Source of the DNA: Escherichia coli
GTDB taxonomy: Bacteria > Pseudomonadota > Gammaproteobacteria > Enterobacterales > Enterobacteriaceae
Strand: one strand, 5' to 3'
Assembly: GCF_003334765.1 (NCBI RefSeq)
Contig: NZ_QOWT01000001.1
Length of the DNA stretch: 64,000 nucleotides
Part shown: positions 1-64,000 of the stretch, one piece after another
Layout of the letters: each line of letters opens with the position of its first letter
Position numbering within the stretch: the stretch's first letter is position 1
Position numbers and translations under genes: made by a program
The notes under the pieces: generated by a model
The model's input: only the letters and a program-made list of their open reading frames with translations
Told to the model about the DNA's origin: nothing
Database searches by the model: none

Positions 1-577
1 CGAGAATGGCTTTCATCGAAGGAATGCGTGGCACGTTAATATCGGAGGTGACGCAGAGCACGGCTGGAACAGAGAGTTCAATAACTTCAACATCATCTTC
101 AAGCGTGCGTTCAATCACCAGTGTATTGCCCTGACGCTGAATAGCACTCACTGCATTAATCACCGGAAGTTGCAGAATTTCTCCGACCAGCAAGCCAACC
201 TGCTGGGCATAAAGGTCGCCGGAACCTTCACCAAAGATCAGTAAATCGAAGCCGATCTTTTCAATTGCTGCCGCCAGCGCTTTTGCGGTATCGAGAGGCA
301 GTGCATGTTCAAGTTGCGCATCCTGCACCAAATACAGGCTGTGCGGCCCGCGGGATAGCACGTCTTTGCGCACTTTCGAGTTCTGCAACAATGAGCCGCC
401 AACGGTCAGCGCGGCTATCTCATCGTCATCTGTTGCGAGCTGGCTTGCAGCTTCAATGGCATTGAGATCGAACTGGCTGATTTTGGCGTCGGCATTGTCG
501 AAATTCAGGGTGTATTCTGGAGTGACAACAATGTCCTGTTCTTCAGGCACCAGCTTAAAGCAGGTTATTATTTTCAT
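1..577 (-). CDS. ydiQ: Electron-transfer flavoprotein beta-subunit-like protein, N-terminal part only (gene runs off the window start)
   Basis: Minus-strand ATG at 575-577 with an AGGAG RBS just upstream; my translation gives [22 protein letters not shown]..., an EtfB-like N-terminus. Not in the ORF track because it is truncated. Confidence 0.8.
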
Positions 578-892
578 GATTTCTCCTGTGAGTCGCATAC
601 GGAACCATCTCCGATGGAAGGTAAAAATGGCCTGAAAATAGTGTGCGATAGCGGTGCGGGGTTTTCGACGGAGCAAGCTGTTTTCCTTGCCAACAATCTT
701 GCAAAAAAAATGCGATCGCTAAAACAAAAGTGCAATTTGCGGCAATATAGTTATTCCATGACCGTACAATCTTGCATTCAGTGTAAATAATCTTGTTTAG
801 CTCTCGCTAAACGCGGTTGTATAACCGCAATACACGCCGTATTTTATCCGGCATATATTGTTTTTGCTTGCTCATGGAATAGGGAGGTTGTC

Positions 893-1804
893 ATGTATCA
901 ACGCTGTTTTGATAACGCCAGTGAAACGCTGTTTGTCGCCGGTAAAACGCCACGGCTTTCACGTTTTGCATTTAGCGATGATCCAAAATGGGAGTCCGGA
1001 CATCACGTTCATGACAATGAAACCGAGTTGATTTACGTCAAGAAAGGGGTTGCAAGGTTTACCATCGATTCTTCGTTATATGTCGCACATGCGGATGACA
1101 TTGTGGTGATAGAACGCGGCAGGCTGCATGCGGTGGCCTCTGACGTTAACGATCCGGCAACGACGTGTACCTGTGCGCTGTACGGCTTTCAGTTTCAGGG
1201 GGCTGAGGAAAATCAGCTACTGCAACCGCATTCTTGTCCGGTAATTGCCGCGGGGCAGGGAAAAGAAGTCATAAAAACCTTATTTAATGAGCTAAGTGTG
1301 ATTTTGCCGCAAAGTAAAAATAGCCAAACATCTTCGTTATGGGATGCATTTGCCTATACGTTAGCCATTCTTTACTACGAAAATTTTAAAAATGCTTATC
1401 GTTCGGAGCAGGGGTATATTAAAAAAGATGTTCTGATAAAAGATATTCTTTTCTATCTGAATAATAATTATCGCGAAAAAATCACTTTAGAACAGTTATC
1501 GAAAAAATTTCGTGCCAGCGTCAGTTATATTTGCCATGAATTTACCAAAGAGTATCGTATTTCCCCTATTAACTATGTTATTCAACGGCGTATGACGGAA
1601 GCAAAATGGTCACTCACTAATACTGAATTATCACAGGCAGAGATCTCCTGGCGTGTGGGTTATGAAAATGTCGATCACTTTGCCAAACTGTTTTTGCGCC
1701 ATGTCGGTTGTTCGCCCAGCGATTACCGTAGACAATTTAAAAACTGTTTTGCGGAACAAGAAATCCTATCTGAATTTCCTCAACCGGTAAGTCTTGTTGG
1801 ATAA
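893..1804 (+). CDS. ydiP: AraC/XylS-family transcriptional regulator
   Basis: 303-aa ORF with a C-terminal AraC-type HTH region (…ISWRVGYENVDHFAKLFLRHVGCSPSDYRRQ); GGGAGG RBS before the ATG. Confidence 0.85.
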   Translation: MYQRCFDNASETLFVAGKTPRLSRFAFSDDPKWESGHHVHDNETELIYVKKGVARFTIDSSLYVAHADDIVVIERGRLHAVASDVNDPATTCTCALYGFQFQGAEENQLLQPHSCPVIAAGQGKEVIKTLFNELSVILPQSKNSQTSSLWDAFAYTLAILYYENFKNAYRSEQGYIKKDVLIKDILFYLNNNYREKITLEQLSKKFRASVSYICHEFTKEYRISPINYVIQRRMTEAKWSLTNTELSQAEISWRVGYENVDHFAKLFLRHVGCSPSDYRRQFKNCFAEQEILSEFPQPVSLVG

Positions 1805-1846
1805 ATCTGGCGGCGCAGTTTGTTAAGAAGCTGCGCCGCCTGCAGA

Positions 1847-2998
1847 TTATTTGTTCTGATAGTCTTTCAGGATCTGCCGACCTGCTACGTAAATCATAAT
1901 TTCGTCTGTACCGCCGCCGATACGTTCACAACGGACATCACGCCAGAAGCGGGAGACGCGCGCCTCATCGGTATAGCCCAGACCGCCCATGATTTGAATC
2001 GCATCATCAATGACTTCCATTGCGGTACGTGCACAGTACAGTTTTGCCAGCGCCGCGCTGGTGCGCAGTGACTGATGCTGATCGGCTTGCCATGCCACTT
2101 TCAGCACCATGTTGCGCATGTTGTCGATCTTAATCGCCATCAGCGCCAGTTTTTCCTGGATCATCTGGTTATGACCAATGGGCTTACCAAAAGCGATACG
2201 TTGGTTGGCATAGCGGGCGGCATCTTCAAAGGCGCATTCGGCAAAGCCGGTGCTGCGCGCGGCGTTGATCAGGCGCTCCATCTCAAAGTTGTACATCACA
2301 TTGAGGAAACCCATTCCTTCTTCGCCCACCATGTCGCTCTCTTCAACCTCCACGTTGTCGAGATAGACTTCGCAGGTGCTGAGCATATGCCAGCCGATTT
2401 TATGCAGCGGGTTAATCTTAATGCCGGGCTTACTGGAGTCGACCCACCACAGGGTGAAGGCTTTTTTGGGATCTTTCGGTTGCGGATCGCGCGCCAGCAC
2501 CAGCATATACGGGTACTCTTTCGCACCGGTAATAAAGGTTTTTTGTCCGTTGATGTAGACCTTGCCGTTTTTACGCGTGTAAGTGGTAGTGGCACTGTTG
2601 TTATCTGAGCCAGCACCTGGTTCCGTCAACGCCAGGGCATAGGCGGGATCACCCGTTTCCAGGGTGCTCTCTGCCGTTTTACGTAGCTGCTCTGCAGAAC
2701 CGAAACGGCGCATACTGTGAATACATTGACCGTTGGTAATTAAAAATGCCGGAGCACCGCATTTTGACACTTCCATCAGCGCCAGCATTTGGGTGACGTA
2801 ATCCGCAGGGATACCACCAAATTCTTCCGGCACGCCAAGCATGGAAATACCGTTATCCGCCAGCGCCCGCATAAACTCACGCGGATATGTCCCGTTTTGA
2901 TCGCAGGTGCGGAAATACTCTTCCGGAAAGTTAGTCGTAATCAGTTCGCGAATACTGGCCAGCAGCAGTTCTTGTTCTTCAGTTAAAGAAAAATCCAT
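1847..2998 (-). CDS. ydiO: Acyl-CoA dehydrogenase family protein
   Basis: ORF track gives 401 aa; the likely true start is the internal MDFSLTEEQELL… Met (383 aa). Acyl-CoA dehydrogenase-like sequence throughout. Confidence 0.85.
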   Translation of the reverse strand: MDFSLTEEQELLLASIRELITTNFPEEYFRTCDQNGTYPREFMRALADNGISMLGVPEEFGGIPADYVTQMLALMEVSKCGAPAFLITNGQCIHSMRRFGSAEQLRKTAESTLETGDPAYALALTEPGAGSDNNSATTTYTRKNGKVYINGQKTFITGAKEYPYMLVLARDPQPKDPKKAFTLWWVDSSKPGIKINPLHKIGWHMLSTCEVYLDNVEVEESDMVGEEGMGFLNVMYNFEMERLINAARSTGFAECAFEDAARYANQRIAFGKPIGHNQMIQEKLALMAIKIDNMRNMVLKVAWQADQHQSLRTSAALAKLYCARTAMEVIDDAIQIMGGLGYTDEARVSRFWRDVRCERIGGGTDEIMIYVAGRQILKDYQNK

Positions 2999-3011
2999 CA
3001 TTATACTCCTG

Positions 3012-4607
3012 TTAATGAGCCGCTTCAGGCAGGACAAAACCCATCGCCGCATCGATAAATAATCTTTCGTCCATCAGTTTGAGTTCTGGCGAAATCACTG
3101 GGGTGAAATCCATTTTGTCGAGAATATCTTTTTGTAAATCGACGCCAGGGGCGATTTCGATTAAATGCAGGCCGTCTTCTTTCAGCGTGAATACTGCGCG
3201 CTCAGTGATATAACGAACATCCAGCCCTCGCTCGAGAGCGATTTTTCCGCTGAAAGTAATTTCCGGTAGTTCCCGAATAAATTTCTTCACCCGTCCTTCC
3301 TGGACGATATTTAATTTGCCGTCGGTAATTTCTGTTTTTAAACTGCCCGCAGTTAATGTGCCGCAGAAAATGATTTTCTTCGAAGTGGCACTGATATCAA
3401 TAAATCCACCGGTGCCCATGATTTTACCATTGAATTTATGCACGCCGACGTTACCGTGCTGGTCGACTTCAGCAAAACTCAAATAACAAACATCCAGACC
3501 GCCACCGTGATAAAAATCAAACTGGGACGTCATATCCAGAATGGCACGGGTATTCACGTTCGCGCCAAAGGCGATCCCCTGTGAAGTAATTCCGCCAATC
3601 GGACCTGTTTCTACCGTCAGAATAAAGTCATCAGCACAACCTTCTTCTCGGGCGACCAGGCCAATGCCGTCAGCAATACCGACGCCGACATTCCCCACCG
3701 CGCCTTTACGCATTTCGAATAATGCGCGCCGCGCAACTAATTTACGTTGGTTTAGGGGCAGGCTAAGTTTGGTACTGTCATCAAGGGTGAAGTCACCAGA
3801 AATAAAGCGGTTAACCGGTGCACCGCCATACAGTTGGGTTTGATCCGGATCGACCACCACAATATCCACCAGATAACCCGGAATACGGACAGATTTAGGA
3901 TGCAGCGTGGCTTTCTTAACCATTTTCTGCACCTGCATCATCACAATACCGCCGTTATTGTGCACCGCCTGGGCAATAACCAATGCGTCGAGATACATCA
4001 CCTCATCTTCAAAAGTGGCGTAGCCTTCACTGTCGCAGGTGGTAGCGCGAATGAAGGCAATATCTGGCGCAATCGCTTTGTAATAGAGATATTCTTTGTT
4101 ATCAAACTCGACCAGTTTAATCAGGTCTTCTTTAGTGACTTCATTCAGTTTGCCGCCTTGCTGGCGTGGATCGACAAATGTCCCGATGCCAATATCACTA
4201 ATAATACCAGGCTGGTGGGCTGCGGCGGCGCGTAAGGTTTGTGTAAGTACACCTTGTGGGTAGTTATAAGCAATAATTTTATTTTGTTCTGCGAGTTCAG
4301 AAATACGCGGCGATTGTCCCCAGTGACCACATAATGCCCATTTCACCAGACCTTCTTGCGCCAGAGGACTAATACCACGGTCGGCGCGATCGCCAAGCCC
4401 TGTTGGACTAATAATCGATAAATTACGTGGTGTTTGAGTCTGTTTATATTTATCAGCAAGAGCAGTAATTAACGTGGTGGCTTCCAGAATACCGCCTCCA
4501 GCGCCTAACACACAAAGTGTTGCTTCGTCGGGAATATAATTCACCGCTTCCTGTGCCGACAGGACCGGCACTCGTCCATTAATACGAGGTGGTTTTACAG
4601 GTTTCAT
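3012..4607 (-). CDS. ydiF: Family I CoA-transferase (acetate/short-chain acyl-CoA transferase, fused alpha/beta)
   Basis: 531-aa ORF that I recognise as E. coli YdiF; immediately upstream of ydiO on the same strand. Confidence 0.85.
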   Translation of the reverse strand: MKPVKPPRINGRVPVLSAQEAVNYIPDEATLCVLGAGGGILEATTLITALADKYKQTQTPRNLSIISPTGLGDRADRGISPLAQEGLVKWALCGHWGQSPRISELAEQNKIIAYNYPQGVLTQTLRAAAAHQPGIISDIGIGTFVDPRQQGGKLNEVTKEDLIKLVEFDNKEYLYYKAIAPDIAFIRATTCDSEGYATFEDEVMYLDALVIAQAVHNNGGIVMMQVQKMVKKATLHPKSVRIPGYLVDIVVVDPDQTQLYGGAPVNRFISGDFTLDDSTKLSLPLNQRKLVARRALFEMRKGAVGNVGVGIADGIGLVAREEGCADDFILTVETGPIGGITSQGIAFGANVNTRAILDMTSQFDFYHGGGLDVCYLSFAEVDQHGNVGVHKFNGKIMGTGGFIDISATSKKIIFCGTLTAGSLKTEITDGKLNIVQEGRVKKFIRELPEITFSGKIALERGLDVRYITERAVFTLKEDGLHLIEIAPGVDLQKDILDKMDFTPVISPELKLMDERLFIDAAMGFVLPEAAH

Positions 4608-4749
4608 TGTTAATTCCTGATTCAGATGTGATTTTCCCTACGCCAAATGGAGAATTAGCGCACAGAGACTCACGAAATATTTTTATTAAATACGATTGAA
4701 TATATTTTTTAGTTCGGCGGGGAGGGTGTTCCCGCCGAAATATTATTGC

Positions 4750-5508
4750 TTATGCCTGGTGTAAAATAGTTAATACCGTGCGCAAATCATTTACCGAGAT
4801 TTGCCCTGGCGCAGACGCTTTTTTTACCGCACCAAAAGTTGCCGCCGAGCCAAATACTTCACCAGCCAGACGAGAAATTACGCCAGTTTTTGCCATCGAC
4901 ATCGTGATAATTGGACGATCGGCATACTGCTCCTGCATCTCCAGGGTCGCGGCAAGCAACGTCAGCACATCGCTGGTACTTTGCGGCATCAGCGCAATCT
5001 TAGGAATATCGGCGTCGAAGGATTGCATTTTGCGCAGACGGGCAATGATTTCTTCGGCTTCCGGCGTTTTATGGAAGTCATGGTTGGACATGACTACTTT
5101 CACATCATGCGCGTGGGCGTAGGCGACGGTTTCTTTAACCTGATCATCACCGGTAAATAACTCCAGATCGATCATATCAACCAGGCCGCTGTCGATGGCT
5201 GCACGATTGAGTGCAATATAAGCCTCGGTGGAAATCGCCTGCTCGCCGCCTTCTTTGGCACTGCGGAAGGTAAACAGCAGCGGTTTTTCTGGCATGGTCT
5301 CACGGAGAATTTTTGCTGCCGCCATGACAGACTCCACATTGGAGAGGTCGGCATAGTGGTCCACACGCCATTCCAGAATATCAAAGTCCGCTTCACGATA
5401 GGCGAGAGCTTCGGATTTCACGCTGGCGATATCTTTCGCCATCAGCGAGACGATGATTTTAGGTGCGCCCGTACCAATGACGAGATCTTTTACAGTTACG
5501 GTTTTCAT
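4750..5508 (-). CDS. aroD: 3-dehydroquinate dehydratase, type I
   Basis: 252-aa ORF ([30 protein letters not shown]…) matching AroD. Confidence 0.92.
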
Positions 5509-5538
5509 TTTTTACCCTTTCTGCACGCGGTCAGCCTG

Positions 5539-6405
5539 TCAGGCACCGAACCCCATGACCTGTTTAACATATTCCAGAGGGAAATCTTTGCCAGTCCATA
5601 ATGTGAACTGTTCAGCCCCTTGCCACAACAACATGCCGTATCCATCAATCGTTTTGCAACCAGCTTGTTGCGCCTGCTGCAATAACTTCGTCATATGCGG
5701 GTTATACACGCATTCAGTGACCAGAAGTCCCGGATGTAACAGACTGATATCATTAACCAATGATTCATTCTCAAGGGGTTTCATACCCACTTTTGTGCCA
5801 TTGGTTAAAATGTCGGCGGAAGCCAGGGCTTCAGCAAAGGCTTGCTGATCGGCGAGATCGGTGACCGTGACGACACAATCGGTGTTTTCATTAACCCGCT
5901 GCGCGAAGGCGAGGGCTTTATCGAAGAACTCATCCCGACGGTTAAAGAGTTTAATTTCTTTTAAACCTTCAATTGCCCCCTGCGCGCCAATTGCCGTTGA
6001 GGCACCACCGGCCCCTAACAGCACCATCGTTTTGCCTTTGATATCAAAACCGCTCTCTTTAATGGCGCGAATATGGCCCGTGCCGTCGGTGTTATAGCCA
6101 CGCAGATAGCCATCATCATTAACGATGGTGTTGATGGCCCCCACCAGTTTGGCAGCTGGTGTTAATTCATCAACATATTCACACGCCAGTTGTTTGTTCG
6201 GCATCGATACACCAGTTCCGCGCATTTTGAGGGCTTTTAATCCTTCAATTGCTCCAGGAAAGCTATCGTTATCCACTTCGAAGGCCATATAGGTAAATGG
6301 CAATCCCGCTTTTTCTAAGGCTTTATTCTGCATTTCGGGCGATAAACTGTGGCGGATAGGATAGGCCATCAACCCAATCAATTCGTATTTTGCGGTAACA
6401 TCCAT
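5539..6405 (-). CDS. ydiB: Quinate/shikimate 5-dehydrogenase, NAD(P)-dependent
   Basis: 288-aa ORF ([31 protein letters not shown]…), an AroE paralogue, directly upstream of aroD. Confidence 0.9.
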
Positions 6406-6416
6406 AATTAACTCCT

Positions 6417-7682
6417 TTAACCTCTATGCTTAATTGTGTTTAACCGGGTGCAAAATTTACGCTCGCCAAACCGCACATCATTTTCAGGAATAATGAAAAC
6501 GCGGTAATAGCGGATAAAAACAATAATTGCGGTAATCAGGGCCAGCAGCGCGAAAGTAAAATCGAGAACAATGATATATTGCAGGCCGATGTTCGACAGA
6601 TAACCGGTAATCAGTGGAATAACAAAGTTAGCCAGTCCACCCATCATCATATAAATACTGGTGACTTTGGCTTTGCTTTTGGGAAAAAACTCTGACATGA
6701 CCGAAACGCCGAGCTGTAAAATGCCGCCAGCTGCTGAGAAACCGATAACAAAGGCTCCGGCATTGCACACCAGTGGAGAAGGGTACAGGTAGATAATGGC
6801 TGCTGTTATTGTTGCCAGTGCAGAGTTAAATACATTAGCCCAGATGGGCCGGACCATTTTTTTCAGTAGTGCGGCAAAAATAAAGACACAGACCAACGAG
6901 CCCATACTGTAATAAGAGATGGTTTTTAATGCCTCAGCTTCTGACATACCAGCAAAAGCCATCGCATATTTGGGCATCCACACCACAATCACATAAAAGG
7001 TCGAGAATGCGGCTACACCGAACAGTACCGATGAAACACCTTCCAGCCAGACTAACGGTTTGCTGTTCATTTGCGGTAATTCATTAGTTACGCTGGCGTC
7101 CACCAACTGGCTGGGGAATTTGCTTTTCAACAGCATCAGCGTGATCAGTACAAATAGAATACCCGGAATAATCAGCCCATAGCCGTACCAGATATTATTG
7201 AGCAACATATAGCTCACCAGCATTGGGTAGAACATTTGCCCAAATGACACCATCGCTTTAACCAGTATGACCGCCGAACCAGAGGCTTTCGGAAAGCATT
7301 CCATGAGCGCGGGGTAGCCACCCGTATCCAGCGCTGAGTTAGCGATACCTACGCACACTGCCAGACCGTAGGCGAGAGTTAAATTCGGGCAAGCGGGAAT
7401 ACCAAAGAAGAATAGCAGATACATTATTACTGCCATTAATATCACCGCCCGACGACCAAACTTATCGGAGATCACACCGAAGAATAAAATACTGATCAAT
7501 CGCCCCAAACCGATACCGGAAATTAAGTAGGCAATGCCCGCGTTGTCAGTGGAAAACTTTTCCGCCAGAGATGACATATTTTGGGCAAGCGTAATAACAC
7601 TAATGCCGTGCAGGAAGTAGCTGAAGTAAATACAAAGAACAGCCAGGATAAATGGCGTGCTGAAAGCCTTATTTTGAGACAT
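6417..7682 (-). CDS. ydiN: MFS transporter
   Basis: Polytopic membrane ORF. The track start at 7688 is a GTG; an ATG at 7680-7682 gives MSQNKAF… (421 aa), which I take as the start. Confidence 0.8.
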
Positions 7683-7908
7683 TTTCACAGCTCCTTGCTG
7701 AAAGATAATTTCGTTACCGTACGTATTGTTCTCCGACGGTTTACATAATTACTATACTGAAGATGATTTTCCCTGGGTACATGGCATAAAGTTTATGTTT
7801 CCAGGAATATTGCATGTCATAGTTTGTTTTTGATCGCGATTTTCCTTAGTTAGCGCAGAAAGAGTTATTTATCCGTAAGATCTTGCATGACCTGAAAAGA
7901 ATATTGCA

Positions 7909-9123
7909 TTACCCACCCGGAGCGACATTTTCCTTTAGCGAGTGATGCCGCGTTTTTTTGCGGCTGCGTAAGCCGATAAACAGTGCCAGTAAAAAACCGA
8001 TGGCAGCGATGGCGGTATCGAACCACATAATATCGGCAATACTTCTTTGGGACAGATGAGCCGTAATCAACGGAATAGTAAAGGTCGCAATACTGCCCGC
8101 ACTGTAATAGATCCCTGTAGCTTTACCTTTAGCGTAAGGGAAACGTTCAGCCATTAACGTCAGGCCAATTTGCACAACACCTCCAGCAGAGGTAAAACCA
8201 ATGACAAAAGCAAATATTATCACCACATAAAATGTGGGATGCAGGCAGACGGTAAACAGAGCAATAAATGAGATAAAGGTGTACAGCATCAGTAATGTTG
8301 TTGGGCGAACGGTATTACGAATGAGTGGAGCGGTAATAAATACACAAAGCAGCGAACCCACGGTGTAGATACTGAGTAGTTTGATCGACATAGTGTATGA
8401 CATGCCTGCAACAAATTGTCCGTACTGTGCCAGCCACTGGCTAACCAGATAAAACGTTGCCATTGAGATATAGCCATATAAGGTATAACTGGCTAAATCG
8501 ATAATTGAACAGCGATGTTCCGTAGAGCTGGTGGTTTTCTTTATGACAGGTAAGCGACGACCCGGATGGGGTGGGAACGTACAACGGTATAAAAACAGAG
8601 CGTTAATAAACATAATGCCTGCAGCAATCATAAAGGACCAACCGAACCACAGTTCAGCCCACACTAACAGGCTAATGATTAGCGGTAATAAAAATTGTCC
8701 GCTGGAAACAAATGCTTTAATTAAAATATTGGCTGTCCCAGGTGAGCGTGGAAAAGCTTCCATCAAACTGGGATAAGTGCCTGCATCGAGAAAACTGTTT
8801 GCCATTCCCGCCAGAAAGCCAAAAACATAAGCGATAATGATGTTATTGGTCTGCAGGATGCCAAAAAAGAAGGCCATATAGCAGCACATCCCGAGCATGA
8901 TAAAAGGGCGGCGACCAAAGCGATCGGATAATAATCCTGCAAAAAGCAAGACACTTAATCGACCAATGCCCAGCGATGAGATAACTATCGAGACACCCGC
9001 GGCATTAGTCTGCCAAAGTGTCTCCAGCGAGGCCATATTCAGGCTCATCAAAAGGACGCCCATACCATGCACCAGGTAATTAAAATACAACCCAAGTGCG
9101 GTAGGGAAATAGGGATTTTTCAT
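7909..9123 (-). CDS. ydiM: MFS transporter
   Basis: 404-aa hydrophobic ORF, paralogous to ydiN. Confidence 0.8.
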   Translation of the reverse strand: MKNPYFPTALGLYFNYLVHGMGVLLMSLNMASLETLWQTNAAGVSIVISSLGIGRLSVLLFAGLLSDRFGRRPFIMLGMCCYMAFFFGILQTNNIIIAYVFGFLAGMANSFLDAGTYPSLMEAFPRSPGTANILIKAFVSSGQFLLPLIISLLVWAELWFGWSFMIAAGIMFINALFLYRCTFPPHPGRRLPVIKKTTSSTEHRCSIIDLASYTLYGYISMATFYLVSQWLAQYGQFVAGMSYTMSIKLLSIYTVGSLLCVFITAPLIRNTVRPTTLLMLYTFISFIALFTVCLHPTFYVVIIFAFVIGFTSAGGVVQIGLTLMAERFPYAKGKATGIYYSAGSIATFTIPLITAHLSQRSIADIMWFDTAIAAIGFLLALFIGLRSRKKTRHHSLKENVAPGG

Positions 9124-9222
9124 AGGTTCTACTTAGCAAAGGTGCTTTAAAAAGTGAAGCGATGTTGTGTCAGCATCCGTTCATTATTGTTGTAACAACG
9201 ACAATTCCTTTCTGTGGAAAAA

Positions 9223-9579
9223 TTAACAAAGCCGCTCCAGATCGTGTGCATATAATTCAGCAGCTACCGATTGATAGATCTTCCAGTCAATAAAATTGCC
9301 ATCAGGGTAGACTCGTTGAAATGCGGTTAAGTCGGGGAAAAAACGCATGGTGTTGTTGCCGATGCGGTTATTTATTTTCTCTATGATGGCATGAAGATGT
9401 TTTTTTCTTTGCTGACGCATAGCCAACAGTTGCTCGACTACACGATCAGGAATGGCACACTTGCCATTTTCCCACTGACGCCAGCTTTCACTGTCACCGG
9501 TCTGGGCAATCCAGGTCGCGCATTCATCAATAGTCATGGCAAAAATATGGCGGAGTGCCTGGAGTTCATAAGCGTTCAT
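9223..9579 (-). CDS. ydiL: Small protein of unknown function
   Basis: 127-aa ORF in the track; the internal Met giving MNAYELQALRHIF… (118 aa) is the likely start. Confidence 0.7.
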   Translation of the reverse strand: MNAYELQALRHIFAMTIDECATWIAQTGDSESWRQWENGKCAIPDRVVEQLLAMRQQRKKHLHAIIEKINNRIGNNTMRFFPDLTAFQRVYPDGNFIDWKIYQSVAAELYAHDLERLC

Positions 9580-9717
9580 CGTGTAATGGCTGCATGAAAT
9601 AAACAATAAAATATAAATAACATTATCAGCCTGCTGACGGCTTGAAGAGAGTCACAGTATCTTGTGCAACATTATTGGAAAGAGTGAGGGGCGAGGTAGC
9701 GAAGCGGAAAAATGTTA

Positions 9718-9822
9718 AAAAAAAGCCCATCGTGGGAGATGGGCAAAGACTACACACAGCAATTCGTTGTTTCACTCAGGGGATTTCCATGCTTATAAAT
9801 CAATATGTTGATTTATAACCGT
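9718..9822 (-). ncRNA. rprA: RprA small regulatory RNA (Hfq-dependent activator of rpoS translation)
   Basis: Plus strand reads AAAAAAAAGCCCATCGTGGGAGATGGGCAAAGACTACACACAGCAATTCGTTGTTTCACTCAGGGGATTTCCATGCTTATAAATCAATATGTTGATTTATAACCGT, the reverse complement of the RprA sequence as I remember it, including the terminator hairpin and U-tail. Confidence 0.8.
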
Positions 9823-10007
9823 GAGCTAATAGTAGGCATACGGACTTTTTGCGTCGATCAGATTCGTCTCATTAGTTTAAAAACTGTAAAGAATTTGCGA
9901 CAGGTACTACCAGCTGAATGGCGGTAAGCAGGAAAATATGGGGAAGAGCAAGCAAATATCAATTAGCGGTGGTTAACAATCAGGCGGCAGAGCCGCCTGA
10001 TGAGAAA

Positions 10008-11120
10008 TTACTTATTCGGTTTCTCGATTTCGCCAAGTTCTTCGAGAATTTCTTCCGGTTGGTCCGTCGGCGGCGGGACTTCTTCCACCCACGCGGCAAA
10101 CAGACGCCAGGAAACGGCTAACAGAACCGGACCAATAAACAGACCGATCATCCCGAAAGCAATCAAACCACCAATAACGCCAGAGAGAATCAGGATCAGC
10201 GGTAAATCGGCACCCATGCGAATTAACATTGGGCGGATGACGTTATCCAGCGTGCCAACCACACCGCTCCACACTAACAATACCGTTCCCCAGGTGGTAT
10301 CGCCAGTCCAGTAGAGCCAGATAATCGCCGGAATCAGTACCGGCAACGGGCCAAGCTGGACAAGGCAGGAGAGGATCATTAACACCGTTAGCAACGTTGC
10401 ATAAGGTACGCCGGATACGGCGAGGCCGATACCGCCAAGCACTGCCTGTACTAACGCCGTCACCACCACACCCAGCGCCACCGCGCGGATAGCCTGTGCC
10501 GCCAGCAGCACGGCGGCATCTCCGCGAACGCCTGCCAGACGGGTTGCAAAATGGCGAATGCCTTGTGCCACCTGTTCACCGCGCCAGTACAGCAGGGCAC
10601 TGAAGAGAAGCATCAGCGCACAATGCACCATAAAGCGCCCGATATGCGCCGCCTGCCCAACGAACCAGGTGGTGGTGGTGCCAATATAAGGGCGGACTTT
10701 CGCCATGATCGCCGTCCCCCCCATATCCAGCAAGTTGTGCCAGCCTGCATACAGCTTCGCGCCAATCACCGGAATGGTATTAAGCCACGCCAGATCGGGT
10801 AACGTCATGTCACCGCTGGAAATGGCTTTAATTAGCGGGCCGCTGCCGTCGACGATACTGTTAACCAGCAAAGCAATAGGGATGATAAACACCATCACTA
10901 ATAACAGCGTCATCACCAGAACGGCGAGAGAGCGGCGGCCAAACATGATCTTTTGCAAACGTAACAATACCGGCCAGGTGGCGATAACCACCGTACCGGC
11001 CCATGCAAAGCCGAGAATAAAGGGTTGAACAATCCACAGACATGCCACAATCATGATGGCTAAAAACAGCACCGAAAGCAGAATTTGTGCGACATCCCTG
11101 GGCTGACGAACATTTACCAT
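10008..11120 (-). CDS. ydiK: AI-2E/UPF0118-family membrane transporter
   Basis: 370-aa polytopic membrane ORF. Confidence 0.8.
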   Translation of the reverse strand: MVNVRQPRDVAQILLSVLFLAIMIVACLWIVQPFILGFAWAGTVVIATWPVLLRLQKIMFGRRSLAVLVMTLLLVMVFIIPIALLVNSIVDGSGPLIKAISSGDMTLPDLAWLNTIPVIGAKLYAGWHNLLDMGGTAIMAKVRPYIGTTTTWFVGQAAHIGRFMVHCALMLLFSALLYWRGEQVAQGIRHFATRLAGVRGDAAVLLAAQAIRAVALGVVVTALVQAVLGGIGLAVSGVPYATLLTVLMILSCLVQLGPLPVLIPAIIWLYWTGDTTWGTVLLVWSGVVGTLDNVIRPMLIRMGADLPLILILSGVIGGLIAFGMIGLFIGPVLLAVSWRLFAAWVEEVPPPTDQPEEILEELGEIEKPNK

Positions 11121-11508
11121 AACTACTTTTCACCTTTTTTGTGCGTCAAATCGTCGACGCGACGTGAACACGCGAAACTCACCTGCATAATGATGAGCAA
11201 TTTCAGCGGTTTTTAACAGGCCGATTCTGCCCTTAATTCTGATGGGCGTGTTAGAAAAAAATGTGGTACAACAACTCAGGCAACACGCAAACGATTTACT
11301 CGTCGTATTTCAAGTTGCATGTGCTGCGGCTACGTTCGTTCACCCCAGTCACTTACTATTGTAAGCTCCTGGAGTTCACTCGCTTGCCGCCTTCCTGCAA
11401 CACGAAATCCATAGAGTAAACAAACATCACCTTTCAGTGCGCTATTGCAGCAGCCTGAAAGAATAGTGTATCGACCTACATCACAGACCGCAGGAAAGGG
11501 TCAATATA

Positions 11509-14500
11509 ATGATTCCACAGATTTCCCAGGCACCCGGCGTCGTTCAACTGGTGCTTAATTTTTTGCAAGAGCTGGAGCAACAAGGTTTTACCGGCGATAC
11601 GGCGACAAGTTATGCCGATCGTCTGACAATGTCGACCGACAACAGTATTTACCAACTTCTCCCCGATGCGGTGGTATTTCCGCGTTCAACCGCAGATGTG
11701 GCGCTGATCGCCCGTCTTGCCGCGCAGGAACGCTATTCATCGCTGATCTTTACCCCCCGCGGCGGCGGCACCGGCACTAACGGTCAGGCGCTCAACCAGG
11801 GGATTATTGTTGATATGTCCCGCCATATGAACCGCATCATCGAAATTAACCCTGAAGAGGGCTGGGTGCGCGTTGAGGCCGGGGTGATAAAAGATCAACT
11901 CAATCAGTACCTGAAACCGTTCGGCTACTTTTTTGCGCCGGAACTTTCGACCAGCAACCGGGCAACGCTCGGTGGGATGATCAATACCGATGCATCCGGT
12001 CAGGGATCGCTGGTCTATGGCAAAACGTCAGATCACGTACTTGGCGTACGCGCGGTGTTGTTGGGGGGCGATATTCTCGATACGCAACCTTTACCCGTCG
12101 AATTGGCGGAAACGCTGGGTAAATCCAATACCACAATCGGGCGAATTTATAACACGGTTTATCAACGTTGCCGTCAGCAACGCCAGTTAATTATCGACAA
12201 CTTCCCCAAACTTAACCGCTTTCTTACCGGTTACGATCTGCGTCATGTCTTTAACGATGAGATGACCGAGTTCGACCTGACGCGCATTCTGACGGGTTCA
12301 GAAGGGACGCTGGCCTTTATTACCGAAGCGCGGCTGGATATTACACGCTTGCCTAAAGTGCGCCGTCTGGTGAACGTCAAATATGACTCTTTTGACTCTG
12401 CGCTGCGTAACGCGCCGTTTATGGTTGAGGCGCGGGCGCTTTCGGTAGAGACGGTGGACTCAAAAGTGCTGAATCTGGCGCGGGAAGATATTGTCTGGCA
12501 TTCCGTCAGCGAGTTGATTACCGATGTGCCTGACCAAGAGATGCTCGGGCTGAACATTGTGGAATTTGCTGGTGATGATGAGGCGCTGATTGATGAGCGG
12601 GTAAATGCACTCTGTGCGCGGTTGGATGAGCTGATCGCCAGTCATCAAGCAGGTGTCATCGGCTGGCAGGTGTGCCGTGAGCTGGCGGGGGTTGAACGTA
12701 TCTATGCAATGCGCAAAAAAGCCGTTGGTCTGCTTGGCAATGCCAAAGGTGCCGCTAAGCCAATTCCGTTTGCTGAGGATACCTGCGTACCGCCGGAACA
12801 CCTGGCGGATTATATTGCTGAATTTCGCGCGCTGCTCGACAGCCACGGCTTAAGCTACGGTATGTTCGGTCACGTCGACGCAGGTGTCTTGCACGTCCGT
12901 CCAGCGCTGGATATGTGCGATCCTCAACAAGAGATTTTGATGAAGCAAATCTCTGATGACGTGGTGGCGCTGACTGCGAAATACGGTGGTTTGTTGTGGG
13001 GCGAGCACGGCAAAGGTTTTCGCGCTGAATACAGCCCGGCGTTTTTCGGTGAGGAACTTTTTGCAGAACTGCGCAAAGTGAAAGCGGCATTTGACCCGCA
13101 TAACCGACTCAACCCAGGGAAGATTTGCCCGCCAGAAGGTCTCGATGCGCCGATGATGAAAGTGGACGCGGTGAAGCGCGGTACATTCGATCGGCAGATC
13201 CCCATTGCGGTACGCCAGCAGTGGCGCGGTGCGATGGAGTGTAACGGCAACGGTTTATGCTTCAACTTTGATGCCCGTAGTCCGATGTGTCCGTCGATGA
13301 AGATCACCCAGAACCGGATTCATTCACCGAAAGGGCGCGCAACGCTGGTGCGTGAATGGCTGCGTTTGTTGGCGGATCGCGGCGTTGATCCACTCAAACT
13401 GGAACAAGAACTGCCTGAATCCGGCGTCAGTTTGCGGACGTTAATTGCCCGCACGCGCAATAGCTGGCATGCGAATAAAGGCGAATATGACTTCTCACAC
13501 GAAGTCAAAGAGGCGATGTCGGGCTGTCTGGCCTGTAAAGCGTGTTCGACCCAGTGCCCCATCAAAATTGATGTGCCGGAGTTTCGCTCTCGTTTTCTGC
13601 AGCTCTATCACACCCGTTATTTACGCCCGCTGCGCGACCACCTCGTCGCTACGGTCGAGAGCTACGCGCCGCTGATGGCACGCGCGCCGAAAACCTTTAA
13701 CTTCTTCATTAACCAGCCGCTGGTGCGCAAACTCTCGGAAAAACATATCGGCATGGTTGATTTGCCGCTGCTGTCGGTCCCCTCGCTACAACAACAAATG
13801 GTGGGGCATCGCTCGGCAAACATGACGCTGGAACAGCTTGAATCTCTCAATGCAGAGCAGAAAGCGCGCACAGTGTTGGTGGTGCAGGACCCCTTTACCA
13901 GCTATTACGATGCGCAAGTGGTGGCGGATTTTGTCCGTCTGGTCGAAAAATTAGGTTTCCAGCCTGTGTTACTGCCATTTTCGCCAAATGGCAAAGCCCA
14001 GCATATTAAAGGTTTTCTTAATCGTTTTGCGAAGACGGCGAAAAAGACGGCGGATTTCCTCAACCGTATGGCGAAGCTGGGTATGCCAATGGTGGGCGTC
14101 GATCCGGCGCTGGTACTTTGTTATCGCGATGAATATAAACTGGCGCTGGGCGAGGAGCGTGGCGAGTTTAACGTCTTACTGGCGAATGAATGGCTGGCAA
14201 GCGCACTTGAGTCACAGCCAGTGGCTACAGTCAGCGGTGAATCATGGTATTTCTTTGGTCACTGTACCGAAGTTACCGCCTTGCCGGGTGCGCCAGCACA
14301 ATGGGCCGCGATATTTGCCCATTTTGGCGCGAAACTGGAAAATGTCAGCGTGGGTTGCTGCGGCATGGCAGGGACTTACGGACATGAAGCGAAAAACCAT
14401 GAAAATTCGCTCGGGATCTATGAGTTATCCTGGCATCAGGCTATGCAGCGACTGCCGCGTAACCGCTGTCTGGCGACCGGATATTCCTGCCGTAGCCAGG

Positions 14501-14565
14501 TAAAACGGGTTGAAGGCACGGGGGTACGCCATCCTGTGCAGGCTTTACTGGAGATTATTAAATGA
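11509..14565 (+). CDS. ydiJ: Large FAD-linked oxidase fused to an Fe-S/CCG domain (reported D-2-hydroxyglutarate dehydrogenase)
   Basis: 1018-aa ORF with an FAD-binding N-terminal region and cysteine-rich motifs (CLACKACSTQCP; C-terminal CCG-like). Confidence 0.88.
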   Translation: MIPQISQAPGVVQLVLNFLQELEQQGFTGDTATSYADRLTMSTDNSIYQLLPDAVVFPRSTADVALIARLAAQERYSSLIFTPRGGGTGTNGQALNQGIIVDMSRHMNRIIEINPEEGWVRVEAGVIKDQLNQYLKPFGYFFAPELSTSNRATLGGMINTDASGQGSLVYGKTSDHVLGVRAVLLGGDILDTQPLPVELAETLGKSNTTIGRIYNTVYQRCRQQRQLIIDNFPKLNRFLTGYDLRHVFNDEMTEFDLTRILTGSEGTLAFITEARLDITRLPKVRRLVNVKYDSFDSALRNAPFMVEARALSVETVDSKVLNLAREDIVWHSVSELITDVPDQEMLGLNIVEFAGDDEALIDERVNALCARLDELIASHQAGVIGWQVCRELAGVERIYAMRKKAVGLLGNAKGAAKPIPFAEDTCVPPEHLADYIAEFRALLDSHGLSYGMFGHVDAGVLHVRPALDMCDPQQEILMKQISDDVVALTAKYGGLLWGEHGKGFRAEYSPAFFGEELFAELRKVKAAFDPHNRLNPGKICPPEGLDAPMMKVDAVKRGTFDRQIPIAVRQQWRGAMECNGNGLCFNFDARSPMCPSMKITQNRIHSPKGRATLVREWLRLLADRGVDPLKLEQELPESGVSLRTLIARTRNSWHANKGEYDFSHEVKEAMSGCLACKACSTQCPIKIDVPEFRSRFLQLYHTRYLRPLRDHLVATVESYAPLMARAPKTFNFFINQPLVRKLSEKHIGMVDLPLLSVPSLQQQMVGHRSANMTLEQLESLNAEQKARTVLVVQDPFTSYYDAQVVADFVRLVEKLGFQPVLLPFSPNGKAQHIKGFLNRFAKTAKKTADFLNRMAKLGMPMVGVDPALVLCYRDEYKLALGEERGEFNVLLANEWLASALESQPVATVSGESWYFFGHCTEVTALPGAPAQWAAIFAHFGAKLENVSVGCCGMAGTYGHEAKNHENSLGIYELSWHQAMQRLPRNRCLATGYSCRSQVKRVEGTGVRHPVQALLEIIK

Positions 14566-14972
14566 TATGGAAACGGAAAATCACCCTGGAAGCACTGAAT
14601 GCTATGGGTGAAGGAAACATGGTGGGGTTCCTGGATATTCGCTTTGAACATATTGGTGATGACACCCTTGAAGCGACAATGCCAGTAGACTCGCGGACAA
14701 AGCAGCCTTTCGGGTTGCTGCATGGAGGAGCATCCGTGGTACTGGCCGAAAGTATCGGTTCCGTTGCCGGTTATTTATGTACCGAAGGTGAGCAAAAAGT
14801 GGTTGGTCTGGAAATCAATGCTAACCACGTCCGCTCGGCACGAGAAGGGCGGGTGCGCGGCGTATGCAAACCGTTGCATCTCGGTTCGCGTCACCAGGTC
14901 TGGCAGATTGAAATCTTCGATGAGAAAGGGCGTTTGTGCTGTTCGTCACGATTGACGACCGCCATTTTGTGA
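14562..14972 (+). CDS. menI: 1,4-dihydroxy-2-naphthoyl-CoA thioesterase (hotdog fold)
   Basis: 136-aa ORF (…FGLLHGGASVVLAESIGS…), PaaI/hotdog family; its start overlaps the ydiJ stop by 4 nt. Confidence 0.85.
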   Translation: MIWKRKITLEALNAMGEGNMVGFLDIRFEHIGDDTLEATMPVDSRTKQPFGLLHGGASVVLAESIGSVAGYLCTEGEQKVVGLEINANHVRSAREGRVRGVCKPLHLGSRHQVWQIEIFDEKGRLCCSSRLTTAIL

Positions 14973-15071
14973 CGTTGTCACCAGAAAAGTGTGACGCATA
15001 TTGCTTTTGGTCATTATCTGCACAGTAAACGGTGGTATACTGTGCAGGTCTTGTCTAAAAGCGAGGATGCT

Positions 15072-15260
15072 ATGTCTACTCAACTTGATCCCACCCAGCT
15101 GGCCATTGAATTTTTACGCCGTGACCAGAGCAATCTTTCACCTGCCCAATATCTCAAACGTCTGAAACAACTAGAACTTGAATTTGCTGACCTGCTTACT
15201 CTCTCTTCTGCTGAATTAAAAGAAGAAATCTACTTTGCCTGGCGTCTGGGCGTGCATTGA
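15072..15260 (+). CDS. ydiH: Small protein of unknown function
   Basis: ATG at 15072 gives the 62-aa MSTQLDPTQLAIEFLRRDQSNLSPAQYLKRLKQLELEFADLL…; the track ORF is longer from an upstream start. Confidence 0.7.
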   Translation: MSTQLDPTQLAIEFLRRDQSNLSPAQYLKRLKQLELEFADLLTLSSAELKEEIYFAWRLGVH

Positions 15261-15461
15261 TCCTGACTTAATGCCGCAAGTTCGCCAAATCGACCTGGAT
15301 TAACCTCCGTCCAGGTTCGATGACCTTCTTAATACTGCTTATCTACCGCCTGATATTGTTCAAAAATAATACTAATCGCAGTTTGTGTTAAAACGGCGGG
15401 TTAGCTTTATGAGATTATTCTTATCGCCCCTTCAAGAGCTAAGCCACTGAGAGTGCCGGAG

Positions 15462-15529
15462 ATAAGCGCCGGATGGGGTAGAAACCCTTAAGCCTGTGTC
15501 GCACAGACTTAAGGGTTTTCTTATTTCTG
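15462..15529 (+). ncRNA. Candidate small RNA (possibly RydB) or intrinsic terminator; extent and strand uncertain
   Basis: Perfect 11-bp stem AAACCCTTAAG (15483-15493) / CTTAAGGGTTT (15509-15519) followed by a T-rich tract. RydB is reported in the ydiH-sufA intergenic region, but I could not confirm its sequence from memory. Confidence 0.3.
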
Positions 15530-15747
15530 AACGCTGCACTTTTTTACCTATCTCTTAAATAGTCATTTTCAATACAACTTTTTCTTTTTCATCACAGCCT
15601 TAATGCTCCTTAGATAATAACCATTATCTAACAATGAGATACCTAATTCTTAGCGTGCCTGTTAACCCACACATCAGGGTCTATGCTTATTAAAAGCAGG
15701 CAAAAAGCATGTTTTACGGTAAAGCCCCTGCGTTTGCTGGGTTGAAC

Positions 15748-15764
15748 TGATAATCATTATCACT
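15748..15764. promoter_or_regulatory. Fur box in the suf operon promoter
   Basis: TGATAATCATTATCACT about 45 bp upstream of the sufA ATG, matching the GATAATGATAATCATTATC Fur consensus; Fur repression of suf is established. Confidence 0.7.
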
Positions 15765-15807
15765 AACATGCTGTTATACGCTGAAAGCGATGAAGTGAGG
15801 TAAATCG

Positions 15808-16176
15808 ATGGACATGCATTCAGGAACCTTTAACCCACAAGATTTCGCCTGGCAAGGCTTAACGCTGACACCCGCAGCGGCGATACACATCCGTGAGCTG
15901 GTGGCAAAGCAGCCGGGTATGGTCGGCGTGCGCTTAGGCGTGAAGCAAACGGGCTGCGCGGGCTTTGGCTATGTGCTCGACAGTGTTAGCGAGCCGGACA
16001 AAGACGATCTGCTGTTTGAACACGACGGCGCGAAGCTGTTTGTCCCGCTGCAAGCGATGCCGTTTATTGATGGCACGGAAGTCGATTTCGTTCGTGAAGG
16101 ACTTAATCAGATATTCAAATTTCACAACCCTAAAGCCCAGAATGAATGTGGCTGTGGCGAAAGCTTTGGGGTATAG
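15808..16176 (+). CDS. sufA: Fe-S cluster carrier, A-type
   Basis: 122-aa ORF ending in the C-terminal CGCGESF motif. Confidence 0.92.
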
Positions 16177-16184
16177 GCGGTACT

Positions 16185-17672
16185 ATGTCTCGTAATACTG
16201 AAGCAACTGACGATGTCAAAACCTGGACCGGCGGCCCGCTGAATTATAAAGAAGGATTCTTCACCCAGTTAGCCACCGATGAGCTGGCAAAGGGGATAAA
16301 CGAAGAGGTGGTGCGCGCAATTTCGGCGAAGCGTAATGAGCCGGAGTGGATGCTGGAGTTTCGTCTAAACGCCTATCGCGCATGGCTGGAGATGGAAGAA
16401 CCGCACTGGTTGAAAGCGCACTACGACAAGCTGAATTATCAGGATTACAGCTACTACTCAGCACCATCGTGCGGTAATTGTGACGACACTTGCGCGTCTG
16501 AACCTGGCGCGGTGCAGCAAACTGGCGCGAACGCCTTTTTAAGTAAAGAGGTGGAGGCGGCGTTTGAGCAGTTGGGCGTTCCCGTGCGGGAAGGCAAAGA
16601 GGTGGCGGTGGATGCCATTTTCGACTCAGTTTCGGTTGCCACTACTTATCGCGAAAAACTGGCGGAGCAGGGAATTATTTTCTGTTCCTTTGGTGAGGCG
16701 ATCCACGATCACCCGGAACTGGTGCGTAAATATCTCGGCACCGTGGTGCCGGGGAATGACAACTTCTTTGCCGCGCTTAATGCGGCGGTAGCCTCTGACG
16801 GTACGTTTATTTATGTGCCTAAAGGCGTGCGCTGCCCGATGGAACTTTCCACCTATTTTCGCATTAACGCAGAAAAAACCGGGCAGTTTGAGCGCACCAT
16901 TCTGGTGGCCGACGAAGACAGCTACGTCAGCTACATTGAAGGCTGTTCCGCTCCGGTGCGTGACAGCTATCAGTTACACGCGGCAGTGGTGGAAGTCATC
17001 ATCCATAAAAACGCCGAGGTGAAATATTCCACGGTACAAAACTGGTTTCCTGGCGATAACAACACCGGCGGTATTCTCAACTTCGTCACCAAGCGTGCTT
17101 TGTGCGAAGGCGAAAACAGCAAAATGTCATGGACGCAATCAGAAACCGGGTCAGCGATTACGTGGAAATATCCCAGCTGCATTTTGCGCGGCGATAACTC
17201 CATTGGTGAGTTTTACTCAGTGGCGCTGACCAGCGGTCATCAGCAAGCGGATACCGGCACCAAGATGATCCACATCGGTAAAAACACCAAATCGACCATT
17301 ATCTCGAAAGGGATCTCTGCCGGACATAGTCAGAACAGTTATCGCGGCTTAGTGAAAATCATGCCGACGGCAACCAATGCGCGCAATTTCACTCAGTGCG
17401 ACTCAATGCTGATTGGCGCTAATTGTGGGGCGCATACCTTCCCGTATGTTGAGTGTCGTAACAATAGTGCGCAACTGGAACACGAGGCAACGACATCACG
17501 TATTGGTGAAGATCAACTGTTTTACTGCCTGCAACGCGGGATCAGCGAAGAAGACGCCATCTCGATGATTGTTAACGGTTTCTGCAAAGACGTGTTCTCG
17601 GAGCTGCCGTTGGAATTTGCCGTTGAAGCACAAAAACTCCTCGCCATCAGTCTTGAACACAGCGTCGGATAA
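16185..17672 (+). CDS. sufB: Fe-S cluster assembly scaffold SufB
   Basis: ATG at 16185 gives [29 protein letters not shown]… (495 aa); the track ORF starts 13 codons upstream. Confidence 0.92.
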
Positions 17673-17681
17673 GGAATAAAC

Positions 17682-18428
17682 ATGTTAAGTATTAAAGATT
17701 TACACGTCAGCGTGGAAGATAAAGCTATCCTGCGCGGATTAAGCCTCGACGTTCATCCCGGCGAAGTTCACGCCATTATGGGGCCAAACGGTTCGGGCAA
17801 AAGTACCTTATCGGCAACGCTTGCCGGGCGAGAAGATTATGAAGTGACGGGCGGCACGGTTGAGTTCAAAGGCAAAGATTTGCTTGCGCTGTCGCCGGAA
17901 GATCGCGCGGGCGAAGGCATCTTTATGGCCTTCCAGTATCCGGTGGAGATTCCAGGTGTCAGTAACCAGTTTTTCCTGCAAACGGCACTTAATGCGGTGC
18001 GCAGCTATCGCGGCCAGGAAACGCTCGACCGCTTTGATTTTCAGGATTTGATGGAAGAGAAAATCGCTCTCCTGAAGATGCCGGAAGATTTATTAACCCG
18101 TTCGGTAAACGTTGGTTTTTCCGGCGGCGAGAAAAAGCGCAACGATATTTTGCAAATGGCGGTGCTGGAACCGGAGTTATGCATTCTTGATGAGTCGGAC
18201 TCCGGGCTGGATATTGACGCATTAAAAGTGGTCGCCGATGGCGTGAACTCGCTGCGTGATGGCAAGCGCTCATTCATCATTGTTACGCACTACCAACGCA
18301 TTCTCGACTACATCAAGCCTGATTACGTTCATGTGCTATATCAGGGACGAATTGTGAAATCCGGCGATTTCACGTTGGTCAAACAACTGGAGGAGCAGGG
18401 TTATGGCTGGCTTACCGAACAGCAGTAA
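17682..18428 (+). CDS. sufC: Fe-S cluster assembly ATPase SufC
   Basis: 248-aa ORF with Walker A (GPNGSGKST) and ABC signature (FSGGEKKR). Confidence 0.93.
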   Translation: MLSIKDLHVSVEDKAILRGLSLDVHPGEVHAIMGPNGSGKSTLSATLAGREDYEVTGGTVEFKGKDLLALSPEDRAGEGIFMAFQYPVEIPGVSNQFFLQTALNAVRSYRGQETLDRFDFQDLMEEKIALLKMPEDLLTRSVNVGFSGGEKKRNDILQMAVLEPELCILDESDSGLDIDALKVVADGVNSLRDGKRSFIIVTHYQRILDYIKPDYVHVLYQGRIVKSGDFTLVKQLEEQGYGWLTEQQ

Positions 18429-19674
18429 CGCGCTGCAACAGTGGCATCACTTGTTTGAAGCTGAAGGGACAAAACGCTCCCCGCAAGCACAGCAGCATTT
18501 ACAACAATTGCTGCGTACCGGACTGCCGACACGTAAACATGAAAACTGGAAATATACGCCGCTGGAAGGGCTGATCAATAGCCAGTTTGTCAGCATTGCG
18601 GGAGAGATATCCCCACAGCAGCGTGATGCCTTAGCGTTAACGTTAGACTCCGTGCGGCTGGTGTTTGTCGATGGGCGTTACGTGCCCGCACTGAGCGATG
18701 CAACTGAAGGCAGCGGATATGAAGTGAGCATTAACGACGACCGTCAGGGTTTACCCGACGCTATTCAGGCGGAAGTGTTTCTGCATTTGACGGAAAGCCT
18801 GGCACAAAGCGTGACGCATATCGCCGTGAAGCGCGGTCAACGGCCGGCAAAGCCATTGCTGTTAATGCATATCACCCAGGGCGTGGCAGGTGAAGAGGTG
18901 AACACTGCCCATTACCGACATCATCTGGATCTGGCGGAAGGTGCCGAAGCAACGGTGATCGAACATTTTGTCAGCCTGAATGATGCTCGTCATTTTACCG
19001 GGGCACGGTTCACTATCAACGTCGCAGCGAATGCCCACTTGCAGCATATCAAGCTGGCGTTTGAAAACCCGCTCAGTCACCACTTTGCTCATAACGATTT
19101 GTTGCTGGCTGAGGATGCCACCGCATTTAGCCACAGTTTCCTGCTGGGTGGCGCAGTGTTACGACACAACACCAGTACGCAACTCAATGGCGAAAACAGC
19201 ACGCTGCGGATCAATAGCCTGGCGATGCCGGTGAAAAACGAGGTGTGTGATACCCGTACCTGGCTGGAACACAATAAAGGTTTTTGTAACAGCCGACAGT
19301 TGCACAAAACTATCGTCAGCGACAAAGGCCGCGCGGTATTTAACGGTTTGATCAACGTCGCGCAGCACGCCATCAAAACGGATGGTCAGATGACCAACAA
19401 CAATCTGCTGATGGGCAAACTGGCGGAAGTGGATACGAAACCGCAGCTGGAAATCTATGCAGATGATGTGAAATGCAGCCACGGCGCGACGGTGGGGCGT
19501 ATTGATGATGAACAGATATTCTATCTGCGCTCGCGCGGGATCAATCAGCAGGATGCCCAGCAGATGATCATTTACGCCTTCGCTGCCGAACTGACGGAAG
19601 CACTGCGTGATGAGGGGCTTAAACAGCAGGTGCTGGCCCGAATCGGTCAACGGCTGCCAGGAGGTGCAAGATGA
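18403..19674 (+). CDS. sufD: Fe-S cluster assembly protein SufD
   Basis: 423-aa ORF overlapping the sufC 3' end by 26 nt. Confidence 0.9.
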
Positions 19675-20891
19675 TTTTTTCCGTCGACAAAGTGCGGGCC
19701 GACTTTCCGGTGCTTTCGCGTGAGGTAAACGGTTTGCCGCTGGCTTATCTCGACAGCGCCGCCAGTGCGCAGAAACCGAGCCAGGTGATTGACGCCGAGG
19801 CCGAGTTTTATCGTCATGGCTACGCGGCGGTGCATCGTGGTATTCATACCTTAAGCGCCCAGGCGACCGAGAAAATGGAGAACGTGCGCAAGCGGGCATC
19901 GCTGTTTATTAATGCCCGTTCGGCGGAAGAGCTGGTGTTCGTCCGCGGCACGACGGAAGGGATCAATCTGGTCGCCAATAGCTGGGGCAACAGCAACGTG
20001 CGGGCGGGCGATAACATCATCATCAGTCAGATGGAGCACCACGCTAACATTGTTCCCTGGCAGATGCTTTGCGCACGCGTTGGCGCAGAGCTGCGTGTGA
20101 TCCCGCTCAATCCCGATGGTACGTTGCAACTGGAGACGCTGCCTACGCTGTTTGATGAGAAAACTCGCCTGCTGGCAATTACTCATGTCTCCAACGTGCT
20201 TGGCACAGAAAATCCACTGGCGGAAATGATCACGCTTGCGCACCAGCATGGCGCAAAAGTGCTGGTGGATGGCGCTCAGGCGGTGATGCATCATCCGGTG
20301 GATGTTCAGGCGCTGGATTGCGACTTTTACGTGTTCTCCGGGCATAAACTGTATGGCCCCACCGGAATTGGCATTCTTTATGTGAAAGAAGCCTTGTTGC
20401 AGGAGATGCCGCCGTGGGAAGGGGGCGGTTCTATGATCGCCACCGTCAGCCTGAGTGAAGGCACTACCTGGACCAAAGCACCATGGCGGTTTGAAGCCGG
20501 TACACCCAATACCGGGGGCATCATTGGTCTTGGCGCGGCGCTGGAGTATGTTTCGGCGCTGGGGCTTAATAACATAGCCGAGTATGAACAGAATCTGATG
20601 CATTATGCGCTATCACAGCTGGAATCTGTACCGGATCTCACTCTCTATGGCCCACAAAACAGGCTTGGCGTTATTGCTTTTAATCTCGGTAAACACCACG
20701 CCTATGATGTTGGCAGTTTTCTCGATAATTACGGCATTGCTGTGCGTACCGGACATCACTGCGCAATGCCATTGATGGCCTATTACAACGTCCCTGCGAT
20801 GTGTCGGGCGTCGCTGGCCATGTATAACACCCATGAAGAAGTGGATCGTCTGGTGACCGGCCTGCAACGTATTCACCGTTTGCTGGGATAA
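19671..20891 (+). CDS. sufS: Cysteine desulfurase SufS (PLP-dependent)
   Basis: 406-aa ORF with the PLP-lysine motif [12 protein letters not shown] and active-site Cys context (RTGHHCA); 4-nt overlap with the sufD stop. Confidence 0.93.
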
Positions 20892-20903
20892 CAGGGAGGC
20901 ACT

Positions 20904-21329
20904 ATGGCTTTATTGCCGGATAAAGAAAAGTTGCTGCGTAATTTTTTACGCTGCGCCAACTGGGAAGAGAAATATCTCTACATTATTGAGCTGGGCCAGC
21001 GTCTGCCAGAATTACGCGACGAAGACAGAAGTCCACAAAATAGCATTCAGGACTGTCAGAGTCAGGTGTGGATTGTCATGCGCCAGAATGCCCAGGGAAT
21101 TATTGAATTACAGGGCGACAGCGATGCGGCGATTGTGAAAGGGCTTATTGCGGTCGTCTTTATTCTCTACGATCAGATGACGCCGCAGGATATTGTCAAT
21201 TTCGATGTGCGTCCGTGGTTTGAAAAAATGGCGCTCACCCAACATCTCACCCCATCTCGTTCACAAGGTCTGGAAGCGATGATTCGCGCAATTCGCGCAA
21301 TTCGCGCCAAAGCCGCTGCACTTAGCTAA
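20904..21329 (+). CDS. sufE: Sulfur acceptor protein SufE
   Basis: 141-aa ORF ([32 protein letters not shown]…). The C-terminus carries three IRA units where I recall two (138 aa) in K-12. Confidence 0.9.
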
Positions 21330-21477
21330 ACTAAAAGGACAGCTTTCATCCGGTTGGCTCACATTGCCGGATGGTCAATGTTTACACTGACCTGCACAGG
21401 AGTGTTTTGGTTTCAGGTGAACATAAGCGCCATCCGACGTTTCAGCGTGAGTCTCCGGCAAATACAGGAGGTTTACA

Positions 21478-22482
21478 ATGAAACGCGCGTCTTTGCTTAC
21501 ACTCACGCTTATCGGCGCTTTTAGCGCCATCCAGGCTGCCTGGGCGGTTGATTATCCGCTACCACCAACCGGAAGCCGACTGGTTGGGCAAAATCAAACG
21601 TATACGGTGCAAGAAGGGGATAAAAACCTTCAGGCTATTGCCCGACGTTTTGATACTGCGGCAATGTTGATCCTTGAAGCCAATAACACTATCGCCCCGG
21701 TGCCAAAACCTGGTACGACGATAACTATTCCTTCACAACTGTTATTACCTGATGCACCGCGTCAGGGGATTATCGTTAACCTTGCAGAGCTGCGCCTTTA
21801 TTATTATCCGCCGGGAGAAAATATTGTGCAGGTTTATCCAATAGGTATTGGATTGCAGGGGCTGGAAACGCCGGTGATGGAAACGCGTGTTGGGCAGAAA
21901 ATCCCTAACCCAACCTGGACGCCTACGGCAGGCATTCGTCAGCGTTCGCTGGAGCGTGGCATTAAATTACCGCCAGTCGTTCCTGCCGGACCAAATAACC
22001 CGCTAGGACGTTACGCACTGCGCCTCGCGCATGGTAATGGCGAATACCTCATTCATGGTACCAGTGCGCCGGACAGCGTCGGTTTGCGCGTCAGTTCAGG
22101 GTGTATTCGCATGAATGCACCGGATATTAAAGCCTTGTTCTCCAGCGTGCGGACGGGAACGCCGGTGAAAGTGATCAACGAACCGGTGAAATATTCCGTG
22201 GAGCCTAACGGGATGCGTTATGTTGAAGTACATCGACCACTATCGGCAGAAGAACAGCAGAACGTTCAGACAATGCCATACACACTGCCAGCAGGCTTTA
22301 CGCAATTTAAAGACAATAAGGCTGTAGATCAGAAGTTAGTCGATAAAGCGTTGTATCGTCGGGCAGGGTATCCGGTTTCGGTGAGCAGTGGAGCAACTCC
22401 CGCAGCCAGCAATGCGCCTTCAGTAGAGTCAGCGCAGAATGGTGAACCAGAGCAAGGGAATATGTTACGCGTGACGCAGTAG
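21478..22482 (+). CDS. ldtE: L,D-transpeptidase (YkuD domain, signal peptide)
   Basis: 334-aa ORF with a signal peptide ([23 protein letters not shown]) and the catalytic motif [20 protein letters not shown]. Confidence 0.88.
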
Positions 22483-22496
22483 CGGTAAACGGCAGA

Positions 22497-22530
22497 CAAA
22501 AAAAATGGCGCACAATGTGCGCCATTTTTC
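22497..22530. terminator. Bidirectional intrinsic terminator between convergent ldtE and lpp
   Basis: A-run, then the perfect palindrome ATGGCGCACAATGTGCGCCAT, then T-run; reads as hairpin plus U-tail on both strands. Confidence 0.8.
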
Positions 22531-22545
22531 ACTTCACAGGTACTA

Positions 22546-22794
<249 letters not shown>

Positions 22795-23036
22795 CTAGAT
22801 TGAGTTAATCTCCATGTAGCGTTACAAGTATTACACAAAGTTTTTTATGTTGAGAATATTTTTTTGATGGGAAGGCACTTATTTTTGATCGTTCGCTCAA
22901 AGAAGCATCGAACGCTGGGTTTTAGATAAAAAAATTGAGAGAAAACAGGATGCTTCCATCGGATTCATCTTAGATAAAGTGAGATTATATAGTGAAATCC
23001 GATTTGATTTTTTATTGCTTCTGGTTATCGATTAAA

Positions 23037-23062
23037 TAAAAAAAGCGCCCATCAGGGCGCTT
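23037..23062 (-). terminator. Intrinsic terminator downstream of pykF
   Basis: Stem AAGCGCCC / GGGCGCTT with loop ATCA, followed on the minus strand by a U-tract (plus-strand A-run 23037-23044). Confidence 0.65.
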
Positions 23063-23092
23063 CGATATACAAATTAATTCACAAAAGCAATA

Positions 23093-36960: not shown

Positions 36961-37602
36961 ATGTTTACGGGGATTGTACAGGGCACCGCAAAACTGGTGT
37001 CGATTGACGAGAAACCAAATTTTCGTACGCATGTGGTGGAGTTACCCGACCACATGCTGGACGGCCTGGAAACCGGTGCTTCCGTGGCGCATAACGGTTG
37101 CTGCCTGACCGTGACGGAAATTAACGGCAACCATGTCAGTTTTGACCTGATGAAAGAAACGTTACGCATTACCAATCTTGGCGATTTAAAAGTGGGGGAT
37201 TGGGTAAACGTTGAGCGTGCGGCGAAATTCAGTGATGAAATTGGCGGACACTTAATGTCAGGTCATATTATGACCACTGCTGAAGTGGCGAAAATATTAA
37301 CCTCAGAAAATAATCGCCAGATCTGGTTTAAAGTCCAGGATAGTCAGTTGATGAAATATATTCTGTACAAAGGATTTATTGGCATCGACGGTATTAGCCT
37401 GACCGTCGGCGAAGTCACGCCAACGCGTTTTTGCGTCCATTTAATTCCGGAAACACTGGAACGCACGACTCTTGGGAAGAAAAAACTTGGCGCACGCGTC
37501 AACATTGAAATCGATCCACAAACTCAGGCAGTGGTAGATACGGTAGAACGTGTGCTGGCGGCACGAGAAAATGCCATGAATCAACCAGGCACAGAAGCCT
37601 GA
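36961..37602 (+). CDS. ribC: Riboflavin synthase (alpha chain)
   Basis: 213-aa [54 protein letters not shown]…. Confidence 0.93.
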
Positions 37603-37641
37603 TCTGAAATCGCCCCCGGAGAGGGGGCGATAGAATAGCCT

Positions 37642-38790
37642 TTAGCGAGCCACTCGAAGGCCGTTTTCAACACCGCGTGAGAACACGACCTGCCAGAGCT
37701 GAATATCACGGGCGCGGAAAGCACCTGCACAGGCATTCAGATAATAGGTAAACATTCGTTTAAAGCGTTCACTATAGTTATCCGCAATTTCTGGCCATGC
37801 GGCGAGGAATCGTTCATACCACGCCATCAACGTAGTATCGTAATCAGCACCGAAGTTATGCCAGTCTTCCATCACAAAGTGGGGTTCGCTGGACTGAGCA
37901 ATCTGGCGTACAGAGGGCAGGCAACCGTTCGGAAAAATATATTTATTAATCCAGGGATCAACATTCAGATCGGTTTTTTTCGAACCGATAGTATGGAGCA
38001 GGAATATGCCTTCCGGTTTCAAATTACGATCCACCACCGCAAAATAGGTATCGTAATTTTTCGGTCCGACGTGCTCGAACATCCCCACAGAAACAATACG
38101 ATCAAACTGGTCGTTCAGGTCACGATAATCTTGCAGCAAAATGGTGACATCCAGGCCTTCACAGCGTTCCTGAGCCATTTTTTGCTGTTCGGCAGAAATG
38201 GTGACGCCCACCACGCTTACGTCATAATTAGATGCCATGTAGTGTGCCAGTCCGCCCCAGCCGCAGCCAATATCCAGTACGCGCATCCCTGGTTTTAACT
38301 GCAATTTTTCACAAATCATTTTGAGCTTCGCCTGCTGGGCAGATTCCAGATTATCGGCATCTTTCCAGTAAGCGCAGGAATATTGCATGAAGGGATCAAG
38401 CATGCGGCTGAACAAGTCATTACCCAAATCGTAATGCTCTTTGCCGACTATCCAGGCACGTTTTTTACTCTGCAGATTGAAGAGACGAGCGCCGGCAATA
38501 CGCAGCGTGTCTTTGAAATGATGGGGGAGTTGGTTCTCGAGACCTGCGCGTAAGACTTTGCTAAAAAACATATCCAGTCGGTCACATTCCCACCAGCCAT
38601 CCATATAACTTTCGCCTAACCCCAAAGAGCCTTCTTGCAGAACGCGTTTAAAAAAATCGGGGTTTTTCACACGAATATCCGCCGGGGCAGAACCGTTAAT
38701 GGCTATACCGGCACGGCTAAGTAATTCGTTGGCGATACGGTACCAGTTGTCATCCGGTACACTGACTTCTTCTATACACGATGAACTCAT
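37642..38790 (-). CDS. cfa: Cyclopropane-fatty-acyl-phospholipid synthase
   Basis: 382-aa ORF with the SAM-binding motif VLDIGCGWGG. Confidence 0.93.
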   Translation of the reverse strand: MSSSCIEEVSVPDDNWYRIANELLSRAGIAINGSAPADIRVKNPDFFKRVLQEGSLGLGESYMDGWWECDRLDMFFSKVLRAGLENQLPHHFKDTLRIAGARLFNLQSKKRAWIVGKEHYDLGNDLFSRMLDPFMQYSCAYWKDADNLESAQQAKLKMICEKLQLKPGMRVLDIGCGWGGLAHYMASNYDVSVVGVTISAEQQKMAQERCEGLDVTILLQDYRDLNDQFDRIVSVGMFEHVGPKNYDTYFAVVDRNLKPEGIFLLHTIGSKKTDLNVDPWINKYIFPNGCLPSVRQIAQSSEPHFVMEDWHNFGADYDTTLMAWYERFLAAWPEIADNYSERFKRMFTYYLNACAGAFRARDIQLWQVVFSRGVENGLRVAR

Positions 38791-39080
38791 AGTTTCTCCA
38801 TCACTGGTCGGTGATCAGAACCTTAAAACAGCGTAGACGCTTTTTGGGCTTTGTGAGAAATCTCGCAGAAAAAACCGCGAGTCTATAATCCGACGTAGAA
38901 CAGAGGGAAAGGAGGAACCCTTGCCGAAATGACTATCCATAGTGAGTCGGGAACGATCCTGTCCCCGTAAAAACATAATATTTATCGTAGCTTTAACAAC
39001 TCGAAATTAGTATAGGCCGCTAATTTCAATCATACAACAAAATTTTGTTAGCAGCCTAAGTATAAGTATATCGATATAGA

Positions 39081-40292
39081 TCAGTGTGATTCGCTATGAG
39101 CGACTTCGGCATTGCCATGATTCTGGCAGCCAACTTCTTCACAACGTTGCATCATGTAACCCAGCGCGACCAGCACTACTGTTGATAACATCACGCTGGT
39201 GGTGGTGAGCAATGGCGTGCTGATACTGATCAGCCAGGAAACTACCAGACTTGCGAGGAAGCACAGACCCAGTTGAAGAGTGTTCTGCAACGCTGCGGCG
39301 CGACCAGTTGCGTGTGGGAAGGGACGCAGCGCCTGGGCGACAACAATAGGGTAGATCGCGCCATTGGCAATCGCCATCACACAGAATGGGATCAGGATTT
39401 CGACCAGCGACACATGGCTAATGAAGCCCGCAGCCCAGGTCGCAATGACGCTGACAGCAAACAGCACCAGCAACCACGGTAATAACTGCTTGCCTTGCCA
39501 TTTCTGCAGCGCGGCGCGACAGCCATAACCACCAATCAGAAACGCGATAGTTTGCGGGACATAACTTAAACCAATAACTGCCGGGCTGTAGCCCATTTCA
39601 CTAAGGATGAACGGTGAACCGGTCAGCCATGCAAAAAAACTGGCTGAACAGGCTGCGTATATCAGCACGTTGCCGCGATAGGTTTTAGAACGTAGCAGGT
39701 CGGTAAAGGTCAGACCATCCTGACTATTGTTACGGGCCTTCGTCGTGGGTTTGAGCCAGAAAATAGGCAGAATCAGCACCACGGTAATGGCAAACAGGGT
39801 GGCGAAAATCGCCTGCCAGGAAAAATGGACCAGCAGCCAGCTTCCTAACAGAGGAGCCAGTGCCGGAGATAGACCCACCAGCGGCATGATGGTCGCAAAA
39901 ATACGGTTAACTTTCTGTGAAGGATAATAATCTGTCACTAATGCTTGCCAGATAACCGCCGCGGCGCAGACACCCACAGCCTGTACAAAACGCAATACCA
40001 GCAGCGTAGCGGCGTTTTCTACCCACAGCATCCCCAGACTACCTAACGCAAAAATTGTCAGGCCGATTAATAATACCGGTTTACGACCATAACGGTCGGA
40101 GAGCGGCCCCCACAGAAGCTGGGCTGCGGCAAAACCGGCAAGGAACAGACTAAGGCTGGCACTGACAGCAGACGCAGGCGTTTGCAGGTCGGCCTGTATG
40201 GCGGCGAAAGCAGGCAGATACATATCGGTTGCCAGAAAACCGAGTACGCTCAAACCCGCCAGCCAGACTAAAAATCTTTTCCCAGGTTGCAT
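39081..40292 (-). CDS. ydhC: MFS transporter (reported purine nucleoside importer PunC)
   Basis: 403-aa, 12-TM ORF divergent from the LysR regulator ydhB. Confidence 0.85.
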
Positions 40293-40404
40293 GTATATTC
40301 TCTAAATCTCTCAATTAAACACCGCCGCAAAGTGTAGGGAGTGAAATTAGTGTTGTGAAACGGTAATATTTGATGACTGGTTTCAAAAATTTTGCAGGCA
40401 GACT

Positions 40405-41337
40405 ATGTGGTCAGAATATTCACTCGAAGTTGTTGATGCGGTAGCGCGTAATGGTAGTTTTAGCGCTGCGGCACAGGAGCTGCATCGCGTTCCTTCTGCG
40501 GTCAGCTATACCGTGCGTCAGCTGGAAGAGTGGCTGGCGGTGCCGCTCTTTGAACGACGGCACCGTGATGTGGAGCTGACCGCTGCTGGAGCGTGGTTTC
40601 TCAAAGAAGGGCGCTCTGTTGTCAAAAAAATGCAGATCACCCGCCAGCAATGTCAGCAGATAGCGAACGGCTGGCGCGGTCAGTTAGCTATCGCAGTGGA
40701 TAATATTGTCAGGCCAGAACGTACACGGCAGATGATCGTTGATTTTTATCGCCATTTTGATGATGTCGAACTTCTTGTCTTTCAGGAAGTGTTCAACGGT
40801 GTCTGGGATGCGCTTTCCGACGGGCGCGTGGAACTGGCGATTGGCGCAACACGCGCGATTCCGGTAGGCGGTCGTTATGCCTTCCGGGATATGGGGATGC
40901 TAAGCTGGAGTTGCGTTGTTGCCAGTCACCACCCGCTGGCGTTGATGGATGGCCCGTTCAGCGATGATACGTTGCGCAACTGGCCGTCGTTGGTGCGCGA
41001 AGACACCTCGCGAACGCTACCTAAACGTATTACCTGGTTGCTGGATAACCAAAAAAGAGTTGTCGTGCCTGACTGGGAATCATCGGCAACCTGTATCTCG
41101 GCAGGATTATGCATAGGGATGGTGCCAACACATTTCGCCAAACCGTGGCTTAATGAGGGGAAGTGGGTAGCATTAGAACTGGAAAACCCCTTTCCGGATT
41201 CGGCATGTTGTCTGACATGGCAGCAAAATGATATGTCGCCTGCGTTAACCTGGTTGCTTGAGTATCTCGGCGATAGTGAGACGCTGAATAAGGAGTGGCT
41301 GCGGGAGCCGGAAGAGACTCCCGCAACGGGTGATTAA
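40405..41337 (+). CDS. ydhB: LysR-family transcriptional regulator (PunR)
   Basis: 310-aa ORF with an N-terminal wHTH ([23 protein letters not shown]). Confidence 0.85.
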
Positions 41338-42359
41338 CGACGATAGTCGCGGAACGGGCCGTCAGCCACGGAGCGGCGTTCAATCAAGCGCGGATGCACT
41401 TCAATAGACTGCGGTTCTTCACGTTTGTTGACGATACGATCCAACAGCATGTTGAACGCTGTTTCACCCAGCGAATCTTTTGGCTGATGGATCGTGGTCA
41501 GCGCCGGCGTAAAATAGCGCGCGTTGCGCACGTTATCATAACCGATCAGCGAAACATCCTGCGGGACGCGCAGGCCCATTTCATCAGCAGCACAAAGTGC
41601 GCCCATTGCCATGATATCGCCACCACAGAAGACGGCAGTAGGGCGATGCGGCTGCGACAGGATTTGCTGCATGGCGCGATAACCGGATTCAGGTTCAAAG
41701 TCACCCTGCACAATCCAGCTTTCCGGCACCTTGATCATCGCTTCTTCCATCGCCTTCATAAAACCGGCAAGGCGGCCTGCGCCGGTGTTACGTTCCAGCG
41801 GGCCGGGGATGACGCCGATTTCGCGGTGACCGCGTTCAATCAGATAACGCCCGGCCATGTAGCCGCCTTCGAACGCGTTATCAATGACCGCATCGGTGAA
41901 GTCAGCTTTTGCTTCACCCCAGTCCATGACCACCATTGGGATATGGCGATACTCTTCCAGCATCGCCAGCAACGGCTCTGGGTACTCAGAACACATCACC
42001 AGCAGACCATCGACGCGTTTTTGCGCCATCATCGACAGATAAGCCCGCTGTTTCTCAAGATTGTTCCACGCATTGCCCAGAATCAGGGTGTAACCTTTCT
42101 GGAAGCAATTTTTTTCAACTGCTTCAATGATCTCGGCAAAATAGGCCGCTTCGCTGCTGGTCGCCAGCAAACCGATAGACTTGGTGTGGTTAACCTTCAG
42201 GCTACGCGCCACCGCGCTAGGGGAGTAGTGTAATTCTTTAATCGCTGCCCACACGGCGTTGCGCGTTTCTTCAGCGACGAAACGTGTTTTGTTGATCACG
42301 TGTGACACAGTTGTAGTGGAAACGTTTGCTCGTTTCGCTACATCTTTTATTGTTGCCAT
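41334..42359 (-). CDS. purR: Purine repressor, LacI family
   Basis: 341-aa [58 protein letters not shown]…. Confidence 0.95.
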
Positions 42360-42402
42360 TCCATTTCACTCCAGACCCTAACTTCAGCTCCTGCAAAATC
42401 GC

Positions 42403-42418
42403 AAGGTAAACGTTTGCC
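42403..42418. promoter_or_regulatory. PurR operator (PUR box) in the purR leader
   Basis: Minus-strand reading GGCAAACGTTTACCTT matches the PUR-box core (ACGCAAACGTTTTCNT); purR autoregulation is established. Confidence 0.55.
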
Positions 42419-42657
42419 TTTACACACCTTACGCACAACAAAAGTGTTGCGGTACGCCGGAAAAACGACACGGAGCGTCAGGAAGGGGTCAATGGCCAGT
42501 ACGCAAATAGTGTAAGCGTGGAATTTTGGCCGATCTTGACGAAAAGGGGAAGTGGTAAAAACACTTATCATTATAAATGACGGGAGATTTTTTCATCACA
42601 GTGTGTAAAAATGCGTAATATCACTTTTTGTGTGGTAATAAAAAAGGAGAAAACTTG

Positions 42658-42747
42658 ATGAGCACCGACCTTAAATTTTCACTGGTAACAACGATTATCG
42701 TCCTCGGTTTGATCGTAGCCGTGGGTTTGACTGCCGCGCTGCACTGA
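42658..42747 (+). CDS. ynhF: Small single-TM membrane protein (29 aa)
   Basis: ATG…TGA encodes MSTDLKFSLVTTIIVLGLIVAVGLTAALH, preceded by a GGAGA RBS; below the ORF-track size cut-off. Confidence 0.7.
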   Translation: MSTDLKFSLVTTIIVLGLIVAVGLTAALH

Positions 42748-42912
42748 TTTCCTCTCGAGGGAGCGCGTTCTCCCTCGCATCTCCTTCCTGTTTGTTAGCA
42801 AAATGGCAAAAGTGTTTTCTCTTTTTGTTATTTTCATTTTTTTGTGATTGCTGTCATGCTTTCGCCACTTTAATGAATATCGCGTAATGACGCGAAGAGG
42901 TGGAGATAAGGC

Positions 42913-44082
42913 ATGAAAATTAACTATCCGTTGCTGGCGCTGGCGATTGGCGCGTTTGGTATCGGGACAACGGAGTTCTCGCCAATGGGCTTGTTGCCCG
43001 TCATTGCGCGCGGTGTGGATGTCTCGATTCCCGCTGCCGGAATGTTAATCAGTGCCTATGCAGTTGGCGTAATGGTTGGCGCGCCGCTGATGACGCTTCT
43101 ACTTTCTCATCGTGCCCGCCGCAGTGCGTTGATTTTCCTGATGGCAATTTTCACGCTCGGCAACGTACTTTCCGCCATCGCGCCGGATTATATGACCCTG
43201 ATGCTTTCACGCATTTTGACCAGCCTGAATCACGGAGCATTTTTTGGTTTGGGTTCAGTCGTGGCCGCAAGCGTGGTGCCAAAACATAAACAGGCCAGCG
43301 CAGTTGCCACTATGTTTATGGGGTTAACCCTGGCAAATATCGGTGGCGTGCCGGCGGCGACCTGGTTGGGTGAAACCATCGGCTGGCGGATGTCATTTCT
43401 GGCAACGGCGGGGCTGGGAGTGATTTCAATGGTAAGTCTGTTCTTCTCATTACCTAAAGGTGGTGCAGGGGCACGACCTGAAGTGAAAAAAGAGCTGGCG
43501 GTATTAATGCGTCCGCAGGTGCTGTCTGCATTGCTGACGACGGTACTGGGAGCTGGTGCAATGTTTACTCTCTACACCTATATCTCTCCGGTACTGCAAA
43601 GTATTACCCACGCAACACCGGTGTTCGTCACGGCAATGCTGGTGCTGATTGGTGTCGGATTCTCTATCGGTAACTATCTCGGCGGCAAACTGGCAGATCG
43701 TTCAGTTAACGGCACGTTGAAAGGCTTTTTGTTGTTGTTGATGGTGATTATGCTGGCAATCCCGTTTCTGGCCCGCAATGAGTTCGGCGCAGCTATTAGC
43801 ATGGTGGTGTGGGGCGCAGCAACCTTTGCGGTCGTACCGCCGTTACAGATGCGCGTGATGCGTGTCGCCAGTGAAGCGCCAGGTCTGTCTTCATCAGTCA
43901 ATATTGGTGCCTTTAATCTTGGAAATGCGCTGGGAGCAGCTGCTGGTGGTGCGGTAATTTCCGCTGGGCTGGGATACAGCTTTGTGCCGGTGATGGGAGC
44001 GATTGTCGCGGGACTGGCATTATTGCTGGTGTTTATGTCAGCCAGAAAACAACCTGAAACAGTTTGCGTTGCTAACAGCTAA
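42913..44082 (+). CDS. ydhP: MFS transporter
   Basis: 389-aa, 12-TM ORF. Confidence 0.85.
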   Translation: MKINYPLLALAIGAFGIGTTEFSPMGLLPVIARGVDVSIPAAGMLISAYAVGVMVGAPLMTLLLSHRARRSALIFLMAIFTLGNVLSAIAPDYMTLMLSRILTSLNHGAFFGLGSVVAASVVPKHKQASAVATMFMGLTLANIGGVPAATWLGETIGWRMSFLATAGLGVISMVSLFFSLPKGGAGARPEVKKELAVLMRPQVLSALLTTVLGAGAMFTLYTYISPVLQSITHATPVFVTAMLVLIGVGFSIGNYLGGKLADRSVNGTLKGFLLLLMVIMLAIPFLARNEFGAAISMVVWGAATFAVVPPLQMRVMRVASEAPGLSSSVNIGAFNLGNALGAAAGGAVISAGLGYSFVPVMGAIVAGLALLLVFMSARKQPETVCVANS

Positions 44083-44143
44083 TTAAACAAAAACGCAGAA
44101 GGATAACCTTCTGCGTTACAGTTGCTGACAACGTGCGATTTAT

Positions 44144-44305
44144 CTTGCCGGATGCGGTGTTAACGACTCATCCGCGTTGACATGAAAAGACGCGTTAGGC
44201 GTCGTATCATGCAGCGCTTGTCGGATGCGGCGAGTGCCTTATCCGACCTACATCGATGATCCGCGTAGGCCTGATAAGCGTAGCGCTTCAGGCAATGCTG
44301 CATTT
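44144..44305. repeat. REP/BIME cluster (repetitive extragenic palindromes)
   Basis: Several REP units between convergent ydhP and sodB, e.g. GCCGGATGCGGTG…, GTCGGATGCGGCGAGTGCCTTATCCGACCTAC, GCCTGATAAGCGTAGCGCTTCAGGC. Confidence 0.8.
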
Positions 44306-44316
44306 GCCATCAGTTA

Positions 44317-44898
44317 TTATGCAGCGAGATTTTTCGCTACGAATTCCCAGTTCACCAGCGCCCAGAAGTGCTCCAGATAGCCAGGACGTGCATTGCGATA
44401 GTCGATGTAATAAGCGTGTTCCCAGACATCAACGGTCAGCAGCGGAGTCGCATCGGTGGTCAGCGGAGTACCCGCGTTAGAGGTTGAAACGATAGCCAGT
44501 TTGCCATCGCTGTTTTTCACCAGCCAGGTCCAGCCAGAACCAAAGTTTTTGATCGCTGCATCAGTAAACTGCGCTTTGAAATCGGCAAAGCTGCCAAAAG
44601 ATGCGGCGATAGCTTCAGCGACTTTTCCAGTCGGTTCGCCACCGGCGTTCGGTGCCAGGCAGTTCCAGTAGAAAGTATGGTTCCAGACCTGAGCTGCGTT
44701 GTTGAATACGCCACCTTCAGAGCTGCGAATAATCTCTTCCAGTGATTTACCTTCAAACGCGGTACCTTTAATCAGGTTGTTCAGGTTAGTGACATAAGTC
44801 TGATGGTGCTTGCCGTAGTGATACTCGATGGTTTCCGCAGAAATGTGCGGTGCCAGAGCATCTTTAGCATATGGTAGTGCAGGTAATTCGAATGACAT
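44317..44898 (-). CDS. sodB: Iron superoxide dismutase
   Basis: 193-aa [49 protein letters not shown]…. Confidence 0.96.
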
Positions 44899-45025
44899 TG
44901 CTACTCTCCTTTATTATTAATTTGCATACGTACAATAGCCTTATTGTGCGTATGGATAGGGTAGCAAATTAAAAGGTGAGACAAAAGATGAACTTACCCT
45001 GTTGCCGTAACAACAGGGTAAAGTT

Positions 45026-45841
45026 TTAGCGAAGTGTTTTTGGGGTCATTACCCGACGAGCGCCAACATAGTGGCGCTGCCAGTAGTCTTCACTGAGAGA
45101 AGTGATTTGAATTTCCTGACCTGTGCGCGGTGACTGAATAAATTTGCCGTTGCCGACATACACGCCGACATGATCGGCTGTGCCGCGTCCCTGAGTACGG
45201 AAAAAGACCAGGTCGCCGTTTTTCAGTTCACTACGTTCGATTGGCGCTGCATCACGCAGGTGATACATTTCATTCGCCGTACGCGGAATACGAATTTTCA
45301 CCAAATCTTTATAAGCGTAATAAACCAGGCCGCTGCAATCAAAACCGGTACGCGGTGAGCTGCCACCCCAACGATATGGCTTACCAATTTGCTGCATCAG
45401 TTTATTCATTGCCACTTTCGTAGCTTTTTGCACCTTCGCTTTGTGCGCGTCGGCAAGAGTTCCTGACGCGGCATTTTTGACTTTCACACAATGCGATTTA
45501 TAGCCCTTACGTTTGGTACACTTTTCGGTAAAGCTGGCTGAGGCCGTTTTATTGACGGCGTGTTTGCTGCGAGTTTTGGCGTTTTTAGAAGCGGTAATGG
45601 AAGATTTTTTAACGGAAGAAGCGGTTTTGCTTTTGGTCGTACTTTTACTGGCGGCTTTTTTCGCTGTTTTCTGGGTCTTTTTGGTGGTTGCCGTGCTTTT
45701 CTTTTTATCTGCTTTTTTGGTGATATGAGTGGTAGCAGAACTCTCCCTGGCTTGCTTTGAAGCATGGGCCATAGGCGTTAAAGGCAGGGTGGTAAAAAGT
45801 AAAGCACAGAGCGTGATCGAAATACGGTTTATCCGCGCCAC
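45026..45841 (-). CDS. mepH: NlpC/P60-family peptidoglycan DD-endopeptidase
   Basis: 271-aa ORF with a signal peptide, a K/T/S-rich low-complexity linker and a C-terminal NlpC/P60 domain (…RWGGSSPRTGFDCSGLVYYAY…H…). Confidence 0.88.
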   Translation of the reverse strand: MARINRISITLCALLFTTLPLTPMAHASKQARESSATTHITKKADKKKSTATTKKTQKTAKKAASKSTTKSKTASSVKKSSITASKNAKTRSKHAVNKTASASFTEKCTKRKGYKSHCVKVKNAASGTLADAHKAKVQKATKVAMNKLMQQIGKPYRWGGSSPRTGFDCSGLVYYAYKDLVKIRIPRTANEMYHLRDAAPIERSELKNGDLVFFRTQGRGTADHVGVYVGNGKFIQSPRTGQEIQITSLSEDYWQRHYVGARRVMTPKTLR

Positions 45842-46174
45842 TGAGCGTCCCTCTGTTAAGGCAGGTCTATCATGCCTGCGTCTGATTTACAAAACTTGAT
45901 GATTCTAATGCATAGAAGAAGAGAAAGTTAATAGCTTTTATTGTTAAAAAATACGTTTCGTTGGCGAGCGCAAAAAAATGCAGCAGTGAAAGCTAAAAAT
46001 GGTTATAAATACGCCAGTTTGCCGGCATCAGAGAAGAAACGAATATTTGAAATGCAACAAATAGAGCAAAGGGATAAAATAGCAAAAGCGTGATGAAAAT
46101 GTTATTTTCCGATGCCGCACTGACCCGCTACAATGTCAGATTACTGCCGTAAAGAAGTTTGAGGAAGCAAGACA

Positions 46175-46522
46175 ATGAGCACCACTATCGAAAAAATCCA
46201 ACGCCAGATTGCTGAAAACCCGATCCTGCTGTACATGAAAGGTTCACCGAAACTGCCGAGCTGCGGTTTCTCTGCCCAGGCAGTCCAGGCGCTTGCCGCA
46301 TGTGGCGAACGTTTTGCCTATGTTGATATTCTGCAGAATCCGGACATTCGTGCGGAACTGCCGAAATATGCTAACTGGCCGACCTTCCCGCAACTGTGGG
46401 TTGACGGCGAGCTGGTCGGCGGTTGTGATATCGTGATCGAAATGTATCAGCGTGGCGAACTGCAGCAGCTGATCAAAGAAACTGCCGCTAAATACAAGTC
46501 TGAAGAGCCGGACGCGGAATAA
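46175..46522 (+). CDS. grxD: Monothiol glutaredoxin 4
   Basis: 115-aa ORF with the CGFS active site (…KGSPKLPSCGFSAQAV…). Confidence 0.95.
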   Translation: MSTTIEKIQRQIAENPILLYMKGSPKLPSCGFSAQAVQALAACGERFAYVDILQNPDIRAELPKYANWPTFPQLWVDGELVGGCDIVIEMYQRGELQQLIKETAAKYKSEEPDAE

Positions 46523-46536
46523 TCCGTCCTGCAATA

Positions 46537-46564
46537 CTGACGGATGCGAACGGGCATCCGTCAG
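46537..46564. terminator. Hairpin between convergent grxD and lhr (likely bidirectional terminator)
   Basis: CTGACGGATGC…GCATCCGTCAG, an 11-bp inverted repeat in the 50-bp convergent intergenic gap. Confidence 0.55.
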
Positions 46565-46572
46565 TCCTTTCT

Positions 46573-49500
46573 CTATCCCCAATCCAGCCCTTGTGGCGAA
46601 CTTGAAAATCCCGCCTCACGCAGCAGCGTAAACATCGGCGTTTGCCGGACCGGTAGATCATTCACTTCTGTTAGCGTAAAGCGCAGCCGTGGTTCGCGAC
46701 GCAGTGCGGTAGTCAGCGCGTGGAAAACCTCTGGGGCGAGTAATTCCTCTTTTTCCTGCCAGACCAGCATTTTTTTGCCACCTTGCGCCAGATAGAGTAA
46801 CAATTTGCCGCCAGAAACGACCACCAGCGCACCCGCCCGACGCGTTGGAACCAGCGTTGCCGGATGTGCAGGCCAGGGCAGAAGATTTCCCCACACATTA
46901 GCCGGATCGTTGGCAGAGAGCGCCACTGGTGTATAGTGGCGCGTTTGCGTGGCTTGTGTCGCCAGATCGCGCAATCGGTCAATAGTCAGACGTTCAGCGA
47001 ATTGCGCGCCACCCAGACCTTCTACAAAACGACCTCGCATAATTCGCCCGGAGTCTTCCATACTTCGACAAAGCGTTTGCATCGATGGAAACCCGCCAGG
47101 GATATTTTCGGCTATCACCGCCTGACGACTGATGATGCCGTAGCGGTCGAGCATATTTTCCGCCAGCGCCAGCATCCTTTCGGTATCGTTTAGTGGCTCC
47201 ACCTGCAATAACGACCAGCGTCCAGCCAGATTTGGTGTGTTGTAAGATACCCGCGGCGAGACGGGTTGCGCATAGACAGGACGTCCACGACGAGCCCGGT
47301 GACTGCGGCGAGTTGAGGTGCGTGCGTTGGAACTGCTGCGGGTGAGGGCGCGTAACGGTGCCCAAATGTCGCTGGTGATGACGCCTTGCCAGACCAGCGC
47401 CCATAACGCCTCTTGCAGGGCAGAGAGATCAACCGATTCGCCGATTTTGTCGCGTATCCGTTGGCTGATTTGTTGTGCAAACCAGGCTCCTCCGTCAGCC
47501 AGAACAGCGACTATCGCTTGTTGCAGCGCCGAACGATTCGCCTGATCCGCTTCGGCGGGAGTGAACGATTCTGCAGCATATTCCTGTAGATGCAGTGCCA
47601 CCAGGCCGTCATCTTCACCCAGTTTTTTTTGCCCCGACCAGATAACCGCACCGGTTGCCAGTAATTCATCGAGCATTTCTGACGAATAGTCGCGTACGCG
47701 GGCAGGCAGGATCTGGCTTTCCCAGAGTGAGGCGGGTAAACCGACTCCGGCAAGCTGTTCGATCACCCGCATCACGCCATCTACGCCCTCATAAACGCCT
47801 GGCGATGTTGAGGCAAAGAGCGCCGGGCTACCATCGGTGGCGGGTAATACGCCCTGACGTTCCAGCAGCAATCGCGCATAGGTCGTGGCTGCAACGGGAC
47901 GCGTCGCTTCTCTGGCGGCTTGCAGCGAGCGCAAACGCAGACGACGAAATACTTCATCGCTCACCCAGATGTCTTGTTGCAGATTCATCACCAGACCCTG
48001 TTCACGCAGTTGCTGAAGCTGCTCTTCGACAATGGCAATACCGAGACTAAACTCATGAGCCAGTTGTTCAGCCGTGACCAGAGCATGAGCCCGGAGATAG
48101 CGCAGAAAGAGGTCGCGAAGCGGGTAACTGACTCTATGTAAATAAATCTCTGGCAATGACTCTGGTAGTCGTACGCCGAGGGCATCACGCAGCCTGGCGG
48201 CATCATCCATACAGGCAAGACGCTCCTGTCCGCTAATCATCGCTGGGAAGATTCGTTTTACTGCAAGAAGATTTTCCAGATACGACGCAACCTCTTCACT
48301 GCTGCCTGTATGCCGTTGCGCCAGGTCTTCAACGGTCATTGGCCCCAGTTCGCGCAGCAGGTCGAACAATCCTTCTTCACCTTTCGCTCTTCTGCCAGGA
48401 GCCAGTCGTTGCAACTCTTCTTCCACCTGGCGAATGACCTGCGGGTCGAGTAATTCCCCCGGATCGACCTGTCCGAGTAGATTGCGCAGTAACTCGCTGT
48501 CCAGCGACAGTACGGATGCCCGGCGCTCTGCCAGCGGGGCGTCGCTCTGGTACATAAATTCCGCGACATAGCCGAACAATAAACTTGTGGCGAAAGGCGA
48601 GGGCGTAGTGGTCGTTACATCGGATATTTGAATTTCGCCACCGTTCAGGCGACGCATCAAACGTTCCAGTGCGGGAAGATCATAAACATCTTGCAGACAT
48701 TCGCGTAGGGTTTCGAGAATGACCGGAAAATCCGGATATCCCTGAGCGATTTCCAGCAACTGACTGGCGCGCAGCCGTTGTTGCCAAAGCGGGGTGCGAT
48801 GGCCCGGAGTGCGCCCCGGCATTAATAATGCCCGCGCGGCGCATTCGCGAAAACGGGCGGCGAAAAGTGCCGAGCTGCCTACCGCCTCGCGGACAATTTG
48901 CAGCAACTTTTCTGGTTCAAACAAAAAAATCGCGGCATCGGGCAATTTACCATCGGTGTCAGGAATACGTGCAACAATGCCGTCATCACTGGCGACCACC
49001 GACGCGTCAGCGCCCCATAGCGCATGTATTCGCCCGGCAATCGCCACCGCCCAGGGTTCATGCACCCGTCTTCCATAGGGAGAGTGCAAAATAATACGCC
49101 AGTCACCAATTTCATCACGGCACCGTTCGAGGACCAGATGGCGACTCCCCGGAACGATGCCCGTCGCGTTGCGCTGCTCCTCAATCAACCCCTGAATATT
49201 GGCGATCGTATTTTCTTCTGCCAGCCACGGGGGAATAGTCCCGGAAAAGAACGCGCCATCCGCCAGCAAATGAAGAAAATCGCCGATCATCTCGCCTAAT
49301 TCAGCCGGACGTCCGTTACCTTCACCACGCCAGAAGGGGAGCCGGGCAGAACGACCCGGAGCAGGAGTCACAATCACCTGATCGCGGGTGATTTGCTGGA
49401 TCCGCCATGAGGTAGCGCCGAGAGTGATAATATCGTTCACCCGCGACTCATATACCATCTCCTCATCCAGTTCACCCACCCGCCGCGAACCGGCCTTTTC

Positions 49501-51189
49501 TTCACCTTCGGGTAATAACACGCTATACATGCCACGATCCGGAATGGTGCCGCCGCTGGTAACCGCCAACAATTGAGCGCCAGGTCGGGCGGTCAATATC
49601 CCGGTCTCCCTGTTCCAGACCAGTTTGGGGCGAAAAGCAGAAAAATCGCCAGAGGGATAGCGCCCGGAAAGCATATCCAGCGTGGCGTCAAAAACACGTC
49701 TTGGCAGATCTTTCCACGGTGCGGCACGGCGTACGCGGGAGTACCATTCGTCTACCTGTAATGCATCCATCGCCGCGGCGGCAACGGTTTGCTGCGCAAG
49801 GACGTCGAGAGGATTATGCGGTGGTGTCAGGTTTTCCAGCCTGCCTGCGAACATACACTCTACAATGACTGCGGAATCGACTAAATCACGCCGGGTACGG
49901 GGGAAAAACAGCCCTTTAGATACACCGCCAACCTGATGTCCGGCGCGACCAATGCGTTGTAACCCACTGGCAACAGAAAGCGGCGTTGCCACCTGAATCA
50001 CCAGATCCACCGCGCCCATATCAATCCCCAGTTCAAGACTGGAGGTTGCGACCACGCAGCGTAATTCACCCGATTTCAGCGCCTGTTCGGTGATTGCTCG
50101 TTGTTCTTTAGAGACGGAGCCGTGGTGTGAGCGGGCAATAAAAACGTCGCTACTTTGTACACGGTTAGAGGTTGCGCCGGAGGTCGACTCGAAATGGGCC
50201 GCATCAACGGCGATAGACGGGGAACGCTGTAAGCGTGCGGCGTAAAGCTCATTTAATCGTGCCGTCAGTTTTTCCGCCAGCCCCCGCGAATTAGTAAAGA
50301 CAATGGTCGAGCGATGGCGCAACACTTCATCAAGGATACCCGTTTCAATATATGGCCAGATGGAGCCTTCCCGGCCGGCATGGCTGTCTTCGCCGGTGCC
50401 GCTGGCGACCGATGAGACATCATCCATATTGGCGACCGGTACGACAATTCGTATCTGCGGATGGCGCATTGCGGGCGGGTTGACTACCGTAACCGGGCGA
50501 TCGCCACCAAGAAATGCTGCCACATCGCTGGCTGAGCGCACAGTGGCAGAAAGGCCAATTCGCTGTGCTGAGGTGTGGAGCAGCGCATCGAGCCGCTCCA
50601 GACTTAACGCCAGATGCGCACCACGTTTACTGCCCGCTACCGCGTGGACTTCATCAATAATTACCGTTTCGACGCCGCGTAGCGTTTCGCGCGCGCGGGA
50701 GGTCAGCATCAGATAGAGTGATTCGGGTGTGGTGATCAGAATATCCGGCGGATTACGGGTGAGTTTGCTGCGTTCCTGTGCAGGCGTATCGCCAGTACGG
50801 ATCCCTACGCGAAGATTGACTTCCGTTTCGCCGCGCCGCCGCCGTTCATCGGCAATACCCTTCAACGGGATCTGCAAGTTGCGCTGAACGTCGGTGCCCA
50901 GGGCTTTTATCGGTGAAATATAGAGGATGCGTGAGGTTTTACGCTTATGCGCCTCGCGGGTATCTTCGCCGCCTTCGCGGAAGAGCCGATCGAGGGCGTA
51001 GAGAAATGCTGCCAGCGTTTTCCCGGAGCCGGTCGGTGCAATCACCAGCGCATGTTCGCTTCGCGCCGCCACATGCCAGGTTTGCGGCTGGACAGCGGTC
51101 GGCTGTTTAAAGGCGCGAAGAAACCAGTCGCGGGTCGCCGGTGAAAACACGTCCGGCAGGAGCGATGAAGGGTCTGGATTATCTGCCAT
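46573..51189 (-). CDS. lhr: Lhr, large ATP-dependent superfamily-2 helicase
   Basis: 1538-aa ORF with helicase motifs (Walker A APTGSGKT, DEVH box, helicase C) and a long C-terminal extension. Confidence 0.93.
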   Translation of the reverse strand: MADNPDPSSLLPDVFSPATRDWFLRAFKQPTAVQPQTWHVAARSEHALVIAPTGSGKTLAAFLYALDRLFREGGEDTREAHKRKTSRILYISPIKALGTDVQRNLQIPLKGIADERRRRGETEVNLRVGIRTGDTPAQERSKLTRNPPDILITTPESLYLMLTSRARETLRGVETVIIDEVHAVAGSKRGAHLALSLERLDALLHTSAQRIGLSATVRSASDVAAFLGGDRPVTVVNPPAMRHPQIRIVVPVANMDDVSSVASGTGEDSHAGREGSIWPYIETGILDEVLRHRSTIVFTNSRGLAEKLTARLNELYAARLQRSPSIAVDAAHFESTSGATSNRVQSSDVFIARSHHGSVSKEQRAITEQALKSGELRCVVATSSLELGIDMGAVDLVIQVATPLSVASGLQRIGRAGHQVGGVSKGLFFPRTRRDLVDSAVIVECMFAGRLENLTPPHNPLDVLAQQTVAAAAMDALQVDEWYSRVRRAAPWKDLPRRVFDATLDMLSGRYPSGDFSAFRPKLVWNRETGILTARPGAQLLAVTSGGTIPDRGMYSVLLPEGEEKAGSRRVGELDEEMVYESRVNDIITLGATSWRIQQITRDQVIVTPAPGRSARLPFWRGEGNGRPAELGEMIGDFLHLLADGAFFSGTIPPWLAEENTIANIQGLIEEQRNATGIVPGSRHLVLERCRDEIGDWRIILHSPYGRRVHEPWAVAIAGRIHALWGADASVVASDDGIVARIPDTDGKLPDAAIFLFEPEKLLQIVREAVGSSALFAARFRECAARALLMPGRTPGHRTPLWQQRLRASQLLEIAQGYPDFPVILETLRECLQDVYDLPALERLMRRLNGGEIQISDVTTTTPSPFATSLLFGYVAEFMYQSDAPLAERRASVLSLDSELLRNLLGQVDPGELLDPQVIRQVEEELQRLAPGRRAKGEEGLFDLLRELGPMTVEDLAQRHTGSSEEVASYLENLLAVKRIFPAMISGQERLACMDDAARLRDALGVRLPESLPEIYLHRVSYPLRDLFLRYLRAHALVTAEQLAHEFSLGIAIVEEQLQQLREQGLVMNLQQDIWVSDEVFRRLRLRSLQAAREATRPVAATTYARLLLERQGVLPATDGSPALFASTSPGVYEGVDGVMRVIEQLAGVGLPASLWESQILPARVRDYSSEMLDELLATGAVIWSGQKKLGEDDGLVALHLQEYAAESFTPAEADQANRSALQQAIVAVLADGGAWFAQQISQRIRDKIGESVDLSALQEALWALVWQGVITSDIWAPLRALTRSSSNARTSTRRSHRARRGRPVYAQPVSPRVSYNTPNLAGRWSLLQVEPLNDTERMLALAENMLDRYGIISRQAVIAENIPGGFPSMQTLCRSMEDSGRIMRGRFVEGLGGAQFAERLTIDRLRDLATQATQTRHYTPVALSANDPANVWGNLLPWPAHPATLVPTRRAGALVVVSGGKLLLYLAQGGKKMLVWQEKEELLAPEVFHALTTALRREPRLRFTLTEVNDLPVRQTPMFTLLREAGFSSSPQGLDWG

Positions 51190-51281
51190 TAACGCTATTC
51201 CCCGTGAATATCATGCAGGATGCGTGGAATAGCCTCACTATAGATGCCTGAATCATTGCATGTCATCAGGCATCGACTCGA

Positions 51282-51929
51282 TTACACCTCTTCGGCGGCA
51301 GATAGCGGCCAGCCTCCCAGACGTTTCCAGCGGTTGACGATTTCACAAAACAGCACAGCAGTGCGTTCGGTGTCGTACAGCGCGGAGTGCGCCTGGGTGC
51401 TGTCGAAGTCCATGCCAGCGGTCTGGCAAGCCTTTGACAATACGGTTTGTCCGAGTGCCAGCCCGGCCAGTGCAGCAGTGTCAAAAGTGGCGAAAGGGTG
51501 GAACGGGTTACGTTTCAGTGAGGCGCGTTCTGCGGCGGCCATCATAAAGCTGTGATCAAAATTGGCATTGTGCGCCACCATAATGGCGCGGTTACAGCCG
51601 CTCGCTTTAATACCTTTACGTACAACTTTAAAAATTTCGTGCAGCGCCTCGTATTCGCTGACCGCGCCGCGATCGGGATCGTTCGGGTCAATGCCGTTGA
51701 AGGCGAGGGCTTCTGGTTGCAAATTTGCGCCGACAAATGGTTCGACGTGGAAATGTAATGTGGTGTCCGGCATCAGCCAGCCTTGTTCATCCATTTTCAG
51801 GGTGATGGCGGCAATCTCAAGCAGCGCATCGGTTTTGGCGTTAAATCCGGCTGTTTCAACATCGATCACAACAGGATAAAAACCACGAAAACGGTCGCAC
51901 AGACCGGTAAGTTGAGCGTTATCGGACAT
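51282..51929 (-). CDS. rnt: Ribonuclease T (DEDDh 3'-5' exoribonuclease)
   Basis: 215-aa [44 protein letters not shown]… with the DEDD motif. Confidence 0.95.
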
Positions 51930-52031
51930 CTGATTCTCTTAATACGGATAAATTGCAGCGCGCATTATGACAAATATTACTTGTCGATGCAGTAAAGATG
52001 CGGGCGCGATGAGTTCACGCCCGGCAGGAGA

Positions 52032-52439
52032 TTAGTTGCCCAGACCGCGACCGGCGTCTTTCTCTTCGATTAACTCAATTTTGTAACCGTCCGGATCTTC
52101 CACAAACGCGATAACCGTAGTACCGCCTTTTACCGGACCCGCTTCACGGGTCACGTTACCCCCGTTTTGACGGATTTTTTCGCACGCTTCAGCGGCGTTA
52201 TCTACGCTAAGCGCGATGTGACCATAAGCAGTGCCGAGTTCGTATTTATCCACGCCCCAGTTGTAGGTCAGTTCAATCACCGCTTCTTCGGTTTCCGGGC
52301 CGTAGCCAACAAACGCCAGTGAGTATTTGTATTCCGGGTTTTCGCTGGTACGCAGCAGTTTCATGCCCAGCACTTTGGTATAAAAATCGATGGAGCGTTG
52401 CAAATCGCCAACGCGCAGCATGGTATGAAGAAGACGCAT
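52032..52439 (-). CDS. gloA: Glyoxalase I (lactoylglutathione lyase)
   Basis: 135-aa [50 protein letters not shown]…. Confidence 0.95.
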
Positions 52440-52519
52440 CTTTTTATCCTCAAAATGGCTAACAGATTCAAAATGTTGTTTTAGTATAGCGGCGGCTTTA
52501 CGCCGCTCGCAATGTTGGA

Positions 52520-53617
52520 TTACAACGTCGGGTAATCGGTATAGCCTTCCGCGCCGCCACCGTAGAAACTTTCGGCACGCTGTGGGTTAAGCTCAGCTTT
52601 GCGCTGCAAGCGGGCGACCAGATCCGGGTTCGCAATCCAGTCACGACCAAATGCCACCGCATCAATTAACCCTTTGCCGATCAGCGTTTCAGCTTTTTCT
52701 ACTGTGTATGCACCTGCGCCGATAATCGGACCGTGGAAACGGGCGCGTACTTTTTCGCGGAACGCATCAGTATACGGTTCACCCCCCGCCCAATCTGGTT
52801 CTGACATATGCAGATAAGCAATGCCGCGTTTACCCAGTTGTTCAATCAGATACAGTGCATCGGCTTCTTCATTCGGGCCGTTATCTGTGTTCTGGAAAGT
52901 ACCGATTGGTGAAACGCGAATGCCAATGCGATCGGCACCCCATTCTTCAATCCCGGCATCGACCACTTCCAGTACCAAACGTGCGCGATTTTCCACGCTG
53001 CCGCCGTACTGATCGGTACGATGGTTTGAAGAAGGAGAAAGGAACTGATGCAGCAAATAACCGTGAGCAGAGTGGAGCTCTACCAGATCAAAACCGGCTT
53101 CACGCGCGTTAGCAATGGCCTGACGGAAATCATTGACGATACCTGGAATCTCTTCCAGTTCAAGCGCACGCGGCATGGATGTTTCAACACGGATCGCCTG
53201 ACCATTTTCATCGCGCAGAGAAGTACGTGTTCCCGCGCTAAGTGCTGAAGGCGCTACCGGTGCCTGACCGCCAGGTTGCAGGCTGGCGTGAGAAATGCGT
53301 CCGGTGTGCCACAGCTGCACGGCCATATGACCATTTTCAGCATGAACGCCAGCGGTGATTTTTTTCCATGCGGCAATTTGCTCCGGACTATGGATGCCAG
53401 GCGCACCTGCATATCCTTTTGCCTGGGCAGAAATTTGCGTGGCTTCACTAATAATCAAACCGGCACTGGCACGTTGGCGATAGTATTCCGCCATCAACGG
53501 GGTAGGAATGTCACCCGGTTCAATACTGCGCAGACGCGTCAGCGGTGCCATAAAAATACGGTTTGCCGCCGTGATCGCGCCCACTTTCAGTGGGGAATAC
53601 AGTTTTTCAGATGACAT
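52520..53617 (-). CDS. nemA: N-ethylmaleimide reductase (Old Yellow Enzyme family, FMN)
   Basis: 365-aa [31 protein letters not shown]…, OYE-like. Confidence 0.93.
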
Positions 53618-53653
53618 AAAGGCTCCCGGTCGTCTGGTGATAAAAAATGCCTG

Positions 53654-54253
53654 CTAAACGGCAGGCGTCGCAATAATGTTTTTTACATGGGCCAGCGCGT
53701 TTTCCAGTGGCTCGAAACTGCGCGAAATTTTGGCCTGCAGATTCGCGCCAAGCCACAGTGCGTAAAGCACTTGTGCCTGTTGCAGCGGTTCGCCACAAAA
53801 GGTTAAACAATGGTTCTCACGGCCATTTTCCAGCGCCTGAGAGAGCAGGGCGATCACGCCGCGAGCACCTTTATCCATCGCGCTGCGCATATCTTCTGAC
53901 AGATCGCACACTTCGGCAGAGAGTTTTACTGTCAGGCAACCACTGATGGTTCCATGTTGGCAAAACTGGTTCAGTGTTTGCTGGTAATAAGCCAGTATGC
54001 GGTCGCGGTAGTTACCTTCGCCGGATTGCAGCAACTCAGTCAGTCGCTGGTGATATGCGGCGTAATGACGCTCAAGCATGGCAACGCCAAACGCTTCTTT
54101 AGAGCGAAAGTAGTGATAGAAGGACCCTTTCGGCACTTCAGCGGTTTTTAGTAATTCGCTTAGCCCCATCCCGGTGAATCCACGTTGCAGGCAAAGTTGC
54201 TCGCCCGTCGCCAGGAGATGTTCGCGAGTATCATGTTCGGTGTGTTTGTTCAT
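53654..54253 (-). CDS. nemR: TetR-family electrophile-sensing repressor
   Basis: 199-aa ORF with an N-terminal TetR HTH, directly upstream of nemA. Confidence 0.9.
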   Translation of the reverse strand: MNKHTEHDTREHLLATGEQLCLQRGFTGMGLSELLKTAEVPKGSFYHYFRSKEAFGVAMLERHYAAYHQRLTELLQSGEGNYRDRILAYYQQTLNQFCQHGTISGCLTVKLSAEVCDLSEDMRSAMDKGARGVIALLSQALENGRENHCLTFCGEPLQQAQVLYALWLGANLQAKISRSFEPLENALAHVKNIIATPAV

Positions 54254-54257
54254 GCGT

Positions 54258-54273
54258 TGGAGTGTAGTAGACC
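54258..54273. promoter_or_regulatory. Putative NemR operator
   Basis: TAGACCAGTCGGTCTA (inverted TAGACC half-sites) 5 bp upstream of the nemR start codon, as expected for an autoregulated TetR-type repressor. Confidence 0.5.
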
Positions 54274-54355
54274 AGTCGGTCTAGTGCAAGCAAAGTTGCT
54301 ACTTTGGACATTAACAGCTTCAATAATGGTAATAATCTTATCTGAGGAGGGCGAA

Positions 54356-54595
54356 GTGGCGGAGCAATTAGAGTTCTTTCCCGTCCAGAGCCCGTGCCGG
54401 GGAATTTGCCAGTCTGACGAACGCGGGTTTTGTCGCGGCTGTTTTCGTAGTCGTGATGAGCGTTTTAACTGGAATAAAATGAGCGATGGCGAAAAACAAG
54501 AGGTGCTGCGCCTTTGTCGGCAGCGATTAATGCGCAAATTACGCGCAAATAAGCCAGCGTCATCAGACGAACCGGAGCAACCATCACTCTTTTGA
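54356..54595 (+). CDS. ydhL: DUF1289-type small Cys-rich protein
   Basis: GTG start at 54356 gives (M)AEQLEFFPVQSPCRGICQSDERGFCRGCFRSRDERFNWNKMSDGEKQ… (79 aa); the track ORF begins at a distant upstream Met. Confidence 0.7.
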   Translation: MAEQLEFFPVQSPCRGICQSDERGFCRGCFRSRDERFNWNKMSDGEKQEVLRLCRQRLMRKLRANKPASSDEPEQPSLF

Positions 54596-54643
54596 ACCTA
54601 ATCTTGCGTATACTCCTCTCATATCTGATAAGAGGAAGCGATT

Positions 54644-55540
54644 ATGGTTCAGCGTATTACTATTGCGCCGCAAGGCCCGGAGTTTTCCCGTTTTGTGATG
54701 GGCTACTGGCGATTGATGGACTGGAATATGTCCGCCCGCCAGCTGGTCAGTTTTATTGAAGAGCATCTGGATCTCGGCGTGACCACCGTGGACCATGCTG
54801 ATATTTATGGTGGCTATCAGTGCGAAGCGGCGTTTGGCGAGGCACTGAAACTGGCACCTCACCTGCGTGAACGGATGGAAATCGTCAGTAAATGCGGTAT
54901 CGCGACGACCGCGCGTGAAGAAAACGTCATTGGTCATTACATCACTGACCGCGATCACATCATTAAGAGCGCCGAACAGTCGCTAATTAATCTCGCGACC
55001 GATCATCTGGATTTGCTGTTAATCCACCGACCAGACCCGTTAATGGATGCCGATGAAGTGGCGGACGCGTTCAAACATCTGCATCAGAGCGGCAAAGTGC
55101 GTCATTTTGGCGTATCGAACTTTACGCCTGCGCAATTTGCCCTGTTGCAATCACGTCTGCCGTTTACCCTTGCCACTAATCAGGTGGAAATATCCCCGGT
55201 GCATCAGCCGTTACTGCTGGATGGCACGCTCGACCAACTACAACAACTGCGTGTTCGTCCGATGGCGTGGTCCTGCCTTGGTGGTGGTCGTCTGTTTAAT
55301 GATGATTATTTCCAGCCGCTGCGTGATGAACTGGCTGTGGTGGCAGAGGAGTTAAACGCGGGCTCGATTGAACAGGTGGTTTACGCCTGGGTATTACGTT
55401 TACCATCGCAGCCGCTGCCAATTATCGGTTCAGGTAAAATTGAGCGCGTACGGGCAGCTGTCGAAGCAGAAACACTGAAAATGACCCGTCAACAATGGTT
55501 TCGTATCCGTAAAGCGGCACTGGGGTACGACGTACCGTAA
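54644..55540 (+). CDS. ydhF: Aldo-keto reductase family oxidoreductase
   Basis: 298-aa ORF MVQRITIAPQGPEFSRFVMGYWRLMDW…. Confidence 0.88.
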   Translation: MVQRITIAPQGPEFSRFVMGYWRLMDWNMSARQLVSFIEEHLDLGVTTVDHADIYGGYQCEAAFGEALKLAPHLRERMEIVSKCGIATTAREENVIGHYITDRDHIIKSAEQSLINLATDHLDLLLIHRPDPLMDADEVADAFKHLHQSGKVRHFGVSNFTPAQFALLQSRLPFTLATNQVEISPVHQPLLLDGTLDQLQQLRVRPMAWSCLGGGRLFNDDYFQPLRDELAVVAEELNAGSIEQVVYAWVLRLPSQPLPIIGSGKIERVRAAVEAETLKMTRQQWFRIRKAALGYDVP

Positions 55541-55620
55541 GCACTTTTAGGAATAGCCGCCGTTCAAAAATGTGTCACTGGTTTACACTTATTCAGGAAT
55601 GCACAATGAACGGAGGTCCT

Positions 55621-56142
55621 ATGAAACGTTTTAGTCTGGCTATTCTGGCGCTGGTTGTTGCAACCGGCGCACAAGCTGCCAGTGAAAAAGTCGAGATGAA
55701 CCTCGTCACGTCGCAAGGGGTAGGGCAGTCAATTGGTAGCGTCACCATTACTGAAACCGATAAAGGTCTGGAGTTTTCGCCCGATCTGAAAGCATTACCC
55801 CCCGGTGAACATGGCTTCCATATTCATGCCAAAGGAAGCTGCCAGCCAGCCACCAAAGATGGCAAAGCCAGCGCCGCGGAATCCGCAGGCGGGCATCTTG
55901 ATCCACAAAATACCGGTAAACATGAAGGGCCAGAAGGTGCCGGGCATTTAGGCGATCTGCCTGCACTGGTCGTCAATAATGACGGCAAAGCTACCGATGC
56001 CGTCATCGCGCCTCGTCTGAAATCACTGGATGAAATCAAAGACAAAGCGCTGATGGTCCACGTTGGCGGCGATAATATGTCCGATCAACCTAAACCGCTG
56101 GGCGGTGGCGGTGAACGCTATGCCTGTGGTGTAATTAAGTAA
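55621..56142 (+). CDS. sodC: Periplasmic Cu,Zn superoxide dismutase
   Basis: ATG at 55621 gives MKRFSLAILALVVATGAQA… (signal peptide) with His-rich Cu/Zn ligand motifs (HGFHIHAKG…); 173 aa. Confidence 0.93.
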   Translation: MKRFSLAILALVVATGAQAASEKVEMNLVTSQGVGQSIGSVTITETDKGLEFSPDLKALPPGEHGFHIHAKGSCQPATKDGKASAAESAGGHLDPQNTGKHEGPEGAGHLGDLPALVVNNDGKATDAVIAPRLKSLDEIKDKALMVHVGGDNMSDQPKPLGGGGERYACGVIK

Positions 56143-58155
56143 TTAAGAGGCCAGCGTACCTTGCGGTGGTGCTTGCTCAAGTTGCGAAAGCGAGCAGTAC
56201 AGCCGCCAGACAATTGCCGCCAGCTCACGGGCGGCAGGTTGATGATGACGGGCAAGGCTGTCGCAAATCCGCTGTAATTCTTCAAGTGTGGCCGCCAGTG
56301 ATTTTTGCTGAACGCCACGCTCACTCATCACTCCCCGCAACAGTGAAATACAGTTATCCCGTACTCGCGATAACGGATCGGAACGCGATTCCCAGTCGCG
56401 CAATTGCCAGACAACATGAGAACAGTTCAGCAGCACTACACCCCAGCGTAATAACCAACGGCGAGCCAGCGCATCCTGGCTGTTACTCAACTGACTGACG
56501 TGATGATAAGTGAGCGATTCAAATTCGCTTTCACTCAGTGTTGGATGGCGGCTTAGCTGATCGACAAAATCCCGGCGCAGCGCGCGAATATGGCGGCGGC
56601 TTTTACGAGCATCCGATCCTGGACGCAGAATGGCGAACGCTAACCACGCCAACGCGACGCCAACGATTTTTGCCAGATTATCGTTAAGAAAATCAGCAAA
56701 ATCATACACCGGGGGATTAGTGACAGCGATAAAAGAACCCATAAAAACAATCAGTTGCCCCCACAATGCGGCAAATTTTGGCATCTGCAATTTAAGAAGC
56801 TGCATTGTCGCCAGCAGTGGAAAGAGAAACAGTAAAAATTGCCACAGATCGCTAATCTGGACCATCAGACCAAATTTGACCACAAAGCTGAATAGCGAAA
56901 GTAACACCAGCGTGCGCATCAGAAGTGACAACGACTTAAACGGTGCTGCGACGGCGGAGTAGAGTACGCAGCTAATTGCTGCCAGCGTTAATGCATTGGC
57001 ACCGGCATCCCATTGCGAAGCAATACTCCATGCGCCAATCATCATCAACGTACAAAATGTACGCAGCCCGCTCCACATAGCTTCGGCGTTATCGGTATGA
57101 CGAGCCAGGCCGGATGTCCGTGGGAGTCTGGTATGATCATCTACACCGCTTTGCAGACGATGTAATTCCTGACTACTTTGCAGATAAAGGCGGCAAAAAT
57201 AACGTAGTCGCTGCCAGAAGGCGACGTGCCGATAGTCGGCGACGTTGGTCGGGCGTAGCGGGGCGATAATACGTGCGACGGTGTAAACATCTGTTTGCGA
57301 ACTGGCGAGCGCCGTCAGCAACTGTTCGAGAATTTCTCGTGTGGCACCTGGCGGTGAGGGCCAGTTGAGCAACATACGTCGCAGGCTGGAGATGACACTG
57401 GTCATACGTAATTGCTGGTGGAGCAGCGCATTAAGGCGCGCGTTTTGCTGGCGAAAACGATAGTGGCTCCAGAAAGCCTGGATACGCAGCAAATTCATGG
57501 TCAGTATCTGCCCAATCACCCCTTCATGTGCTGCACGAATGGCATCGGTTGTTTCAGGCTGCCAGAGTAAACTGGCATGTTCCAGTAATCGGGCGTGCAT
57601 GTTTTTCAATGCGGTTAAAAGGGCAGTAGCATCGGAACTGCTCGGCAGGATCATCATCATCATGCCGCCGCACAAAATACCGACTATTACCTCGCAAACG
57701 CGCGCCTGAGCGATATCCCACAGCTGGCTGGCCTCAGTAATATTAACCATCGGAAAGGCGATGATGGCAGCCGTGTAGCCCGCCAGTTGAAATGCATACG
57801 CGACGTTATTCGTGAAGTGCGCACAGGCCCAGGTACAAAAGCCAAGCCACGCCGACATGCTCAATAGAAAAAACCACGGCTCATTGAGCGTATGCCCGGC
57901 AAGAAGCAGTGCCGCAATGGCTCCGAGCAAACTGCCAGCGATGCGTCCGAGGCTTTTGCTGATAACACCGCCAACGGTGGGAAAGCTAACCACTGCAGCC
58001 GAGGTCATCGCCCAATAGGGTTCATCCAGATTTAAATAATAGGCAACCGTCAGCGCCAGACACATGGCAATGGTATTGCGTAACGCATAACGCCATTGCG
58101 CCAGCGTGGCCCTGAACCAGGGCAAATTGCGCAAGGACCATGACGATGCGTTCAT
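56143..58155 (-). CDS. ydhK: FUSC/AaeB-family membrane efflux protein
   Basis: 670-aa polytopic ORF; its start overlaps the ydhJ stop by 1 nt. Confidence 0.85.
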
Positions 58156-59012
58156 TATTGACCTACGGCAATGCTACAGGTGGTGCCCGACACCAACGTG
58201 ACATCGCCTGGGACTTTATCCAGCGCAAAGCGGACGGGAACGCGTTGGGCGAGTCGAACCCAGGGGACGTTAGGTTTAACATCCGGAATAAGGCTTGAGT
58301 CACTTTCAACGCTCTGATCATAAATCGCCCGACCGATACTGGAAACGTGACCCTGTAACGTTTTGTTATCACTATAGAGGGTAATTTGTGCTGGTGCACC
58401 TTCGCGGATATGGCGCAACTTGGTTTCTTCAAAATAACCAATGACGTAAAACGAGTGGCTGTCGACAAGGGCAAACAGCGGTTTCCCGGTATCAGCGTAA
58501 TCGCCGATGCGGGTAGTAAGGTTAGTCACCCATCCACTCACCGGGGCGCGAATTTCCGTTTGCGCCAGTTGCCATTGTGCCTGTTTCAGCGTCGCCTGTG
58601 CGGCATCAACACTGGCCTGCATCGCTTTAACATTGAGGTTAGCGGTATCGAGTTCTTCGGCAGAAATAAAATTTTGTGAGAGATGACGACGACGATTCGC
58701 TTCGTTATTGGCTTTTGCGAGGTCAGATTGCGCTTTCGCCAGCTGAGCCTGTGCGTTCAGCTCGGCGATCTGAAAGGGCGTTTTATCGATCGTGAGCAGA
58801 AGATCCCCCGCGTTAACCAGCTGGTTGTCTTTTATATTCAGCTCAACAATACGTCCCGACACCTGTGGGGTGATAGAAACCTGTTCTGCGCGTATTTTCC
58901 CGTCGCGTGTCCACGGAGATTGCATGTAATAATTCCACAGCCACCATCCGGCAAGAACCGCAACTACCGCTACAATGATTGTTGAGAAATACTTAATTGT
59001 TTTAATTGACAT
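58155..59012 (-). CDS. ydhJ: HlyD/AaeA-family membrane fusion protein
   Basis: Start at the [17 protein letters not shown]… Met (59012), 285 aa; single N-terminal TM plus coiled-coil. Confidence 0.85.
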
Positions 59013-59014
59013 AG

Positions 59015-59251
59015 TTACCACGCAATCAGTATTGCCAGAGCAAGGCAAACGCAAATCGCAAACAGCGATAAATCCATTAACAAGGGATGCCAGATGTCAC
59101 CGGCGTAGATCCAGCCACGAAGCAGGCGGTGTACGACAAGCCAGATGACGAATCCAAACGCGAATGCTTTGAAAAACGGAGGAAAGTAGACGGACGCACC
59201 GAACACCAGATCTTGTAAGGGCAATCCTGTTGCATTGAGCATAAACTTCAC
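59015..59251 (-). CDS. ydhI: DUF1656 small membrane protein
   Basis: 78-aa hydrophobic ORF immediately upstream of ydhJ. Confidence 0.75.
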
Positions 59252-59451
59252 AAAGTAGATTCCTTTACGACCGAATATATTGCGTTAGATTAATAAATAT
59301 TCTTTAAGTGCGAAAAATTTACGCGCAATTTCTGAAAAATATGTCTGACGGTAACCAAATGCAGCAATACATTTGTTTTAGCAATACAATTGCTGCACAC
59401 TATTCTAAAAGCCGCATAATATCTTAGCAAGCTAATTATAAGGAGATGAAA

Positions 59452-59886
59452 TTGGAATCGCCACTAGGTTCTGATCTGGCACGGTTGGTGCGCATATGGC
59501 GTGCTCTGATAGACCATCGCCTGAAACCGCTGGAGTTAACACAAACCCATTGGGTTACGTTACACAATATCCATCAGTTACCTCCAGACCAGTCGCAAAT
59601 TCAACTGGCAAAAGCGATTGGCATCGAGCAGCCATCACTGGTCCGTACTCTGGACCAACTGGAAGAAAAAGGGTTAATTTCGCGTCAAACTTGTGCCAGC
59701 GATCGTCGGGCTAAACGTATTAAACTGACGGAAAAGGCAGAGCCGCTGATCAGCGAAATGGAAGCTGTTATTAACAAAACCCGCGCGGAAATATTACATG
59801 GCATCTCCGCAGAGGAACTGGAGCAACTGATTACGCTCATCGCAAAACTTGAGCATAATATCATTGAGTTACAGGCCAAAGGGTGA
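59452..59886 (+). CDS. slyA: MarR-family transcriptional regulator SlyA
   Basis: (M)[41 protein letters not shown]…; I chose the TTG at 59452 (6 nt after the AGGAG RBS) over the track's ATG at 59446. Confidence 0.88.
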
Positions 59887-59932
59887 AATGAAGGGGGCGT
59901 GTGGTCAGTAACCTGACCACACGCAAACTTAT

Positions 59933-60400
59933 TTAGCGCGGAGAAACGGTCACCTGACTGCCATTGCTGGCCAGTACGACACGTTGGCCCGGAGAGAAAC
60001 GAGTGTTGCCTTGTTTCTGTACCACCATGATGGTATTACCATCGTCTTTACGAATTTCCAGCTCGACACCCTGCGTTTTGTTCATTGCACTCTGTACGCC
60101 CTGACCAGCTACGCCACCTGCAACAGCGCCTGCTGCAGTAGCCAGAGAACGCCCGGTTCCGCCACCAACAGTATTCCCCAGGAAACCACCAAGAACAGCA
60201 CCGCCAATTGCACCGATAACGTTGGAATCATCACCGCCCTGAATCTGTACCGGACGTACGTTAACGATGGTGCCATAGCTGACATTCTGTACTTGTTTCG
60301 CTTCAGAAGCGGTATAAACATCCCCTGACAGGGTGTCGTTATTAACACAACCGACAAGAGACAGACCTACCATTGAAACAACCAATACGCGTTTAATCAT
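59933..60400 (-). CDS. slyB: Outer-membrane lipoprotein SlyB (glycine-zipper)
   Basis: 155-aa ORF with a lipobox (LVGC) and a Gly-rich segment (GAIGGAVLGGFLGNTVGGGTG). Confidence 0.9.
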   Translation of the reverse strand: MIKRVLVVSMVGLSLVGCVNNDTLSGDVYTASEAKQVQNVSYGTIVNVRPVQIQGGDDSNVIGAIGGAVLGGFLGNTVGGGTGRSLATAAGAVAGGVAGQGVQSAMNKTQGVELEIRKDDGNTIMVVQKQGNTRFSPGQRVVLASNGSQVTVSPR

Positions 60401-60673
60401 TGAAAAATCTCCTGTTCACCATGAAACGCCACGCAAGCATCCCTCATGGTCAAAGTATATGGCATATGTGAATCCATGGTTACATGTTCTACCAAATATG
60501 AGCAAATCATAATGAAAGTAGGATCAACCAATTATAAACAAAACATTCATGATGATTATTGATTTGAAGATAATGTTTTACTACCAACGGTAAAAATCGG
60601 TCATTCCGCATGGTATTCACGAAAAGTTTATGTTTGAGTGGTGCGCAAACGTCAGATTGAAAAAGGATGAACT

Positions 60674-61783
60674 ATGAAATCGGGCCGCTTTATTGGCGTT
60701 ATGTCAGGCACCAGCCTTGATGGTGTTGATGTTGTGTTGGCGACAATTGATGAACACCGGGTCGCACAGCTGGCAAGTTTGAGTTGGCCGATCCCGGTAT
60801 CTCTGAAACAGGCTGTACTGGATATTTGCCAGGGCCAGCAGCTTACACTTTCGCAGTTTGGACAGCTTGATACTCAACTCGGGCGACTTTTTGCTGATGC
60901 GGTCAATGCCTTGCTTAAGGAACAAAATCTGCAGGCAAGAGATATAGTTGCGATCGGTTGTCACGGTCAAACCGTCTGGCATGAACCGACGGGCGTGGCA
61001 CCACACACTTTACAGATTGGCGATAACAATCAAATTGTGGCACGCACCGGAATTACGGTTGTCGGTGATTTTCGCCGTCGCGATATTGCCTTGGGAGGAC
61101 AAGGCGCACCGCTGGTACCTGCGTTCCATCATGCGCTGCTGGCTCACCCAACCGAGCGACGAATGGTGCTCAATATTGGCGGCATCGCCAATCTGTCACT
61201 GCTCATTCCTGGGCAGCCGGTTGGGGGCTACGATACCGGTCCTGGTAACATGCTGATGGATGCCTGGATCTGGCGTCAGGCCGGTAAACCTTACGATAAA
61301 GATGCCGAGTGGGCACGGGCGGGTAAAGTTATTCTCCCACTGCTGCAAAATATGCTCAGCGACCCGTATTTCTCGCAACCTGCACCGAAAAGCACCGGAC
61401 GCGAATACTTTAACTATGGTTGGCTGGAGCGCCATTTGCGCCATTTTCCGGGTGTTGATCCCCGAGATGTGCAGGCGACACTGGCAGAACTCACCGCCGT
61501 GACCATTTCTGAACAAGTTTTGTTGAGCGGTGGCTGCGAACGATTGATGGTATGTGGTGGAGGTAGTCGTAATCCGCTACTCATGGCGCGTCTGGCGGCA
61601 TTACTGCCAGGCACAGAAGTCACCACCACCGATGCCGTTGGCATTAGTGGCGATGACATGGAAGCATTGGCTTTCGCCTGGCTTGCCTGGCGGACGCTGG
61701 CGGGATTACCAGGAAATCTGCCTTCCGTCACTGGCGCAAGCCAGGAGACGGTACTGGGGGCTATTTTCCCCGCTAACCCGTGA
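60674..61783 (+). CDS. anmK: Anhydro-N-acetylmuramic acid kinase
   Basis: 369-aa [30 protein letters not shown]…. Confidence 0.92.
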
Positions 61784-61880
61784 TATCAGAGTTAACTGAA
61801 TTTTTCTTACCGCGTCTGCCGTTACACTTGGAACGTTAGGGAGGGCGTATTGCCCTCCAGACCAGGAAAGTCTTCGGGAT

Positions 61881-62210
61881 ATGACTATGAAAAAACTGTT
61901 AATTATCATTTTGCCGGTCCTTCTCTCCGGCTGTAGCGCCTTTAATCAGCTGGTTGAGCGCATGCAAACCGATACGCTGGAATACCAGTGTGATGAAAAA
62001 CCGTTGACGGTCAAACTGAATAATCCGCGCCAGGAGGTCAGTTTTGTTTACGATAATCAACTACTGCATCTCAAACAGGGCATTTCAGCCTCTGGCGCGC
62101 GTTACACTGACGGAATCTATGTTTTCTGGTCGAAAGGCGATGAAGCGACTGTCTATAAACGCGACCGCATCGTCTTGAATAACTGTCAGTTACAAAATCC
62201 ACAGCGTTGA
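61881..62210 (+). CDS. mliC: Membrane-bound lysozyme inhibitor of C-type lysozyme
   Basis: 109-aa lipoprotein ORF ([20 protein letters not shown]…). Confidence 0.88.
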
Positions 62211-62268
62211 GATTTTTCCAGGGGCGGCGCACAATAGCGTCACCCACTGACAATCCGTAAAGAAAACC

Positions 62269-62925
62269 ATGTCTGATAACGACGAATTGCAGCAAATCGC
62301 GCATCTGCGCCGTGAATACACCAAAGGCGGGTTACGCCGCCGCGATCTTCCCGCCGATCCATTAACCCTTTTTGAACGTTGGCTCTCTCAGGCTTGTGAA
62401 GCCAAACTGGCGGACCCTACCGCGATGGTGGTCGCTACCGTGGATGAACATGGTCAGCCTTATCAGCGCATCGTTTTACTCAAACATTACGACGAAAAAG
62501 GCATGGTGTTTTACACCAACCTCGGCAGCCGTAAAGCACATCAAATCGAAAATAATCCGCGCGTTAGCCTGCTGTTCCCGTGGCATACCCTTGAGCGCCA
62601 GGTGATGGTGATCGGTAAAGCAGAACGACTTTCGACTCTCGAAGTGATGAAATATTTTCATAGCCGCCCGCGTGATAGCCAGATTGGTGCATGGGTTTCG
62701 AAGCAGTCCAGTCGCATTTCTGCCCGCGGTATCCTTGAAAGTAAATTCCTGGAGCTGAAGCAGAAGTTTCAACAGGGCGAAGTGCCATTGCCGAGCTTTT
62801 GGGGCGGTTTTCGCGTCAGCCTTGAACAGATTGAGTTCTGGCAGGGTGGTGAGCATCGCCTGCATGACCGCTTTTTGTACCAGCGTGAAAATGATGCGTG
62901 GAAGATTGATCGTCTTGCACCCTGA
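62269..62925 (+). CDS. pdxH: Pyridoxine/pyridoxamine 5'-phosphate oxidase
   Basis: 218-aa [42 protein letters not shown]…. Confidence 0.95.
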
Positions 62926-63053
62926 AAAGATGCAAAAATCTTGCTTTAATCGCTGGTACTCCTGATTCTGGCACTTTATTCTATGTCTCTTTCGCATCTG
63001 GCGAAAAGTCGTGTACCGGCAAAGGTGCAGTCGTTATATACATGGAGATTTTG

Positions 63054-64000
63054 ATGGCAAGCAGTAACTTGATTAAACAATTGCAAGAGCGGGGGCTGGT
63101 AGCCCAGGTGACGGACGAGGAAGCGTTAGCAGAGCGACTGGCGCAAGGCCCGATCGCGCTCTATTGCGGCTTCGATCCTACCGCTGACAGCTTGCATTTG
63201 GGGCATCTTGTTCCATTGTTATGCCTGAAACGCTTCCAGCAGGCGGGCCACAAGCCGGTTGCGCTGGTAGGCGGCGCGACGGGTCTGATTGGCGACCCGA
63301 GCTTCAAAGCTGCCGAGCGTAAGCTGAACACCGAAGAAACTGTTCAGGAGTGGGTGGACAAAATCCGTAAGCAGGTTGCCCCGTTCCTCGATTTCGACTG
63401 TGGAGAAAACTCTGCTATCGCGGCGAACAACTATGACTGGTTCGGCAATATGAATGTGCTGACCTTCCTGCGCGATATTGGCAAACACTTCTCCGTTAAC
63501 CAGATGATCAACAAAGAAGCGGTTAAGCAGCGTCTCAACCGTGAAGATCAGGGGATTTCGTTCACTGAGTTTTCCTACAACCTGTTGCAGGGTTATGACT
63601 TCGCCTGTCTGAACAAACAGTACGGTGTGGTGCTGCAAATTGGTGGTTCTGACCAGTGGGGTAACATCACTTCTGGTATCGACCTGACCCGTCGTCTGCA
63701 TCAGAATCAGGTGTTTGGCCTGACCGTTCCGCTGATCACTAAAGCAGATGGCACCAAATTTGGTAAAACTGAAGGCGGCGCAGTCTGGTTGGATCCGAAG
63801 AAAACCAGCCCGTACAAATTCTACCAGTTCTGGATCAACACTGCGGATGCCGACGTTTACCGCTTCCTGAAGTTCTTCACCTTTATGAGCATTGAAGAGA
63901 TCAACGCCCTGGAAGAAGAAGATAAAAACAGCGGTAAAGCACCGCGCGCCCAGTATGTACTGGCGGAGCAGGTGACTCGTCTGGTTCACGGTGAAGAAGG
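63054..64000 (+). CDS. tyrS: Tyrosyl-tRNA synthetase, N-terminal part only (gene runs off the window end)
   Basis: ATG at 63054; my translation gives [54 protein letters not shown]… with HIGH-type and KFGKT (KMSKS) motifs. Not in the ORF track because it is truncated. Confidence 0.9.

Follow-up and report, generated by a model that had tools for sequence, protein, structure and literature searches.

The nemR-nemA-gloA locus and its palindrome

The window analysed here, a stretch of 64,000 nucleotides of Escherichia coli DNA, carries the genes nemR, nemA and gloA in this order on its minus strand and, divergently oriented to nemR, the gene ydhL on its plus strand:

52032-52439, minus strand: gloA, encoding glyoxalase I (NCBIfam NF007629, score 305.6 bits, cut-off 246); part of its expression is due to transcripts that read through from the nemR promoter (PMC3739934)
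52520-53617, minus strand: nemA, encoding N-ethylmaleimide reductase of the Old Yellow Enzyme family (NCBIfam NF007899, score 764.6 bits, cut-off 403), co-transcribed with nemR (PMC3739934)
53654-54253, minus strand: nemR, encoding a TetR-family repressor which senses electrophiles and HOCl (ORF; RefSeq name in E. coli genomes; match to the NemR structure PDB 4YZE with E = 3.9e-127)
54356-54595, plus strand: ydhL (ORF with a GTG start at 54356)

The gene order nemR-nemA-gloA had already been proposed in the first-pass annotation and was confirmed, since all three genes are located on the minus strand and the products of nemA and gloA score above the curated NCBIfam cut-offs. The NemR protein itself passed none of the NemR models of NCBIfam; its best match was the model of the Pseudomonas TetR repressor CurR with 196 bits, which is below the cut-off of 300, followed by AcuR. 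The ORFs of nemR and ydhL are separated by 102 bp, and this intergenic region contains the palindrome that is the subject of the present analysis, referred to in the following as the NemR box. The gene next to the box is thus that of NemR, with nemA and gloA downstream of it.

A query of 1.1 kb around the box matched all 5426 of the 5426 complete E. coli genomes, and over the 116 bp surrounding the box the window is identical to the genome of E. coli K-12 MG1655. In two E. coli genomes (NZ_CP104112.1 and NZ_CP148440.1) the match is split in two around an IS1A element. The former of these genomes has two annotated DUF1289 (ydhL) features, which suggests that IS1 has been inserted in or beside ydhL, near the nemR promoter.

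The box, which reads TAGACCAGTCGGTCTA on the plus strand and TAGACCGACTGGTCTA in the sense of nemR (minus strand), comprises 16 bp and consists of perfect 6-bp inverted arms, TAGACC and GGTCTA, around a 4-bp centre. It occurs as a single exact copy in the 64-kb window, at positions 54268-54283, corresponding to 1725993-1726008 in the MG1655 genome (U00096.3). The inverted TAGACC palindrome recognised in the first-pass annotation does therefore exist, with both arms perfect, and only its placement had to be revised: the interval 54258-54273 given previously is 10 bp too low and takes in the left arm only, and the distance to the nemR ATG amounts to 14 nt (54254-54267) instead of 5 bp. Counted from the A of this ATG, the centre of the box lies at -22.5.

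While the exact 16-mer was present in none of the shuffled versions of the window, palindromes of its general class were frequent, as 29 perfect 6-N4-6 palindromes were detected in the window compared to about 15 in the shuffles. The chance that the 102 bp between nemR and ydhL hold one such palindrome is about 0.02-0.04. Due to this abundance the palindrome alone is weak evidence of a function, and the weight of the box comes from its position, its conservation and the published binding, beyond the bare pattern. A search of the window for a second site of the form TAGACC-N4-GGTCTA with at most 3 mismatches returned no more hits than expected by chance, and none of them was located near the operon.

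A second perfect 6-N4-6 palindrome, CAAAGTTGCTACTTTG, which is unrelated to the NemR box, lies 7 bp away from it at 54291-54306. It spans -53 to -38 relative to the nemR start site and -40 to -25 relative to a weakly supported start site of ydhL at 54331. E. coli and E. albertii have this palindrome, whereas it is missing from Citrobacter and more distant relatives, and related copies in the window were not above the chance level. It could represent a genus-specific site for some factor acting on ydhL or have arisen by chance.

Position of the box in the promoter of a leaderless mRNA

According to published transcription start sites (PMC3415461, Table S4) the start site of nemR in E. coli coincides with the start of the ORF, corresponding to a 5' UTR of 0 (15 reads). 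Its orthologue in Klebsiella pneumoniae, listed there as ydhM, is leaderless likewise with a 5' UTR of 0 (20 reads). On this basis, and with the window being identical to MG1655 at this site, position +1 of nemR was set at 54253. With transcription beginning at the A of the ATG, the box spans -30 to -15, and the promoter region can be described by the following elements:

54284-54289, minus strand, -36 to -31: putative -35 hexamer TTGCAC, deduced from its distance of 17 bp to the -10 hexamer, the presence of TTG in 38 of 40 loci and the published start site
54268-54283, no strand assigned, -30 to -15: NemR box (operator), TAGACCGACTGGTCTA in nemR sense (54283-54268), directly abutting the -35 hexamer; unique exact match in the window, listed in Table 1 of PMC2475637 and conserved in 40 related loci
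54267, nemR sense, -14: single base C between the box and the -10 hexamer
54261-54266, minus strand, -13 to -8: putative -10 hexamer TACACT, deduced from the published start site and the occurrence of TAnnnT in 38 of 40 loci with an unchanged distance to the box
54254-54260, nemR sense (54260-54254), -7 to -1: discriminator ccaacgc
54251-54253, minus strand, +1 to +3: ATG of nemR, at whose A (54253) the leaderless mRNA begins (PMC3415461, Table S4)

The box thereby fills 16 of the 17 bp of the spacer between the -35 and -10 hexamers of a promoter of the sigma-70 type and overlaps the core promoter. The earlier description of the palindrome as lying upstream of the start of nemR holds in so far as it precedes the gene; more exactly, the palindrome is located inside the spacer of the promoter from which a leaderless mRNA is transcribed.

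No promoter was predicted in the nemR-ydhL intergenic region by the generic scan, which missed the nemR promoter due to the weakness of the hexamers, which agree with the consensus at 3 of 6 (-35) and 4 of 6 (-10) positions. The nemR promoter was instead defined by the published start site together with the conservation of its elements. The supplements of the Cappable-seq study contained no entry for the nemR promoter region.

Among the box-bearing loci of the Enterobacterales no conserved Shine-Dalgarno-like sequence was detected upstream of nemR, which agrees with a leaderless transcript and accounts for the fixed distance between the box and the ATG. For nemR, a "ribosome binding site" mutation has been named (PMC3045373), a wording that represents the authors' reading of a SNP. 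This wording sits uneasily with a leaderless nemR mRNA and may need to be re-read.

The mapped start sites also bear on a role of the palindrome at the level of RNA. Inverted repeats can form stem-loops and the box might accordingly be regarded as a terminator or as part of a 5' UTR that folds into a hairpin. However, the box lies outside both mRNAs because it is located upstream of both mapped start sites (nemR, 54253; ydhL, 54331), there is no T-run at the box, and the terminator scan made no call there. A role in RNA was thus considered to have a negligible probability, and the box was rejected as an intrinsic terminator or RNA hairpin since it is not transcribed according to the mapped starts.

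Conservation of the promoter-operator unit

A tblastn scan of species-representative genomes with NemR as the query yielded 80 loci. The box, with at most 2 mismatches, was found in every locus in which nemR and nemA are syntenic (L001, L003-L035, L038 and L067, plus the truncated L002), including representatives of Escherichia, Citrobacter, Enterobacter, Kluyvera, Erwinia, Budvicia, Providencia, Yersinia and Serratia. The identity of NemR across these loci lies between about 50% and 96%. In most of the syntenic loci the distance of the box centre to the start codon is -21.5 to -23.5; for Serratia, the match obtained by tblastn begins further downstream.

The arrangement TTGnnn-box-N-TAnnnT-(6-10 nt)-ATG was present in 38 of the 40 box-bearing loci. 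The spacing between the -10 hexamer and the ATG comprises 6-8 nt across the Enterobacterales and 10 nt in Serratia. In an alignment anchored on the box, the information content per column upstream of the ATG revealed conservation of the TTG, the box and the TA...T only, whereas the flanking sequences are not conserved. Within E. coli, the 56-bp promoter segment was detected in 5423 of the 5426 genomes, in 5039 of them with at least 99% identity. Strain 3CM, the lowest-ranked among the matches listed, differs at one position of the -35 hexamer and at -2, and at none in the box.

The high frequency of 6-N4-6 palindromes in the window, where an unrelated one occurs only 7 bp away, would be compatible with a functionless palindrome that arose by chance. 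Against this stand the register of the box with the -35 hexamer, the -10 hexamer and the ATG in 38 of the 40 box-bearing loci amid unconserved flanks, and the published binding of proteins to the box (PMC2475637, PMC5297802, PMC13178969). The probability of a chance origin appears vanishingly small, and judging from the conservation of the sequence this explanation can be regarded as effectively refuted.

The divergent orientation of ydhL, the short distance of 102 bp between the two ORFs and the ydhL start site, which maps to position 54331 of the window (PMC3415461), raise the question whether the palindrome serves as an operator of ydhL rather than of nemR. Relative to this start site, which is based on 2 reads only, the box is located at -63 to -48 and thus outside the core promoter of ydhL. 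Moreover, ydhL is directly divergent from nemR only in the core Enterobacteriaceae. In Yersinia, Erwinia, Mangrovibacter, Cedecea and two loci of the Enterobacter clade ydhL is found 0.9-1.9 kb away while the position of the box in front of nemR is unchanged, and in Serratia, Providencia and Budvicia ydhL is absent from the locus, with the box still at its fixed position before nemR. It therefore seems very unlikely that the palindrome is the operator of ydhL.

Upstream of the NemR box, many Enterobacteriaceae have retained the sequence ATTGAAG (nemR sense; CTTCAAT on the plus strand, 54319-54325), the distance to the box being variable. This motif is probably part of the ydhL promoter, since on the opposite strand it occupies the place of a -10 element relative to the mapped ydhL start site (54331, 2 reads).

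Thirty-three distant NemR-like TetR genes with 39-48% identity (among loci L036-L080) were found to be preceded by a 15-bp box, TAGAC-N5-GTCTA. In most cases this box reads TAGACGAC[T/C]GGTCTA; its half-sites are those of the NemR box, placed 1 bp closer together than in the 16-bp box of the Enterobacterales. The hosts include Vibrio, Photobacterium, Pseudomonas, Burkholderia, Lysobacter, Rhodobacteraceae and others. The offset of the 15-bp box from the start of the gene varies (about -22 in L037, -28 in L039, -31 in L054, -47 in L060 and -28 in L072), and an adjacent nemA is absent from many of these loci. By chance such a box would be expected in about 2e-4 cases per locus. The comparison of the two boxes suggests that the spacing of the operator has moved by one base pair within the NemR-like family. 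The group of genes with the 15-bp box may correspond to CurR-like relatives.

NemR and RutR at the same box

Presumably the box is identical to the site described as the NemR box of the K-12 nemRA(-gloA) promoter by Umezawa et al. (2008, J Bacteriol 190:5890) and to the NemR site of RegulonDB/EcoCyc; we take the palindrome named in that work to be exactly the 16-mer at 54268-54283 and its footprint to cover these bases. Searches of the literature text did not retrieve an explicit sequence of the NemR box or operator, and the only full-text match for the 16-mer was the RutR ChIP-chip study PMC2475637. In the comparison with published operator sequences which had been proposed in the first-pass annotation, the 16-mer and its position at -22.5 were recovered from Table 1 of PMC2475637, where they are listed as a RutR site.

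The regulation of the operon by NemR has been described in the literature. Deletion of nemR increases the expression of nemA 15-fold and that of gloA 5-fold, the latter via read-through, and NemR senses HOCl and electrophiles via its cysteines (PMC3739934). Glyoxals and quinones lower the affinity of NemR for DNA (PMC5297802). A SNP in the nemR promoter has been predicted to abolish the repression by NemR (PMC3045373). The supplementary coordinates of this study for the promoter SNP of strain NCM4300 refer to an assembly made by its authors and disagree with the positions of the ORFs, and were disregarded for this reason. The structure of NemR has been solved (PDB 4YZE).

Taking these reports together with the position of the box in the core promoter and its conservation with nemR-nemA across the Enterobacterales, the earlier reading of the palindrome as an autoregulatory operator is well supported. 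We consider it highly probable that positions 54268-54283 represent the operator (NemR box) of nemR-nemA(-gloA), at which a NemR dimer occludes the core promoter; for the exact protected bases we rely on secondary citations. The sequence of the box, its position relative to the published start site and its conservation were established here, and the binding of NemR, the repression and the inactivation via cysteines are taken from the literature.

According to the proposed mechanism a NemR dimer would sit on the two TAGACC half-sites and occlude the spacer between the -35 and -10 hexamers. The bound NemR is presumed to keep the RNA polymerase off the promoter by steric exclusion rather than by a later block; both the binding of a single dimer per box and the steric exclusion are what we infer from the arrangement of the promoter. 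As a result, nemR itself, nemA and the read-through share of gloA would be repressed. According to the literature, alkylation or oxidation of NemR cysteines by N-ethylmaleimide (NEM), methylglyoxal, quinones or HOCl weakens the binding of NemR to the DNA and thereby derepresses the operon.

The box as such is an already described repressor site of the E. coli nemR promoter and an ordinary element, covered by the literature as well as by regulatory databases. It shares with the NemR box of K-12 the same DNA, given that the promoter is identical to that of MG1655, the same 16-mer, the same position at -22.5 and the same regulator (4YZE), and there is no difference in sequence between the two. 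The present analysis adds the corrected coordinates, the assignment of the box to the spacer between the -35 and -10 hexamers of a promoter for a leaderless mRNA, a comparative footprint which reveals a compact unit of promoter, operator and start codon conserved across the Enterobacterales, and the reminder that RutR binds the box as well. Such a compact promoter responsive to electrophiles and HOCl could be of practical use in biosensors.

The first-pass annotation made no mention of the documented binding of RutR to the same box. In the ChIP-chip and EMSA study of RutR, TAGACCGACTGGTCTA is listed with a score of 11/14 at -22.5 in the intergenic region of ydhM (PMC2475637, Table 1); ydhM is the old name of nemR. 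In agreement with this entry, the box matches the RutR consensus TTGACCAnnTGGTCAA at 11 of 14 positions, including the key A at position 4 and the key T at position 13. Since RutR binds the box in vivo (PMC2475637), NemR is not its exclusive occupant.

These observations raise the possibility that the box is mainly a site of RutR, the uracil- and thymine-responsive regulator of pyrimidine catabolism, and that RutR controls nemRA-gloA through it. The RutR ChIP-chip peak and motif coincide with exactly this 16-mer, and sites that, like this box, have both key positions belong to the high-affinity class in EMSA (PMC2475637). Furthermore, overexpression of NemA resulting from mutations in nemR or its promoter suppresses the loss of RutE (PMC3045373), and thus a physiological link between the Rut pathway and nemA exists. 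However, in a review RutR was stated to bind upstream of nemRA-gloA without having a role in its regulation (PMC5297802), and in genomic SELEX nemR was identified as the single target of NemR (PMC5934670). In addition, the box accompanies nemR-nemA across the Enterobacterales, and the A at position 2 and the T at position 15, which deviate from the RutR consensus, are strongly conserved in the boxes of the orthologues. It therefore seems unlikely that the box is mainly a RutR site.

We regard it as similarly improbable that the box is a shared operator of the TetR-family paralogues NemR and RutR in which a uracil- and thymine-responsive layer exerted by RutR would become visible only when NemR is inactive or limiting. 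If this were true, the dual control would couple the Rut pathway, whose toxic intermediate can be detoxified by NemA in place of RutE, to the expression of nemA.

The NemR box can be compared with several known systems. The operators of RutR (TTGACCAnnTGGTCAA; Shimada et al. 2008, PMC2475637) resemble the NemR box in being 16-bp palindromes with the same spacing of the half-sites. The NemR box differs from the RutR consensus in having A/T instead of T/A at positions 2 and 15 and G instead of A at position 7, and unlike the RutR operators it accompanies nemR and not the rut genes.

With TetR and tetO, the NemR system shares an autoregulated repressor of the TetR family, a palindrome of 15-16 bp in the core promoter and the derepression by loss of DNA affinity. 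The tetR mRNA of Tn1721 is a classic leaderless mRNA. In the engineered promoter PLtetO-1 the operator (tetO) is also located between the -35 and -10 hexamers. NemR differs from TetR by responding to covalent modification or oxidation of cysteines instead of the reversible binding of a ligand, by its single operator and by the co-transcription of the regulator with its targets, which are not divergently oriented.

AltR of Pantoea ananatis, a homologue of NemR, represses its own gene via a perfect inverted repeat that overlaps the -10 box and the ribosome binding site, and as in NemR thiol-reactive compounds cause derepression via a conserved cysteine (PMC13178969). The operator of AltR differs from the NemR box, as it consists of CAATCTAC-N6-GTAGATTG and thus has another geometry, and its inducers are thiosulfinates and not NEM or diamide.

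Follow-up and report, generated by a model that had tools for sequence, protein, structure and literature searches.

The window analysed here is a stretch of 64,000 nucleotides of Escherichia coli DNA. The region of interest, whose gene coordinates were taken from the RefSeq annotation and the list of open reading frames, contains the gene set ydhIJK, the divergently oriented regulatory gene slyA and a terminator-like element:

59015-59251, minus strand: ydhI, 78-aa DUF1656 protein with a GTG start
58155-59012, minus strand: ydhJ, 285-aa periplasmic adaptor (membrane-fusion protein)
56143-58155, minus strand: ydhK, 670-aa inner-membrane transporter of the FUSC/ArAE family
59452-59886, plus strand: slyA, 144-aa MarR-family regulator with a TTG start
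59897-59924, no strand assigned: terminator-like hairpin (12-bp stem) where slyA and slyB converge, from a terminator scan

Positions 55000 to 60500 of the window are 100% identical to E. coli K-12 MG1655. In K-12, ydhIJK is an annotated operon adjoining slyA, for which SlyA binding, repression and, in Salmonella, a fusaric-acid phenotype have already been published, and since every E. coli genome carries it as an annotated locus and its regulation and resistance phenotype are on record, it carries small weight as a discovery. The stretch from 55000 to 60500 was found in all 5426 complete E. coli genomes and is covered to at least 80% in 5410 of them; in a few strains, IS elements lie inside the matched stretch, ydhJ and ydhK being among the listed features. 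The three genes follow each other closely: a gap of 2 nt separates ydhI from ydhJ (TGG TAA ct ATG), and the stop codon of ydhJ runs into the start codon of ydhK with an overlap of 1 nt (CAA TAATG AAC), so that the coupled junctions of 1-2 nt described in the earlier note can be read directly from the sequence. The GTG start of ydhI is preceded by AAGGA at a distance of 9 nt, and GTG together with AAAGGA is kept in 13 of 14 aligned species. No gene for an outer-membrane factor lies in or adjoining ydhIJK, which is flanked by sodC and by slyA/slyB, so that a dedicated factor of the kind expected for a tripartite or tetrapartite trans-envelope efflux system is missing from the locus.

Matches to Pfam and NCBIfam models bear out the previous description of the products as a DUF1656 protein, an HlyD-like adaptor and a FUSC/AaeB-like pump. 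YdhI matches DUF1656 (E 1.8e-14) and is predicted from its hydropathy to contain two membrane helices. YdhJ has all the parts of a periplasmic adaptor, i.e. lipoyl, hairpin and beta-barrel domains and a membrane anchor: it matches HlyD_D23, CusB_dom_1, Biotin_lipoyl_2 and HlyD_3 in Pfam and scores 135.2 bits on TIGR01730 (cut-off 94.9), two lipoyl half-motifs (residues 45-76 and 150-182) flank a hairpin of ~73 residues, and a hydropathy peak at residues 8-26 corresponds to a single N-terminal membrane helix. YdhK aligns with the FUSC model PF04632 over positions 1-658 of 660 (E 5.4e-140) and has been classed as TC 2.A.85.1.6 in a list of orphan transporters, in which ydhIJK is designated 'uncharacterized' (PMC10971958). 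Its relatives comprise 3092 representative clusters at E <=0.001, generic FUSC relatives being 20-30% identical. SlyA, finally, scores 277.4 bits on the equivalog model NF002926 (cut-off 120; model positions 1-143 of 144).

YdhK contains a tandem internal duplication, as residues 19-198 align with residues 358-538 in a profile-profile comparison (hhalign probability 95.5%, E 1.4e-8); the repeat was revealed by this comparison only, and BLASTP of one half against the other gave no match. In the structure model, which is confident, two helix-bundle blocks are predicted, each followed by long helices, and each half resembles the protomer fold of the plant ALMT channels, which consists of a membrane helix bundle and a cytoplasmic helical domain. 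As modelled, YdhK is an internally duplicated pseudo-dimer of two fused ALMT-anion-channel-like halves. A sequence search of the PDB with YdhK returned no bacterial FUSC structure and a marginal match to ALMT12 (E 0.4).

The region between slyA and ydhI contains the following elements:

59252-59451, no strand assigned: slyA-ydhI control region, 200 bp, 31.5% GC
59424-59435, no strand assigned: SlyA box TTAGCAAGCTAA, a perfect palindrome 16 nt upstream of the slyA TTG
59402-59430, minus strand: sigma-70 promoter-like site toward ydhI, TTGCTA, 17 nt, TAGAAT, with 9/12 matches in a promoter scan
59285-59309, minus strand: sigma-E-type promoter-like match, ACTT, 16 nt, TCTAA, ~30 nt upstream of the ydhI start

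With 31.5-32% GC as compared to 50.1% for the whole window, the divergent spacer is as AT-rich as first described, whereas its length of 194 bp presupposes that slyA begins with the ATG at 59446; measured to the annotated TTG at 59452, the spacer is 200 bp long. The TTG start is the better supported one because the Shine-Dalgarno sequence AAGGAG (59440-59445) leaves no gap before the ATG but 6 nt before the TTG, and because an orthologous locus (L005) with a 79% identical SlyA has no ATG at that position. In an alignment of 14 species, the slyA-proximal ~85 bp of the spacer are kept across genera and the ydhI-proximal ~100 bp are variable.

The conserved part of the spacer includes TTAGCAAGCTAA, which matches the SlyA consensus of Stapleton et al. 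(2002). It is the sole zero-mismatch match to this consensus in the 64-kb window. A pattern containing the box (21 specified bases), used in a single DNA-pattern scan of genome contigs in which species representatives were counted, matched in 14 species of Enterobacteriaceae, next to slyA in every case and in 13 of them with ydhI on the opposite side. Flanking bases not covered by the search pattern are conserved as well in the 14-species alignment, and the exact box is present in L005 as well, where YdhK is only 62% identical. An inverted-repeat scan of the spacer reported only an AT-rich palindrome at 59290-59307 and not the 12-bp SlyA box, and an Rfam scan of positions 55000-61000 at a permissive threshold gave one sub-threshold chance match, the spacer containing neither a riboswitch nor a small RNA. 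The -35 hexamer of the ydhI-directed promoter-like site (TTGCTA) falls within the box, and its -10 hexamer, which was not part of the search pattern, reads TAGAAT or TAGACT in 14/14 aligned species; judged from these matches to the consensus, 59402-59430 is a putative ydhI promoter. As the box overlaps this -35 hexamer and adjoins the slyA start, one bound dimer could damp both genes. A slyA-directed promoter may be formed by TTGCTG at 59390-59395 (-35) and CATAAT at 59415-59420 (-10), a weak candidate with a spacer of 19 nt.

SlyA binding to the intergenic region, as envisaged in the earlier note, had in fact been demonstrated: in an electrophoretic mobility shift assay (EMSA), the 200-bp slyA-ydhI fragment of E. 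coli K-12 was shifted by SlyA with an apparent Kd of ~50-100 nM (PMC5797941). With its exact, conserved box and this published shift, the ydhIJK control region contains a SlyA operator. Purified Salmonella SlyA represses ydhI ~19-fold in vitro in the absence of H-NS, and this repression is relieved by salicylate (PMC6401476). In Salmonella, ydhIJK is likewise repressed in vivo by SlyA, whose ligands include 4-hydroxybenzoate (4-HB) and 2,3-dihydroxybenzoate (2,3-DHB) (PMC12506092), and in Klebsiella mutants lacking the SlyA orthologue KvrA, YdhJ is increased 45-fold to >100-fold (bioRxiv 10.1101/845925). Overproduction of SlyA in K-12, however, raised the ydhIJK transcripts 2.2-fold instead of lowering them (PMC5797941), which speaks against repression in this strain. 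This result, the flagging of the operon as H-NS-associated in the same study, the GC content of the spacer of 32% and the known role of SlyA as a countersilencer (PMC6401476) would fit an alternative in which K-12 SlyA is no classical repressor of ydhIJK and mainly activates it by counteracting the silencing of the AT-rich spacer by H-NS. We consider this alternative quite improbable in view of the repression observed with purified SlyA, in Salmonella cells and in Klebsiella, and of the near-identity of the SlyA box and its surroundings across these genera.

The deletion phenotype with an aromatic acid anticipated from the sequence has also been described, since a Salmonella ydhIJK deletion mutant shows delayed growth in fusaric acid (PMC6401476). 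The phenotype is a growth delay and not a transport assay. The statement that the substrate is unknown thus holds for the physiological substrate and needs to be amended for fusaric acid.

A second regulatory input has been published, of which the earlier note made no mention: ydhIJK belongs to the genes of the sigma-E regulon (PMC2685091, PMC7075262), with a start site listed under the name PydhIJK (PMC7075262), and its RNA is still ~20-fold above baseline after sigma-E induction (PMC7075262; PMC2685091). The main text of PMC1312014 does not contain ydhI, ydhJ or ydhK. The sigma-E-type match listed above was set aside as evidence, as the pattern is not enriched over shuffled sequences (2 found in the window, 2.08 expected). 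The sigma-E data, the toxicity of ydhK when overexpressed (PMC2685091) and the preference of the authors of PMC12506092 for an unidentified endogenous compound as primary substrate are in favour of a reading in which YdhIJK serves mainly a function in sigma-E-dependent envelope stress, such as clearing an endogenous or envelope-derived compound, the link of SlyA to aromatic acids being secondary or an ancestral remnant. Activation of the promoter by sigma-E was called weak, however (PMC7075262), and the feature conserved across genera is the SlyA box, whereas the sigma-E-like motif, besides its frequency at chance level, is confined to Escherichia in the 14-species alignment; we therefore regard this reading as rather unlikely.

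The ydhIJK gene set is real and conserved far beyond chance, its coding sequences sharing 71-86% protein identity across genera. Its linkage to slyA is weak beyond the core enteric cluster and lost in many lineages, ydhIJK has been lost repeatedly within the Enterobacterales, and in one close genus (L014) the SlyA box is kept and ydhIJK is gone. Together with the IS elements in a few E. coli strains, the 'uncharacterized' entry among the orphan transporters and a literature search in which no K-12 phenotype of ydhIJK was found, the repeated losses of ydhIJK could indicate that in K-12 the operon is essentially cryptic, its expression silenced, its function duplicated by AaeXAB and other pumps and no selectable role left to it. 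This is highly improbable, given that the region is present in every complete E. coli genome and intact in nearly all of them, that the proteins are so similar between genera, and that ydhK was among the candidate fitness genes in a screen of systemic infection by uropathogenic E. coli (UPEC).

In our preferred reading, which we consider very likely, ydhIJK is a translationally coupled three-gene operon for an envelope exporter of the FUSC/ArAE (aromatic acid exporter) type under the control of SlyA. YdhK would provide the inner-membrane pathway as a single chain of two ALMT-anion-channel-like halves, YdhJ would act as membrane-anchored periplasmic adaptor and YdhI as small two-helix accessory subunit. 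A SlyA dimer would occupy the palindrome TTAGCAAGCTAA in the shared control region and leave the DNA upon binding of salicylate, 4-HB or 2,3-DHB. Its release would switch on the exporter, which in K-12 may remove aromatic carboxylate anions, fusaric acid being the one shown example, and the sigma-E-dependent second input would raise the ydhIJK transcript under envelope stress. Points against this reading are the rise of the transcripts upon SlyA overproduction in K-12, the missing outer-membrane factor gene and the weak linkage to slyA beyond the core enteric cluster, including the genus that kept the box without the operon.

As to the mode of transport, the closest structural counterparts of YdhK are the plant ALMT/QUAC anion channels, whose protomer fold matches each predicted YdhK half; organic-acid anions are handled, or in the case of YdhK would be handled, by both. 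ALMTs are channels and homodimers of one unit, whereas YdhK is a fused tandem repeat that comes with an adaptor and a small subunit. Its internal duplication would imitate the ALMT homodimer, and no significant match of YdhK to an MFS, RND or ABC fold was found, so one may ask whether YdhK is a channel-like, membrane-potential-driven release pathway for anions like its plant relatives rather than a proton-coupled pump. We view this as possible, though doubtful: a dedicated periplasmic adaptor such as YdhJ is typical of energised trans-envelope pumps, the sequence identity to ALMTs is only 14-16%, likeness of fold does not settle the coupling mode, and a literature search found no transport measurements for bacterial FUSC proteins. 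A still bolder proposal, which we consider decidedly unlikely, is that YdhK is the bacterial pseudo-dimeric counterpart of ALMTs, releasing endogenous aromatic carboxylates, e.g. the SlyA ligands 4-HB and 2,3-DHB, electrophoretically and not via proton antiport, and that it forms a feedback valve together with SlyA. If true, this valve would fix the concentration of SlyA ligands inside the cell and thereby tune the SlyA-dependent countersilencing of virulence genes. What is learned about the way YdhK transports would be relevant to all members of the FUSC/ArAE family, among them AaeB and the pumps for fusaric acid in plant-associated and pathogenic bacteria.

Among known systems, the nearest is AaeXAB (yhcRQP), which is encoded in the same E. 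coli genome and has the same order of genes for a DUF1656 protein, an adaptor and a FUSC protein next to a divergent regulator gene. YdhI is 33% identical to AaeX (E 1e-5), YdhJ 41% to AaeA (E 5e-68) and YdhK 24% to AaeB (E 1e-27), both operons are without a linked outer-membrane gene, and both are tied to aromatic carboxylates. The outer-membrane partner of AaeAB is given as 'AaeAB-?' (PMC8277102), and the known substrates are p-hydroxybenzoate (pHBA), 6-hydroxy-2-naphthoate and 2-hydroxycinnamate for AaeXAB and fusaric acid for YdhIJK (PMC12506092). The parallel to aaeXAB drawn in the earlier note therefore stands for the layout and the homology of all three subunits and ends at the regulator, which is the LysR-type activator AaeR in one case and the MarR-type SlyA in the other; the junctions differ as well, being gaps of 7 nt and 5 nt in aaeXAB. 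YdhI, YdhJ and YdhK are paralogues and not orthologues of AaeXAB. The possibility that ydhIJK is AaeXAB itself was rejected, as all three subunits fall under the cut-offs of the AaeXAB equivalog models (NF008615, NF007850 and NF007916: 21.4, 243.4 and 120.3 bits; cut-offs 82, 400 and 870) and the true aaeXAB lies elsewhere in the genome.

The FusC/FuaABC pumps and the 'tetrapartite' Bucl8-FusCDE pump of Burkholderia and Stenotrophomonas are likewise built from a FUSC protein of the inner membrane, an adaptor and a small DUF protein; they make their hosts resistant to fusaric acid, and aromatic carboxylates induce them (PMC7682875). In contrast to ydhIJK, their operons include an outer-membrane factor of their own and a reported LysR regulator. 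In MdtNOP (yjcRQP) of E. coli, too, an adaptor is joined by an inner-membrane protein of the FUSC type, their genes sharing the same 1-nt overlapping junction; MdtN is 33% identical to YdhJ (62 gap positions on the YdhJ side, most of them in the region of the helical hairpin) and MdtO weakly similar to YdhK (E 6e-6 over 198 aa). MdtNOP differs by its own outer-membrane factor, MdtP, and by the lipoprotein YtcA in place of the DUF1656 protein. With respect to regulation, SlyA-ydhIJK resembles the marRAB/emrRAB paradigm, in which a MarR-family dimer on a palindrome in a divergent or autoregulated control region is released by a ligand and aromatic carboxylates such as salicylate act as inducers. 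Unlike the regulators of these systems, SlyA has taken on a global role in countering H-NS silencing, and YdhK belongs to the FUSC type, not to the MFS or RND pumps.

The ydhIJK genes most likely encode an exporter of aromatic carboxylate anions whose expression is gated by SlyA. According to this model, SlyA with a bound ligand would depart from its box in the slyA-ydhI spacer, the vacated box would permit transcription of ydhIJK and its translation as a coupled unit, and the anion would cross the inner membrane via YdhK, with YdhJ serving as adaptor and YdhI as accessory subunit; a stress input would be added by sigma-E. The interpretation of the locus as an efflux module, put forward in the earlier note, is supported by the family assignments, the comparison with aaeXAB, and the published SlyA control and fusaric-acid phenotype. 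The ydhIJK system is already known, and what remains is incremental. We infer promoter occlusion, what each subunit does, which substrates are exported in K-12, how they pass the outer membrane and how transport is energised.

Over 55000-60500 the sequence matches E. coli K-12 MG1655 at 100% identity. All 5426 complete E. coli genomes contain this stretch, and in 5410 of them at least 80% of it is covered. RefSeq annotation and ORF list agree on the gene calls:

56143-58155, minus strand, ydhK, 670 amino acids
58155-59012, minus strand, ydhJ, 285 amino acids
59015-59251, minus strand, ydhI, 78 amino acids, GTG start
to 59886, plus strand, slyA, 144 amino acids

Read directly in the sequence, the ydhI stop codon is followed by "ct" and then by the ydhJ ATG (a 2-nt gap), and the stop codon of ydhJ has one base in common with the start codon of ydhK (TAATG). 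Annotation, ORFs and direct reading thus confirm the described gene set with its 1-2 nt junctions, divergent from slyA. A mechanical ORF (58155-59054, minus strand) would start ydhJ 14 codons further upstream at TTG 59054 and overlap ydhI; the annotated ATG 59012 is the better start, because the 285-residue form aligns with AaeA from its residue 6 onwards.

At the distal end, the convergent genes sodC and ydhK abut with zero spacer (TAA 56140-56142 against TAA 56143-56145 on the minus strand), so that any terminator must be located inside the opposite gene. The same junction is present in Citrobacter and Raoultella loci, and ydhK-sodC is included among convergent "excludon" pairs (PMC12288877). 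Between the convergent slyA and slyB, a strong hairpin (59897-59924, 12-bp stem with 8 GC pairs) looks like a shared bidirectional terminator. In three E. coli sequences (NZ_CP091756.1, NZ_CM128543.1 and NZ_CP025048.1), the match to 55000-60500 is in two pieces and contains IS3-family or ISApl1 transposase genes, with ydhJ and ydhK among the features there.

The slyA-ydhI spacer was described in the earlier note as AT-rich and 194 bp long. The AT-richness holds (31.5-32% GC vs 50.1% for the window), and the length applies to a slyA start at ATG 59446; from the annotated TTG 59452 it is 200 bp. The Shine-Dalgarno motif AAGGAG (region 59440-59454) lies directly against the ATG, yet 6 nt before the TTG, and an orthologous locus (L005, SlyA 79% identical) has no ATG at this position. 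The TTG, and hence a 200-bp spacer, is therefore the better supported start as judged from sequence.

Within the 64 kb, TTAGCAAGCTAA, which we take to be the SlyA consensus, has a single exact occurrence (59424-59435); it precedes the slyA TTG by 16 nt and overlaps a promoter-like site directed towards ydhI (TTGCTA-17-TAGAAT) at the -35 hexamer. A DNA-pattern scan with 21 specified bases of the SlyA-box block against 100,044 species genomes matched 14 species, all Enterobacteriaceae; the block adjoins slyA in 14 of 14, ydhI lies opposite in 13, and in these ydhJ and ydhK accompany ydhI where the locus extends far enough. In an alignment of 14 spacers (the window, L005 and 13 of the matched species), about 85 bases are kept on the slyA side, including TAGAAT and the CAAAACAAATGTATTGC block, both outside the search pattern, and about 100 variable bases follow on the ydhI side, where conservation is limited to AAAGGA and the GTG start (13 of 14 sequences). 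This pattern matches the published account of cis-regulatory divergence. Box overlap and conservation suggest that one SlyA dimer may occlude the ydhI promoter while sitting at the slyA transcript start. An Rfam scan of the region found no RNA family. Intestinirhabdus alba (L014, 134-816) retains sodC, slyA and the 134 bp of the spacer nearest to slyA, SlyA box included, with no ydhIJK in between; the remaining 547 bp from sodC to slyA have no match to the ydhIJK DNA of E. coli, which makes this a clean case of operon loss with the regulator kept.

SlyA binding, repression, its relief by ligand, the fusaric-acid phenotype and sigma-E induction have been demonstrated experimentally elsewhere, and the checks proposed in the earlier note, SlyA binding and a phenotype, already exist as an EMSA in K-12 and as fusaric-acid growth in Salmonella. 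In K-12, SlyA shifted the 200-bp slyA-ydhI fragment with an apparent Kd of ~50-100 nM (PMC5797941). Purified Salmonella SlyA repressed slyA 5.3-fold and ydhI ~19-fold in vitro, which was relieved by 2 mM salicylate; at 30 ug/ml fusaric acid, ydhIJK and slyA ydhIJK mutants grew later and slyA mutants grew better (PMC6401476). Repression of ydhIJK by SlyA in vivo was seen by RNA-seq, and 4-hydroxybenzoate and 2,3-dihydroxybenzoate inhibit SlyA (PMC12506092). YdhJ rose 45-fold to >100-fold in Klebsiella when KvrA, its SlyA orthologue, was lost (bioRxiv 10.1101/845925). The main conflict concerns the sign of the effect: in contrast to the strong repression in Salmonella and Klebsiella, SlyA overproduction in K-12 increased ydhIJK transcripts 2.2-fold (PMC5797941).

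The sigma-E regulon is taken to include the ydhIJK operon, whose RNA remains ~20-fold over baseline after sigma-E induction (PMC2685091, PMC7075262); activation of the promoter was termed weak (PMC7075262), and ydhK overexpression reduces viability (PMC2685091). A sigma-E-like motif (ACTT-16-TCTAA, 59285-59309) is restricted to Escherichia in the spacer alignment, and the pattern ACTT-N15-17-TCTRA is not above chance in the window (2 found vs 2.08 expected). The second match, at 15507-15530 (plus strand) between ydiH and sufA, is most likely due to chance.

YdhK matches the FUSC family over its full length (Pfam E 5e-140), YdhJ has adaptor domains, passes the TIGR01730 cut-off and has one N-terminal hydrophobic helix, YdhI is a DUF1656 protein (E 1.8e-14) with two hydrophobic helices, and SlyA scores above the cut-off of its equivalog model. 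Among 1.84 billion representative proteins scanned, 3092 were related to YdhK at E up to 0.001; no more than a handful of the full-length ones are over 35% identical, and the YdhK clade is thus narrow. The 62%-identical orthologue (L005) retains the SlyA-DUF1656-adaptor-FUSC layout and the exact SlyA box. A 50%-identical relative (P0002, contigs L006-L008) is part of an adaptor-FUSC module without a MarR gene, with a LysR-family gene downstream on two of three contigs (L007, L008), which suggests that regulators are swapped within this transporter family. A DUF1656 gene is called upstream on one of the three, L006, where the argininosuccinate genes also lie upstream. YdhK is listed as uncharacterised (TC 2.A.85.1.6; PMC10971958). 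A UPEC screen for systemic infection named ydhK as a candidate fitness gene.

A PDB search by sequence found no bacterial FUSC structure. The AlphaFold2 model of YdhK, built from 87 sequences, is confident (pLDDT 93.9, pTM 0.91), and its cytoplasmic helical domains are matched by PhoU-like bundles. Because of the matches of the model and the profile-profile comparison of the two halves (95.5% probability, E 1.4e-8), YdhK is predicted to be a fused pair of units resembling ALMT plant anion channels. The kinship of FUSC and ALMT is, we assume, already recognised in Pfam and TCDB, and this prediction backs existing knowledge and adds none. An ALMT-like fold would be compatible with pumping as well as with electrophoretic passage of the anion.

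Among the E. coli systems of this type, the third, mdtNOP, differs in having its own outer-membrane factor and the lipoprotein YtcA in place of DUF1656; YdhJ and MdtN share 33% identity with 62 gap positions in YdhJ, mainly in the hairpin region, and the similarity of YdhK and MdtO is barely detectable. The proposed likeness in layout to aaeXAB was borne out by aaeR-aaeXAB of the same genome and by pairwise comparison of the proteins, which gave 33% identity for YdhI/AaeX (E 1e-5), 41% for YdhJ/AaeA (E 5e-68) and 24% for YdhK/AaeB (E 1e-27). None of the three proteins comes near the equivalog cut-off for AaeX, AaeA or AaeB, which rules out AaeXAB itself; ydhIJK is therefore a paralogous system.
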